Shown one piece after another: positions 1 through 64,000 of a stretch of DNA of 64,000 nucleotides; position 1 is the stretch's first letter, and every line of letters begins with the position of its first letter. This DNA is from Candidatus Latescibacterota bacterium (lineage in GTDB: Bacteria > Latescibacterota > UBA2968 > UBA8231), in the NCBI GenBank assembly GCA_965217585.1, contig OZ244561.1, forward strand, positions 1,696,001 to 1,760,000, in the 5' to 3' direction. Below the pieces are notes generated by a model. The model was not told the DNA's origin. It did no database searches and saw only the letters and a list, made by a program, of their open reading frames with translations. Position numbers and translations under genes: made by a program.

Positions 1-1966
1 AAATAAAGGCCCCGTGGACGCGAATTGGCTCGCCTTGGCCACTGGGCAGAAAGAGCATATCGCCCATCCCCAAGAGTCGCTCGGCCCCGTTGAAATCGAG
101 GATCGTACGCGAGTCCGTCTTCGACGCCACTTGGAAGGCAATGCGCGAAGGGAAGTTGGCCTTGATTACCCCGGTAATCACGTTCACCGAAGGCCGCTGG
201 GTCGCCAAGATGATGTGAATGCCCACTGCGCGCGACTTCTGCGCCAAACCCATCAGCGAGGTCTCCACATCGGCGGGGGCCGTCAGCATCAAGTCGGCGA
301 ATTCGTCGATTACCACCACGATGTTCGCCAGCGGCTTCTCAGGCTCAACGCCGTCTTCCTCGGCCTCGGCTTGGACGCGCACCAGCTTGGCGTTGTAGTC
401 GGCCAGATTGCGCACCCCTAACTTGGCCAGCTTCTGATAGCGCGCTTCCATTTCGGCCACGGCCCACTTCAATGCCTCCGCGGCTTTCTTCGGCTCGGTG
501 ATAACCGGTACCAGCAAGTGCGGTATATCGTTGTACATCATTAATTCGACTACCTTGGGATCGACCATGATAAATCGCACTTCGTCTGGCGTGGCCTTGA
601 AGAGGATGCTGCAAATCAGGCTGTTCAGGCACACGCTCTTGCCGGCCCCGGTGGCACCGGCGACCAATAGATGGGGCATTTTGGCCAAATCCGCGGCACA
701 CGGCTCGCCCGAAATAGTCTTGCCCAGCGCCATGACCAGCTTGGAATCCGACCGGCTGAACACCTCGTCTTCAATGATCTCGCGCAAGTACACGGTCTCC
801 CGCTCCTGATTGGCAATCTCCACCCCCACCACGGATTTGCCCGGCACCGGCGCCTGAATGCGAATGCCCTTGGCGCTCATCACGCGCGCGAGATCGTCCG
901 AGAGCGCGGCGATGCGGTTGACCTTGACCCCCAGGGCTGGCTCCACCTCGTAGCGCGTCACTACCGGCCCGGGACTCACCTCTACGACCTTGCTGGCCAC
1001 GTCGAAATTGTCCAGAGCACCCTCCAGCAGCTTGGCGTTTTCCAGCAAGGTCTCCCTAGAAACGCCGCTGCGGTTGGCCGGCACTTCGTCTAGCAACGCG
1101 GTGTTCGGGATCTCGTAGCGACCCCCGGCAGGCTTGCGGGCTGGCTCTGCCTGCTCTTTTTTGCGCGCCGGCGCTGGCGCGGCCGCGTCTTCAACCGCCG
1201 GTTCCTTCTTCTTTTTGCGCTCTCGCCGCTCAACGCGTGCCGGCGCTGGCTCCTGCACTCGAGGTTCCACAGGGACCGCGTCTTCAACCATTGGCTTCCA
1301 AGGTGCCCCAGCCGCATCTTCAACCCGAGGCTCCGCGCCGATCTCGGACCACGCGGCTCCCACATCCCTCTCCCGCTTGGCAGATTTGCTCTTGGGCACA
1401 GCAAGGCGGGGCGGCCGCAAACGCCCGAGCCACCGCCAAACCGCCGCCAAACCGGATACCAGCCGCGCCAACAGCCGCCAGTTTAGGTCGGGGGTCAAAA
1501 TAACCGCAACCACAAAGAGCGCACCCAGCAAAACCGCCGACCCCATCCTCCCTAGGTACGGTATGAGGAGATCCAAACTGATCTGGGTCCCCAGCACGCC
1601 GCCCAGCGCGTAGGCTGTGTGTGGCGAATAGTCGGGCAGGCCCGTAGCGACGCTGATGAGGATGGCCATGAACAAAAGCGCCACACTGCGGTACACAGCA
1701 AGGGCCAACGGCTGGCAACGCACCCTATTCCAACCCCAGAGCAACAAGAGCATGGGCCAGACGTACGCGGTCAGCCCCATGCTCGCAAAGGCCCCATACG
1801 ACGCGTACGCGCCGATCCACCCCCCCCAATTCAAACTTTCAGCCATCGACCGGCTCGAATTGGGGGGGTCGAGCGGCGAATGGGACATCAAGCAGACGAG
1901 CAAAAACGCGCCGAGACCGAGGGAGAGCACCCCTAGCGCTTGGGGTCTCTTCTTGCCTTTTGGCAT
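1..1966 (-). CDS. ftsK: DNA translocase FtsK (3' end runs off the window)
   Basis: Open frame from ATG at 1966 to the window edge, absent from the ORF track. It has N-terminal TM segments, a Pro/Glu linker, PHLLVAGATGAGKSV (Walker A), VVVIDEFADLM (Walker B), ATQRPS and GEPIRVHGAFI. Confidence 0.95.
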   Translation of the reverse strand, partial: MPKGKKRPQALGVLSLGLGAFLLVCLMSHSPLDPPNSSRSMAESLNWGGWIGAYASYGAFASMGLTAYVWPMLLLLWGWNRVRCQPLALAVYRSVALLFMAILISVATGLPDYSPHTAYALGGVLGTQISLDLLIPYLGRMGSAVLLGALFVVAVILTPDLNWRLLARLVSGLAAVWRWLGRLRPPRLAVPKSKSAKRERDVGAAWSEIGAEPRVEDAAGAPWKPMVEDAVPVEPRVQEPAPARVERRERKKKKEPAVEDAAAPAPARKKEQAEPARKPAGGRYEIPNTALLDEVPANRSGVSRETLLENAKLLEGALDNFDVASKVVEVSPGPVVTRYEVEPALGVKVNRIAALSDDLARVMSAKGIRIQAPVPGKSVVGVEIANQERETVYLREIIEDEVFSRSDSKLVMALGKTISGEPCAADLAKMPHLLVAGATGAGKSVCLNSLICSILFKATPDEVRFIMVDPKVVELMMYNDIPHLLVPVITEPKKAAEALKWAVAEMEARYQKLAKLGVRNLADYNAKLVRVQAEAEEDGVEPEKPLANIVVVIDEFADLMLTAPADVETSLMGLAQKSRAVGIHIILATQRPSVNVITGVIKANFPSRIAFQVASKTDSRTILDFNGAERLLGMGDMLFLPSGQGEPIRVHGAFI

Positions 1967-2096
1967 ATAGTGCAAAAACTCGGACATAGAGCCACAGACT
2001 CCGCTAGTACATAGGTTGGAAAGCAATCAGATTCGAGAGGGAGAGGGGGTTACCAAAAAATAAACAAAAACGCGACTTTTTGCATCTTGCGGCGCG

Positions 2097-4223
2097 TCAG
2101 ATCATGCCGCTGCGCTTGCGCCCAAACCACTCGACAGCCAACAGGGCAATGGCCAACAGCGCGGGCCACAGCGGCCCCCACAGCGGCAGGACCTCGGCCT
2201 TCTCGACCCAGCGCTTGCGCGGCGCGAGCTGTTTTAGCATGTCCTCCCAGTCTGCGAGCGGATAGGCGCGGCCACCACTGGCGCGGGCCATCTCGCCCAA
2301 GAGCAACGGGTCGGTGCGCAAATCCCCAAGCTCAATGCTGTACTCTTCGACGACAAAGCGGCCCGTAACCGCGCCCACTGCGGCCCGGACCTCGTATTCA
2401 TACGTGCCGGGGGCCAGCCCACTAGCGACGCCTCGGTAGTACCCGGCTCCTTGTGATTGCAGGTCGAACGCTTCCCGCCCAGCCAGCGCGACCTGCACCG
2501 TTGCCCCCGACTGCGGCTTCAGCAGCTCGTCAAAGACCTGCACCGCGAAAACCACTTCCTCGCCCGCCCGGTACACGGGTCGCTCGGTCGAGGCGCGGAC
2601 CCGCCCGCCCGGGGCGTCGAGTGCGAGCCACTTGGTGGCGTCGCGCCAGAACGTCCGAATGGTCTGCGGCCGGCCATCGACGCCGCTGCTCATTAGGTCG
2701 AGCCGCCAAAAAGACGCGGACAGGGCCGCGATGACCTTGCCCTCGCCATACGCGCCCGCCGTTATGACCGGCTCGCCGCCTAAGCTCTCGACCAGCACGG
2801 TGGTACCCGGCCGCTGCTGCGCCGTGCGAAAGTAGCCCGGCAGCGGCGGCAACCGAGGCCACGGATCGTCCGCGCCCGCGGGCGGGCGCACAACAGGATG
2901 ACGCCGCCCGCCCGCGCTGAGCCGCAACAAGACCTCGTCCGGCACAAAGGGCACTGGGCCGGCCACCTGAAGCGGCATGAGTGCGGCCAGCGGCGAGTCG
3001 GCCCGCCAAGCCCGCGCCATCTTGGGGCCACCGACCACGAGCAAACCGGCACCGGTGTACACGTGCTGGACCAACGCGGCGGCGGGCGGGCCGTTGAGCA
3101 GCCACGCGCCCGGATTCACCAGCAGCACCACGTCCCGGTCCTGCAAAACAGCCGGACTCCACGCGCCGCCGTAGAACGCGTCCGGCTCCCGCTGAATCAG
3201 GACCTCGACGACCCAACTCGAATCCGCGCTTAAACTGCGGCGCAAAAAGGCCAGATCCTCGCTAGGGCCTCCGGCTAGTAACAGCACCCGCGGGCGCCCT
3301 GCGAGAATGTGGGTAAACGCGAGTGCCTCGTTGTCAGCCGTCGCGAATTCCCCGGCCACGGGCGCGACGACCACGCGAAAAATGCGTGGCCCAGCCTGCT
3401 GGGGAGTCACCGCAAACGAGACGCTCTGTACCTGTCCATCGCTGTCCAACAGCAGGGATTGTCTCTGGAGCAACCGCTCGCCCTCGTAGAGTTGGACCTC
3501 CACGCGCTGCCCTTCGTACCCCCAACTCCGCACCTTGGCGTCGATTTGCTGGCTCTGACCGACGTATCCGGTCTCAGGCGTGCGCACATCCACGAGCTGA
3601 ACATCGACGGGCACCTCCGCGCCCCCTACGCCGAGCGCGTACACGGGTACTCCCAGTTCCGCGCTCAGTTGCACCGGGTCGCGGCCTAGGTTGTGGCCCC
3701 CGTCGGAAAATAGGACCACGCCTTGCACGCGCTCCCGCTCGGAGACCGCCTCCAAGCTAACGGCGAGGGCGCGGCCTATATTGGTTGCCTGACCACACGT
3801 GCTTGCGGTCGCGACCGTATCGAGAGCGAGCGGATACGCGGACTCGGCAAATCCCCAAGCGCGGACTTCCGCCTGCTGCAAGCGCGCCGACCAACGCTCG
3901 TCGCCCAGTACGGCCCCGGCCTGTTGCAGGCGCGTGAAAGGCCCCTCGGCCACCCTCATGCTCGGGCTTGTATCGACCAACACCAGCACCAGCGGCCGAA
4001 CGACCTGCTGGTGCCACCACGTCAAAACCGGCTCGCACAACACCATGGCCAGCAAGGCCACGGCCGCGGCGCGCAAAACCACGAGCACCATGCGGCGCTT
4101 GGGCTCAACATCCGGGTACGTCCGCTGATATACCCAATAAATGAATGCGAATAGGAAGGGCAGCAGGACGAGGAATACGCGGGGTCCCGCTAGCTGGAAA
4201 TGGCTATCCGACCACTCAGACAC
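2097..4223 (-). CDS. Membrane-anchored vWA-domain protein with glutamine-amidotransferase-like domain
   Basis: N- and C-terminal TM helices, MIDAS-like DTSPSM, FSDG, and a C-terminal LLAVEWFGRKRSG motif typical of this family. Confidence 0.75.
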   Translation of the reverse strand: MSEWSDSHFQLAGPRVFLVLLPFLFAFIYWVYQRTYPDVEPKRRMVLVVLRAAAVALLAMVLCEPVLTWWHQQVVRPLVLVLVDTSPSMRVAEGPFTRLQQAGAVLGDERWSARLQQAEVRAWGFAESAYPLALDTVATASTCGQATNIGRALAVSLEAVSERERVQGVVLFSDGGHNLGRDPVQLSAELGVPVYALGVGGAEVPVDVQLVDVRTPETGYVGQSQQIDAKVRSWGYEGQRVEVQLYEGERLLQRQSLLLDSDGQVQSVSFAVTPQQAGPRIFRVVVAPVAGEFATADNEALAFTHILAGRPRVLLLAGGPSEDLAFLRRSLSADSSWVVEVLIQREPDAFYGGAWSPAVLQDRDVVLLVNPGAWLLNGPPAAALVQHVYTGAGLLVVGGPKMARAWRADSPLAALMPLQVAGPVPFVPDEVLLRLSAGGRRHPVVRPPAGADDPWPRLPPLPGYFRTAQQRPGTTVLVESLGGEPVITAGAYGEGKVIAALSASFWRLDLMSSGVDGRPQTIRTFWRDATKWLALDAPGGRVRASTERPVYRAGEEVVFAVQVFDELLKPQSGATVQVALAGREAFDLQSQGAGYYRGVASGLAPGTYEYEVRAAVGAVTGRFVVEEYSIELGDLRTDPLLLGEMARASGGRAYPLADWEDMLKQLAPRKRWVEKAEVLPLWGPLWPALLAIALLAVEWFGRKRSGMI

Positions 4224-5226
4224 GCCAACTCAGGCGGGGGGCGGCGTCCACATCGAGACTGTCGCAGACACCGCGGCTGAGGTAGAAGGCCCCAACGGCC
4301 CCCACCATGGCGGCATTATCCGTACACAAATCGTACGCCGGGCAATGGAACGACAGGCCACGGTGCTCGACCGCGGCGCGCAGGCACTGGCGCAGACGCT
4401 GGTTGGCGGCAACGCCGCCTGCGAGGCAAACGGTCGCAACGTCTGCGCGATCCAAAGCCAACAGGGTCTTGGCGACTAAGGCATCCACCACCGCTTCTTG
4501 GAAGCTGGCGGCAATATGGGCGAGCTGCTGCGTGCGCGCTGGCGGAGTAAGCGAGCGCACGTAGTGCAACACCGCGGTTTTTAGGCCGCTGAAGCTGAAG
4601 TCCATCTCGTCCACGAGGGCGCGGGGGAAGTCAATGGCCTCGGGATCGCCGGCGGCGGCCAACTCGGCGATGAGCCGTCCGCCCGCCACGGCCCCCTCCC
4701 CGGGCAGGAGACCCAGCAGCTTGGCGACCTTGTCAAATGCCTCGCCGGCCGCGTCGTCGCGCGTGCGGCCCAGCACCTTGTATGAGCCGAGTGCGCGCAC
4801 CAAGATCAACTCGGTGTGCCCGCCCGACACCAGCAGCGTCAGGAAGGGGACCTCGACCTGCGCGGCGACCAAGTTGGAAAACACATGGGCCTCCAAATGG
4901 TGGACGCCTACCAGCGGCTTGTTGCGCGCCAACGCCAACCCCTTGGCCAGCGACAGTCCCACGATCAACGATCCGACCAAGCCCGGCCCTCGCGTCGCCG
5001 CTACTCCATCCACTTCTTCCCACCCAATGCCCGCGGTCGCCAGGGCCTGCCGTACGACCGGCACCAACGCGCGCATATGGGCGCGCGAGGCCAGCTCGGG
5101 CACCACGCCCCCGTATGGCGCGTGATCTTGTTGCGAGAAGATGATATTGGAATGCACGGTGTACGACTCATCGACGACCGCCGCGGCCGTCTCATCGCAG
5201 GAGGTTTCCAGCCCCAGCACCAACAT
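4216..5226 (-). CDS. tsaD: tRNA threonylcarbamoyladenosine biosynthesis protein TsaD
   Basis: GLETSCDETAAA, GGVVPELASRAH, HHLEAH, GEAFDKVAK, FSFSGLKT and CTDNAAM motifs. Confidence 0.97.
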   Translation of the reverse strand: MLVLGLETSCDETAAAVVDESYTVHSNIIFSQQDHAPYGGVVPELASRAHMRALVPVVRQALATAGIGWEEVDGVAATRGPGLVGSLIVGLSLAKGLALARNKPLVGVHHLEAHVFSNLVAAQVEVPFLTLLVSGGHTELILVRALGSYKVLGRTRDDAAGEAFDKVAKLLGLLPGEGAVAGGRLIAELAAAGDPEAIDFPRALVDEMDFSFSGLKTAVLHYVRSLTPPARTQQLAHIAASFQEAVVDALVAKTLLALDRADVATVCLAGGVAANQRLRQCLRAAVEHRGLSFHCPAYDLCTDNAAMVGAVGAFYLSRGVCDSLDVDAAPRLSWRV

Positions 5227-5227
5227 C

Positions 5228-6190
5228 CTAATAACTCACCAAATCGACGTATGCCGGCGCGATCTGGCGCACCTCGAAAATCGGCATCTCCGGGCTGCGC
5301 ACCGGCAGTGCACTCCCCTGATATTCGGCGTAATCCACGTACAGCTCTATGTCGCGGGCTGGGTCGAGCTGGGCGATCACGCTAACTCCGCCGCGCACCT
5401 TGACTTGGGCGGTAGCCGGCTCGGGCCGCAGGCGCGCCTCACCGACATGGCGCACAGTTATCGGCACCCCGATTAAATCGTCCTCGGCCAACATTTGCAC
5501 GGTGGCGCGCACGCGCACGGCCTCGGGCACGAACGCGAGTTGCGTGTGCTCGGGATGCCGCAAGGACCACTCCACATCCACGTCTTCCCTGACATCCCGC
5601 AAAACCAGCGAATCCGTCTCCACATAACGCAATGCTGCGACCTGCTGCTGAGGACCGATCACCCGGACGAGCGCGGGATCGGCTCGCTCCAGCGTCACCT
5701 GTACGTGGGCGGCAGCCACTTCTATACTCGCTTGCACCCGCACCGGCACGTCCCGTTCCATCCTCGGCGCTAGGGCGATTGCAATTTCTTTTGGTTCGAG
5801 GATTTCCTTGACTTCGACGTCCAAGTCGGCCACCCGTTTGGTGATTTGGGAAGGAGTCAAGCGGTGAATCCGGCTCTTGCCTTCGGCCCGCAGCCTTAGG
5901 ACAAAGGAATCGTCGTCCAAGTCAAACAGCAGGTCCTTGCCCCCCCCAGTGACCAAGACGCGGACCGTGGAAGGCACTTCACTAGCCAGCACCATATCCC
6001 CGTCTACGCCCTCGCCCGGCGGAGGGACTTCGATCCAGAGGCGAACTGCAATTTCTTTATCGTAGTACTTCTCTGTAACCGCGTGAAGCCACAACGCAAA
6101 AGATAAGATCAGTGCGCCAGCCCTGATTCCCCAACTGCTTATACTGATGTTGGCCAACAATGGACCCCATAAGAAGAAGAGGCTCCGCAA
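5228..6190 (-). CDS. YbbR/CdaR-like domain protein
   Basis: N-terminal TM (ALILSFALWLHA) followed by repeated P..V.V.G beta-rich YbbR-like units. Confidence 0.7.
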   Translation of the reverse strand: MRSLFFLWGPLLANISISSWGIRAGALILSFALWLHAVTEKYYDKEIAVRLWIEVPPPGEGVDGDMVLASEVPSTVRVLVTGGGKDLLFDLDDDSFVLRLRAEGKSRIHRLTPSQITKRVADLDVEVKEILEPKEIAIALAPRMERDVPVRVQASIEVAAAHVQVTLERADPALVRVIGPQQQVAALRYVETDSLVLRDVREDVDVEWSLRHPEHTQLAFVPEAVRVRATVQMLAEDDLIGVPITVRHVGEARLRPEPATAQVKVRGGVSVIAQLDPARDIELYVDYAEYQGSALPVRSPEMPIFEVRQIAPAYVDLVSY

Positions 6191-6252
6191 AAGGGGGCCT
6201 CTTCTCGTGATCTACTACTTTTACCGCGTGCCAAAGGCGGAGACGGGACAGC

Positions 6253-6447
6253 TTACTTAAACGACTTCTTGAGTTCCTCGCCAATACTCAACTCGCCGTT
6301 GTCTATTCTCATGTGGTATCCGCAACTTGGATTCGTGCAGACCCATGCTTTGTAGTGAATGGCCGCGCCATCTCTTCCATAGTCGGAAAGCGGAATTAAA
6401 ACGCCTTCTTTGCACTTCAAACACTCAGGAAAATTAACCTTTTCCAT
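6253..6447 (-). CDS. Small zinc-ribbon hypothetical protein
   Basis: CLKC...CTNPSC motif, GGAGGG RBS and its own promoter upstream. Confidence 0.75.
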   Translation of the reverse strand: MEKVNFPECLKCKEGVLIPLSDYGRDGAAIHYKAWVCTNPSCGYHMRIDNGELSIGEELKKSFK

Positions 6448-6501
6448 CCGACCCTCCCTTCCGGTTTTAGCGTGCGGCCACTAGGGGCCACACTTTCATT
6501 C

Positions 6502-6530
6502 AATGTACTCGTGCCGCCCTACTATGTCAA
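6502..6530 (-). promoter_or_regulatory. Sigma70-type promoter
   Basis: TTGACA-17 bp-TACATT on the minus strand. Confidence 0.6.
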
Positions 6531-6545
6531 TTACAACGGGGGGGA

Positions 6546-7016
6546 TCACATTTGCCCAAGATGCGCGGCATATTCATATACGGCTCGCTCTTGGGCGGCC
6601 GTTTCCACCGAGCCGGGGCGCAGGTTGCGCACCTGTGTCAGGGCGTCCGCCGAGCTGCTGCCCATCCTTACCAAATAACTCGCCAACATCGTGCCCGTGC
6701 GCCCCAACCCCGCGCTGCAATGGACCATCACGGGCCGTCCTTGCTCGACCGCTTCGTCAACAAATTGGATAAACGCCCTTATATCCCCGAGTGAAGGCGG
6801 CTGCATATCCTGTATGGGCAAGTGCAAATACGCTATATCTCGCGCCTTCACCTCGCCCGCCTGCAGGGCATTGGCGGTCAGTGACACAATCGCCTTTACG
6901 CCCTGCGCCGACAGCACATCGAGATCGTCCTCTAGCCGCTCGCCTCCCTCCCAACCACCAATCTGCCCAGCACCGGCTAACCGACCTTCTAACAACCAAC
7001 CAAAATTGAACACCAT
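6546..7016 (-). CDS. Dual-specificity/protein-tyrosine phosphatase family protein
   Basis: HCSAGLGRTG (HCX5R) catalytic loop. Start placed at MVFNFGW, just after the moaE stop. Confidence 0.88.
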   Translation of the reverse strand: MVFNFGWLLEGRLAGAGQIGGWEGGERLEDDLDVLSAQGVKAIVSLTANALQAGEVKARDIAYLHLPIQDMQPPSLGDIRAFIQFVDEAVEQGRPVMVHCSAGLGRTGTMLASYLVRMGSSSADALTQVRNLRPGSVETAAQERAVYEYAAHLGQM

Positions 7017-7017
7017 A

Positions 7018-7458
7018 CTAGCTGCCTTCGTAGGCCGCTTGCGGCCCTTCAACCCAGCTCTCACCCCCGACCCCCACCTCCTTCTTCCATATCGGCACGA
7101 TCTGCTTAAGCCGATCAATGGCGTACTGACACGCGGCCAGCGCCTCGGCCCGATGGGGGCTAGCGACGGCAATTAACACGCTGATCTCCCCGATTTCGAG
7201 CTTCCCCACGCGGTGAATCATCGCGACATCCACGACGCCCCATCGCGCTTTCATCTCGTCGCCAATCGCCGCCATCTTCTTCTCGGCCATAGCCGGATAC
7301 GCTTCGTACACCAAGTAATCGGTTTGCTTGTCCCCAGAGTGATTGCGCACCACCCCGGCAAACGTGGCCACTGCGCCATTTTCATCGCGCACCACCCCGG
7401 CAAACAAATCGCTGGGTTCGATTGGGTCTTCAGTAATTTTGAACACATCAGCCCCCAC
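7018..7458 (-). CDS. moaE: Molybdopterin synthase catalytic subunit
   Basis: GAVATFAGVVRN, YEAY, HRVG, SPHR and LKQIVPIWKKE motifs. Confidence 0.95.
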   Translation of the reverse strand: MGADVFKITEDPIEPSDLFAGVVRDENGAVATFAGVVRNHSGDKQTDYLVYEAYPAMAEKKMAAIGDEMKARWGVVDVAMIHRVGKLEIGEISVLIAVASPHRAEALAACQYAIDRLKQIVPIWKKEVGVGGESWVEGPQAAYEGS

Positions 7459-7693
7459 TTACAGGCGGAATAAGAGCCACCTCGTCGCCCGCTTTTAACA
7501 CGGTATGGCTCCCCGCGTATTCGGAATTGACCGCAATCGACAACACCTGCTGCACCGCGGCCAGTTGCGGATACGCGGCCACCAGCTCGCGCTGCAAATC
7601 CGCGACCCGGTAGCCTTCCGCAATCTCCCAGTCGCAGCTTTTGTGGCCGACTGCATCGCGGCAGGAAGCAAAAAATAAAACCTTGATTTTCAT
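7448..7693 (-). CDS. moaD: Molybdopterin synthase sulfur carrier subunit
   Basis: MKIKVLFFA start, AVNSEY, C-terminal PPVSGG, overlaps moaE. Confidence 0.95.
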   Translation of the reverse strand: MKIKVLFFASCRDAVGHKSCDWEIAEGYRVADLQRELVAAYPQLAAVQQVLSIAVNSEYAGSHTVLKAGDEVALIPPVSGG

Positions 7694-7708
7694 ATCCACG
7701 CGCAATAA

Positions 7709-7780
7709 CGCCGCGGCCTTGCGCAACGGGCCGCGGCGAAAAAAAGGAAATGGGACCCTTTTGAGGCCCCATTTCACTAA
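7709..7780 (-). terminator. Tandem hairpins downstream of the 687-aa gene
   Basis: GAAATGGG/CCCATTTC hairpin followed by a T-run on the minus strand, plus a CGCCGCGGCC/GGCCGCGGCG hairpin at 7709-7738. Confidence 0.6.
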
Positions 7781-7810
7781 CTGATTACTGCTGTTGTCCC
7801 GCTGAGGCAA

Positions 7811-9874
7811 CTACCTTAGCAGCACCATCTTGTGCTTGGCTACGTAGTCACCGGCATGGAGCAAGTAGAAATACATGCCGCTGGCGACGCCAACGCCGCT
7901 TTCGTTCCGGCCATCCCACACAGCCTGGTACTGACCTGCGGCCAACGACTCGCCATCAACCAGCTTGCGCACGACCTGACCCATGATATTGTAAACCGTC
8001 AGGGAGACGATAGCATCACTGCTCAGATCGTAGCGGATCGTCGTTTCCGGATTAAACGGGTTGGGATAGTTCTGACTCAGCGAATTGGCCAAAGGCACGG
8101 CGGCTAGCGGCTTGGCAGCAGCCCAAGCCGCGCTGAAGTCAACCGCCAAGTCGAGGGTCTTGCCGGCAGCATTCTCAGTGGGGGTACTCGCCGTAATGCT
8201 GAGGAAAGACACGACCTCGGCGTCAACCTCAATCGACGAATTGCCGTCGGCATCGGTCGTATTGCGCACGAACGCGCTACCATGGGAGGGAATCGTGCCA
8301 ATACCGAGCACGGACACCGACTGTGCGCTCCGGTTATACACGTCCCACAAGATGGTCTGACCCTCGCCCGGATCGCCCCAGAGATCGGTGAAATTGACCG
8401 AGTACTGGATCTCGCCGGGACTGCTGTCATCGACCGCGCCCGCGTCGGCTCCAGAAATCAACGCGTTGCCAACCAGCCGCGCGGTAGCCACCAGCACCGG
8501 ATCCGGCCGGTTGAGGTGCATGCTGCGATTCAACAACTCGGCATCCAAGTAATCGCGCATGCCGGACGACGGGCCGAGGGACACGCTGTGGACCACAATA
8601 TCCGCCTCCATCTCCTCGGTAAAGTTGTCCGACGTGACCAGGGTGAAGGTCCCCAGATCGGCATCGCCATCTACGGCCTCGCTAAGAACGACTGCGCCAC
8701 CCCGCACCTGATTCCCGGAGACTTCCACGCCCGGACCCGCCAGCCTAAACGCACTAGAACCCGCAAACGTGGTGGCCTCCAGATCGAAGGCCTCGGCGGG
8801 CGACACCGTCACGGTGACCGCAACCTGCTTCACGCCGACTAACCCGGCCGCCGACAGCACGACTGGGATTTTCGCACCCCCACCCGCGACTAACTCGTTG
8901 AGGGCCTTGTCATCGCTATTCAGGGAGACCCCCGAGACGAAGATCAACTGGTCGGCATCCGGCACCGCCCAAGTGGCGTTGAAATCAACCGCCAAGTCGC
9001 GGGACTCACCGGCCGAATTCCCAGCGATGGTGCGCGCCCGAACTTCGAGCGAAGTCGCAGCAGCCTTTACGTTGCCTTCGGAGTCAAACTTAATCGCCGC
9101 ATCGCCGGCCCCATCGGTCACATTCCGCAGGCATACATACACCCCGGAGGGAACCTCGCCGACACCGAGCAGATAGACCGACTTAGAGCCGGTATTGGTG
9201 ATGTCCCAAGCAACGGGCTGGCCCTTGGTGGGGCTGCCCTTATGGTCGGCGAAATTAACCGAGAACTCGAGCTCGCCGGGGCTGCCATCAGCGACCGCAC
9301 CCGTGCCAATCGCGGAATAGGCCGGATTAGCAGCAAGCGGCGAGATGGCCGACAGCGTCGGCTCGAACACTGGCTGGTTGACGATCACGAAAAGCCCCAA
9401 CGCCTCGGCGTCAAAGACATCCCGATCCACAGACGACGCCCCGATGGACGCACTGCTCACCATAATAGCGGCAGAGAAATCCCGGCTAAAACTACTCGAC
9501 GTCGTGAGGGTAAAAACACCCAAAGCACCATCGCCATCTACCGGCTCGCCGAGGGCAGCCACACCGCTTTTGATCTGCCCGTCCCCTAACAATTCCACGC
9601 CAGGCGAAAAACCAAAAGCAGGGGTAAACATCGTCGCCGCTAGATCGAAGGCATCAGCGGGCGAGACCGTCAGGGTAATTTCAACCTGCGTTACCCCGAC
9701 CATCCCAGCAGCCGACAGTGCCACCTGAACTTGTTCACCAGTACCGGCGGATGCATACTCCCCACTGTCCAGCGAAACGACAACATTCGCGTTATCCCCG
9801 GCGACAGCGGCGCCACAGACTGCGAGCAACAGGGCGACGGCAAGAGGAAACATCTTGCGCACGCTGTTCTGCAT
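7811..9874 (-). CDS. Secreted protein with duplicated two-domain module and C-terminal FlgD-Ig/T9SS-like sorting domain
   Basis: Signal peptide, internal duplication (LSAAG.VGV.QV...VSPA.AFDL and SPGE...SVNF.D..G), and a QNYPNPFNPETTIRY...SGMYFYLL tail. Confidence 0.8.
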   Translation of the reverse strand: MQNSVRKMFPLAVALLLAVCGAAVAGDNANVVVSLDSGEYASAGTGEQVQVALSAAGMVGVTQVEITLTVSPADAFDLAATMFTPAFGFSPGVELLGDGQIKSGVAALGEPVDGDGALGVFTLTTSSSFSRDFSAAIMVSSASIGASSVDRDVFDAEALGLFVIVNQPVFEPTLSAISPLAANPAYSAIGTGAVADGSPGELEFSVNFADHKGSPTKGQPVAWDITNTGSKSVYLLGVGEVPSGVYVCLRNVTDGAGDAAIKFDSEGNVKAAATSLEVRARTIAGNSAGESRDLAVDFNATWAVPDADQLIFVSGVSLNSDDKALNELVAGGGAKIPVVLSAAGLVGVKQVAVTVTVSPAEAFDLEATTFAGSSAFRLAGPGVEVSGNQVRGGAVVLSEAVDGDADLGTFTLVTSDNFTEEMEADIVVHSVSLGPSSGMRDYLDAELLNRSMHLNRPDPVLVATARLVGNALISGADAGAVDDSSPGEIQYSVNFTDLWGDPGEGQTILWDVYNRSAQSVSVLGIGTIPSHGSAFVRNTTDADGNSSIEVDAEVVSFLSITASTPTENAAGKTLDLAVDFSAAWAAAKPLAAVPLANSLSQNYPNPFNPETTIRYDLSSDAIVSLTVYNIMGQVVRKLVDGESLAAGQYQAVWDGRNESGVGVASGMYFYLLHAGDYVAKHKMVLLR

Positions 9875-9910
9875 GGTTGCTTCTCCTTCTATTTATAAAC
9901 CTGTTTTATA

Positions 9911-9956
9911 TAGTGAAATGGGACCCCAATTTGAGGTTTGAGGTCCCATTTCACTA
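9911..9956 (-). terminator. Inverted repeat after the giant protein gene
   Basis: 15-bp perfect IR TAGTGAAATGGGACC/GGTCCCATTTCACTA, related in sequence to the hairpin at 7747-7780. Confidence 0.7.
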
Positions 9957-9975
9957 ACGCGCTGTGCAGTGAGTG

Positions 9976-17226
<7,251 letters not shown>

Positions 17227-17390
17227 TACTCAACCTCCCCAGGGAACGTATCCCTGATTATGAAAGTGATATGAGAAGATGGATTTGCTTCAAACCCACT
17301 AAGAATTTGCGTTCTTGCGTATTTCATATGCCCCCTTTCGCGGCTTTTCCGTACATAACGCATAGCGCGTTCTCCTATACAATAGAGCTA

Positions 17391-17419
17391 ATAATACCGA
17401 GAAAAAATAGAAGTGTCAA
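17391..17419 (-). promoter_or_regulatory. Sigma70-type promoter of the giant protein gene
   Basis: TTGACA-17 bp-TATTAT on the minus strand in AT-rich intergenic DNA. Confidence 0.7.
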
Positions 17420-17611
17420 GTATAAATTACCTTATTGAAACTATAGCCAAAAAAACCCTATCCCCCCTATAAAGCCTTCATTTAGGAAAGGCGCGCAGGC
17501 TGGCCAATGGCAAGCGGGAACGCTTACGTGAGTTGCAGAGCAGCTAGCAACAAACGGTTCGGGATTCAATTCGGGGTTCTGCCGCTGCATTGAAATTCTC
17601 CTGCCCATCGT

Positions 17612-18142
17612 TCATCCCTCTGGCTCGTACGATTCGGCATCCTCCGCCACCCGCTCCCCCGCATCCGTGCGCTCCACCCGATACGAGAGCCCGGCCCGAA
17701 TCGTCTCCAACATCCCATTCATCCGCGCCTGCTCCTGCTCCAGCCGACCCAGCCGCTCGGGCAGCGTCTCCAGCACCCCATTCATCCGCGCCTGCTCCTG
17801 CTCCTGCCGACCCAGCCGCTCTGAAAGCTGCGCCTGCCCCTCTTCTACGCGACCCAACCGCTCCGAAAGCGTCGCCAGCACCCCATTCATCCGCGCCTGT
17901 TCCTGCTCCTGCCGACCCAACTGCTTGGCCAGCGCATCCATCTTATTGTCCTGACGCGTCGCCAGCGCATCCTGCTTATCGTCCTGACGCGCCGCCAGTT
18001 TGTCCTGCCGTTCCACAAGTATCCGTAGGTCGGCGCGAATATCCCGCATGTCGGCGCGGATACTCCGCGCCGTAGCCAGCACTAGCCCCGCCAAGGCGAT
18101 ACCGACGGCTATAACAGTCCAAGCTATCGCGCCACTATCCAC
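17612..18142 (-). CDS. Single-TM coiled-coil protein with internal repeats
   Basis: N-terminal TM, and LGR(Q/L)EQEQARMNG(V/M)L repeated three times at both DNA and protein level. Confidence 0.65.
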   Translation of the reverse strand: MDSGAIAWTVIAVGIALAGLVLATARSIRADMRDIRADLRILVERQDKLAARQDDKQDALATRQDNKMDALAKQLGRQEQEQARMNGVLATLSERLGRVEEGQAQLSERLGRQEQEQARMNGVLETLPERLGRLEQEQARMNGMLETIRAGLSYRVERTDAGERVAEDAESYEPEG

Positions 18143-18300
18143 GAAAACGGCCCTCCGGTTTTATCCCAGTCAAACGCCCTTCACGCATTCCCTCAATTGA
18201 CCCCTTCATACGATCCTGCCGCTAGTACAGTTACGATACCCTCCATAGCAGGCACCTCCTCTAAGACCATCAGCAAATATCACCGACCCCCATCCCTATG

Positions 18301-20745
18301 TCAAACCTCCCGCCGCCGCTGCCGCCACGCCGCCGCCACCACGCCCACAACCACCACCAACCCCACCACCACCGCCCCCCGCGCCCAAGCCAACACCGGC
18401 GAAAAATAGCGAAACTCCACCTCGTGTTCCCCCGCCGACAACGCCACCCCCTTCCATATATAGTTCACCCGCACCATCTCCGCCTCCTCCTCATCCACCC
18501 ACACCGACCAATTCGACTGGTAATTCTCCGACACCACCAACACGCGCGGCCCCGCGCTGTGCGTCCGCAGACGAATCAGCCCGTCCTTTGGATCATACGC
18601 CAGCCGCTCCACCCGGTCGCCAGCCCGGTCCCCCGTGCCATCGAGCCGCACCACCGGCGCGCCCTCCAACAAAGCCACCCGCTGCGGGTCCACCCGGCCA
18701 CTCAACAGCCGCGCCAACACCGCCTCGCCGCTGTCCAAAACCTCAGCTTCTGGCACCAAGTAAAACCACGGCAACGCCTGCGGATTTTCGTACAAACGAA
18801 AGCGCGCTCCCTCAAAGCGCAGCGGATACGCCGCCAGATTCAACTCTAAGGGCTTGGGCACGGCCAAATACTTCCCATTGAGCAAATTCAACAAAGATTG
18901 GAACGCCACAGACGGCGCACCCGCCCGCAAAAACTGCTGCACCAGCGGCTCAAACTCCCTCAGCATCCTATCGTAGCGCCCCACCGTCAAATCGTGAAAC
19001 CCCGTGATGGACCAAACCCCGTGCAAGTGATAGCCCGGCTCCTCCAGCACCCGGAAGCTAGGCAAGGGCAAGACGCGAAAAAGCGACTCATCGCTTTGCA
19101 AAAACTGCACCGCACGCGGATTCTCCCGGCGAATATCCGCATAGCGGCCCGGATCCCGATAGAGCAAATAAACCCGATCAACGCGCCACGTGTCGAACAA
19201 CGTCACCGCGCACAACCCCCCCACCATCACCGTCGCCGAAAGCTGCCCCCACAACCGCAAATAGAGCAACGCCACACCCGCGCCCACCGCCACCACCACG
19301 CACCAGCCACCGCGCGCGATCCAATCGTAGCTCCCAGCCAACACAGCCCGCTTTTGCGGCGCAATATCCTCGTAAAACACACTCATCCACGCATCGGTCG
19401 CCCCCTTGGGAAAGAGCGCGACCAGCAAAGCCAGCGCGGCGAGGATGCCGCCGACATAGGCCAAGCGGCCCCGCAGCAAGGCCCGCTCGTCCGCGTCCGC
19501 ATCCAACACCCGCTGCAAACCCAACCCCGCCAGCGCACACCCGGCAAACGCAAACACAAACGAACCCATGCCAATGGCGCGCTGCACGTCCGCCCCAGGC
19601 AGCAAGTGAAACGCCAGCCAATGCACGGGCGTATGCTCGCCCAACACGTAGGCCAACGCCAGCACAAACACGCCGCCCAGCAGCGCCACTTGCGGACGCC
19701 GCCGACACTCCGGCACCATCAGCAGCGCCAACAGCACGGCCAACGCGCCAAAATACTCGGAGTTGATCTTAAACGCATTGCGTCCCCAATAGCGCGAGCC
19801 GCCCTGCACCAACACATTGTCGTACCCGCCGAACTCCGGCACCACCAGCGAAGCCACTTCCTCGGGATGCAGCGACCAACTCCGCGCATACGCGAGCTGT
19901 TCCTCCACGGTCTTGCCCCCCACCTCATCGCCCGTAGCCCGCTTGGACTCGGCGCGGGTGTAGAGCATCACCGGAAAAGCCCCCTCAGCCCCCAACGCCA
20001 ATCCCAGCACCACCGCACCGATAAAGTGCGCCAAGCGCCGCACCAAGGCGACCCGCTCGCGGCGCATCTGGTACAACTTAAATAGGAAATAGACGCCGAG
20101 ACCCAGCAGCGCAAAGTACGTCATCGGCGGATGGGAGTAGATACACGCGCCAATCAGCGCGCCGAGAGCCGCCCAATAGATCAACCGACCCTGCGCCAAG
20201 GCCCGTTCCAACGCCCAGATGATCCACGGGAAAAGGGCGATGACGCCCATCTTGGCGTAGTGGCCGGCCAAGGGAAAGGCCAAGAAGGTCGGCGCGGACA
20301 TGAAGGCCACCCCGCCCCACAGTGCGGCGCGACCTCCCACGTGGATTTGGCGCAAGTACGCGTACATACCCAAGCCGGCGACGAACATCGTCAGGATGTA
20401 GCGCCACCCGACGTAGCGCTGAAAGGTCGTAAAAAAATACAAGACGTATGCCGGGAAGTACTGGGGACGAATGCCCTCGGACTGGGGGAAGCCGCCCATC
20501 TTGGGGTCCCACAGGGGCTGCGCCACGGTCTGCACCTTGTCCCAAAAGCTCAGGTCCGCGCCCTTGTGGTAGTCCGCGCCCACGTCCAAACCATAGACGA
20601 TCTTGTCCGACAGGGGGAACTCGTAGAAGTACAACAGGCTCAGGGCGAGAAAGAAGACCGGCGGGAACAGACGGTGATTCCACAGGGGCGGCCCAGCGGC
20701 CTTTGCCGGGGCTTGGGTTTTGGCGCGTTTGTTTTTTTTGACCAT
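18301..20745 (-). CDS. YfhO-family polytopic membrane protein (GT-C-like)
   Basis: PLWDP..GGFP motif, many TM helices, and a C-terminal SENY..NW...VNY.WKGV.LSAGEHEVEFRY motif. Confidence 0.85.
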   Translation of the reverse strand: MVKKNKRAKTQAPAKAAGPPLWNHRLFPPVFFLALSLLYFYEFPLSDKIVYGLDVGADYHKGADLSFWDKVQTVAQPLWDPKMGGFPQSEGIRPQYFPAYVLYFFTTFQRYVGWRYILTMFVAGLGMYAYLRQIHVGGRAALWGGVAFMSAPTFLAFPLAGHYAKMGVIALFPWIIWALERALAQGRLIYWAALGALIGACIYSHPPMTYFALLGLGVYFLFKLYQMRRERVALVRRLAHFIGAVVLGLALGAEGAFPVMLYTRAESKRATGDEVGGKTVEEQLAYARSWSLHPEEVASLVVPEFGGYDNVLVQGGSRYWGRNAFKINSEYFGALAVLLALLMVPECRRRPQVALLGGVFVLALAYVLGEHTPVHWLAFHLLPGADVQRAIGMGSFVFAFAGCALAGLGLQRVLDADADERALLRGRLAYVGGILAALALLVALFPKGATDAWMSVFYEDIAPQKRAVLAGSYDWIARGGWCVVVAVGAGVALLYLRLWGQLSATVMVGGLCAVTLFDTWRVDRVYLLYRDPGRYADIRRENPRAVQFLQSDESLFRVLPLPSFRVLEEPGYHLHGVWSITGFHDLTVGRYDRMLREFEPLVQQFLRAGAPSVAFQSLLNLLNGKYLAVPKPLELNLAAYPLRFEGARFRLYENPQALPWFYLVPEAEVLDSGEAVLARLLSGRVDPQRVALLEGAPVVRLDGTGDRAGDRVERLAYDPKDGLIRLRTHSAGPRVLVVSENYQSNWSVWVDEEEAEMVRVNYIWKGVALSAGEHEVEFRYFSPVLAWARGAVVVGLVVVVGVVAAAWRQRRREV

Positions 20746-20797
20746 GAACGATCTCCGTGGGGCAACTACAGGTGTGTCCTATAGCAATCCTGAATAA

Positions 20798-21001
20798 CTG
20801 ACGTTACGCAGACTTATGTAGTGTCTGCCGCCTTGCTGCCCTGCCTGTCGTCATTCCCGCGAAAGCGGGAATCCAGCCCAGCGCCCTAGCCTCAAACGGC
20901 CTTTCTGGATGCCTGCTTTCGCAGGCATGACACCGGGACCGCACAGGCACCAAGCGGGCGGAAGAGGCTGCCCTAAGAAGACAGAGGCTGCGTAACATCA
21001 G
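20798..21001. mobile_element. 204-bp MITE with 14-bp TIRs and 7-bp target-site duplication
   Basis: TIRs CTGACGTTACGCAG / CTGCGTAACATCAG (one mismatch), with TGAATAA on both flanks (20791-20797 and 21002-21008). Confidence 0.8.
20850..20931. repeat. Inverted doublet of GTCATTCCCGCGAAAGCGGGAATCCAG-type palindromic (REP/dRS3-like) repeats
   Basis: GTCATTCCCGCGAAAGCGGGAATCCAG at 20850-20876 and the inverted variant CTGGATGCCTGCTTTCGCAGGCATGAC at 20905-20931. Confidence 0.8.
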
Positions 21002-21038
21002 TGAATAACTTGAAAGCTTCAAGCGGCTTGCGGATAAC

Positions 21039-22163
21039 CTATCTGCGTCCATCTGCGGATAATCTAACCGTCCGCAAATACACCTCCTCCAAATCCTCCG
21101 CCAACCGATCCCAACCAAACCGCCCTGCCCACGCCCTGCCCGCCACTCCCAAAGACCGCCGCCTTGAGTCGTCGGCGATCAGCGCCCGCATCCCCGCTGC
21201 CAAAGCACCCACATCGTCAGGAGGCACCAACACCCCGGTCTCACCGTGGCGCACGGCGTCGCGCAGGCCGTCAATGTTGGTGCCCAACACGGCTTTGCCG
21301 GCGGCAGCGGCTTCTACGGCCACCATGCACCAACCCTCGTAGCGGGACGGAATGCAAACCATCAGGGCGCGGCGCAAGAGTTCGCCTTTTTGCTCCTCTT
21401 CCACACGCCCTATGATCTCCACACGGCTTTCCAATCTCGCCCGCCGCGTCAAGTCGCGCACCCTAGCGAGCTGTTTAGGGGTGCCGCGCCCGGCCAGCTT
21501 GAGGCGGATATCCGGATACTCGGCGACAATCTCGGCAAACGCGGCGATCAATAGATCGATCCCCTTGGTGTGTATATCCATGCGACCAAAGTAGAGCAAG
21601 TAAGGATCTTCCCCAGGCGCCAGCGCGAAAAAACGGCGATCGACGCCGCTATACACCAGATCAACCGCCGCGCCGCGCGCGCTCCGCTGAATGCGCGTTT
21701 GCACGCTGGGGGCAATCGTCAAGATGCGGCCATAGGCGCGCAGGGCGCGTTGCTCGCACAGCCACGCCACACCGCCCACGAGCGGATGCTTGACGAGGGC
21801 GTGCCGCCCCATGAAGTGATAAAACAAAAGCAGGCCCTGCCGCCGCAACGCAGCCGGGACGCGCAAGGGCGCGAAGGCCGAAAACTCGTTGATCCACAGG
21901 TCCCACTCTAGCCGCTGCAACTGGGCTACGGCCGCGTGGCAATAGCCCAAGCGGCTCAGGGCATAGCTGCGGGCCGAGCCAACGCGCAACAGGCGCAACC
22001 CGTGCCGTTCGGTCTCCGGCTCGGCCCCGGGGAAAAGACCACTGACGACGGTGATCTCGTGGCGGCTGGCCAGGCGGCGGTAGAGCTCCATCGCCCGCAC
22101 TGCGCCGCCGCCGCCTAACCACGGGTTGGCCATGTCGTCGTACATCAGATGGCAGATCTTCAT
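21039..22163 (-). CDS. Glycosyltransferase family 4
   Basis: YFGR....KG.D, PSRYEGW..VAVEAAAAG and GETGVLVPP motifs. Confidence 0.9.
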   Translation of the reverse strand: MKICHLMYDDMANPWLGGGGAVRAMELYRRLASRHEITVVSGLFPGAEPETERHGLRLLRVGSARSYALSRLGYCHAAVAQLQRLEWDLWINEFSAFAPLRVPAALRRQGLLLFYHFMGRHALVKHPLVGGVAWLCEQRALRAYGRILTIAPSVQTRIQRSARGAAVDLVYSGVDRRFFALAPGEDPYLLYFGRMDIHTKGIDLLIAAFAEIVAEYPDIRLKLAGRGTPKQLARVRDLTRRARLESRVEIIGRVEEEQKGELLRRALMVCIPSRYEGWCMVAVEAAAAGKAVLGTNIDGLRDAVRHGETGVLVPPDDVGALAAGMRALIADDSRRRSLGVAGRAWAGRFGWDRLAEDLEEVYLRTVRLSADGRR

Positions 22164-22180
22164 GGGCGAGTGCCCGTGCC

Positions 22181-22777
22181 TCAGAGTACGCCCTTGGTCG
22201 AAGGAATGCCCTGGACCCGCTCGTTCCGCTGCGCGGCCATGAGCAGGGCGCGGGCGAAGGCCTTAAAGAGGGCCTCAATGCCGTGGTGGGCGTTGTGGCC
22301 GCGCACGAGGTCGAGGTGCAGATTCATCCGCCCTTGGTCGGCCACCGCGTAGAAAAACTCGCGCACTAAGGACACATCCAGTGCGCCGACCCGCTCCTCG
22401 CTGAAGGCGGCGGCAAAGACCAAATAGGCCCGGCCCGACAAATCCATCACCGCCCGCGCGAGCGCCTCGTCCATGGGCACATAGCTGTGACCGTAGCGCT
22501 GAATGCCGGCCTTGTCGCCCAAGGCTTGGACGATGGCTTGGCCGAGGCAGATCCCTATGTCTTCCACCGTGTGGTGGGCATCCACGTGCAGGTCGCCGCG
22601 GCATTGGACCGCTAGGTCGCACAGGCCGTGCCGGGCCAAGGCGTGGAGCATGTGGTCGAAAAAGCCGAGGCCGGTGTCGGCGCGGCACTGGCCGCTGCCG
22701 TCGAGGCATAGCTGCAACTCGATCTCAGTCTCGGTCGTCTGGCGCACGATCCGCGCCGTGCGTTGATCTGCGCTCAT
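22181..22777 (-). CDS. hisB: Imidazoleglycerol-phosphate dehydratase
   Basis: DAHHTVED, PMDEAL, NAHHGIEALFKA and PSTKGVL motifs. Confidence 0.97.
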   Translation of the reverse strand: MSADQRTARIVRQTTETEIELQLCLDGSGQCRADTGLGFFDHMLHALARHGLCDLAVQCRGDLHVDAHHTVEDIGICLGQAIVQALGDKAGIQRYGHSYVPMDEALARAVMDLSGRAYLVFAAAFSEERVGALDVSLVREFFYAVADQGRMNLHLDLVRGHNAHHGIEALFKAFARALLMAAQRNERVQGIPSTKGVL

Positions 22778-24078
22778 GGTGTGGCCTTCTGTTGGCGGAT
22801 GCGGACGGCTTGCGCATGGGCCTCAAGGCCCTCGGCCTGCGCCATGCGGGCGATGTGCTCGGCCGTGTGGGCCAAGCGCTCGGGGGTGTAGGCGATGATG
22901 CTCGTCGTCTTGACGAAATCGGCCCACCCCAACGACGAGGCGTAGCGGGCCGCGCCTTGCGTCGGCAGCACGTGGTTGGTGCCGGCGAAGTAATCGCCGA
23001 CCGGCTCGGTGGAAGCCGCGCCGAGGAACAGCGCACCGCAGTGGCGAATGGCATCAATCCAGCGCCACGGGTCGGCCACCTGCAATTCGGCGTGTTCCGG
23101 CGCTAGGCGGTTGAGTAGCTCAATCCCCACTTCGAGACTAGGCACCACGACAATCGCGCCGTACTCTTCTAAGGCCCTATCTATAATTGAATAGCGCGGC
23201 AAGGCCGCTCGTTGCGCTTCGAGTGCCGCTTGCACGCGGCGCGCTAGGGCCGCGCAATCCGTGATGCACACGGCCGCCACTCCCCAGCCGTGCTCGGCTT
23301 GCGCGAGCAAATCCGCGGCCACCAAGCGCGGGTCAGCCCCCGCGTCGGCGAGCACCACAATTTCCGACGGGCCGGGCAACAGCGCGATGCCCACCGCGCC
23401 GAAGACCTGCCGCTGCGCGGCCACCGTATAGGGAGAACCCGGGCCGACGATCTTGTGTACCGGCGAGATGCTCTCCGTGCCATAAGCCAGCGCTCCCACG
23501 GCCTGCGCCCCGCCCACGGCGTACACCTCGTCAATGCCCAACAAGCGCGCAGCAGCCGCAATCACTGGGGCCGGCCGACCGGCCGCTACCGGCGGCGTGA
23601 CCACGCAGAGCTGGTCCACGCCAGCCACCTGCGCGGGCACGGCCGTCATCAGCAAGCTCGAAAACAGCGGCACCTCGCCAGCCGGCACGCACAGCCCCAC
23701 CCGCTCGATGGGCGTGATTTTCTTGCCCAGCACCACCCCGTCACCGTCTTCGACAAACCAAGAATTGAGTTTTTGCCGCTCGTGGAAGGCGCGGATATTA
23801 GCTGCGGCCGCCTCCATAGAGGCGCGCAGGCTCGGGTCGAGCGCGGCCTCGGCCTCGGCGAGCACAGACGCTGGAACCCGCAACTGCCCAGGGCATACCT
23901 CCACGCCATCGAAGCGCTGCGTCAACGCGCACAACGCGGCATCGCCTTCTTCCCGCACCTGCCGCAGAATATCCCGCACCGCGTCCTCGACCTCGGGGTC
24001 GGATTCGGGGCGGCGAGCCAACAGAGCGGCCAACGGAGCGGCCAGCGGCTCGGAGGGATAGGACGCAATGGGCACCAT
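22774..24078 (-). CDS. hisD: Histidinol dehydrogenase
   Basis: GGAQA, GPSE, DLLAQAEH, APEH and GDYFAGTNHVLPT motifs. True start is the ATG overlapping the hisG stop (TGATG). Confidence 0.95.
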   Translation of the reverse strand: MVPIASYPSEPLAAPLAALLARRPESDPEVEDAVRDILRQVREEGDAALCALTQRFDGVEVCPGQLRVPASVLAEAEAALDPSLRASMEAAAANIRAFHERQKLNSWFVEDGDGVVLGKKITPIERVGLCVPAGEVPLFSSLLMTAVPAQVAGVDQLCVVTPPVAAGRPAPVIAAAARLLGIDEVYAVGGAQAVGALAYGTESISPVHKIVGPGSPYTVAAQRQVFGAVGIALLPGPSEIVVLADAGADPRLVAADLLAQAEHGWGVAAVCITDCAALARRVQAALEAQRAALPRYSIIDRALEEYGAIVVVPSLEVGIELLNRLAPEHAELQVADPWRWIDAIRHCGALFLGAASTEPVGDYFAGTNHVLPTQGAARYASSLGWADFVKTTSIIAYTPERLAHTAEHIARMAQAEGLEAHAQAVRIRQQKATP

Positions 24079-24956
24079 CAATACACGACTTTGTGGAGCG
24101 GGTATTCGATGATGCCTTCGGCCCCGAGCCGCTTGAGCTGGGGAATGAGCTCGCGCACCACGCGCTCGTCGGCGACGATTTCCAGCGCCACCCACTCGGC
24201 GTCCATCTGGCTGGAGACCGTGGGCGTGTGCAGGGCCGGCAGCCGGGCGATGACGCGGTCGAGCTGGGCGCGCGGCACGTTCATCTTGAGGCCGACCTTG
24301 TGCTCGGCTTCGAGCGCACCCGTGAGCAGCATCAGCAAGTTCTCGGCCTTCTCCCGCTTCCAGCCATCGGCCCACGCGGCCTTGTTGGCAATCAAGCGCG
24401 GCGTTGATTCGCAAACCGTATCGACGATCCGCAGCCGGTTGGCCTTGAGCGACGCGCCCGTCTCGGTCGCCTCGACGATGGCGTCCACCAGCCCGGGAAT
24501 GCCGGCCTTGACCTCGGTCGTGCCCCACGAAAACTCCACCTCGGCCTCCACGCCGCGCGCCTGCAAGAAGCGGCGCGTCACGCCAACCAACTCGCTGGCA
24601 ATGCGGTGGCCCTGCAGGTCTTCGACGCATTGGATGGCGGAATCCTCGGGCACGGCAATGACCCAGCGCAAGGGCCGCGCCGTGCTCTTGCTGTAGGTCA
24701 GCTCGCCGACTTCGACTACCTCGGCCTCGCTTTCGAGGATCCAATCTCGGCCCGTCAGGCCGACATCGACGACGCCGCGCGCCACGTACTGGGCAATTTC
24801 CTGCGCCCGGAACATCAGGCCCGCAAGCTGGGGGTCGTCGATGTCGGGCACGTACGAGCGCGGCGCGAGCCGCACCCGATACCCAGCCCGGACAAACAGG
24901 TCAAACGTGGACTCCTGCAAGCTCCCGGACGGGAAGCCGATCTTCAATTCCTTCAT
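24078..24956 (-). CDS. hisG: ATP phosphoribosyltransferase (long form)
   Basis: PSGSLQE, DVGLTG.DW, GTTE, ETGASL.AN.L and a C-terminal regulatory domain. Confidence 0.95.
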   Translation of the reverse strand: MKELKIGFPSGSLQESTFDLFVRAGYRVRLAPRSYVPDIDDPQLAGLMFRAQEIAQYVARGVVDVGLTGRDWILESEAEVVEVGELTYSKSTARPLRWVIAVPEDSAIQCVEDLQGHRIASELVGVTRRFLQARGVEAEVEFSWGTTEVKAGIPGLVDAIVEATETGASLKANRLRIVDTVCESTPRLIANKAAWADGWKREKAENLLMLLTGALEAEHKVGLKMNVPRAQLDRVIARLPALHTPTVSSQMDAEWVALEIVADERVVRELIPQLKRLGAEGIIEYPLHKVVY

Positions 24957-25891
24957 CTCGCTCCTAACTCAGTTCCTCTCATCGCCTCGGCGACTTGGGG
25001 GCTTAGCTTGTACAGAGCTTGCCGTGCCGCGGTCTGGTCTTTTTCCGTGCCCTCCTTCATCAGCCGCTGCAAGTGCGGCACGGCCCGCGCATCGCCCACC
25101 TCGGCGAGGGCATGCACGGCCTTGCTGCGGATGCTCTGGAGTTCGTCGGCGTCGAGGGCGACCACCAGCGCTTCGTAGATGGCGGCGCGAGCGGGCGCGC
25201 CGAGCGGCGCGTGGCCGATGTGGCCGAGGGCCTGCACGGCCACGTAGCGCACCTCATCCGAGGGGTCCAGCGACATGCGAATGACTTCTTCGGCCGCGTC
25301 GCGGTACCCGTAGGCGCGCAGGCTCTGCAAGGCGGCGATCCGCCACTTGGGCTTGGGGGCGCGCAAGGCGCGGCGCACCACGCGGAAGGCCGAGTCGCTC
25401 AAAGTCGGCTCGGCTGCGTACGAATGGCACGCGCCGAGCGCACCGAGCACGTATTGGCGCACTTCTACCGTGGGGTCGCGCACGTACTTGAGCAGCGGGG
25501 CAAGCGCGGTGGGCGCGCCGATCTGGCCCAGCGCCCACGCGGCCGCCGCCGCCACTCGCGGCGACCGGTCTTTTAGGGACGCGACCAAGGTCGGCACGGC
25601 GCGCTCGTCCTTAAAGCGGCCCAACAGGTGCATCACCTCAAACCGCACGCGGATATAGCCGGAGTCGGCTTCCTCAATAAGCAGGGGAACGACCTCGTCG
25701 GCGTCGAAGCGAATGAGCTGGTTGGCGGCTTTGATGCGCTCGACTTTTTGCCGGCTTTTGAGCTGGTGAATGTACTCTTCCGGCGCGGGGCCCCCACACG
25801 CGATGCCCAAGCCCGCGCCCAGCAGCAAGACCCAAAGGGCGAGTCGCGTGCTGCTGCCAAATTTTTGTTTTTTAAAAAAAGTGCCGGCCAT
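24953..25891 (-). CDS. HEAT-repeat lipoprotein
   Basis: Lipobox LGIAC and repeated VR..A..ALG HEAT units. The start could be 25909. Confidence 0.8.
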   Translation of the reverse strand: MAGTFFKKQKFGSSTRLALWVLLLGAGLGIACGGPAPEEYIHQLKSRQKVERIKAANQLIRFDADEVVPLLIEEADSGYIRVRFEVMHLLGRFKDERAVPTLVASLKDRSPRVAAAAAWALGQIGAPTALAPLLKYVRDPTVEVRQYVLGALGACHSYAAEPTLSDSAFRVVRRALRAPKPKWRIAALQSLRAYGYRDAAEEVIRMSLDPSDEVRYVAVQALGHIGHAPLGAPARAAIYEALVVALDADELQSIRSKAVHALAEVGDARAVPHLQRLMKEGTEKDQTAARQALYKLSPQVAEAMRGTELGAR

Positions 25892-26032
25892 ATCGCGTTC
25901 TCTATTCAATGATTGATATATTTATGGAAGCGTCTAAGGAGTTTGCGGAGGCTATCCTTTATTCAATTATATATGGTATCTATTAAAATAAAGGCCGACC
26001 ATAACATCGTCCACTGCACCAGTTTCCCGTCT

Positions 26033-26061
26033 TTGACAATACTCCTAGTGACTTTTATACT
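26033..26061 (+). promoter_or_regulatory. Sigma70-type promoter
   Basis: TTGACA-17 bp-TATACT upstream of an AGGAGG RBS. Confidence 0.7.
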
Positions 26062-26092
26062 TTTCCAATCCCTATTCCACAGGAGGTTCCCC

Positions 26093-26326
26093 GTGAACTT
26101 GGAACTCATTTACTGCTCTGCTTGAGGCTACGAAACCAAAGCCGCCAGTTTGGCGGAACAGTTACTCGTCGCCTACAAGAAAGACGTCGCCGCCTTCTCG
26201 CTAGTGCCCTCAGACCGGGGGAAGTTCGAACTCAGCCTCGATGGCGAGCTGATCTTTTCCAAGCTGCAAGAAGGCCGCTTTCCCGACGCCGGCGAAGTCG
26301 AGGCCCGGCTCGCCGCTCGCGGATAA
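26093..26326 (+). CDS. Rdx-family (SelW/SelT/SelH-like) selenoprotein, CxxU
   Basis: GTG start after AGGAGG. MNLELIYCSA-UGA(26123-26125)-GYETKAASLAEQLL...GKFELSLDGELIFSKLQEGRFPD reads as one Rdx fold, with a hairpin 3' of the UGA. Confidence 0.9.
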
Positions 26327-26374
26327 ACGCCCGTCCACGTCTTTACTCCATACGAGACACGAGGAGGCTCCGTT

Positions 26375-27433
26375 TTGAAGTACTGCCGCTTGATCAGTTT
26401 CGCGCTCGCGCTTTTGAGCGCACCTGCCCTCGCCCAGTCGCCCGAAGCCCTCGATTACTTCCGCACGGGCTACGACTTAGCCAAGAAGGGCAGCTACCGC
26501 AACGCCGCCATCGAGCTAGAAATGGCCGTGGCGGCCGATTCCTCCTACGGCGCCGCCCACTACGTCCTCGGCCTTTCCTACAAGGCCCTCAACGAGTACG
26601 ACAAATCCATCACCAGCTTTACCGCAGCCCATGCCCTCGGCACCAAGCCAGAACAGGCCGCTAAGGCACTGGGCCAGCTCTATGAAAAGGCCGCCCTCAA
26701 CAGCTTTCGCCAAAAGAAATACCGCGAATCCATCGACTATTTTACTAAAGCGCGCGACTTCACCTCGCAAAGCGCCCAATCCCTCTACGTCATGGGCCTT
26801 TCCCACAGTGGCCTGCACGAGAAAGACAAGGCCAAAGTGGCCTTTGCCGAGGCCATAGCGGCCGATCCCACCGACGCCAGACCCTACAATGCCCTCGGCG
26901 ACATCCAGCGCCTCAGCCGCGACTACGGCAAAGCCATCGTCACCTACCAGCGTTCCATAGAGGCCGACCCCACGTACATGGAATCATACGGCGACTTGGC
27001 GCGGTTGAAGTTCAAGACCCAAGACACAGAGGGCATCGTGCCGCTTTTGCAAAACGCCCTAAAGATCGACGACACGTACGCCGAAGGGCACCGCTTGCTC
27101 GGCATTGCGCTCAACCAGCTCGGCCGTTTCCACGAGGCCATTGCCCCGCTGAACAAGGCAGCCGATCTAGACAAGGCCTACTGCGAGACGCATTACCGGC
27201 TGGGCGAGGCCCACTACGGCATGGGCAACTTCCGCCAAGCCATTGAGCACACCCGGCGCGCCACGAGTTGCCAATCTGACTACCGAGCCGCCGAAGTGCT
27301 ACTGGGCGACGCGCATTTTCAGCTAGGCCAACGACAGGAAGCGCGGCGCTGGTACAACCGAGCGGTAAAAGACACCCGCTACAAGGACTACGTAGCGAGC
27401 AAACTCTCAGAGATTGACGAGCAGCCCCAATAG
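26375..27433 (+). CDS. Secreted tetratricopeptide-repeat protein
   Basis: Signal peptide, GAGGAGG RBS and multiple TPR units (A...LG...). Confidence 0.85.
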   Translation: MKYCRLISFALALLSAPALAQSPEALDYFRTGYDLAKKGSYRNAAIELEMAVAADSSYGAAHYVLGLSYKALNEYDKSITSFTAAHALGTKPEQAAKALGQLYEKAALNSFRQKKYRESIDYFTKARDFTSQSAQSLYVMGLSHSGLHEKDKAKVAFAEAIAADPTDARPYNALGDIQRLSRDYGKAIVTYQRSIEADPTYMESYGDLARLKFKTQDTEGIVPLLQNALKIDDTYAEGHRLLGIALNQLGRFHEAIAPLNKAADLDKAYCETHYRLGEAHYGMGNFRQAIEHTRRATSCQSDYRAAEVLLGDAHFQLGQRQEARRWYNRAVKDTRYKDYVASKLSEIDEQPQ

Positions 27434-27442
27434 GCGGTCGTA

Positions 27443-28051
27443 ATGGCGCTGCTGTTGGCCTCGAACAACGCCGGCAAGCTGCGCGAAGTCCGCGCTCTGT
27501 TTGCCGAGGTCGAGGTCGTCGCGCCGGCCGAACTCGGCTTACAGCTCTGCGTCGAGGAAAGCGGCCAGACCTTTGCCGCCAACGCCCAGCTCAAGGCCCG
27601 CGCCTATGCCGCGGCCAGCGGACAAATCGCCCTCGCCGACGACTCCGGGCTTGAGGTGGATGCCCTCGGCGGTGCGCCCGGGATCTACTCGGCCCGCTAC
27701 GGCGGCCCCGACCTCGACGACGCCGGCCGCGGCCGGCTCTTGCTCGCCCAACTCGCGCCCTATCCTGCGCCAGCGCAACGCCGTGCTCGGTTCCGCTGCG
27801 TCCTCTGCGCAGCAAGTCCCGACGGCCACCACTGCCAAGCCGAGGGCACCTGTGAAGGGCTGATCGCCTCGGCCCCAGCCGGGACCAACGGCTTTGGCTA
27901 CGATCCGGTCTTTTTGCTCCCCGCCTACGCCAAAACTATGGCCCAGCTCGACCCGCATATAAAAAACGGTCTCAGTCACCGCGCCCAGGCGCTGGCGGCC
28001 ATGCGCCCGCTGCTGGCCAGCACCTTTCCCGAGCTCGCCCTCTCCCGCTAA
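27443..28051 (+). CDS. rdgB: Non-canonical purine NTP pyrophosphatase (RdgB/HAM1)
   Basis: ASNNAGK, ADDSGL.VDAL.GAPG.YSAR, GFGYDP.F and KN..SHR motifs. Confidence 0.95.
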   Translation: MALLLASNNAGKLREVRALFAEVEVVAPAELGLQLCVEESGQTFAANAQLKARAYAAASGQIALADDSGLEVDALGGAPGIYSARYGGPDLDDAGRGRLLLAQLAPYPAPAQRRARFRCVLCAASPDGHHCQAEGTCEGLIASAPAGTNGFGYDPVFLLPAYAKTMAQLDPHIKNGLSHRAQALAAMRPLLASTFPELALSR

Positions 28052-29787
28052 TGTTTGGTCCGTTTGCCCAATACGTCCGTCCCTATCGGGGGCGCATCCT
28101 GCTCGGCGCGCTCTGCATCGGGTTGGGGCAGGCGGCGACGGCGCGCATCCCACTGCTGGTGCGCGATGCCGTCGATGCGGTCTTGGCGACGGATCCTACC
28201 TCCGAGGAAGTCGCAACCTACGTCTTCCACATCCTCGCCTACGCCCTAGGCGTGGCCTTGTGCGGCTATGTCATGCGGATACTGCTAGGCCGCGTCGCCA
28301 ACCGCATCGAATACGACATCCGCACCGCGTATTTTGCCCACCTGCTCAAGCTGCCGCTGTCGTACTACCAGCAGCGCCGCACCGGCGACCTCATGGCGCG
28401 GGCGACCAACGATCTCCACTCGGTGCATATTTTTTGGGTCTATGGCATTCGCGGCATCGTCGATACCGCCTTGGGGCTGACCTTCACGCTCGCCTGTATG
28501 TGCCTGATCGACTGGAAGCTGGCTCTGCTGGTGCTGATACCCATGCCGCTTTTTAGCGTCGTGATGATCCGCATCGCCGCGGTCATCCACACCCGCTACA
28601 AGGCCATCCAAGAATACTTCGGTCAGATCAGCACCTTCATCCAGGAAAACCTCTCCGGCATCCGCGTGGTCCGGGCCTACACCCAAGAGCCAGCGCAAAA
28701 CGCCGCGTTCGACCAACTCAATTTGGCGTACCTAGAAAAAAACCGCGCCTATATCCTCACCCGCGCCAACTACCGGCCGCTCTCCTACGTCATCGCCTCG
28801 CTCTGCTTGGGGCTGAACTTGTGGCTGGGCGGGCGCGCAGTCATCGACGGCGAACTCAGCTTAGGGGCCTTCGTCGCCTTCAACGCCTACCTGACCCAAC
28901 TCATCCGCCCGATCATGTACATCGGCTGGGTCATCGACCGCGCCCAGCGCGCCCTCGTGTCCATGCAGCGCATCAACGAGATCCTCGCCGTCGAGCCCGA
29001 GATCCAAGACCGCGCCCTGCCCCCGGCCAATCCGCGCCCAATCGCCGGGCACATCGCCTTCCGCAAGCTCAGCTTCTCCTACGGCAGGGAACAAGTCCTA
29101 CACCAGATTGATCTCGATATTCCCCCAGGCAAGACCCTCGGCATCATCGGCCGGGTCGGCTCGGGTAAAACCACCCTAGCGCGCCTCGTGCCGCGCTTGA
29201 TCCAAGCCGGGCCGGGGCAGCTGCTCATCGACGGGGTGCCGATCGAGGAATGGCCCCTAGCGACCTTGCGCGACGCCATCGGCTACGTCCCGCAAAATCC
29301 CTTTCTATTTTCCAATACCCTCAATGCCAACATCGCCTACGGCGCGGATTCTGCCGCAGAAGACCAGATCCACGCCGCGGCCGCAGAGGCTCAGCTCAAA
29401 AAGGACATCGACCAATTCGACGAGGGCTTCGACACCCTCATCGGCGAGCGCGGCGTCACCTTGTCCGGCGGCCAGAAGCAGCGCGCGACCTTGGCCCGGG
29501 CGCTCATTCGCCGCCCACAGATCCTCATCCTCGACGACGCGCTCTCCGCGGTGGACACCCACACGGAAGAAGCGATCCTCGACCACTTGCACACCCTCAT
29601 GCAGGGCCGCACCACCCTCATCATCGCCCACCGCATCTCGACCCTGCGCCACGCCGACTACATAGTCGTCCTAGAGGAAGGCCGCATCGCCGAGCAGGGC
29701 ACCCACGACGAGCTGGTCAACAGCGGCGGCTTCTACGCCGAGCTGTACCAGCGCCAGCAGCTTAGCGCCGAGTTGGAAACGCTGTGA
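28051..29787 (+). CDS. ABC exporter half-transporter (TMD+NBD)
   Basis: GRVGSGKT, LSGGQKQR and a degenerate Walker B (ILDDA). Confidence 0.92.
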   Translation: MFGPFAQYVRPYRGRILLGALCIGLGQAATARIPLLVRDAVDAVLATDPTSEEVATYVFHILAYALGVALCGYVMRILLGRVANRIEYDIRTAYFAHLLKLPLSYYQQRRTGDLMARATNDLHSVHIFWVYGIRGIVDTALGLTFTLACMCLIDWKLALLVLIPMPLFSVVMIRIAAVIHTRYKAIQEYFGQISTFIQENLSGIRVVRAYTQEPAQNAAFDQLNLAYLEKNRAYILTRANYRPLSYVIASLCLGLNLWLGGRAVIDGELSLGAFVAFNAYLTQLIRPIMYIGWVIDRAQRALVSMQRINEILAVEPEIQDRALPPANPRPIAGHIAFRKLSFSYGREQVLHQIDLDIPPGKTLGIIGRVGSGKTTLARLVPRLIQAGPGQLLIDGVPIEEWPLATLRDAIGYVPQNPFLFSNTLNANIAYGADSAAEDQIHAAAAEAQLKKDIDQFDEGFDTLIGERGVTLSGGQKQRATLARALIRRPQILILDDALSAVDTHTEEAILDHLHTLMQGRTTLIIAHRISTLRHADYIVVLEEGRIAEQGTHDELVNSGGFYAELYQRQQLSAELETL

Positions 29788-31568
29788 GCACCGAACTCAA
29801 CAAAGAAGAAGAAATCCAGCAACGCGCCTTCAATTTGGGGCTGACGCTGCAACTGTTGGGCTATCTCAAACCCCATCGCGGGCGCGTGGTCATCGCCTTC
29901 GGCACCATCGCCCTCGCCGCCGGCACCGGCCAGATCGGCCCCTATCTGACGCAGGTGGCCGTTGACGACTACATCGCCGTCGGCGACTGGGTGGGGTTGC
30001 GGTGGATGATCGCGGCCTTCTTTGGCAGCGTCGCCGTGCAGTACGGTGCCCAATACGCCCAAACCTTGGTCACCGGCATGATCGGCCAGCAGGTCATGTA
30101 CGACATGCGCCGCGACCTCTTTGCCCACCTGCAACAGCTGCCGCTGCGCTACTTCGACCGCACGCCGCTGGGCCGGATTATGACCCGCGCCACCAACGAC
30201 ATCGACGCCCTCAACGAGTTTTTCAGCGAGGGCATCGTCTCGGTCTTTATGGACCTGTTCACCCTGCTGGCCATCGTCGGCTTCATGGCCTATATCGACT
30301 TCGAGCTCGCCCTGATCTGCTGCACGGTAGTCCCGGTCATCGCCACCTCGACCTTCTACCTCCAAGGCCTAGCGGTGCGCGCCTATCGGGAGTTGCGCAC
30401 GCGCCTAGCGCGGCTCAATGCCTATTTGCAGGAGAACATCACCGGCGTGGAGGTGGTGCAACTCTTCAACCGCCAGCAGCGCAATTTGCGCGACTTCGAC
30501 GCCGAGCACCTGCCCTATCGCCGCGCCGAAGATCGCGAAATCCACTGCTATGCCGTCTTCTTTCCCTTCACCGAACTACTCGGCACGGTCGGCATGGCGA
30601 TGGTCCTATGGTACGGGGCCTCGGACGTGATCGACGGCCGCGTCGAGTTGGGGGTGCTGGTGGCCTTTCTCCAGTACATCCGCCGCTTCTTCCGCCCGAT
30701 CATGGACATCTCCGACCGCTATGCCCTGTTGCAGAGCGCCATGGCCGCGTCTGAGCGTATCTTCGAGCTGTTGGCCGTCCCCGGCGAACCCGCCGGTGGA
30801 CCGCGGCGCAATCTGCCGGTGGCCAGCCGCGGCGGCGCGATTGAATTCCGCAACGTGTACTTTAAGTACGATCCAGCGGCCGCAGACTGGATTCTCAAGG
30901 ATGTCTCGTTTGAACTACAGGCCGGGCAGAGCTTGGCGCTGGTCGGGGCCACCGGCTCGGGCAAGACCACCATCGTCAGTCTCCTCTGCCGCTTCTACGA
31001 CATCCAGCATGGGGAAATCCTCGTCGATGGCCGCGACGTGCGCCAGTGGCATGCGGCCGAACTGCGCCGCCGCATCAGCATCGTCCAGCAGGAGGTTTTC
31101 TTGTTTTCGGGGAATATTAGCGGCAATATCCGCCTCGGCGAGGACGCCATCGACGACGCCCAAGTCGAGCGCGCGGCCCGCTACGTCAATGCCGCGCCCT
31201 TTATCGAGCGCCTCCCCCAAGACTTTGCCCACGCCGTGGCCGAAGGCGGCTCGACCCTGTCGGCCGGCCAGCGCCAGTTGTTGGCCTTTGCCCGGGCCTT
31301 AGCCTTCGACCCGAAAATCCTCGTCCTCGACGAGGCGACCTCCAGCATCGACACCGAAACCGAACAACTCATCCAAGACGCCATCGCCAAGCTGATGCAC
31401 GACCGCACCTCCATCGTCATTGCCCACCGCCTCTCGACCATCCGCAGTGCCGACCAGATCTTGGTGATGCACCGCGGCGAGGTGCGCGAGCGGGGCCGCC
31501 ACGAAGAGCTGTTGCTCCAAGACGGCATCTACGCCCGGCTCCACCGCCTCAACTACGGCCAGTCCTAG
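29784..31568 (+). CDS. ABC exporter half-transporter, heterodimer partner
   Basis: GATGSGKT, LSAGQRQL, VLDEAT and AHRLST motifs. Confidence 0.92.
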   Translation: MSTELNKEEEIQQRAFNLGLTLQLLGYLKPHRGRVVIAFGTIALAAGTGQIGPYLTQVAVDDYIAVGDWVGLRWMIAAFFGSVAVQYGAQYAQTLVTGMIGQQVMYDMRRDLFAHLQQLPLRYFDRTPLGRIMTRATNDIDALNEFFSEGIVSVFMDLFTLLAIVGFMAYIDFELALICCTVVPVIATSTFYLQGLAVRAYRELRTRLARLNAYLQENITGVEVVQLFNRQQRNLRDFDAEHLPYRRAEDREIHCYAVFFPFTELLGTVGMAMVLWYGASDVIDGRVELGVLVAFLQYIRRFFRPIMDISDRYALLQSAMAASERIFELLAVPGEPAGGPRRNLPVASRGGAIEFRNVYFKYDPAAADWILKDVSFELQAGQSLALVGATGSGKTTIVSLLCRFYDIQHGEILVDGRDVRQWHAAELRRRISIVQQEVFLFSGNISGNIRLGEDAIDDAQVERAARYVNAAPFIERLPQDFAHAVAEGGSTLSAGQRQLLAFARALAFDPKILVLDEATSSIDTETEQLIQDAIAKLMHDRTSIVIAHRLSTIRSADQILVMHRGEVRERGRHEELLLQDGIYARLHRLNYGQS

Positions 31569-31816
31569 GCCGCCTCGGCCTCTTCCGGTGCGGCTTTTCC
31601 GCGCCGCGCCGCAATCCCGTCCACGGCCTTCACCACCTGGTCGCGCGTCTCCTCGGCTTGGCGCGCGATTAGACGCCGGGTGTCTTCGCCCTTGTGCGGG
31701 GCCAGTAAAACGCCTATGGCCGCACCGACCGCGACGCCGGCCATAAAACCGGCCAAGAGGCACGTCGTGCCGTTGGTTGAATGCTGCTGCCTGGGGTAAA
31801 TCTTTTCGTAGAACAT
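31565..31816 (-). CDS. YtxH-domain protein
   Basis: GFMAGVAVGAAIGVLLAPHKGEDTR motif. Confidence 0.8.
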   Translation of the reverse strand: MFYEKIYPRQQHSTNGTTCLLAGFMAGVAVGAAIGVLLAPHKGEDTRRLIARQAEETRDQVVKAVDGIAARRGKAAPEEAEAA

Positions 31817-31950
31817 ACAAAGCTCCTTGGGCTATGAGTGCATTTACTTACTATTAAAGAAAACCAAGTGTATTGAATAAAACCAATGCAATTTTTATAC
31901 TTTAAGGCTAAATCCTTCATCCTTCCCCCGCCAACGCAGAGAGGACTTCT

Positions 31951-33432
31951 ATGGCCCAAGTCCTGAGCACCCCTTCGCACAGCCTCAAAGAATTTCGCAT
32001 TCTGCCTGGGTACACGCCAACCGACGGCAGCGCCCCCAACGCGTCGCTCAAAACCCGGCTCTGCCGCAAGGGAGGCGACTTTCTCTATCTGCACGTGCCC
32101 TTCCTCAGCGCCGCCATGCAGGCCGTGACCGGCGGCGAGATGGCCATTGCCTTGGCCCAGCTAGGCGGCATCGGCATCCTGCCCGTCAGCCAGCCCACGG
32201 ACGAGCAGTGCGCCAAAATCAGCCAAGTCAAGCGCTTCAAGGCCGGTTTTCAGACCGATATTCTCACCTTGGCCCCCGAGCAACCCATCGCTGAGGTCGT
32301 CGAGATCATCCACCGCACCGGCTATACGACCTTTCCGGTCACCACCAGCGGCCAGTTCCACGACCAACTCCTCGGCATCCTCACCGACAAGGACTTCGAC
32401 GAGCGCCGCGACCTCGACTGCCAAGTCGCCTCGCGCATGAAAACCGACGTGCAGGCCGGCCGCGAAATAAGCGACCTCAAGGCCGCCAACGAGCTGATGA
32501 TCCGCTATGGCCGCGGCTTCCTGCCCATCCTATCTAAGGGAGGCGTGCTACAAGCGGTGGTCTTCAAAAAGGACCTCGACAAGCACCTGCGGCACCCCAA
32601 CGAATCGATCGACGAAAAGAAGCGCCTGCTCGTCGGCGCGGCTGTCTCCACCCACCCGGAGGATCGCGAGCGAGCCGAAGCCCTCATTGAGCAAGAAGTG
32701 GACGTGCTGGTCATCGACGCCTCCGACGGCCACACCGAGTACCAGCGGCAGATGATCCAATTCATCAAGGAGCGCACCGACGCCCCGGTCATCGGCGGCA
32801 ACGTCGTCACGGCCGAGGGATTTCGCTTCTTGGCCGCGGCCGGTGCCGACGCGGTCAAAGTCGGCATGGGAATCGGCTCGGGCTGCATTACGCAGGAGGT
32901 CAAGGCCACCGGCCGCGGCCAAGGCACGGCCCTGATGGAAATCAACGCGGCGCGCAACCAGTGGCAGCAGGATTGCAACGCCTACTTGCCCATCGTCGCC
33001 GACGGCGGCATTTCGAGCCCGGCCGAGATCGCCGTGGCCATGGCCTTGGGTGCCAACGCCGTGATGATGGGGCACTTCTTCGCCGGCTACACCGAGAGCC
33101 AAGGCAACCTCGTGCGCACCGCGGCCGGCGACATCGTCAAAGAGTACTGGATGGAAGGTTCGCTGCGCGCCCACAACATGCGGCGCTATACACAGACGCA
33201 AGAGCACTTCTTCGAGGAGGGCATCGCCGGCTACGTGCCCCACATCGGCTCGCTGCACGACAAATTGCCGATCCGCATCCAGATGCTGCGCGCCACCCTC
33301 GCCACGGCCGGTTGCCGCACCATCGACGAGCTGCACGAAAAGGCCGTACTCGAAATGCAGTCGTCCACCGCGCTGATGGACAGCCAGATCCACGACATCG
33401 TCCCCACCCCAACCGACCAACAGATCCTCTAA
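31951..33432 (+). CDS. guaB: IMP dehydrogenase
   Basis: SAAM, GGIG, CBS pair, GNVVT, catalytic GSGCIT, ADGG and EEG motifs. Confidence 0.88.
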   Translation: MAQVLSTPSHSLKEFRILPGYTPTDGSAPNASLKTRLCRKGGDFLYLHVPFLSAAMQAVTGGEMAIALAQLGGIGILPVSQPTDEQCAKISQVKRFKAGFQTDILTLAPEQPIAEVVEIIHRTGYTTFPVTTSGQFHDQLLGILTDKDFDERRDLDCQVASRMKTDVQAGREISDLKAANELMIRYGRGFLPILSKGGVLQAVVFKKDLDKHLRHPNESIDEKKRLLVGAAVSTHPEDRERAEALIEQEVDVLVIDASDGHTEYQRQMIQFIKERTDAPVIGGNVVTAEGFRFLAAAGADAVKVGMGIGSGCITQEVKATGRGQGTALMEINAARNQWQQDCNAYLPIVADGGISSPAEIAVAMALGANAVMMGHFFAGYTESQGNLVRTAAGDIVKEYWMEGSLRAHNMRRYTQTQEHFFEEGIAGYVPHIGSLHDKLPIRIQMLRATLATAGCRTIDELHEKAVLEMQSSTALMDSQIHDIVPTPTDQQIL

Positions 33433-33435
33433 ATC

Positions 33436-34125
33436 ATGCACATACTAATTACCAACGCCGCTACCTCGCTCGGCCAAGCCCTAGCCGCTGGCCTCGGCGA
33501 CGCACACCAATTGCGCTTGACCGACCCTGAACCTGGGATCGGGATCCAGAGCGATCTAGGCCACGACGAATCAACCGATGCGCTCATCACAGACATCGAC
33601 GCCATCGTTCACCTCGCCTACGCGCCGCGGGCGGGCGACGGCGAGATCACTTGGCTGGACCACAATACGCGCCGCACGTACAATCTGCTCTTGGCCGCGG
33701 CCGCCGCGGAGGTCGAACACGCCATCCTCTTGAGCACCCTCGACCTTTTCGCCCCGTACGCAGAAGACCTCACCGTTAACGAGACTTGGAAGCCGCTGCC
33801 CTCCTGCGCGCCGGCCGTTCTCGGCGCTCACCTAGCCGAGTTTACTGCCCGCGAATTTGCCCACAGCCACGCGCTCCACATCACCATCGCCCGGCTCGGC
33901 CACCTAATCCGCGCCGAAGAGGTCGCCGATCAGGCCTACGACCCCATGTGGCTCGACGAGCGCGACGCCGCCCAAGCCGTAGGCCAGATCGTGCAAAAGA
34001 GACCCGCCAGCCAGTACCGCGCCATCCACATCCAGTCCACTGCAGCGCGCGCCCGCTTTTCCGTCGAGAACGCCAAGAGCCTCCTGACATTCGCCCCCCA
34101 ATACAACTTTGAGGCCAACCCATGA
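33436..34125 (+). CDS. NAD-dependent epimerase/dehydratase-like SDR (degenerate)
   Basis: Extended-SDR layout, but ITNAATSLG replaces GxxGxxG and there is no clear YxxxK. Confidence 0.65.
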   Translation: MHILITNAATSLGQALAAGLGDAHQLRLTDPEPGIGIQSDLGHDESTDALITDIDAIVHLAYAPRAGDGEITWLDHNTRRTYNLLLAAAAAEVEHAILLSTLDLFAPYAEDLTVNETWKPLPSCAPAVLGAHLAEFTAREFAHSHALHITIARLGHLIRAEEVADQAYDPMWLDERDAAQAVGQIVQKRPASQYRAIHIQSTAARARFSVENAKSLLTFAPQYNFEANP

Positions 34126-34856
34126 AAGTTTTGCTCCTAGGCGGCAACGGCTTTCTCGGTCCGCACGTGGTCAACCAGCTCCAAGACACCTACGAGCTGC
34201 GCATCACCGACATCGTGCCCATCGACAGCCCGCACGAAACCATGCAGGTGGACGTCTCCGACCTCGACCAAGTGCGCCGCGCCACCGAGGGCACCGATGT
34301 AACCATCAACTGCTCGGTCCTGCGCCCCGACCGCAAGATCGCCTTTGACGTCAACACCACCGGCACGTACAACGGCATCCGCGCCGCCGTCGAAAACGGC
34401 CACACCCGCTTCGTCAACACCGGTCCCCACTTCACCCAAGCCGGCCCCTCCTACGACCACTACGACTTCGACATCAACGAGGAAGTCCCCCTGCATTCGG
34501 GTGTCAACCTCTACGCCCACACCAAATCGCTCGGCCAAGAGATTTGCCGCGTATTCACCGCCAACCACCCCATCCACGTACTCACCACCCTCTTTCTGAG
34601 CTTCCGCGAGGCCGAGCCGTCAGCGGAGCAACTCGGCAGCGGCACCAATCCCTTTTCCGTCACCTTTCCCGACGCCGCCCGCGCCCTGCAAAAGTGCCTA
34701 GAGGTGGCCTTGGCGTCCCTGCCCTCGCGCTGCGAGATTTTTCACATCACCACAGACACGCCCCACGGCCGCTACAGCAACGCCAAGGCCCGGCGTCTGC
34801 TGGGCTGGGTACCGCAGGACCTGCTCGAAGGCTACTGGCGCAAGCCGCAAGGCTAG
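34122..34856 (+). CDS. NAD-dependent epimerase/dehydratase family SDR
   Basis: GGNGFLG and YAHTK (YxxxK). Confidence 0.85.
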   Translation: MKVLLLGGNGFLGPHVVNQLQDTYELRITDIVPIDSPHETMQVDVSDLDQVRRATEGTDVTINCSVLRPDRKIAFDVNTTGTYNGIRAAVENGHTRFVNTGPHFTQAGPSYDHYDFDINEEVPLHSGVNLYAHTKSLGQEICRVFTANHPIHVLTTLFLSFREAEPSAEQLGSGTNPFSVTFPDAARALQKCLEVALASLPSRCEIFHITTDTPHGRYSNAKARRLLGWVPQDLLEGYWRKPQG

Positions 34857-34861
34857 CAGCC

Positions 34862-35887
34862 ATGCCCACGGCCTCCGCACAGATATTCGACGGCCCAAGC
34901 CATCCGCTGCGCGGCGAAAACCTGCCTCTGCCAGACTCCCTCGCGCCCGGTGCAGTGCTCGTCGCGATCGGCCTAGCCACGATCTGCGGCTCCGACCTCC
35001 ATACGCTGTCTGGCCTGCGCTCTGAGCCTGCGCCCCTGATCCTCGGTCACGAGGCCGTCGGCCGCATCGTCGCCTCGCAGCGCCCCACCTTCGCGCCGGG
35101 CGACCGCATAAGCTGGAGCATCGCCGACAGTTGCGGTACCTGTCTGGCCTGCACCCAACATCGCTTGCCGGAAAAATGCGCCGCGCTCTTTAAATACGGC
35201 CACGCCACGCTCACCGACGGCAGCGGGCTCAACGGCTGTTACGCCACGCATCTGCTCATTAGACCCGGCACCCACATCGCCAAAGTGGACGACCGCTTAC
35301 CCGACTCCGTAGTCGCCCCGGCCAACTGCGCCTTGGCCACCGCAGTCAACGCCATCGCAGTACTGCCCACCCCCTGCCACCGGGTTCTGGTCCAGGGTGC
35401 CGGTCTGCTCGGCCTCTATACCTGCGCCCTGCTCGCCGAGCGCGGCATCGAGCAAATCTACTGTACCGATATCGACGCAGATCGCCTAGCGCTGTCCACC
35501 GAGTTCGGCGCTAGGCCCCTAGCCGATCCACCACCGGCAGGACTCGACGCCGTTTTTGAAGTCGCTGGCAACTCGGCCGTAATCCCCGCGGGGATCGCGG
35601 CCCTGCGCCCAGGCGGCAGCTACGTCTTCGTCGGCATGGTCCACCCCGACACCCGGCTAGAACTGACCGGCGAGCAGATCATCCGCAAGTGCCTGACGAT
35701 CCGCGGCGTCCACAACTACAGCCCGCGCCATCTCGACGAGGCGCTCGCCTTTCTCGCCCGCACCGCCGACCGCTATCCGTACCCGTCGCTGGTCAGCGAC
35801 CCCTTTGCCCTCGCAGTGCTAGACCAAGCCATCGCCCTAGCCGAAACCCGCCAACACATCCGCGTCGCCATTGACCCCAACTTATGA
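34862..35887 (+). CDS. Zn-dependent alcohol dehydrogenase, phosphonate-catabolism-associated (HpnZ-like)
   Basis: CGSDLH, GHE, C-C-C-C Zn site, KYGH, APANCALAT and GVHNY motifs, adjacent to phnA. Confidence 0.8.
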   Translation: MPTASAQIFDGPSHPLRGENLPLPDSLAPGAVLVAIGLATICGSDLHTLSGLRSEPAPLILGHEAVGRIVASQRPTFAPGDRISWSIADSCGTCLACTQHRLPEKCAALFKYGHATLTDGSGLNGCYATHLLIRPGTHIAKVDDRLPDSVVAPANCALATAVNAIAVLPTPCHRVLVQGAGLLGLYTCALLAERGIEQIYCTDIDADRLALSTEFGARPLADPPPAGLDAVFEVAGNSAVIPAGIAALRPGGSYVFVGMVHPDTRLELTGEQIIRKCLTIRGVHNYSPRHLDEALAFLARTADRYPYPSLVSDPFALAVLDQAIALAETRQHIRVAIDPNL

Positions 35888-37101
35888 TCCAAGTCAATAA
35901 CCGCGGCTATCGCCCACGCGAAAAAGCCATCGTCGGCATCTGCCTCGACGGCTGCGCCCAAGCCTACCTCGACCAAGCCGCCGCCCAGATGCCCAATCTC
36001 CGTTCGATCATAGCGCGCGGCGTCCACGGCCAAGTCCACACCGCGATCCCCTCTTTCACCAATCCCAACAACGTCGCCATCATCACCGGTGCGCCGCCGG
36101 CCATAAACGGCATTCCCGGCAATTTCTACTACGACCTAGACGCCGCTGAGGAAGTGATGATGAACGACCCCCGCTTCCTGCGCGCCCCGACGATCCTCGC
36201 CGCCTTCCATCAAGCCGGCCAACAAGTCGCTGCTATCACCACCAAAGACAAGTTGCGCCTGCTCTTGGCCCACGGCTGGCAAGGCATCAATTTCTCCGTC
36301 GAAAAAGCGCACCAAGCCGCGCTGGCCACCCACGGCATCGCCGACGTCCTCGACCTAGTCGGCCGGGAAAACCCCGGCATTTACGATCCCGAAGCCAGCG
36401 TGTACTGCATCGAGGCTGGCGTGCGTTTGCTCGAGCGCCACGACCTCGACTTACTCTACCTTTCGACCACCGATTTCGTCCAGCACAAGTGGGCACCCGG
36501 CGAGCCGGCAGCCAACGCCTTCTACGCCCGCCTCGACCGCTTTATCGGCGCGCTCGACGCCCAGGACATTATCTTGGGCATTACCGCCGATCACGGCATG
36601 AACGCCAAAACCAATGCCGACGGCTCGCCCAAGGTGCAGTTTATCGAAACCCAACTCATCGCCGCGGGCATCGCCGAAGTTAGGGTCATCCTGCCCATCA
36701 CCGACCCCTATGTCGTCCACCACGGCGCGCTGGGCTCCTACGCCACCGTCTATATCGACGACGAGCACATCGCACGAGCCACTGCGATCCTCCGCGCCAT
36801 CCCCGGCGTCGAACAGGTGCTCAGCCGCGAGCAAGCCGCCGCCACCTACCAACTCCCTTCCGACCGCATCGGCGAACTGGTCGTCCTCGCCGACCAAGAT
36901 ACCGTCCTCGGCCGCACCCCTGACTGGCACCAACTCGCCGACGTCGCCCAAGGCCTGCGCTCGCACGGCGGTCTGCACGAAGGCGTGGTGCCCATGATCT
37001 GCAATAGGCCGCTAACCGACGAATACGCCGAGTTATTGGCCTCGGGCCAAGCGCGCAACTGGGATCTTTTCGACTTTCTCTGCAATGGAGTCCTAGCCTG
37101 A
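35884..37101 (+). CDS. phnA: Phosphonoacetate hydrolase
   Basis: CLDG, PSFTNPNN, YLSTTDFVQHK, TADHGM, ITDPYVVHHGALGS and LRSHGG motifs. Confidence 0.93.
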   Translation: MIQVNNRGYRPREKAIVGICLDGCAQAYLDQAAAQMPNLRSIIARGVHGQVHTAIPSFTNPNNVAIITGAPPAINGIPGNFYYDLDAAEEVMMNDPRFLRAPTILAAFHQAGQQVAAITTKDKLRLLLAHGWQGINFSVEKAHQAALATHGIADVLDLVGRENPGIYDPEASVYCIEAGVRLLERHDLDLLYLSTTDFVQHKWAPGEPAANAFYARLDRFIGALDAQDIILGITADHGMNAKTNADGSPKVQFIETQLIAAGIAEVRVILPITDPYVVHHGALGSYATVYIDDEHIARATAILRAIPGVEQVLSREQAAATYQLPSDRIGELVVLADQDTVLGRTPDWHQLADVAQGLRSHGGLHEGVVPMICNRPLTDEYAELLASGQARNWDLFDFLCNGVLA

Positions 37102-38525
37102 TGCATCAATTCGGCAGCATCATCGGCGGTACCCAAGTCGAAAGTGGGCAGTGGATCGACGTCCATAATCCCTTCACCGGCCAGCAAGTCGGCCGCGTCT
37201 CCGCCATCGCCCCCGCAAAAGCCGACGCCGTCCTGCGCCAGACCCACGCCGCCAAATTCGACCTCAGCCGCTACGACCGCGCCCGAATCCTCAACGAAAT
37301 GGCCGACGCCATCGAATCCCGCAGCGACGCAGTCGCCCATCTGATCACCGATGAGTCCGGCCTCTGCCTCAAGGATACCACCTACGAAGCCAGCCGCGTC
37401 TGCGACGTATTGCGCTTCGCCGCCATCAAGGCCCTCGACGACGACTCCGAGGTCTTCCCCTGCGACATCTCCCAAAACGGCCGCCGCCGCCGCATCTATA
37501 CCACCCGCCAGCCCCTGCACCTCATCGCCGCGATCACCCCCTTCAACCACCCAATGAACCAAGTGGTCCACAAGATCGCCCCCGCTATCGCCACCGCTAA
37601 CGCCGTCGTCCTCAAACCTTCGGAGCAAACCCCGCTCGCCGCCTATTACCTAGCGCAACTCGCCCTCGACTGCGGCTTGCCTGCCGACATGCTCAACGTC
37701 ATCAACGGCCCATCCCCGGCAATCCCCGACCTACTGGTCAGACACGGCCTCGTCGACTTGGTCACCTTCACCGGCAGCAGCGCCATCGGCCGCTCCATCG
37801 CCGCGCGCGCTGGCTACAAGCGTCTGGTCCTAGAGCTCGGCGGCAGCTCGGCCCTGCTCGTCCTGCAGGACGCCGATGTCGAAGAAGCCGCCAGCATCAC
37901 CGTCGCCGGCCTCTATAAAAACTCGGGCCAGCGCTGCACCGCCATCCGCCGCATCCTAGTCCATCGCTCCTTGGCCGACGCCTTCGCCACCGTCCTAACC
38001 GCCAAGACCGCCGCCCTCAAATACGGCGATCCCTACGACCCTGCAAACGACATGGGTACGGTCATCAGCGAGACCGCGGCCAGCGCCATAGAACAGCGCG
38101 TCGCCAACGCCATCAGCAACGGAGCCACCTTATTAATCGGCCATAAACGCGACGGCGCCCTCTACGCCCCCACCGTCCTCGACCACGTCGAAAACAGCCA
38201 CACCCTCGTCGCCGAGGAGACCTTTGGCCCCGTCGCGCCGATCCTCCGCTTCAACACCCTCGACGAAGCCATCGCCATCGCCAACGATACCCCCTACGGC
38301 CTCTCCGGAGGGGTCGTCAGCAACCACTGGCCCTCGATCCAACGCGTCATCTCCGAACTCGAAGTGGGCACCGTCAACGTCAACGAGGCCCCCAGCTACC
38401 GCCTCGAATGGACCCCCTTCGGCGGCATTAAAGCCTCGGGCCTCGGTTACAAAGAAGGCGTCATCGAAACCATGAAGGCCATGACCAACGTCAAAACCTA
38501 TTCACTGCCTTGGGACGCGCCCTAA
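37101..38525 (+). CDS. phnY: Phosphonoacetaldehyde dehydrogenase
   Basis: ALDH motifs ITPFNHP, ELGG, NSGQRCTA, EETFGP and GYKEGV, directly after phnA. Confidence 0.88.
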   Translation: MHQFGSIIGGTQVESGQWIDVHNPFTGQQVGRVSAIAPAKADAVLRQTHAAKFDLSRYDRARILNEMADAIESRSDAVAHLITDESGLCLKDTTYEASRVCDVLRFAAIKALDDDSEVFPCDISQNGRRRRIYTTRQPLHLIAAITPFNHPMNQVVHKIAPAIATANAVVLKPSEQTPLAAYYLAQLALDCGLPADMLNVINGPSPAIPDLLVRHGLVDLVTFTGSSAIGRSIAARAGYKRLVLELGGSSALLVLQDADVEEAASITVAGLYKNSGQRCTAIRRILVHRSLADAFATVLTAKTAALKYGDPYDPANDMGTVISETAASAIEQRVANAISNGATLLIGHKRDGALYAPTVLDHVENSHTLVAEETFGPVAPILRFNTLDEAIAIANDTPYGLSGGVVSNHWPSIQRVISELEVGTVNVNEAPSYRLEWTPFGGIKASGLGYKEGVIETMKAMTNVKTYSLPWDAP

Positions 38526-38527
38526 AC

Positions 38528-39661
38528 ATGCCCGACCTCAAAGCGGATATCGCCATCGTCGGCGCCGGCATCGTCGGCCTAGCCCACGCCCTTGCAGCCG
38601 CCAATCGCGGCCACCGCGTCGTCCTCTTCGAGCGCACTCCCCAAGCGCAAGGAGCATCTATCCGCAACTTCGGCATGATCTGGCCCATCGGCCAAGCCCC
38701 CGACAAAATCCACCAACGCGCCCTCGCCACCCGCCAAACCTGGCTCAATCTCGCCCCCAAAGCCGATATCTGGTTAGCTCAAACCGGCTCGCTGCACTTG
38801 GCTTATGCCAATGACGAATACGCCGTACTCACCGAATTCGCCGCCCTCGCTCCCGAGCTCGGCTATGATGTCGAACTGCTCGACGCAGCCGGCGTCCTCG
38901 CCCGCAGCCACGCCGTGCAGCCCGCTGGACTCCAAGGCGGCCTCTGGAGCGCGACCGAACTCTGCGTCGATCCCCGCCAAGCCATCGCCGCGCTGCCGGG
39001 CTACCTAGCGCACGAGTGCGGCGTAGCCCTCCGCTTCTCCACCCCAGTCCACCACATCGACCTGCCCCTGATCTACACGCCAACGGAGACCTGGTCCGTT
39101 GACCGCGCCATCGTCTGCAGCGGCACCGATTTTGAATCGCTCTACCCCCAAGTATTTGCCAGCAGCGGACTCTCCCGCTGCAAGCTGCAGATGATGCGTA
39201 CCGCGCCCCAGCCCGGCAACTGGCGTCTCGGCCCGATGCTCGCCGCCGGGTTGACCTTGCGCCACTACTCCGCCTTCAAGCAGTGCCAGACGCTGGCCGC
39301 CTACACCCAGCGCATCGCCGCCGAGCGCCCCGAATTCGACCAGTGGGGCATCCACGTCATGGCCTCGCAAAACGGTCTCGGCGAAATCGTCATCGGCGAC
39401 TCGCACGAATACGGCTGGGTAATAGATCCCTTCGACAAACCCGCAATCGACCAACTAATCCTCGACTATCTCCAAACCTTCCTCGCCGTGCCAGCGCTGC
39501 ACATTGCCCAGCGCTGGCACGGCATCTACGCCAAACACCCCGACCAAGCCGACTTTATCGCCGACCCCGCACCCGGCGTAAAAATCGTCAATGGCATCAG
39601 CGGTGCCGGCATGACCACCGCTTTCGGGCTGGCCGAGGAGGTCTTCGCCGAGTGGGAGTAA
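38528..39661 (+). CDS. FAD-dependent oxidoreductase, TIGR03364/HpnW-like
   Basis: GAGIVG, GASIRNFG, CKLQM, GDSHEY and GAGMT motifs in a phosphonate gene context. Confidence 0.85.
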   Translation: MPDLKADIAIVGAGIVGLAHALAAANRGHRVVLFERTPQAQGASIRNFGMIWPIGQAPDKIHQRALATRQTWLNLAPKADIWLAQTGSLHLAYANDEYAVLTEFAALAPELGYDVELLDAAGVLARSHAVQPAGLQGGLWSATELCVDPRQAIAALPGYLAHECGVALRFSTPVHHIDLPLIYTPTETWSVDRAIVCSGTDFESLYPQVFASSGLSRCKLQMMRTAPQPGNWRLGPMLAAGLTLRHYSAFKQCQTLAAYTQRIAAERPEFDQWGIHVMASQNGLGEIVIGDSHEYGWVIDPFDKPAIDQLILDYLQTFLAVPALHIAQRWHGIYAKHPDQADFIADPAPGVKIVNGISGAGMTTAFGLAEEVFAEWE

Positions 39662-39665
39662 GCCA

Positions 39666-40460
39666 ATGAGCCTCCGAGAGCGCGTCTATCACTTTATCGA
39701 GCCAGACTATGAGCCGGGGCGCTTCGTCGATGTGGCCATCATCGTCCTGATCTTGCTCAACATCGTCGCCCTGATCCTCGAAACCGTCGAGCCTATCTAC
39801 AACCTCAATCGCGCTGCCTTTGAACTTTTTGAGGATTGCTCGCTGACCGTGTTCGCGGTCGAGTACTTCGTGCGCCTGTGGGCTATTACCGCTAACCCTC
39901 GATTTTCGCGGCCCGTAATCGGGCGCATTCGCTTTGTCCTCACGCCCCTGGCCATCATTGACCTCATAGCCATCCTCCCCTTATTCCTGCCGCCCATGAG
40001 CGTGGACGCGCGCTTTGTCCGCGTGATACGCGTCCTGCGGATCTTCCGCGTCCTCAAGCTGGTGCGCTACTTCCGCGCCCTGCGCTTGCTCGGCCAAGTC
40101 ATCGCCGAGCGCAAAGAAGAGCTTGTTAGCATCTTCTTAGTGCTGCTGATCCTGTTGGCCCTCTCCTCGTCGCTGATGTACTTCGTCGAGCACGAGGAGC
40201 AGCCCGAGGTCTTTCCCAGCATCCCGGCCACCATGTGGTGGAGCATCGTCACCTTGACGACGGTCGGCTACGGCGACGCCTATCCGATCACCGCCCTCGG
40301 CCAGACTATCGCCGCCGTCATCGCCATCTTGGGGATCGGCATGTTCGCACTGCCGGCCGGCATTCTCGGCGCGGGATTTGTCGAGGCCCTAGCGGCAAAC
40401 CGGTCAGACGACCCAAAGCGCCGCTGCCCGCACTGCGGCGAGCGACTCGACGCGCATTAA
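39666..40460 (+). CDS. Voltage-gated K+ channel-type ion transporter
   Basis: S4 Arg repeats (RVIRVLRIFRVLKLVR), TTVGYGD filter and C-terminal CPHC. Confidence 0.92.
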   Translation: MSLRERVYHFIEPDYEPGRFVDVAIIVLILLNIVALILETVEPIYNLNRAAFELFEDCSLTVFAVEYFVRLWAITANPRFSRPVIGRIRFVLTPLAIIDLIAILPLFLPPMSVDARFVRVIRVLRIFRVLKLVRYFRALRLLGQVIAERKEELVSIFLVLLILLALSSSLMYFVEHEEQPEVFPSIPATMWWSIVTLTTVGYGDAYPITALGQTIAAVIAILGIGMFALPAGILGAGFVEALAANRSDDPKRRCPHCGERLDAH

Positions 40461-40494
40461 AAAAGCGGCCGAAGCCAAAGCCCCAGCCGCTTCT
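40381..40494 (+). repeat. Direct repeat copy 1 (K+ channel 3' end plus terminator)
   Basis: Aligns with 43879-43989 with scattered substitutions. Confidence 0.85.
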
Positions 40495-40784
40495 ACACGT
40501 GCCGCAGCTTGCCTTCGAGGTGTCCTTTAAGCATCTACATGGTAAGCCGCCCTAATCGAGTTGTCATCATGTTGTCATCAAAAATGAAGCGTTCCAGTAC
40601 TGCACGAATTGAGGCCGGAGCATAGCCCCCCATTGCCCCAAGCGACACGCGGATAGCAACTGCCAAAGACGGGAAAATCGGAAGCTGCTGGCGCAGATTT
40701 TTTTGTTGGTGGAGTTGCGAAGGTTTTCCCGGTCCTGTCGATCCTATACTTTTGAGCAGAAATTTAACACAAAAAGGATTTACG

Positions 40785-41570
40785 ATGCACGAACGAATAG
40801 CGAAGATATTGTCGACTGCACATGAAAATCCGTCCCGGATTCGACCCACGGAGCTTTACAACGAAGGCTGGATGCTACGGTTGTTGCTCGACTGGGTTGA
40901 AGCCCAGGCTGAATCTAACCACAAACTGTCGTTAAGTTGCGGTGCCCGCTGGTATTCGGAGGCACTCCTGCCATCGCAATTCAAAGGCTATCGTGGACTC
41001 GGTGAGGGCTGGACGAGCGCCGATGGCGTCGTCGGGCACTTCGACATCGGCTGTCGTCACAAGGGAGCCCTTATGCTTGCAGCGGATGCATCCCAGTTCG
41101 TCGTCATTGAGGCCAAGATGTTTAGCCCCCTATCCTCGGGCACGAAAAACGCGCCTGATTACAACCAAGCTGCAAGGAACGTCGCCTGCATTGCCCAGGT
41201 GTTGAAAGAGGCACAGCGCACACCGGACTTGATGAAGTCTGCTTTGGCGTTCTATGTCGTTGCACCCCAAGAACAGATCGAAGGTGACATATTCCGCGAT
41301 GAGGGGAAGGATATCGTCGAACGCGAGGCTATCCGCAGGTGCGTCGAGCAGCGTGTGGAGTCCTATAAGGGGCGGGATGCCACCTCTAAGCGGACTTGGT
41401 TCGAGGAGTGGTTCATGCCGACCATAGAAGTCATCAAGCTTGAGCTGCTGTCTTGGGAGGATTTGATTCGTCCCGCAGGGAGCGAATACGAGAAGTTCTA
41501 CCAGCGATGTCGGAAGTTCAACAAGCCAGGATCCCCCCGTAGCTCAATCGGTAACCAATCGACTCGCTGA
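40785..41570 (+). CDS. Hypothetical protein, PD-(D/E)XK nuclease-like
   Basis: ADG...VVIEAK motif. The start may be further upstream (40752). Confidence 0.55.
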   Translation: MHERIAKILSTAHENPSRIRPTELYNEGWMLRLLLDWVEAQAESNHKLSLSCGARWYSEALLPSQFKGYRGLGEGWTSADGVVGHFDIGCRHKGALMLAADASQFVVIEAKMFSPLSSGTKNAPDYNQAARNVACIAQVLKEAQRTPDLMKSALAFYVVAPQEQIEGDIFRDEGKDIVEREAIRRCVEQRVESYKGRDATSKRTWFEEWFMPTIEVIKLELLSWEDLIRPAGSEYEKFYQRCRKFNKPGSPRSSIGNQSTR

Positions 41571-41586
41571 TAACGAAAAGCTGCAA

Positions 41587-42018
41587 TTACTCGCAACAAC
41601 CACACTGTTGATGGGAGGACGGGTATCCCACGATTTCCCGATGCCTTGAAAAGATTTCATTCCAATTGAATCTTGATCTTTCTTCAGATACATGCCTCCT
41701 AGCTGCTTGTATCAACTCCTCTCTGCAGGCATCTTCTCCGGCTACATCCGCTGGATTCCATCCCCTTTTAAGCCTCATATTGCAGGTCGGGCAACTAAGA
41801 GCATAGTTTTTAATGTCGTCCTGACCATTAGCCCTTCGCGGGATGATATGATCGTTTTGCATTGAAAGATAGTCGTTCTGTGAGGCCAGCATATCTTTGT
41901 CGCAATACTCGCATTTATATCCAGCTCTCTCGCAAACCGTGGCCCACTCTTCGCCCCAGCTTTGGCCCGGATAAATTTCACGGGCAACTTGGTCAATAAC
42001 GTCCTGTCTTATACTCAT
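41587..42018 (-). CDS. HNH endonuclease
   Basis: CEYC...DHIIPR...NYALSCPTCN motif. Confidence 0.88.
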   Translation of the reverse strand: MSIRQDVIDQVAREIYPGQSWGEEWATVCERAGYKCEYCDKDMLASQNDYLSMQNDHIIPRRANGQDDIKNYALSCPTCNMRLKRGWNPADVAGEDACREELIQAARRHVSEERSRFNWNEIFSRHREIVGYPSSHQQCGCCE

Positions 42019-42097
42019 AAGGCATTCTCCTTTCGATTATGCCGTTTAAGTTGCCGCTCCGCACTGGCACGTATTTTCGGACTACCGACAAGCCCGA

Positions 42098-42694
42098 TTA
42101 TAGCTTTTTGAGTTCGGGTTGGTTGCCGGGTCCTTGGTCGGTAATTTGATAAAACTTGAACTTAAATCCCCTTTCTCCCCTTTCTTCGTCATCGAAATAA
42201 GCAACCAGCAGGTAGGTGTCCCCCTCTGTGCCGTTAAATGCGCCGACAAGTTCGCATAGCCGATCTTTATATTTCTGATCCCAGTCACATCTGGCACGTT
42301 GGAGTCCCTTTGCGTAATACACCATTACCCGAACTTTCGCCCTTGCGAGCAGTAGCTTCTGAAAATCCTCCTCAATTTTTTTAAGATCGCCCCATTCGCT
42401 CTCCGCGACCATTGGGAAAGAAATTATCCGACCGCAATCGTCTAATTTCCACCAGCTAGCGTCATAGAGTTTTTCATATCCATTACCATATTTGTCAGGG
42501 ACACGATTGGGTTTTCGGCCCGCTGCCCATGGCTTGTATTTTAACTCCTTACCGAGTTTGCAAAGGGTAGTGAGTATTTCTTTAGTCCATGGCCCACTGT
42601 CTCCGGGCCTTTGGGCGGGGTCTCGTTGCAGTATCTCTTCTTCCAGTTTTTTGAATTCGGCAACAATTTTGTTCACTATGCAGTCCGGGGTCAT
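42098..42694 (-). CDS. Hypothetical protein, restriction-endonuclease-like
   Basis: YDASW...VAESEW...DFQKLL pattern, with GAGGAG RBS before the ATG at 42694. Confidence 0.55.
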   Translation of the reverse strand: MTPDCIVNKIVAEFKKLEEEILQRDPAQRPGDSGPWTKEILTTLCKLGKELKYKPWAAGRKPNRVPDKYGNGYEKLYDASWWKLDDCGRIISFPMVAESEWGDLKKIEEDFQKLLLARAKVRVMVYYAKGLQRARCDWDQKYKDRLCELVGAFNGTEGDTYLLVAYFDDEERGERGFKFKFYQITDQGPGNQPELKKL

Positions 42695-42726
42695 TGTTTT
42701 CTCCTCGATTATGCCGTTTAAGTTGT

Positions 42727-42833
42727 CGCCACATGCCACTCATGTGGTCGGTCATCCTTGAGCACGTGTAATATGGCGCAGATTTTTTGTTGTCAAGGTC
42801 GCGGAGGTCGAGGCGACCGTAAATTAACGATAA
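42727..42833 (-). repeat. ~107-bp intergenic leader repeat, copy 1
   Basis: Aligns with 43687-43794 and contains two hairpins and TTGACA. Confidence 0.85.
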
Positions 42834-42847
42834 GCCCGCTTATTTTT

Positions 42848-43666
42848 TTAGCTTCGGAAAAAGTCGTCCAAATCGGAAAACCATTGTCGGAGAAAGTGGG
42901 CAAGGGTGGGCAGCATAGTCCTTTCAAATCGTTGCCATCGCCCATCTCGGGCAGAGGGGTGAGGACATTGGAGCACCGGAACAAGTTGATTTTCATTCTT
43001 CCAATACCTTAAATACTCCTTTACCTGTGTACAAATCCACGATCCTACGTCTGCATCTTCCCACGTCAAGCTAGGCATATATCCCCGAATCTTCTCCTCG
43101 TCAATTTCCCGATATTCCAATAGATCCCTCGCCTTTGCCCCCTGAGTCACGACGAGTTCAGGATTTAACTCCTTCAGTTCGGCAAGTCCATGGTCCCTAC
43201 AGTTTTTGTATAGCTTGTCCGGGACGCTCTTCATAGATTTATCCTTCCCCGAACATTTCGCACTGTTGGTCATTGCAAATCGCTTTAGAAGATCGCTCTC
43301 TGGTTTGCACCCGTAGAGGTGCCATAGAGTCTTTATCGTTCCCTTCATATGTTGATTCGTACACTTTTCATCATAAGTTACCGCTTGGATAATCTTTCGG
43401 CGTTTTAAAAGGGCTTCACCAAACTCTCTTTCACGGCCCCCGGTATCGAGTGAGACGACGACCAGACGTATTGGATCGCCGTACTTCTCGCCAACGTGTG
43501 CCTCAGCTCCCTTACATAGGCTTCTACCCTCGGCCTTGGCTACTGCTTCACAGCAAGCAAAGTGATCGCAGTCAAATGTAATCCTACTTCTGCTGACTCC
43601 AATCTTCCGGGAATCATATAGTTCTCTCAATTTACAGACATACATCTGGGAATCATTCATATCCAT
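42848..43666 (-). CDS. Uracil-DNA-glycosylase-superfamily-like protein
   Basis: TNSAKC, PELVVTQG and CPHPS motifs. Confidence 0.6.
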   Translation of the reverse strand: MDMNDSQMYVCKLRELYDSRKIGVSRSRITFDCDHFACCEAVAKAEGRSLCKGAEAHVGEKYGDPIRLVVVSLDTGGREREFGEALLKRRKIIQAVTYDEKCTNQHMKGTIKTLWHLYGCKPESDLLKRFAMTNSAKCSGKDKSMKSVPDKLYKNCRDHGLAELKELNPELVVTQGAKARDLLEYREIDEEKIRGYMPSLTWEDADVGSWICTQVKEYLRYWKNENQLVPVLQCPHPSARDGRWQRFERTMLPTLAHFLRQWFSDLDDFFRS

Positions 43667-43686
43667 CCCCTAGGCTGTTATGGTTC

Positions 43687-43794
43687 CGCCGCATGCCACT
43701 CATGCGGTCGGTTTTCCATGAACTCGTGTACTCTGGCGCAGATTCTTTTGTTGTCAAGGTCGCAGAGGTCGAGGCGACCGGAGATTAACGATAA
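43687..43794 (-). repeat. ~107-bp intergenic leader repeat, copy 2
   Basis: Aligns with 42727-42833. Confidence 0.85.
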
Positions 43795-43878
43795 AAATTG
43801 ACTAGTATCCGGGCATCTCGGTACCACCGGGCTCTCACCTTCGCGGTGGTCGCTCTAGTTGGAAGCCGTGGTCTAGGA

Positions 43879-43989
43879 TCAAGGCCCTAGCGGCTTACCG
43901 ATCAGAAGACTCGGAGCGCCGCTGCCCGCACTGCGGCGAGCCGCTCGACGAATAAAAAAGCGGCCGAGGCAAAAGCCCCGGCCGCTTCT
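43879..43989 (+). repeat. Direct repeat copy 2 (orphan K+ channel 3' end plus terminator)
   Basis: Translates KALAAYRSEDSERRCPHCGEPLDE*, followed by an AAGCGGCCG/CGGCCGCTT hairpin. Confidence 0.85.
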
Positions 43990-44031
43990 CGTTAGCTGTA
44001 ATCAGGCGTTACCAGCGCATCGTCCCGAATT

Positions 44032-44226
44032 TTAGAAAAACGCGATTTTGACCAGCAGCGCCAAAACGACGGGACCGTATCCAAACTTGAGCAACGCCAA
44101 ATCGCGCTCAATTTTGTCAAAGTGATCGTTGGAGCTGGCTTTCAACTCGTCAATGCTCACTTTCAACTCGTCCAAGTCCTCTTTAGTGGCTAGCCGCTTC
44201 TCTTCTCGCATTTTTTGCCCACTCAA
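44032..44226 (-). CDS. Small coiled-coil protein with C-terminal TM (DUF1640-like)
   Basis: LATKEDL motif, heptads and a hydrophobic C-terminus. Confidence 0.6.
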   Translation of the reverse strand: MSGQKMREEKRLATKEDLDELKVSIDELKASSNDHFDKIERDLALLKFGYGPVVLALLVKIAFF

Positions 44227-45248
44227 TCGAGCGGCAGTTCCACCCGCCGCCCTTCGGCCATGCTGATCTGCACGGCCTCGGTAAATTCCATGTACTTAAC
44301 CCCGTCGGCGAAGCTGGTGTGGGCCACGGGCCGACCGTCGCGGATGGCATCGACAAAGTCCTCTTCCACCTGCCAGCCGTCGCGCGGATGCTCGGGGATG
44401 TCGAAGGACTGGTACTCGTCGTCGCCCTCGCCAGCTATCCATATCCCATTCTCGTCCATCTTAAACGAGCCTTTGGTTCCGTAAAAGGCAAAGCCAAAGG
44501 AAGGCCCTAAGCGCACGACGCTGCTCAGGTGATAGACCGCGGTCGCGCCGCTTTCCAACTCGGCGACGATGCCCAAGCTCTCCGGCACATCGGCCGCTGT
44601 TCTCTCCCCGGTCTCCTCGTCGAGCCGCTCGGTCGTAAACGTCTTGCCGTAGGCCAGCACGGCCTTCTCGTGCCCGGCATAGCGGCGCACCGTCTCGTTG
44701 CCAATGCCCATCGCCATGATATTGTTGCCCGATAGCTCGCGGCGCTGCCGCCAGTGCAGTGGCGCGTCCGGGTCGTAGCCGCCGGAGAGGCCAGCGAAGT
44801 GAATTTCCAACAAGTCGCCGAAAAAACCGCTGTGCAGCTTGTCGAGCAAGAGCGGCTCGGCCGACAAATAGAAGGGGGCCGGCACGATCATTGCCACCTT
44901 GTCGGTCTGCTGCGAGGCGGCGTACATCTGCCGCGCCTCGGCCAAATTCATGCACATCCGCGCCTCGGTCAGCACGTGCTTGCCCGCTTCGAGCCCGGCC
45001 AGCGTCATCGGACAGTGCATATAGGGCCAAGTGCCGATGCAGATCGCATCGACATCGTCGCTTGCAATCAGCGCCCGCCAGTCTTCGAATACCTGCGGGA
45101 TCCCGTACTCGTCGGCGATCCTTTGGCCCGATTCGCGCGAGCGATTGCAGACAGCGGTTATTTCGACTCCGTCAATACCTTGAAAACCGGGAATGTGCTG
45201 TAGGCGGGTATTGGCCCCCGCGCCGATTAGGCCGATGCGAAGCGTCAT
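44223..45248 (-). CDS. Gfo/Idh/MocA family oxidoreductase
   Basis: IGLIGAG and AGKHVLTEAR motifs. Confidence 0.9.
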   Translation of the reverse strand: MTLRIGLIGAGANTRLQHIPGFQGIDGVEITAVCNRSRESGQRIADEYGIPQVFEDWRALIASDDVDAICIGTWPYMHCPMTLAGLEAGKHVLTEARMCMNLAEARQMYAASQQTDKVAMIVPAPFYLSAEPLLLDKLHSGFFGDLLEIHFAGLSGGYDPDAPLHWRQRRELSGNNIMAMGIGNETVRRYAGHEKAVLAYGKTFTTERLDEETGERTAADVPESLGIVAELESGATAVYHLSSVVRLGPSFGFAFYGTKGSFKMDENGIWIAGEGDDEYQSFDIPEHPRDGWQVEEDFVDAIRDGRPVAHTSFADGVKYMEFTEAVQISMAEGRRVELPLD

Positions 45249-45324
45249 AGCAGGTTTCCTCCTATGGGTTTGTCGTCCTATCGTGGATTGGAACGGCCTA
45301 AGCTAGCCGCCCCCCTCGCGCCTG

Positions 45325-46785
45325 TCAACGCCACTCATAGAGCGACTTCCGCGCTAGCCGGTAATCATCGGCGGGCCGGTCAATCGCCGTCGCCCCGCCC
45401 GAGGCCACCTCGATTAGGCGCGCACACACCGGTTCATACGCAGCCCTAGGAGCCACCGCCCCCTTAGCCACCAAGATCCGCTGGTGCTCGGGCTGGATCC
45501 CCGCACAGGTAATCTGGTGGATGCTGTTGGGACAAGCGCGCTCGCTGTTGAGCAAAAGCAACCCTTTGCGTCCGGCCCGCTCGACCTGTACAACCGCGGT
45601 CGGCCCCTGGCTAAAATAGCGTCCCCCACCGTGCCGACGCTCGCGCTCTTCGTACGACCCGTCGTGCAGCGTCCGCACCCGGCCGGCAATTTCCAAGGTC
45701 GGCCCGTGCATGTCGTCGGTCTTACCGCCCACGCGGAGCTGTACCTGTCCGCCGACACCGGAGGCAAAGCACGCCTGCACGCTTTCGACATCCCAGATCG
45801 ACACAACCCAGCCGTCCGCCTCCTGCGCGAGCAATTGCTCCAACACAAACGTCGAATCCCCGGACGAGCCGCCGCCGATGTTGTCGCCCATGTCGAGCAG
45901 GCACACGGGCATCTCCGCGCTCTCCACAGCCAACCTTACGGCCTCGGCCGGATCGGGCACCGCGGGCTTTAGCTGGTCGCGGCTGGCCCACATCTGCTCG
46001 CCCAACCGCTCGGCCTCGCGCTGCGCCCTTTCTTCGTCGCCATCGGCAATCACCACCACCGACGGCCCCATATAGGGCACATCCGCGTACTGGTAGCCCC
46101 CGGCGATGCTACACCCGAGAATCCCCGCTGCGGACTCTAACTCAATCGCCGCCTGCATCAGCGGCTGCATGGGCGCGACGCTCGTGTTGTGGAAGTAGAT
46201 ATTGAAAAGCACCTCTGGTTTGACCAACGCCATCTTGGGCTGGACCTCGCCGCGAATCTGCCGCGTCAGGATGGACGCGGCCTGCAAGCCTCGTTCCCGC
46301 TGGTCGATGTGGGGATTGGTCTTGTAGATGATCAAGGAGTCGGCCGCAGCCACCAGTTCCGGGGGCACGTTGGCGTGGTAGTCGTGAGTCACGGCGATGG
46401 GCAAGTCGCCCACCAGCGCGCGTACCCGGCGCACGGTCTCTCCGTCGGCTTGGGGGAACCCCTCGGCGACCATGGCTCCGTGCAGCGCCAACAACACCCC
46501 GTCGAGCTTGGGGGCTGCCTCCAGTCCGCTGAGGATGCGCCCGACAAAGTGCTCGTATGTGGCCTCGGTCACCGGGCCGCCCGGAGTCGCCGACGTCGCC
46601 AAGAGCGGATATAGTTCATAGCCGAACTGCTCGGCCCCGGCGATGTAGCCGGCAATCTCGTGGAAGGTTCCCGCGTACTGGCCGATCACATCCGCGCCTT
46701 CGCAGACCCCGAAATCCGCCAATCGCGTCGGCTGCGAATAGAACGAATTCGACTCGTGAGAAAAACCTGCTGTTGCAATGCGCAT
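45325..46785 (-). CDS. MlrC-family (M81) metallopeptidase
   Basis: HESNSF, LHGAM, D.HAN, PHID and DNIGGG motifs. Confidence 0.9.
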   Translation of the reverse strand: MRIATAGFSHESNSFYSQPTRLADFGVCEGADVIGQYAGTFHEIAGYIAGAEQFGYELYPLLATSATPGGPVTEATYEHFVGRILSGLEAAPKLDGVLLALHGAMVAEGFPQADGETVRRVRALVGDLPIAVTHDYHANVPPELVAAADSLIIYKTNPHIDQRERGLQAASILTRQIRGEVQPKMALVKPEVLFNIYFHNTSVAPMQPLMQAAIELESAAGILGCSIAGGYQYADVPYMGPSVVVIADGDEERAQREAERLGEQMWASRDQLKPAVPDPAEAVRLAVESAEMPVCLLDMGDNIGGGSSGDSTFVLEQLLAQEADGWVVSIWDVESVQACFASGVGGQVQLRVGGKTDDMHGPTLEIAGRVRTLHDGSYEERERRHGGGRYFSQGPTAVVQVERAGRKGLLLLNSERACPNSIHQITCAGIQPEHQRILVAKGAVAPRAAYEPVCARLIEVASGGATAIDRPADDYRLARKSLYEWR

Positions 46786-46865
46786 TCGATATCACCTTTC
46801 TGGCGAACAGATCGCTCCGTCGCCTCGCTTGCGGTAGAATATAGTGTTATCTTTCCCAAACGCTT

Positions 46866-47936
46866 ATGAACCGTTGGCAAAAGATATTCACCTATAAAAA
46901 GACCAAGCGCCTGACGCAAATGGTCGCCTGCGGCGGCTGAGCCTCCAAGCTGCGCCCCGATCAGTTGCGGCGCGCCCTGGCAGGTCTGCCAGAAAACAGT
47001 GATCCCAACCTGCTCGTCGGCTTCAACCTCGCCGACGATGCCGGCGTCTATCGCCTCAGCGACAGTGAAGCCCTCGTGCAGACCGTCGATTTCTTCACCC
47101 CCATCGTCGACGATCCCTACACCTTCGGGGCCATCGCCGCGGCCAACTCGCTCAGCGACGTGTACGCCATGGGTGGCAAGCCTCTCACCGCGCTCAACAT
47201 CGCGGGTTTTCCCGCCAACGAGCTTGATCCAGAGGTCCTCAACCAGATCCTCCTCGGCGGTCAGTCCAAGGCCGATGAGGCCGGCTGCACCCTCGTCGGC
47301 GGCCACACCGTGCAAGACCCAGAGCTCAAGTACGGCCTCGCCGTCACCGGCCTCGTCCACCCCGACCGCATCTACACCAATGCCGGTGCCCAGCCCGGCG
47401 ACCGCCTCATCCTCAGCAAGAAACTGGGCACCGGGCTGATCGCCAACGCTTTCAAGGCCGGTCACCTCGCCGAGGCCGACCTAGCCGAGGCCGTGGAATC
47501 CATGCTCGCGCTCAATAAGGCCGCCGCCGAAACCCTGCCAGACTTCGCCGTCCACGCCGTCACCGACGTCACCGGCTTCGGCCTTTTGGGACACGCCGCG
47601 GAAATGGCCGAGGGCAGCCAAGCGGGGATGATTTTTTACGCGGCTCAAGTTCCGGCCCTAGCGCACAGCCTAGCACTGGCCGCCAAGGGCCTCGAAGGCG
47701 GCTCTCGCGACAACCAGCGTTTCTTGGAATCCAAAATCGCCGTCGCCGATGGCGTCGATCCAGCCCGCGACAATCTCCTCTTCGACGCCCAGACCTCCGG
47801 CGGCCTCCTCATCGCCGTAGCCGCCGCCGCCGCCGAAGCCCTCCTCCACGCCCTCCGCCAAAACGGAGTAGAGGCCGCCGCGCTCGTCGGCGAGGTCACC
47901 GGGGAAAACCCCGGCCGCATCCTCATCGAGCCGTGA
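46866..47936 (+). CDS. selD: Selenide, water dikinase, selenocysteine-containing
   Basis: RLTQMVACGG-UGA(46938-46940)-ASKL is in frame with DDAGVY, TVDFFTP, GGHT, TDVTGFGLLGH and QTSGGLL. Confidence 0.95.
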
Positions 47937-47961
47937 TCTCACCCGCGCCAAACCTTCGTCG

Positions 47962-48016
47962 CACCCGTCCTCCGTAGCAGCGCTACTGCGGAGGGCGGAC
48001 GCCCGAACCTGCGCCA
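47962..48016 (+). repeat. 55-bp palindromic repeat, copy 1
   Basis: CCGTCCTCCGTAGCAGCGCTACTGCGGAGGGCGG palindrome, with a second copy at 57186-57240. Confidence 0.75.
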
Positions 48017-48044
48017 ACGCCCCAATAGGAGACAGAGGATTGCG

Positions 48045-49628
48045 ATGAGTAACGGATGGAAGGATATGCGCGGTTATTTTCCTGGAGATTGGGTCAGGCC
48101 CAGGCAGAACACGGGGCATTGGCGTCCATTGGTCGATTGGACGGAGGTTTTTCCGGGCCATCGCTCCGTCGATCGAACGGGCGCGTTCGAACTCTACGAT
48201 GCCCCCATCGGCGTCCGCTTGGCGGTCGAGGAGGCGGACAAATCGGCTCCGCTCGAGTTCGATGGCGCAGTGGATGGTGACGTCGATGACGTAGGCAATT
48301 CCGTGCGGGTGTGGCAGGCGGATGACCGATACCACCTGCTCTACTACCAGGGGAGACACGTCGCTTATGCGGTAAGTGAAGATGCTTACCGCTGGACCCG
48401 TCCCGCCTTGGGCATCATCGAGCAGAACGGCTCGAAAGAAAACAACCTAGTTACCGATGTGGGGGGCGACCTGCTCAAAGCGGTATTCGAGGATCCAACC
48501 GCGCCACCTGAAGAGCGGTTTAAGGGCATGGGTTGTGAGGGGGCTCTGATCAATTCGGAGACCGGAGAGGTCGCCAACGCGGGTGAGGAGGTCGACGATG
48601 AATACATACAAAAGTGGTGGGCCGATCAGGAATACTTGGGTCCAGCCTACAAAGGGCCCAGACTGATTCTCAAGGGCCGGGTAATGGGGTGGGTCTCCCC
48701 CGACCGCGTTCACTGGAAGCGGACCGACAAGATTCTCGCCGATTTTCCCATGGATGGGGGCCTCTCCGCCAGATACGACGAGGAATCCGGTTACTACTAC
48801 GCCTACTGTCGCATCCAGGGCGTCCCCCAAGAACAGTTCGACCTGATCGGCAGCGGCGTTCCGGAGGATGGCATCTTCCACCGGGCGATCGGGCTGACCC
48901 GGACCAAGGACTTCAACCACTGGCCCGCTCCCAAGCTGCTCCTCTTTCCAGATGGTCAGGACGAGCCCGACCTCTCGTTCTACGGCGGCGACTACTTTCC
49001 CTATCCGGGTAGAGACGATCTGCACTGCATGTTGGTACAGGCCTACCATCATGCCACCGACCACGTGGACAGCCAGCTCGCCATCAGTCGCGACGGTTTG
49101 ATTTGGCAGCGGCCGGAGCGCAAGCCGATTATTCCGGTGGGCGGTCCGGGTGCGCCCGACGCGGCCATGGTCTATTCCTGGGGCAGCGGCATCGCGGAAT
49201 TGCCGGACGGCAATTGGGGGTCTCTCTACGGAGGGCACACGTCGCTGCACAACGAACCGCAGAGAGGAGAGGCGGTGTTACAGTGGGCCCGGTGGCGGCC
49301 CCACAGATTCTGCGGCATCGAAACGGATGTGGAGGGTCGGTTTACCTTGCCGACCGTAGTGAGGACCGCCAGTCAGCTGCGGCTCAACTACCGCTGTCGC
49401 CCGGGTGGCTGGATCAAGGTCGAGATTCTGCGCAACATTCCCTCGCGGATTCACCCCGACGTCGATCCGATCGCCGGCCTGACCTTCGAAGAAAGCGATC
49501 TGCTGAAAGGAGATTCGCTCGACCAGACGGTCACCTGGAACGGCAACAGCAACTTGTCCGAGGTGGGTGAGATGTTGGCGATTCGGATCCGGATGTTTCA
49601 GGCAAAGATCTTCGCGTACCACGTTTAA
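48045..49628 (+). CDS. Hypothetical protein, probable beta-propeller glycoside-hydrolase-like
   Basis: Asp-box-like repeats SEDAYRW, SPDRVHW, TKDFNHW and SRDGLIW. Confidence 0.6.
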   Translation: MSNGWKDMRGYFPGDWVRPRQNTGHWRPLVDWTEVFPGHRSVDRTGAFELYDAPIGVRLAVEEADKSAPLEFDGAVDGDVDDVGNSVRVWQADDRYHLLYYQGRHVAYAVSEDAYRWTRPALGIIEQNGSKENNLVTDVGGDLLKAVFEDPTAPPEERFKGMGCEGALINSETGEVANAGEEVDDEYIQKWWADQEYLGPAYKGPRLILKGRVMGWVSPDRVHWKRTDKILADFPMDGGLSARYDEESGYYYAYCRIQGVPQEQFDLIGSGVPEDGIFHRAIGLTRTKDFNHWPAPKLLLFPDGQDEPDLSFYGGDYFPYPGRDDLHCMLVQAYHHATDHVDSQLAISRDGLIWQRPERKPIIPVGGPGAPDAAMVYSWGSGIAELPDGNWGSLYGGHTSLHNEPQRGEAVLQWARWRPHRFCGIETDVEGRFTLPTVVRTASQLRLNYRCRPGGWIKVEILRNIPSRIHPDVDPIAGLTFEESDLLKGDSLDQTVTWNGNSNLSEVGEMLAIRIRMFQAKIFAYHV

Positions 49629-49632
49629 TCGC

Positions 49633-51600
49633 ATGACATGTAATCAGACGGGTGCATCAGGCGCAACGATCGCCGACGCGGGCTCGGGGTTGGTCGAGGT
49701 CAGGGCGACGCGAGTATCGCCGCCCCCCGGATGGGCGCTTCTGGAACGCCGGTTGATGAAGCTGATGGAGGACGCGGTCGAGCCAATGGTCGACAAGTAC
49801 GCGGAAAAGGGCGGAGCATTCTACTACGCCGACGATGTCGACGACCTGTACGAAAGGGTGTACAACTGGGGCCTGTTCTACGCCATGGGGGCCGATCGAA
49901 AGGTGCTCGACCTCGGGTTGCAGCAATGGCACGCAACCACCCGATTTTTCGCCGACGATATCGCCAGTCGGGTCCACCCCCGCTTTCAACCTCAGATCCA
50001 CAACGAGTACTACAACCAGGCCTCCGCCGGTGCGAATGAGTGGTACCACCAGGGCGAGGGCAACATGGCCTTCTACCATTTCGGCCTGGCCGATCCCACC
50101 ATTTCGGAAAACGTGCGCCGCGTCAGGCGGTTCGCGGCGATGTTCATGGACGAGGATCCCGAGGCCCCCAACTATGATACCCAGCACAAAGTCTTTCGCA
50201 GCCCCATACAGACCAGCGTCGGCCCCATGCGCCACGCCACGGTCGACAACGTGATCATGTGGCTGCAGGGAGGGGAAACGGGTTACGAGAAGGGATACCG
50301 CCCCTACAAGGTGCGGGCCACCCTCGATCCGGTGGTGACAGACCTCGAGGGGAACTGGTTCGAGAATCCCGCGCGCCGGGACGAGATCCTAAAGCTGTTC
50401 GACCACATCGTCCTCAACGGCGACGTCCCCCACAGCCTCGGCGCCACCGGCCTGATCACCAACGCCTTCCTCTACACCGGCGAGGACAAGTACAAGCAGT
50501 GGGTGCTCGACTACACTGAGGGGTGGATGGAGCGCATCGAGCGCAACGGCGGCATCCTGCCCGACAACGTCGGGCCGACCGGCAAGATCGGCGAAAACCG
50601 CAACGGCCTCTGGTGGGGCGGGCTCTACGGCTGGAACACCTTCGTCGGCCACTACATCATGTTCAGCGCCCTCACCATCGCCGCGGAGTGCGCCCTCCTG
50701 CTCACCGGCGACTTCGGCTATCTCGAGCTGCTGCGCTCGCAGATCCGGCTTCTCATGGACAACGCCATCACCCGCGAGGACGGCCAGCTTCTGTTGCCGG
50801 CCCGCTACGGTTCTGACGGCTGGGAGTACGCGAGGGACAACTACGACTACGAAAGAGGCAGGTTCGTGCCCTACCGCATGCAGGAGCTGGCCCACCTCTA
50901 TCACGCCTCAATGGCCCAAGAGGACTACGACCTCATCGTCCGCATTCGGGACACCGACAAAATGCGCGACTGGAACCACGTGCCCGTCCTCGGAGAGAAG
51001 AGCTACGCCGACACCGAACTGGCGCGCTTCCAGTACTACGACGGCAAGAACCCGGACTGGCCCGAGAAGATCCTGCAGGCCGAGTACCAGAATGCCCAGA
51101 CTGACTTCCAGTCGATACTGAACGAAACCCGCGATGCCCAGACCTTGATCGCGGACAACCCCTCTCCCCCCACTACGGTCTACACCAAGGGGTTGACGCA
51201 GGTGACAATGGGGGCGCCGCAATCGGTGTACACCGGAGGGCTGTTGCGCGCCACCGTCCGCTACTTCGATGCAGACCGCACGCGGCCGGGCCTGCCACCC
51301 GACGTGGCTGCCCTCGTCGACAAACTGGGAGCTGACAGCGCAGGTCTTCAGCTTGTCAACCTGAACGCCGGCGAGACGCGCACCCTGATCGTGCAGGCTG
51401 GGGCTTTCGCCGAGCACGAATTTGTCGAACTGACGCATGAAGGGCAGACCGTCGAGGTGGAGTCGAAGTATTTCGCGGTGCAACTCCCCCCCGGCACGTC
51501 CATCCGGCTGGACGTGGGCATGCGCCGCTTTGCTCACCGGCCGACCTATGCCTTCCCCTGGCACGGGGACGCTATCCCGGTGCCGTACCAGTCGGAGTAA
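49633..51600 (+). CDS. Conserved-looking hypothetical protein (Trp/Tyr-rich)
   Basis: Long ORF with host-like codon usage directly after the previous gene. Function not recognised. Confidence 0.6.
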   Translation: MTCNQTGASGATIADAGSGLVEVRATRVSPPPGWALLERRLMKLMEDAVEPMVDKYAEKGGAFYYADDVDDLYERVYNWGLFYAMGADRKVLDLGLQQWHATTRFFADDIASRVHPRFQPQIHNEYYNQASAGANEWYHQGEGNMAFYHFGLADPTISENVRRVRRFAAMFMDEDPEAPNYDTQHKVFRSPIQTSVGPMRHATVDNVIMWLQGGETGYEKGYRPYKVRATLDPVVTDLEGNWFENPARRDEILKLFDHIVLNGDVPHSLGATGLITNAFLYTGEDKYKQWVLDYTEGWMERIERNGGILPDNVGPTGKIGENRNGLWWGGLYGWNTFVGHYIMFSALTIAAECALLLTGDFGYLELLRSQIRLLMDNAITREDGQLLLPARYGSDGWEYARDNYDYERGRFVPYRMQELAHLYHASMAQEDYDLIVRIRDTDKMRDWNHVPVLGEKSYADTELARFQYYDGKNPDWPEKILQAEYQNAQTDFQSILNETRDAQTLIADNPSPPTTVYTKGLTQVTMGAPQSVYTGGLLRATVRYFDADRTRPGLPPDVAALVDKLGADSAGLQLVNLNAGETRTLIVQAGAFAEHEFVELTHEGQTVEVESKYFAVQLPPGTSIRLDVGMRRFAHRPTYAFPWHGDAIPVPYQSE

Positions 51601-51609
51601 AACTTCCAC

Positions 51610-52317
51610 ATGAAAACTAAAAAATCACAAGAATCCCAAAGATTACTGGCTTCCGTAGAGGAAAAGTACAATGATCCTGGAGAACTTGAAATCCGAATAG
51701 AAGATCTGAAAATCGGTATCGGAGAGGCAGAACAAGCGTTTGTTGAAAAGTTTCCTGCAGACAGCCGTCTGTTAGACATCGGATGTGCGACAGGACGATT
51801 GTGCTTTGCACTTGCGCGGCAAGGATATAACGTCACTGGTATTGATGTCGCTAAAAAACAGATTGAACAAGCACAGCAATTTGCTGAAAAGGAACGCGTC
51901 AACGCGACATTTCTACAATATGAAATGCCGACTCTGCCTTTTCCCGCTGCCTCATTTCCCGCTGCATTTATGGGGAATGTTTACTGTTATGTCCCGCACC
52001 GCGAATCGCGAATCGCTTTTTTAGAAGAGATCGCGCGTGTGCTATATCCGAATGGCGAAGTTTTAATGTCGCAGACAGTCTTGGATTCTATACTGGAAAG
52101 TTACGAGGAGATTTACGATGACAACCATCATCAATTTGCTCCCGACTATGAGACCTTAGAAGAAGGGGATGGATTCGTGTTGGGAGCCCCACACTATTTG
52201 CACTTTTTCTTCGCTGAAGATCTCATAGCGGAACTGGAAGCATCTCCGTTTCAGATTGTCAATTCAGTTTTGAAGAAAGAGAAATTTACATGTATTTTAA
52301 GGAAGCAAAACACATGA
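51610..52317 (+). CDS. Class I SAM-dependent methyltransferase
   Basis: LLDIGCATG and VTGID motifs, visibly AT-richer than its neighbours. Confidence 0.85.
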   Translation: MKTKKSQESQRLLASVEEKYNDPGELEIRIEDLKIGIGEAEQAFVEKFPADSRLLDIGCATGRLCFALARQGYNVTGIDVAKKQIEQAQQFAEKERVNATFLQYEMPTLPFPAASFPAAFMGNVYCYVPHRESRIAFLEEIARVLYPNGEVLMSQTVLDSILESYEEIYDDNHHQFAPDYETLEEGDGFVLGAPHYLHFFFAEDLIAELEASPFQIVNSVLKKEKFTCILRKQNT

Positions 52318-52371
52318 GGGCGGGCAGAGCCGTAGGCGGAGACCCGGTGAATACCCGAGGAGGGAGCCGCA

Positions 52372-53460
52372 GTGTCCGTCGACCAGCTTGACCAGGACCG
52401 CACGCGGCTGTCGGCGGTGACCGGCGCAGTCTGGCGATCCGTGCAGGTGGCGGTCGTGGTCGCCGTCGTCGTCGTACCGTTCGGCTACGCGACCACCGGC
52501 GTGCACCGCGAGGTCCTGATCGCGGCGGGTTGCGGTTTCGCCATGGGCGTCGGCCTCAGTTTGCGTATGGGCCAACGGAGCGGGAGATCGACGGGCATTC
52601 TGATCGGTTCGGCTGTCAGCATCCTCGCCGCACTCGTCGCGGGTGTCACGTCGGGCGCGTCGGGAGCCTTTTTCATGGCCCCGCCGGTGTTGGCGCCGCT
52701 GGCCCTTGGCCTGATTGACGGACTGGGTCCGTCGCGCCTCTCGGGGTATCGCGAAACGAGCATCGGGGCGTTGATGGTGGCCGCTTTGCTTGGGTTCGGA
52801 TTGTTGCCTGGGTTTGGAGTCTCTGTGTTCATCCTTCTTCTCTACGCGCCGCAGAACGCACTCATTGCGGGCTACTTCAACCGCAACTTGGAAGGCCAAC
52901 TCCATTCCCGGCCGCCGGTGTGGCTGCTCCTCGTGTTCCTCGCCGCCGTGGTCATCAACGGCGGGATCGGGGTGTGGGAGTCCGGCTGGCTGCAGACTGT
53001 CCTATTGATTCCCTTGGGGATGCTGGTTGTCCCTACTGTCATCTTCCTGTCAGCACGCGCATTCGCGATCTGGTTGCAGCCGCGCCTCAACGTATACGTG
53101 CAGCTCGTTGAGTATCTCCGCGTGATGTGGATCCCGATCGGCGGTTTCTCGGCGGGATATCTGGTGATCATTGTCGTCTTCGCGGGGTTCAGCGGCATGC
53201 TGGAGCGCTTCAGCCCCGGCTCGTTCGGCGGTGCCGCCGACGCCGGCATCGGCGACTGGCTGTCGTTCTCGTTCTTCTCGGCTCTCGCCCAGGACTACAC
53301 CGGCATCACCCCGGTTTCCGCGACGGCGCGGATCCTCGTGGGCGCTAGGTTGGTTCTGTCCGTCGGCTGGGCGTTGGTCGTCTTTGCCGCGGTGATGTCG
53401 GCCATTCAACCGCAGCTCGAGCGGATCGCACGGCGAAACACACAACTGGGCGATGAGTGA
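52372..53460 (+). CDS. Polytopic membrane protein with C-terminal two-TM channel-like domain
   Basis: Many TM segments. FSFFSALAQDYTGITPVS resembles a pore helix region. Confidence 0.6.
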   Translation: MSVDQLDQDRTRLSAVTGAVWRSVQVAVVVAVVVVPFGYATTGVHREVLIAAGCGFAMGVGLSLRMGQRSGRSTGILIGSAVSILAALVAGVTSGASGAFFMAPPVLAPLALGLIDGLGPSRLSGYRETSIGALMVAALLGFGLLPGFGVSVFILLLYAPQNALIAGYFNRNLEGQLHSRPPVWLLLVFLAAVVINGGIGVWESGWLQTVLLIPLGMLVVPTVIFLSARAFAIWLQPRLNVYVQLVEYLRVMWIPIGGFSAGYLVIIVVFAGFSGMLERFSPGSFGGAADAGIGDWLSFSFFSALAQDYTGITPVSATARILVGARLVLSVGWALVVFAAVMSAIQPQLERIARRNTQLGDE

Positions 53461-53616
53461 CGCGCTTTCTCCGCGTGGCTCTGAACACGCGACGTGAGCG
53501 TGTCACGAACGATCGTCGGTCGTTGAACCAGGGGATTTTCTTGCACCAAAACGACAATCGGCTGGCCCGATCGAATCAGGCCAGCCGATACTTTCCTGCC
53601 GTCTGTCAGGAGGTAA

Positions 53617-54411
53617 TCAATCGCTTGGAGTACGCTCGAGCGTCTCCAGCCAGCGATAGCCGTAGGCCGGAACATAGGGTGACCCGGTCATACTGTCGGG
53701 AAACATGCCGAACCTCTCGACGCGCAGGCGGTAGCCGTAGTCGTGCCAGGGCTGGAAGTCCACGATCTCGCCGCGGAAGGGGGCACCGTTGACGACCTTG
53801 CAGTACCCGGGATAGCCGTCGTCGCACTCGACCCTGTGGGGATCGATGGTTATCTCCTCTTCCGTGCCCGCGGCCTTGGTTCTCGAGACGACTTCACTCA
53901 ACACGTACCGGCCATCGCCATACCTGTTGGCCGCGAGGATGTAGTGGTAGCCGGCCTCGTATTCAAAGCTAGTGATCATGTCGTCGTACGGCGCGCCGTC
54001 CACCACCAGGCAGAAGTCGTCACTCCGGGCGCATCTCACCCGCGTCGGACCCACCGACAAGGTTGCGGGGGTGGATGGTGCCGGGGTCTTCTCCAGTTGC
54101 TCCAGCAGACGGTAGGCGTATAGACCGGCGTCCTGCGGCGGTTCCTCCCCAGCCCAGGGATCGTACTTGCCGATCCGCAGGCGATAGTCGTAGCCGGCCT
54201 CGTATTCGAATTCTTCGATTCCATCGTAGAAGAACTCGCCGTCGACCACCATGCATGACTGCAGGCCCACGCCGTAGCACTTGGCCAGGGTGGGGCCGAC
54301 GGTCACCTCCCGTATCTCGAGGTACCCGGGCCCGTCCGGTTCCGTGGAACGGTCACAGCCGGCAAAGACCAAGGTCAGCAGGAAGAAGGGAGCGGAGCTT
54401 CTGGTGCGCAT
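53617..54411 (-). CDS. Lipoprotein with three DUF4377-like repeats
   Basis: Lipobox VFAGC and three C..C.V...I..F.YE.GY.Y.L repeats. Confidence 0.7.
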   Translation of the reverse strand: MRTRSSAPFFLLTLVFAGCDRSTEPDGPGYLEIREVTVGPTLAKCYGVGLQSCMVVDGEFFYDGIEEFEYEAGYDYRLRIGKYDPWAGEEPPQDAGLYAYRLLEQLEKTPAPSTPATLSVGPTRVRCARSDDFCLVVDGAPYDDMITSFEYEAGYHYILAANRYGDGRYVLSEVVSRTKAAGTEEEITIDPHRVECDDGYPGYCKVVNGAPFRGEIVDFQPWHDYGYRLRVERFGMFPDSMTGSPYVPAYGYRWLETLERTPSD

Positions 54412-54486
54412 TGGAGTCCTCCTTCGGTACGGCTGCCGTCGCCATCCTGCGTCCCGCGTTGGCTCGCAACACTTTCGAACTCTCAG

Positions 54487-55824
54487 CTATAGCCCCTGCA
54501 TCGCTGATTCGGGATCGAGAATTACATCAGCAGCAATCAATCGATCCTGTAGCTCGGCCATCGGCACGCCACGACTATCCACACCTGTTGCCCTTGCTAG
54601 CGCAGCGGCAGTGCCAGCAGCCTGCCCCATGCCCATCGAGTTGGCTGTGACTCGACTTGATGCTAGGGCCTCTGAAGTTGCCGAGTGACAACGACCCGCA
54701 ACCCAGAGATTCTCTACGCCCTGCGGCAGCAACGTTCTGTACGAAATATCGTACGGCGCTACGATCGGCTGATCGTGATACCCGGCTGCGTCCTCAGGAT
54801 GCCGGTCTATCCTCCACGCCCCAAGCACTACCACGTCATCCTGTCGTTTCGCAGTTCTTATATCGTCGCCGGTCAGCATGTAATCGCCGACGATTCTTCT
54901 GGATTCTCGCGATCCAGCAGTCGGACCACTGGTAAAAAAGTATGCGTCTTTGAACTCGGGTAGTGCTTCTTTCCAGAGCTCGAACATGGTCCACGCATCG
55001 CGTCGGCCCTGGATTTCTGCGTTCGTCCAGTCTTGCGGATTAGTTGCGTTTCCGGGGGTGCGAATCACATTGAAATAGATGTCTCGACCTGAGAAAGTTG
55101 CCGGCCACGGACCACCATAAAGGCCGATCTTTCCTGCGGCACGTGCCTGCTCCAGAACGGCCGCACATTTACGACGCAGCTCAAATGTAAGTTCAACAAA
55201 GCCAACTCGGAAGTGCAAGCTCATCGGCTGAAGCGACTCGGCGACCTCGTATGGACATCCTGCCCAGGCGGCGACATCGGCATCACCCGTGGCATCGATA
55301 ACGCACCTGGGTCGTATAGCGACGAGGCCGTCTTTGTTACTGACTACGACACTGTCCACCCGGTTTCCCTTCACGATCACGTCAGACACCTGTGTGTGGA
55401 AAAGCGGATTCACGCCAGACTCGACTAAAACGTCATCCGCAGCCTTCTTGAACAACTCCGGATCAGTGCGCGGAATTACGCGATCAGGATGCTTTTCGAC
55501 CTCGGTGAAATCACCGTTCACGTTGTATGAGAGCTGTCGAGCCTGCCCGGGCTCAACCACCCCCATTCGTTCGAGCATCTCAAAGACAAGTCCACCCACA
55601 ACAGGCTTACCAGTCTCTTCGTAGACGAATCCATCGAACGCCGAGCCGATGATGTTGGTAAAGAACCCACCGGCAAATCCCATGCGGTCGACTGCCATCA
55701 CAGAAGCACCGTTCCGTGCCGCGCCAACAGCCGCACCAATACCCGCCAGCCCCGTTCCGCAAACGAGAACATCTGGTTCAGCGACTACAGGAAGTGATTT
55801 TGTGTACTGGATTATGGACGTCAA
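54487..55824 (-). CDS. FAD-dependent oxidoreductase (FAD_oxidored family); present start codon lies in the IS end
   Basis: GTGLAG, IDATGDADVA, RESRRIVG and AGRCHSA motifs. Confidence 0.88.
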   Translation of the reverse strand: MTSIIQYTKSLPVVAEPDVLVCGTGLAGIGAAVGAARNGASVMAVDRMGFAGGFFTNIIGSAFDGFVYEETGKPVVGGLVFEMLERMGVVEPGQARQLSYNVNGDFTEVEKHPDRVIPRTDPELFKKAADDVLVESGVNPLFHTQVSDVIVKGNRVDSVVVSNKDGLVAIRPRCVIDATGDADVAAWAGCPYEVAESLQPMSLHFRVGFVELTFELRRKCAAVLEQARAAGKIGLYGGPWPATFSGRDIYFNVIRTPGNATNPQDWTNAEIQGRRDAWTMFELWKEALPEFKDAYFFTSGPTAGSRESRRIVGDYMLTGDDIRTAKRQDDVVVLGAWRIDRHPEDAAGYHDQPIVAPYDISYRTLLPQGVENLWVAGRCHSATSEALASSRVTANSMGMGQAAGTAAALARATGVDSRGVPMAELQDRLIAADVILDPESAMQGL

Positions 55825-57088
55825 CTACCGCTCCCTGAAGGAGGAGGCTTGTCCCTGGCTCACCCGGCCGCCGCAGCGGTAGGGAGGCCGAAACTATAGG
55901 CTCGTTGACACAGAGCCCTGGCTCGGATGTTCCGAGCCGCGTTGACATCGGCATGAGCTTGGTGTCCACACCGACGACAACAAAACCGAGATTGAGATAA
56001 GCGATTAGCCCGCTCGACATGTTCGCATTGAGAACACATCTGACTGGTATGCTTGGGAGAAACCCTCTTGACCCGCACGCCAGCGGCCTGCGCCTTGTAG
56101 GCGATAAACTGCCTCAGTTGGTCAAAAGCCCATCCCGTCATGCGGGCACGTTGAGGCTTGCGAAACCGGATGCTATCCCGGATGCCCTTGAGGTCTTCGA
56201 GGGCAATACCCCGGATAGTGTCTTTAGCCTGCTCAACGATACGCTTGGAGAGGACGTGGTTGGTATTTCTGCGGAAGTTGGCTTCTTTGAGCGCGCGCCG
56301 ATGCAGCTTCTTGCGGATGCGCTTGCGCGCCCGATGGTTCTTGGCCAGGTCAGCCGCCGATTGAAGGCGCTGGCGCAGCGTCTGGCACGTAAGGCGCACC
56401 CGCTCCACGTCGGCACCCGAGTGCCGTTGACCATCCGAGTCCGTGGCAAGGTTGGCTACGCCCAAGTCGATGCCGAGGAAGTCGTCAGGATCGACCGGCG
56501 GCGCGTCGTCGTATTCGACCGTAGCCATCAAGAACCACTTCCCATCGCGCCGACGCACCAACTCGGCATACCGCTTGACGTGGCCGAGCTGGCTGGCTTG
56601 GTAGTCGCCCATGACCATCGGCACGACGATACGACCCTGGAGCGTAGAAAGGGAGACCTCTTTGAAGTCTCTGTAGTGGAGCAGATGCCGGTCATAGGGC
56701 ATCGACGCCAGCGGGCGAAACGACACCTTTTTGCTCTTGTCGCGCTTGTAGGCCGCTGCCACTTGGGCAAAGGTCAGACAGGCCATTTGCGCGGGCAGGT
56801 CAAACTGCTGGCGCACTTTATAATAGTATAGCTTATGCAGGGCATAACGATTGGCCAGCTTGCGCTCAAAGGCTCGCTCGGCGACCCAATCACACGCGGC
56901 ATTAACGCTGCATGGTCGCTAAGAAAGCCGTGGCCTGATCGGCAGAGGGGAGCAGTTGGATTTGAATAACTCGCTTCATACAGACCAATACAGTTCGTAT
57001 GGAAAACCTTGTCAACCCGTAAAAACCAAAGGGAGAATCGGCGTTTCCTCTGTCGCCTGAAGACGACAGTCTCCACGCCAAAATTTCT
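55820..57088 (-). mobile_element. IS200/IS605-family element, tnpB only (non-autonomous)
   Basis: Subterminal hairpins (CTGTCGCCTGAAGACGACAG at the left end, CTCCCTGAAGGAG at the right end). The right end finishes in TTGAC, TTCAT precedes the left end, and there is no TSD. Confidence 0.85.
55860..56979 (-). pseudogene. tnpB: RNA-guided endonuclease TnpB with 5' frameshift
   Basis: MKRVIQIQLL...MQR* then NAACDW... in another frame near 56903. RuvC motifs GIDLG, ALEDL and ADVNAA and the CSQC/CRRC finger are intact. Confidence 0.85.
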
Positions 57089-57185
57089 ATGAATCGCTTA
57101 TCGTCGCCACCGAATCGTTCGGGGATGCTCAGAGTGCCGTTGTGAAGGAATTGGTGCGTTTCAGGGATCAGCCTGGTACTTCCGC

Positions 57186-57240
57186 CACCCGTCCTCGGTA
57201 GAGCGCTACTGCGGACGGGTGGATGCCCGAACCTGCGCCA
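57186..57240 (+). repeat. 55-bp palindromic repeat, copy 2
   Basis: Diverged copy of 47962-48016. Confidence 0.75.
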
Positions 57241-57357
57241 TTACCCGAGCCAGATTCCCCTTGCCTGGGAACGAGAGAATGCCGTTTATTCTTCCTATCC
57301 GCTCGTCCACCGTCAAAAAGCAAGCAAAGTAGAGTGAGAGAATCATCGAAGCAGGGA

Positions 57358-59325
57358 ATGAGCGTCGGCGGCGTTGACCCGTCGATTCTTCGAGAGCTGT
57401 CCGGCGTCTACAAGCCGTTCATCAAAGCATTCAAAGAACTCGTCAGCAACGCGTACGACGCCGACGCGGCCGATGTTTCAATCGAGTTTGCGGACGACTT
57501 CACGTCTGCGACCATTGCGGATGACGGCAACGGGATGAGTCCGTTTGAGTTTCGATCCGACTTCACGCGGATCGGTGGCAGTAGCCGCAAATGGTCAAAG
57601 GGAAGGACGCCGAAGAAAAAGCGAAGCCGCATTGGGAACAAGGGCATAGGCTTCCTTGCACTTGCTCGCTACTGCGATCGGATGGTCGTTACTTCGAGCA
57701 GTCCTCGTCAGTTCAAACAAACACATTCGGTCGAAAAGACGTCACCTTACATCGACATAGTCAGCGTTCTCGGAGTACCAATTGACCCGCAGTTACTCAA
57801 TAAAGTGTGCAAGTTCGAGGTAACGCGGTCTGGAAAACGGTCGAAGGTTGCTGCTACCAACTACGAGTTGAACGCGAATACTGGTCGCCTTGCCTTCAAG
57901 AAGGACTTTGGTCCGGTCGACATTGCAATTACGATCGACTGCAACAGGTTGGGTTTCCAAGCGACTCTGGACTTTGATCGCTTGCTCAAGCTTGCGGATT
58001 CTGCCGACCTCGAAAAGCTGTCCGATTTCACGTTGATCGAAGTCCGCGAGCTGCCACGGGAGTCAAAGGACGGGACAAAGGTCGCGATCGAAGGATTGAA
58101 GTCGTTTGTCAAACGCGAACTCAGAGCAGATCGCCGGAAGGGCTTCGTTCGAAATGTTGCGAGTCGCAGCGGGTTTGAACAGGTCGCGTGGCACTTGTCT
58201 CGTTGCACGCCAATCGACTACGCGACGGCACCAGATCAAGCTGAACATCTTGAAGCCCTCTTGGAGGATGCGTCGCCACCGACACTGGATAAACTGACTC
58301 TTCGACACAACAAAACGGAGAGCGCGTTGACTCGTCCTCTCTATCCGTTCGAGCCGGACGCAGCGACGCTGCACAAAGATATGATCACGGAGGTGGACAT
58401 CAACGAGGGTGGTCTTGTCGCAAAGGGGTTTCTTCTCGGCTACGAAAGCGTCGTGTTCCCAGCCGAGTATCGAGGCGTTTCGATACGCGTCCGCGGTGTC
58501 GCCATCGGCGATCCGACGTTTCTCGGTGCAGAATTCCTCCTAACGGGAGCACATAAGGCCGCATTGAGCCAGATCACTGGCGAGATAAATGTGCTGAGCG
58601 GCTTGGACGCGGTGGATGCACTCAATCCAGGTCGCGAGGATTTCTACGAAGAGAGTGGTGATTTTCTCACCCTGCGTCGGTATTTCCGTGGCGACGGTGA
58701 AAAGGTTGGCGGCTATCTCGGCAGGACGATCGACGCCGTCTTGAAACGAAGCCAAGCGAGGTCGTCACTCAACAGCACCTTGAGTCGTGCGGCGTGCATC
58801 CGGCGTGCGATGGACGATGTGTCGGCGGGGATAACACACCTGATGACCGACGGAGGAAAAGAAGCGAGAGCGATACGTGAGATGCTCAAGTCGAACAAAT
58901 CGCACTCGAACGGGTTGGTATCCGCGAAGCCGGCAGGATTTGACATTCCCAACAAAGTGGCCGGAATGGCGGTCAATCAGGCGAAACGCCAGTCGGAAGC
59001 AGCAGCAATAGACTATGAGAAAGCACAGGTGACAATCGACGTATCTCGCCCTGAATGGGATAACGGACTCGTGTTGTTCAAACGGCGGTTCGACGTCATC
59101 CACAAGAAGGGCACGGCGAGTCAACCGATTGCTGAAATCGACTTCAAGGAGGACCGAATTCTCGTCAATTGGGGCCACGCTGCAAAGTCGCAGATGGACG
59201 AGCGGGGATTCCTGCGGACTGCCCTAGCATGGGTACTGGCACGAACAGCAGCCGATGGCGACGCCGATCAGATGATGGAAATGGCCATAACGTTGTTGTC
59301 TTTCACTACGCAGCCCAATGACTAA
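57358..59325 (+). CDS. GHKL (MORC/MutL/Hsp90-like) ATPase
   Basis: KELVSNAYDA (N box), DDGNGM (G1), GNKGIG (G2), GTKV (G3) and S5-like GVSIRVRGVAIG/ITGEI. Start is 57358 or 57334. Confidence 0.88.
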   Translation: MSVGGVDPSILRELSGVYKPFIKAFKELVSNAYDADAADVSIEFADDFTSATIADDGNGMSPFEFRSDFTRIGGSSRKWSKGRTPKKKRSRIGNKGIGFLALARYCDRMVVTSSSPRQFKQTHSVEKTSPYIDIVSVLGVPIDPQLLNKVCKFEVTRSGKRSKVAATNYELNANTGRLAFKKDFGPVDIAITIDCNRLGFQATLDFDRLLKLADSADLEKLSDFTLIEVRELPRESKDGTKVAIEGLKSFVKRELRADRRKGFVRNVASRSGFEQVAWHLSRCTPIDYATAPDQAEHLEALLEDASPPTLDKLTLRHNKTESALTRPLYPFEPDAATLHKDMITEVDINEGGLVAKGFLLGYESVVFPAEYRGVSIRVRGVAIGDPTFLGAEFLLTGAHKAALSQITGEINVLSGLDAVDALNPGREDFYEESGDFLTLRRYFRGDGEKVGGYLGRTIDAVLKRSQARSSLNSTLSRAACIRRAMDDVSAGITHLMTDGGKEARAIREMLKSNKSHSNGLVSAKPAGFDIPNKVAGMAVNQAKRQSEAAAIDYEKAQVTIDVSRPEWDNGLVLFKRRFDVIHKKGTASQPIAEIDFKEDRILVNWGHAAKSQMDERGFLRTALAWVLARTAADGDADQMMEMAITLLSFTTQPND

Positions 59326-60673
59326 GTCTGTCACAGGACAAACACTGCTGAAGCAGGTGCAAAAGGGTGACCGGATACTGCTGGTAAACCCACCAGTGTT
59401 CGAGACACGCTATAGCTGGCTGCGGTGGAATCAACCACTGGATCTACTCAGGGCCGGGGCGTACCTCAAGAGCAGCAAGAAGTGCAGCGTTGAGCTGTTT
59501 GACTTCATGCTACCCAACGACAAAGGCCGCGTTCAAAAGAAAGGGTTGATTGGGCGAGAGCGATACAAAGAAGTTGGTGACGGAGACTTCGCCTACACAT
59601 ATCCGATGTGGAGATTCGGAAAACCATTCGACGCACTCAATGACTGGCTGGTCGAGCGACGTGCCGGCAACAAGCGAGGCGAGCCAACTCAAGTATGGAT
59701 CACTTCGCTGTGCAGCTATTGGTACGCCAGCATTCACCAATTATGCACGAAGCTACGCCTTTGGTTGCCAGACGCGACACTGGCGGTGCTGGGCAACTAC
59801 CCACGATTTATGCTGGACAACGCAGTGGACTTCTGCGATGCCGACCTGGTCGTCAGGACGCCGCTAAATCATGCCGACGAGGGATCATCACTGAAGCTCT
59901 ACGAAGCCGAGAGACCTCCATTCATTTCGGTCCCCCTCAATCCAGCTACAGCCATCCCTGCGATCGAGGAAGCGATCGAACTCGGAGTATTTCGTGTTGC
60001 CGTATTTGATGCCGAGGACGACATTTGCCGCGACAAGGGCAAGCCACTTCGGGAGATCGTCGAGAGCACGAAGAACCTCCATCAACACCTGAGATTTCAT
60101 GCGATATCGGGAGTGCATCCCGAACGGGTCACGCCAGACTTAGCGAAGATATTCGCGGAACGAACGTTCGCGGAGCTGTACTTTGAGCAGTCCAAGGAGG
60201 AATTGGAGTTAGATGAGGCCGCATACGAGCAGTGTCGGGCCTACCTGCTGGAAGCGGGGATTGATCTTTCTGATGGAAACAAAACCTGCGGATTCGTGTG
60301 GATTGGACGCCCGGACGAAACACTGGAAGGGATCGTCCGTCGTAGTTTCACCGTTCTCAGCACGTTTGGGAGTGTCATCCTCAAGCCGTACACGGCCGTG
60401 CCAGGAACAGAGCTATACGAACGGCACAAGGATTATCTGGACGATCTTCCGTACGCTGATCTGTCTCCACACAGATTTCCGTTCGCCGAGTACAACGGAA
60501 TCACCCGGAACGAGTACCATGACCTCTACAGAATGGCGGCGTTCCTCAACGAGAAAGTACGGAACCGGTCGTTCGACTTGTTGAACGGCAGTATGGGTGC
60601 CGAGTTGCTGCGAAACAGTTTACATCGCGAGGTTTGGAATCTTGAAGCGTCCCCCCTCAGCATTATTGATTAG
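59318..60673 (+). CDS. Degenerate B12-binding/radical-SAM paralogue lacking CxxxCxxC
   Basis: Collinear with the next gene (LLVNPP..W.QPL.LL, VWITS..SYW, YTAVPGTELY, LN.KVRN.SF.L), but no Cys triad. Confidence 0.7.
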   Translation: MTKSVTGQTLLKQVQKGDRILLVNPPVFETRYSWLRWNQPLDLLRAGAYLKSSKKCSVELFDFMLPNDKGRVQKKGLIGRERYKEVGDGDFAYTYPMWRFGKPFDALNDWLVERRAGNKRGEPTQVWITSLCSYWYASIHQLCTKLRLWLPDATLAVLGNYPRFMLDNAVDFCDADLVVRTPLNHADEGSSLKLYEAERPPFISVPLNPATAIPAIEEAIELGVFRVAVFDAEDDICRDKGKPLREIVESTKNLHQHLRFHAISGVHPERVTPDLAKIFAERTFAELYFEQSKEELELDEAAYEQCRAYLLEAGIDLSDGNKTCGFVWIGRPDETLEGIVRRSFTVLSTFGSVILKPYTAVPGTELYERHKDYLDDLPYADLSPHRFPFAEYNGITRNEYHDLYRMAAFLNEKVRNRSFDLLNGSMGAELLRNSLHREVWNLEASPLSIID

Positions 60674-62210
60674 TCCGCCTGTCTACGACGTACAGTATTG
60701 GGCGAACTGGAGCATGCCCTATGGCTTGTTGCGTGTCGCATCGTGGCTTCAGGGCAAGGGCTACATGCTGAAGCTGATCGACTGCATGGAGGCCAACAAG
60801 CGGCGAACCGTACCCAAGCAGATGCGGTGTGTACGAAAACTCGGCTCAGCGGACGAACCCTTCACGCCGGGCAAGTGGACGGACTACGAACCGCAGCCCG
60901 ACGAAAAGATCGAGTACGTGTTCGGCATGCCGCTAAAGGAACTGCGGAAACGGCTCGAAGCGATCAAGGTACGTGCAAGGTATGTGCGTGAATCGCTGTT
61001 CGACGAAGTAGCCTTTCCAGAGCCAGATGAAATCTGGATTTCGTCGATCATGACGTACTGGTGGGAAAGCACTCGCGACGTGATCGAAGTCTGTCGGCAA
61101 GTGTTTCCGAAGGCCGTGTTCCGTGTTGGTGGAATCTACCCGACGCTCATTCCCGAACACGCGATGCAGAACCTCGGGTTGAATGATCCACTGCACTTGA
61201 TGGGTCGCGAGTTGGATCCGCTTAATGCCAAGCAGAAGAAGCGTGACATCGTAGTGTCCGCGACGATCCCCGATGCGAATCCACTCCCACTTGCCATTGA
61301 GTTGTACGACAAGGACGGTGCAGGCGACGACGAAGATGGCGAAGAAGGCGAGAAATTGCCCGATTACCTCATCATGACGACGAGTCGTGGCTGTCCTTTC
61401 AAGTGTGCTTACTGTTCGGCCAACGTTTTGAACGAAGGCCGAAAGATCTGGGTTCGGGAATACGAGGTTGCGTACGATGAGATCAAGCGGCGGTTTGAGC
61501 AAGGAATTCGGGAATTCTGTTTCTATGAGGACAACCTGCTGCTCGGCAGAGATAATTTCAAGCAGCTTTGTCGACTGATTCGTGACGACCGCGATTTGAA
61601 AGGGATCGAGTTGCACGCACCAGAGGGCATTGAAGTCCGCCTGCTGCACGAAGACACCGTCCAACTGATGCGTGACGCTGGCTTCAAGAGGTTATACCTG
61701 CCGCTCGAAACCGTCAATGCGAACATGGCCAAATCGTGGCAACGGACGCACACAAACATGGACAAGTTCTTCTACGCGTTGAACAACGCGGAGAAGGCCG
61801 GCTTCAAGTTGCGTTGCCAAGACATCAACTGCTTCATTCTCTTCGGCCTGCCAGACGAAGACCTGCAAGCGGTGTACGACACAATCACATTTGCCTCAAG
61901 CCGAGTCGGCTCTGTGATTCCCATGCTGTTCACTCCAGTGCCAAGCACGCCATTGTTCGAGCAGTACCGACCGTACATCGAAGACAAAGGTTTCGATCTA
62001 CACCACTTGAATGGAAAGCTGCTTCCTTTCCTCGATTACAATCGCCACAAGTACAAGTCGCTATCAGTACACGACTACAACTCAATCGAAGGGTTGATGT
62101 GGAGACTCAATGCGAAAGTTCGCAACGCGAGTTTCAATCTCGGCGGCGAGGGTCGAGTAGCGAGGGCGTTCCGAGAAGTGTACAACGCGATGGAACCGAT
62201 GTCTGTCTGA
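60642..62210 (+). CDS. B12-binding-domain radical SAM enzyme
   Basis: PYGLL, GGIYPT, TSRGCPFKCAYC, FYEDN, LFGLP and PVPSTPL motifs. TTG start after GAGG. Confidence 0.9.
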   Translation: MKRPPSALLISPPVYDVQYWANWSMPYGLLRVASWLQGKGYMLKLIDCMEANKRRTVPKQMRCVRKLGSADEPFTPGKWTDYEPQPDEKIEYVFGMPLKELRKRLEAIKVRARYVRESLFDEVAFPEPDEIWISSIMTYWWESTRDVIEVCRQVFPKAVFRVGGIYPTLIPEHAMQNLGLNDPLHLMGRELDPLNAKQKKRDIVVSATIPDANPLPLAIELYDKDGAGDDEDGEEGEKLPDYLIMTTSRGCPFKCAYCSANVLNEGRKIWVREYEVAYDEIKRRFEQGIREFCFYEDNLLLGRDNFKQLCRLIRDDRDLKGIELHAPEGIEVRLLHEDTVQLMRDAGFKRLYLPLETVNANMAKSWQRTHTNMDKFFYALNNAEKAGFKLRCQDINCFILFGLPDEDLQAVYDTITFASSRVGSVIPMLFTPVPSTPLFEQYRPYIEDKGFDLHHLNGKLLPFLDYNRHKYKSLSVHDYNSIEGLMWRLNAKVRNASFNLGGEGRVARAFREVYNAMEPMSV

Positions 62211-62216
62211 TTTGCG

Positions 62217-63068
62217 TCAAGTTGGTCGTTCGACCTGCGGCGGATAGAGCTCGGTCCGCGGGATCATCCTGTCCATTCGACGCAGGGGATAGTTGATTAT
62301 CTCTGCGAGAGAATCTGCTTGCGTCAGATCGGGTAGAGCTCCCGGTTGCTTCACGAATTCGGCATAGAAGTGAACGAGATGGTGCTCTCCATCCGTGCCT
62401 GTTGTGGAACTACTATAAACTGTCGGTATTTCAAAGTGCACAGCGAAACCATATGACATGCCTACTTGCCAGCAGAGAAAAGGAAAGCACAGTTTGAGTC
62501 GCGTTGCCTGGTTTCGCTGGTGAGCTTCACAGCACTCCTCAATACCTTTCCAGCCGCGCAAAGCCTCCGGAACGTTGTCTATGAACTGGGAGTATTCCTT
62601 AGCACCCTTGTCGCGGACGTTAAACGTTGCGATCAAGATGAATGAGTCGCTTCGTTGCGATTGCTGGTGAATAAGGCTGCGAATTGCATCGACACATCGA
62701 GAGTTACCCTCTGCGGTTGGATACACGAATCCACCGTAGAAATCCAAATTGTAAAGGTCATAGACATCGTTCGTATTTACGAGGAACTCCAGAACATTGT
62801 CTTGAACGAAGTGTATGGGCAAATCGAGTGATCTACGATCCCATTCTATACGCATGTCCGACAGGACATCTTCCTCCATTTCCACCGCACACACAGACCG
62901 TAACTCGTCATGCCACGCCGAAATATCCAAAAACTCCACACTTGGCATGCCGCAGTATGTCAGGCCCAGTTGAATCTTGTGCAAGGATCGAAATGCCCTG
63001 ATACTCCGAGCGTCACGCCGACGTAGCTCACGCTTGGCTTGACTGTCTGGAAACCGATTGAATGGCAT
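62217..63068 (-). CDS. Hypothetical protein, SAM-methyltransferase-fold-like
   Basis: YCGMP, CAVE, DN and YDLYNLDFYG are spaced like Rossmann MTase motifs. Translationally coupled to the upstream gene (TAATG). Confidence 0.55.
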   Translation of the reverse strand: MPFNRFPDSQAKRELRRRDARSIRAFRSLHKIQLGLTYCGMPSVEFLDISAWHDELRSVCAVEMEEDVLSDMRIEWDRRSLDLPIHFVQDNVLEFLVNTNDVYDLYNLDFYGGFVYPTAEGNSRCVDAIRSLIHQQSQRSDSFILIATFNVRDKGAKEYSQFIDNVPEALRGWKGIEECCEAHQRNQATRLKLCFPFLCWQVGMSYGFAVHFEIPTVYSSSTTGTDGEHHLVHFYAEFVKQPGALPDLTQADSLAEIINYPLRRMDRMIPRTELYPPQVERPT

Positions 63069-64000
63069 TACTCTATCAATCCATGTTGGCGAAAGACCTG
63101 ATAGATCCCTTCGCAGATGTCTGTGATAGACTCGTCATCAGCCGGCAGCTTGTTTTCAACCACGTGGACGATGTCAGAAAGCAGTTCTTCAGCGTCGAAC
63201 TCGAGGTGTTCTTCATCACGACTCGGTTGTGCGTCATCGTCCACATCGCCTCCATCGTCATCCGGCTTATCTTCTTCAGTGGCTTCGACATCATCTTTAG
63301 TGTCCTCATCAACCTCGTCTTCAGCTTCCTGTTCCAGCAGCTCCGTGAGTGCGGTAATAAGTCGGTTTCGACGGTCTTTTAAATCCTGCGTTGCTAACAG
63401 TGTACGAAGACGACGCTTTACCTTCTCTTGCGGAGTCCTGCCCCGCGTCAACGTACGCTGTTGCTCAAGCTTCTCCAGTTGATCCGAAATCTTATCGGGA
63501 GTAATTTCATCTGGGGCGTCGACGATTTCTTGTGCGAAGTCTAGTTCCTTCTTCTTCGTATTGAACTGTGACAGTGCTCGGCTGTCCGCGATGCGGTCCT
63601 CATAGAAGCCACGAATCGCTTCGATAGCTCGGCGAGCCATTACATCAAGCTCAAGTGCTGTGCGAGGAGTATCTGGTACGATGGCAGGATTCGTGATGTG
63701 GACCGCACCTACGTGCCAGTGGAGATGTGTGCGGCTGGACAGCTTGAGCTTGTTTACAATCCCGAATGCCGACCCATCCTCATCGTCGTATATCCCAATC
63801 GGCCCAACTGCAAAGTTGCGAATGCGAAGGCGGAAACTGCGATATTGAAAGTCCCGGGGCGTAATCGATCGATGGTCAGAACAATACCAGCAGCGTGCAT
63901 ACTCCTCGCCATTTGCCGTGAGCGTCTTAAAGCAAGGTTTTTCGAGGTCTGCCGGAAACTGTTGGAAGACTTCCCCGCCTTCGACGAGGATCGGAAACTC
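63068..64000 (-). CDS. C-terminal part of a probable second GHKL-type ATPase (5' end outside window)
   Basis: The frame is open to the window edge. FRLRIRNFAVG...VGAVHI.NPAIVPDTPR resembles the S5 transducer domain, followed by a coiled coil and an acidic tail. Confidence 0.55.
   Translation of the reverse strand, partial: EFPILVEGGEVFQQFPADLEKPCFKTLTANGEEYARCWYCSDHRSITPRDFQYRSFRLRIRNFAVGPIGIYDDEDGSAFGIVNKLKLSSRTHLHWHVGAVHITNPAIVPDTPRTALELDVMARRAIEAIRGFYEDRIADSRALSQFNTKKKELDFAQEIVDAPDEITPDKISDQLEKLEQQRTLTRGRTPQEKVKRRLRTLLATQDLKDRRNRLITALTELLEQEAEDEVDEDTKDDVEATEEDKPDDDGGDVDDDAQPSRDEEHLEFDAEELLSDIVHVVENKLPADDESITDICEGIYQVFRQHGLIE

What the first reader, a model, noticed from the sequence alone, without database searches (positions are those of the whole stretch)
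59318..62210. Active/inactive radical SAM paralogue pair (possible pseudoenzyme partner)
The two overlapping genes are collinear from the B12-binding-like N-terminus to the C-terminal LN.KVRN.SF.L motif. The first has PPFISVPLNP where the second has TSRGCPFKCAYC, so it cannot bind the canonical [4Fe-4S] cluster. It is nevertheless a full intact ORF, which suggests retention as a scaffold, sensor or heterodimer subunit rather than decay.
Basis: partly seen in the sequence, partly recalled or inferred. Interest (0 to 1): 0.7.

Follow-up and report, generated by a model that had tools for sequence, protein, structure and literature searches.

The report
Radical-SAM enzyme with inactive twin partner
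An iron-sulfur radical enzyme is encoded right behind an ancient twin that has lost its catalytic iron-sulfur loop but is kept by selection and is predicted to bind it, on a mobile gene island that looks built to modify or police DNA and that we could not find described.

Summary
Confirmed and extended. Gene A (59318-60673) and gene B (60642-62210) are full-length paralogues (23% identical). A has not merely mutated its cysteines: the ~22-residue CxxxCxxC loop is deleted and the SAM-ribose glutamate is gone. This is ancient, not decay: 0 of 120 close homologues carry the motif, 72 motif-less relatives down to ~22% identity form one clade, and dN/dS is 0.08-0.23. A is followed by B in 58 of 61 loci where the next gene can be read; the 3 exceptions are broken A genes. 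Both carry a C-terminal extension missing from stand-alone relatives, and a complex prediction joins them through it (0.84, best control 0.00). Best reading: a pseudoenzyme/enzyme heterodimer. Here it follows a MORC-like GHKL ATPase on a patchily distributed low-GC island with further GHKL + methyltransferase-fold pairs, a HerA motor and other radical-SAM genes; a deeper branch has the pair without that ATPase. The substrate (probably DNA or nucleotides) and cobalamin binding are inferred, not shown. No description found in ten literature searches. New variant of a known kind; interest 0.72.

The parts
59318..60673 (+). Gene A, 451 aa: cluster-less paralogue with the B12-binding-like domain + radical-SAM barrel fold (pseudo-radical-SAM subunit)
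   Evidence: No Pfam, NCBIfam or PADLOC hit; AlphaFold2 pLDDT 91.5; best structural matches AprD4 Z 19.8, MgmA 18.6, TsrM 17.4; motif absent family-wide
59915..59953 (+). A residues 200-212 (PPFISVPLNPATA): strand 1 of the barrel joined directly to the next helix; site of the ~22-residue deletion of the cluster loop
   Evidence: Alignment of 136 rows; the three Cys columns of B are gaps in 54, 72 and 71 of 72 A-type rows and never Cys among the listed top residues
60320..60652 (+). A residues 335-445: helices and C-terminal extension (LNEKVRNRSFDLL) that form the predicted interface with B
   Evidence: Interface list; extension present in A (median 41 residues after N411) and B (35.5) but not in outgroup relatives (9.5)
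60642..62210 (+). Gene B, 522 aa from TTG: intact radical-SAM enzyme with N-terminal B12-binding-like domain
   Evidence: Pfam Radical_SAM 63.7 bits over cut-off 29.5; B12-binding 20.5 under cut-off 32.1; structural matches AprD4 Z 23.6, TsrM 22.2, MgmA 22.0; motif in 109 of 109 homologues of 450 aa or more
61392..61415 (+). CPFKCAYC, the CxxxCxxC cluster motif of B (residues 251-258)
   Evidence: Sequence; invariant C251, C255, C258
57358..59325 (+). GHKL1: MORC/MutL/Hsp90-type ATPase directly upstream, stop overlapping the start of A by 8 nt (ORF open from 57223; likely start 57334 or 57358)
   Evidence: HATPase_c_3 E 2e-15; ATP-binding motifs invariant; upstream of A in 64 of 75 loci by clustering
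62217..63068 (-). Convergent 283-aa methyltransferase-fold-like gene (PP_RS20740-like), last gene of the opposite operon
   Evidence: NF047698 E 2.7e-6, far under cut-off; Atlas top hits 0.96 PP_RS20740-like and 0.94 Methyltransf_35 clusters; fold not solved here
63068..64000 (-). 3' part of GHKL2 (534 aa, starts beyond the window), always upstream of the 283-aa type gene
   Evidence: HATPase_c_3 E 3.5e-12; partner tally
57088..57301 (.). ~214-bp copy of the sequence upstream of katG; second copy (87%, direct) 15 kb away brackets the island
   Evidence: single copy at the empty site in G134, G142, G126

Best explanation
A is a pseudoenzyme subunit. An ancestral B12-type radical-SAM gene duplicated in tandem; one copy (B) kept the [4Fe-4S]/SAM chemistry, the other (A) deleted its cluster loop once, long ago, and is made 1:1 with B from an overlapping gene. 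They form a pseudo-symmetric A-B heterodimer through a C-terminal helical extension that both share. B does the radical chemistry; A stabilises it and, with its opened barrel and its own conserved polar residues (R31, W34, W37, Q39, K356, S383-P-H385), most likely helps bind or select the substrate. In this branch the pair sits behind a MORC-like GHKL ATPase, in the same slot that SAM-dependent methyltransferase-fold genes occupy behind the island's two other GHKLs, so the most likely job is ATP-clamp-assisted chemical modification of DNA (or of nucleotides) in a mobile self/non-self system. SHOWN: homology, loop deletion, single clade, purifying selection, gene order, mobility. PREDICTED: fold, heterodimer. 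INFERRED: what A contributes, cobalamin use, the substrate, the defence role. My odds: pseudoenzyme heterodimer about 0.8; nucleic-acid-directed given that, about 0.65.
For: Motif: 0 of 120 close homologues; no Cx(1-14)Cx2C variant in those 120 or in 72 A-clade rows, no Cys column above 41 of 72, 5 of 72 rows have under three Cys. SAM-ribose Glu (B E356, aligned to the GxES of AprD4 and MgmA) is Glu in 28 of 28 B, 35 of 36 outgroup, 9 of 72 A. One origin: 72 motif-less rows on one branch with motif columns removed (99, FastTree, 136 rows; 91 SH-aLRT, IQ-TREE quick, 55 rows). Selection: dN/dS of A 0.08-0.23 in the 14 of 20 locus pairs with a finite value. Pairing: of 75 loci with an A ORF, B follows in 58, 14 end at a contig edge, 3 differ and in those 3 A is truncated or a fragment (L073 and L080 read; L074 is a near copy of L073). 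A and B distances correlate (rho 0.92, 35 loci; GHKL1 with A 0.74, 30 loci; kin not independent). Complex: score 0.84, best of 3 controls 0.00; the mark was reached by 116 of 157 solved complexes and 2 of 215 mismatched pairs (counts hold only roughly with my own alignments); runs agree in at least 84% of contacts, partner pLDDT at least 85; the interface uses the extension absent from outgroup relatives. Context: 34 of 39 loci of 8 kb or more carry a second GHKL, HerA, DUF5131, DGQHR or SNF2 gene; GHKL2 is followed by its methyltransferase-fold-like gene in 14 of 18 cases by clustering (2 more by alignment) and GHKL3 by its own in 15 of 16; a GHKL-free pair is followed directly by a type IIG R-M gene and MNT-HEPN (L119). 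Mobility: pair in 6 of 168 genomes of the own phylum, 2 of 31 of the own genus; empty site in three congeners; GC 50-57% against 59.5%.
Against: No binding, cofactor or activity was measured. One genome has a B-type gene and no A found (G920, 2.6 Mb, completeness not given). A-A and B-B homodimers could not be folded as controls, and a symmetric interface between paralogues may pass for that reason. Inter-protein covariation was inconclusive. The top structural match of B, AprD4, does not bind cobalamin (PMC12931638, passage), so the 'B12' label is not secure. No nuclease or canonical DNA methylase was recognised in the own island. 5 of 39 loci lack the DNA-type neighbours; L046 has other radical-SAM and PLP-enzyme neighbours, L118 sugar transporters. 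No background rate for such neighbours was computed. A and B are not net basic (median net charge -2 and -1.5).
Confidence: 0.55

Rival explanations
1. Same heterodimer, but the substrate is a protein or small molecule, not nucleic acid; the GHKL is a dedicated Hsp90-like chaperone that folds or loads cofactors into the enzyme encoded behind it.
For: Each of three GHKLs is tied to one downstream enzyme-like gene; GHKL2's best NCBIfam hit is an HSP90 family model (E 3e-7); the GHKL1 profile hits MutL and Hsp90 N-domains at similar weak level; a preprint names an HSP90 + radical SAM neighbourhood for another system (10.64898/2026.10.19.760177, section 32); close structural matches include protein and metabolite modifiers.
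Against: GHKL1's best NCBIfam and PADLOC hits are to the ATPase part of type II restriction enzymes; GHKL3 fits the MORC motif of PMC2292703 by eye; neighbours are DNA-directed; the pair exists without GHKL1.
Confidence: 0.2
2. A is an inhibitor (antitoxin-like, dominant-negative twin): it keeps a toxic radical enzyme B off until the GHKL or HerA ATPases open the complex during infection, when B damages DNA or nucleotides.
For: A precedes B with overlapping genes; A evolves faster than B (about 50% against 73% identity to Planctomycetota copies); an inactive methylase domain is proposed as a dominant negative in DndH (PMC10853773, passage); nucleotidase and deoxyribosyltransferase neighbours occur.
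Against: The predicted interface lies on the C-terminal helices, which by sequence are away from the cluster loop (geometry not inspected); A keeps its own conserved residues in the N-terminal domain; a B without A exists in G920.
Confidence: 0.12
3. A is itself an enzyme or cofactor carrier without the cluster, for example a cobalamin-dependent polar methyltransferase in the manner of TsrM, or a cobalamin donor to B.
For: The N-terminal domain is as conserved as the rest; W135, G159, Y161, H168 are kept in 65-72 of 72 rows; 9 of 56 A-type members still hit Pfam B12-binding; deep-branch A proteins keep the GG motif (L118, L119); TsrM's cluster does not bind SAM (PMC12931638, passage).
Against: The two glycines invariant in B (G28, G163; recalled as lining the cobalamin pocket, not tested) are kept in only 13 and 14 of 72 A rows and are D and L in this copy; the SAM-ribose Glu is lost.
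Confidence: 0.1
4. A is a decaying duplicate (pseudogene in the making).
For: A diverges faster than B; broken copies exist (L012, L013, L073, L080).
Against: dN/dS 0.08-0.23; intact ORFs down to 22% identity; one clade; confident fold.
Confidence: 0.01

Closest known systems
B12-binding-domain radical SAM enzymes (SFLD subgroup 5 per PMC9477430; structures AprD4 6fd2, TsrM 6wte, MgmA/QCMT 9ccb, CysS 9n1d, OxsB 5ul4)
   Same: Rossmann-like N-terminal domain plus partial TIM barrel in both A and B; B has CX3CX2C and the SAM-ribose Glu.
   Different: B scores far under every NCBIfam family cut-off (best 50 bits against 600). A lacks the cluster loop. I found no report of a cluster-less partner subunit for this class (searches; passages of PMC12931638).
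Pseudo-radical-SAM proteins: TIGR04347 pseudo-SAM/SPASM (name seen); TIGR04150 of the GG-Bacteroidales system (recalled, from no call)
   Same: A radical-SAM-derived protein without the motif; for TIGR04150, kept beside an active cognate enzyme (recalled).
   Different: Different subfamily (SPASM peptide maturase type); 0 of 56 A-type proteins hit these models; A has no SPASM cysteines; an independent origin.
Enzyme/pseudoenzyme heterodimers from tandem duplication (QTRT1/QTRT2, METTL3/METTL14, ketosynthase/chain length factor; recalled, only search listings seen)
   Same: Inactive paralogue kept as obligate partner of the active one.
   Different: None is a radical-SAM enzyme; here the catalytic loop is deleted outright.
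Prokaryotic MORC/paraMORC restriction-modification-like systems (PMC2292703, parts 1-2 of 4 read)
   Same: Sporadic GHKL ATPases with intact motifs, several per locus, beside modification genes.
   Different: Those carry SFII helicases, DNA methylases and nucleases; here the slot behind GHKL1 holds the A-B pair, and no nuclease or canonical methylase was recognised in the own island. Radical SAM is not mentioned in the parts read.
DndFGH and 'HerA/FtsK capture' systems (PMC10853773, passages); PADLOC candidates PDC-M41/PDC-M30 (DUF5131 + TcmP)
   Same: The island's HTH-HerA matches the C-terminal ATPase of DndH (E 3e-42); neighbouring DUF5131 genes match PDC-M41B/M30B (E 1e-104).
   Different: Only that domain matches; no DndF/DndG; A and B have no PADLOC family. 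These are neighbours, not the pair.

Membership tests
Radical SAM superfamily (protein A as an active member) | CX3CX2C or a CX(4-11)CX2C variant binding the SAM-cleaving [4Fe-4S] cluster (PMC9477430) | tested here: not met
   0 of 120 and 0 of 72 rows; loop deleted
Radical SAM superfamily (protein A as an active member) | Partial TIM barrel fold | tested here: met
   Predicted model matches AprD4 Z 19.8, rmsd 3.7, 341 aligned
Radical SAM superfamily (protein A as an active member) | SAM-ribose-binding Glu on strand 4 (role recalled; column fixed by alignment to AprD4/MgmA) | tested here: not met
   Glu in 9 of 72 A rows against 28 of 28 B rows
Radical SAM superfamily (protein B) | CX3CX2C and Pfam Radical_SAM above cut-off | tested here: met
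   63.7 bits against 29.5; 109 of 109 homologues
Cobalamin-dependent radical SAM enzymes (protein B) | N-terminal Rossmann-like B12-binding domain | tested here: inconclusive
   Fold present but Pfam B12-binding under cut-off, and the top match AprD4 has such a domain without cobalamin
Cobalamin-dependent radical SAM enzymes (protein B) | Binds and uses cobalamin; hydrophobic lower-axial residue in radical methylases (W76 of TokK) | not testable with these tools
   W140 of B and W135 of A are near invariant; equivalence to TokK W76 is recalled, a sequence search could not align that region
TIGR04347 pseudo-SAM/SPASM and other NCBIfam pseudo-rSAM models | HMM match; C-terminal SPASM domain | tested here: not met
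   No such family among matches of 56 A-type members at E 0.001; no conserved Cys cluster
MORC/paraMORC R-M-like systems | GHKL ATPase with intact ATP-binding motifs | tested here: met
MORC/paraMORC R-M-like systems | MORC motif GhXhhpXXRhl in the S5 domain | tested here: inconclusive
   By eye: GHKL3 fits (GVDVYGNGRLI), GHKL1 does not (GVSIRVRGVAI), so GHKL1 is at most paraMORC-like
MORC/paraMORC R-M-like systems | Linked SFII helicase, DNA methylase or restriction-fold nuclease | tested here: not met
   None recognised in the own island; SNF2 in 5 of 39 loci; unrecognised nucleases cannot be excluded
DndFGH | DndF, DndG and full-length DndH | tested here: not met
   Only the HerA part of DndH matches a 456-aa protein
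Anti-phage or DNA-modification system | Modified DNA or protection from phage or plasmid | not testable with these tools
   Needs experiment

The most novel reading that the evidence does not exclude
GHKL1-A-B is a cellular DNA-modifying machine that uses cobalamin/radical chemistry to write a new base mark (for example C-methylation at an unactivated carbon), with a cluster-less twin as the specificity subunit and a MORC-type clamp as loader: a modification-based immunity system whose writer is a radical-SAM heterodimer and not a Rossmann methylase.
Probability: 0.3. Interest if true: 0.9.

Novelty: new variant of a known kind. Interest (0 to 1): 0.72.

Why it matters
Radical-SAM catalogues are built on the cysteine motif, so a subunit like A is invisible to them (no Pfam, NCBIfam, PADLOC or PHROG hit). 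If the heterodimer is real, it is a clear pseudoenzyme subunit in the B12-type radical-SAM class, and B-type enzymes would not be expected to work when expressed alone. It also marks the conserved core of an undescribed mobile system across several phyla (Latescibacterota, Gemmatimonadota, Planctomycetota, Chloroflexota, Binatota by record titles), and gives a three-gene unit that can be expressed and tested for a new DNA modification.

Tried and rejected
Recent decay: rejected. Alternative Fe-S ligands in A: six Cys are conserved in the close family but none above 41 of 72 across the clade; rejected as a clade-wide site, not excluded for the close family. Inter-protein covariation on 75 paired sequences (effective 59.5; 36 pairs matched by eye through equal contig length, not exhaustive): 25 predicted contacts had mean Z 0.43 (2% of random sets reach it) but 0 of the top 50 pairs lay in the interface; inconclusive. 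Fused form: one 948-aa A-B fusion, P0402, single sequence, A half lacking its last helices; may be a deletion or assembly artefact, weak support only. Phage or plasmid origin: no B relative in viral contigs, none in annotated phages, only partial distant hits in plasmids, no A in plasmids. Expression: two sponge metatranscriptome runs with a small word share hold short contigs inside GHKL1, A and B, but contigs in an RNA library do not show transcription. Promoter and terminator scans gave chance-level counts. The bracketing repeat has no Rfam match and no unusual folding (z -0.67). The two methyltransferase-fold-like genes did not align with each other and have no solved relative by sequence. 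Planctomycetota sample: 1 of 401 genomes with two matches (the centre), 5 single matches at E 1e-56 to 1e-59 not inspected; phylum of G170: 1 of 301; long queries can miss matches and few candidates per genome were scored. Literature: ten searches found no description; the library lacks most subscription papers, one paper on TIGRFAMs radical-SAM families was not held, and I read no supplements (those of PMC10853773 and PMC2292703, and the closed ones of the bioRxiv preprints, may list such neighbourhoods). Earlier-findings searches by sequence, words and relatives were empty.
Full report
Observation. Gene A (59318-60673, 451 aa) and gene B (to 62210) lie in tandem on the + strand. They are homologous over their whole length: 23% identity, E 9e-24, profile probability 100%. 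B has CPFKCAYC and scores as Radical_SAM above the Pfam cut-off; A hits nothing in Pfam, NCBIfam, PADLOC or PHROGs. B most likely starts at TTG 60642 (522 aa; the best homologue is 522 aa), overlapping A by 32 nt; A's start overlaps the stop of the upstream ATPase gene by 8 nt. AlphaFold2 models of both are confident (pLDDT 91.5 and 92.2) and match the same structures: AprD4, TsrM, MgmA, CysS, OxsB, MiaB.

What A has lost. In an alignment of 72 motif-less, 28 B-type and 36 outgroup rows, the segment around the motif has a median of 44 residues in A against 66.5 and 64: the cluster loop is deleted. No Cx(1-14)Cx2C variant occurs in these 72 rows or in the 120 closest homologues; 109 of 109 B homologues of 450 aa or more keep the motif. 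Six cysteines are conserved among close homologues but the best column holds Cys in 41 of 72 rows of the clade. The glutamate that aligns with the GxES motif of AprD4 and MgmA (SAM-ribose role recalled) is kept in 9 of 72 A rows, 28 of 28 B rows. Two glycines invariant in B's N-terminal domain (G28, G163) are kept in 13 and 14 of 72 A rows; two deep-branch A proteins keep the second. A keeps W135, G159, Y161, H168 (Asn in this copy) and has its own conserved residues, such as R31 (93%) where B has Q and K356 where B has M.

It is ancient and selected. A search of 50%-identity representatives listed 150 hits; of the 81 with 400 aa or more, 36 lack the motif. With the motif columns removed, all 72 motif-less rows fall on one branch (support 99, FastTree, 136 rows; 91, IQ-TREE quick, 55 rows, two long-branch motif rows left out). 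Rooted on ten motif-bearing outgroup rows, A and the B-type rows group together (100); five of those ten come from loci where no A was seen beside them, the context of the others is unknown. Pairwise dN/dS for A is 0.08-0.23 in the 14 of 20 comparisons with a finite value, for B 0.05-0.17 (12 of 20), for the ATPase 0.10-0.30 (14 of 20).

A and B travel together. Of 85 loci examined (L001-L014, L025-L095), 75 had an A ORF of 80 aa or more; the other 10 were cut by contig ends or were stand-alone motif-bearing relatives. B follows A in 58, the contig ends in 14, and 3 differ; in those A is truncated or a fragment. The set includes near-duplicate loci and kin, and was collected with A as bait, so it says little about B without A. 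Genome searches address that: in the own phylum 6 of 168 genomes have both and 23 have only a weaker single match, of which the four inspected are motif-bearing outgroup genes; in the phylum of G169, 5 of 401 have two matches and one, G920, has a B-type gene and no A found. That is the one counter-example; the genome is 2.6 Mb and its completeness is not given.

Heterodimer. ESMFold2 gave B+A a score of 0.84 against 0.00 for the best of three controls; that mark was reached by 116 of 157 solved complexes and 2 of 215 mismatched pairs, counts that hold only roughly with my own alignments; runs agree in at least 84% of contacts and partner pLDDT is at least 85. This supports binding and does not show it. 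Both chains extend 35-41 residues past the column of A N411, outgroup relatives 9.5; interface columns of A are somewhat more conserved than the rest (0.50 against 0.42). Homodimers were not folded, covariation was inconclusive, and a single A-B fusion protein (P0402) is weak support.

Context. In this genome the pair follows GHKL1 and converges on an operon read beyond the window: KOW/RHH-like protein, HTH-HerA (DndH-like ATPase part), a third radical-SAM protein (spore-photoproduct-lyase-like by recall; weak Pfam hit), GHKL3, a Methyltransf_35-like gene, duplicated 3' ends of that third enzyme and of B, GHKL2, and a PP_RS20740-like gene. GHKL1 precedes A in 64 of 75 loci by clustering and in L026, L029 and L080 by tblastn. 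GHKL2 and GHKL3 are each followed by their own methyltransferase-fold-like gene (14 of 18 and 15 of 16 by clustering), so A-B fills the same slot behind GHKL1. Of 39 loci of 8 kb or more (six near-duplicates dropped), 34 carry at least one of GHKL2, GHKL3, HerA, DUF5131, DGQHR or SNF2; Shedu, AbiEi, TcmP, nucleotidase and integrase genes also occur. A deeper branch has A-B without GHKL1 (L088, L089, L118-L120); L119 continues into a type IIG R-M gene and MNT-HEPN, L120 lies near an N6-methylase, L118 among sugar transporters. So A-B is the irreducible unit. The island has lower GC, is bracketed by two copies of the sequence upstream of katG, and is absent at that site in three congeners, while two others carry different cargo there.

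Mechanism. Most likely A is the non-catalytic half of an A-B heterodimer that B needs for stability and substrate selection, and the complex chemically modifies DNA or nucleotides, loaded or licensed by GHKL1. The first half rests on sequence, selection, gene order and a model; the second on neighbours alone, without a computed background rate and without a recognised nuclease. Rivals: protein or metabolite substrate with a chaperone-like GHKL (0.2), A as inhibitor of a toxic B (0.12), A as a cluster-independent cobalamin enzyme or carrier (0.1), decay (0.01).

Comparison and novelty. B works like a B12-binding-domain radical-SAM enzyme but belongs to no named family, and cobalamin use is open because AprD4, its top match, does not bind it (PMC12931638, passages). 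A fails membership of active radical-SAM enzymes and of the pseudo-SAM/SPASM model. Pseudoenzyme partners and pseudo-radical-SAM proteins are known kinds (TIGR04347 name; others recalled), as are MORC-linked modification systems (PMC2292703, parts 1-2 of 4). I saw passages of PMC10853773, PMC8828468, PMC9477430, PMC7159879, 10.1101/2025.09.30.679545 and 10.64898/2026.10.19.760177; none of what I saw describes this pair, nor did ten searches. Supplements were not read. Verdict: real, new variant of a known kind, interest 0.72; if it writes a new DNA base mark by radical chemistry (probability 0.3) it would deserve 0.9.

Noticed in passing
window 57088-57301 and L001:18143-18355; L102-L107: The region upstream of katG is an insertion hot spot: single copy in G134, G142, G126; several partial copies with different cargo in G146 (Prok-E2_C/ThiF gene, HTH gene and others) and G129 (DUF4365 protein). 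The insertion mechanism is unexplained; no integrase lies in the own island.
   Followed up: partly
L001:10651-11320: Back-to-back remnants: a 3' fragment of the third radical-SAM gene (77% DNA identity to the intact one) and the 3' end of a second B gene (79%), showing that two alternative GHKL + methyltransferase-fold cassettes were stacked by recombination.
   Followed up: partly
window 55860-56816 (-): IS605-family TnpB gene (Cas12f1-like_TNB, OrfB_IS605), with two related copies elsewhere in the genome at 84% and 73%.
   Followed up: no
L021-L024, L090, L092-L095: A stand-alone, motif-bearing sister family lacking the C-terminal extension; in L021 and L023 it lies beside a DinB/IMS polymerase family gene, in L021 also a nucleoside deoxyribosyltransferase-like gene.
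   Followed up: partly
L058, L065, L068, L070, L077: One sub-branch carries a DGQHR (DndB/DpdB-like) gene before GHKL1, plus a module of ParB-like genes, a 145-aa protein and an SNF2 helicase, and a conserved ~190-aa unknown gene after B.
   Followed up: no
L073:9929-11119: Chimeric ORF: N-terminal half of A joined to what reads as a HerA C-terminal part (by eye); recombination or misassembly.
   Followed up: no
P0402; P0270; P0176: P0402 is a single 948-aa A-B fusion; P0270 (783 aa) carries two CxxxCxxC motifs; P0176, a motif-less member, is labelled Methanobacteriaceae archaeon by its source.
   Followed up: partly
L046:6891-11356: Here the pair converges on a PLP-dependent enzyme and three other radical-SAM genes, two RaSEA-like: a context that points to small-molecule or base chemistry.
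   Followed up: no
window 57268-64000: In run X3 the island is one contig of depth 7.5 while the left flank sums to 36-80; summed contig depth is no copy number, so only a weak hint that the island is strain-variable.
   Followed up: no
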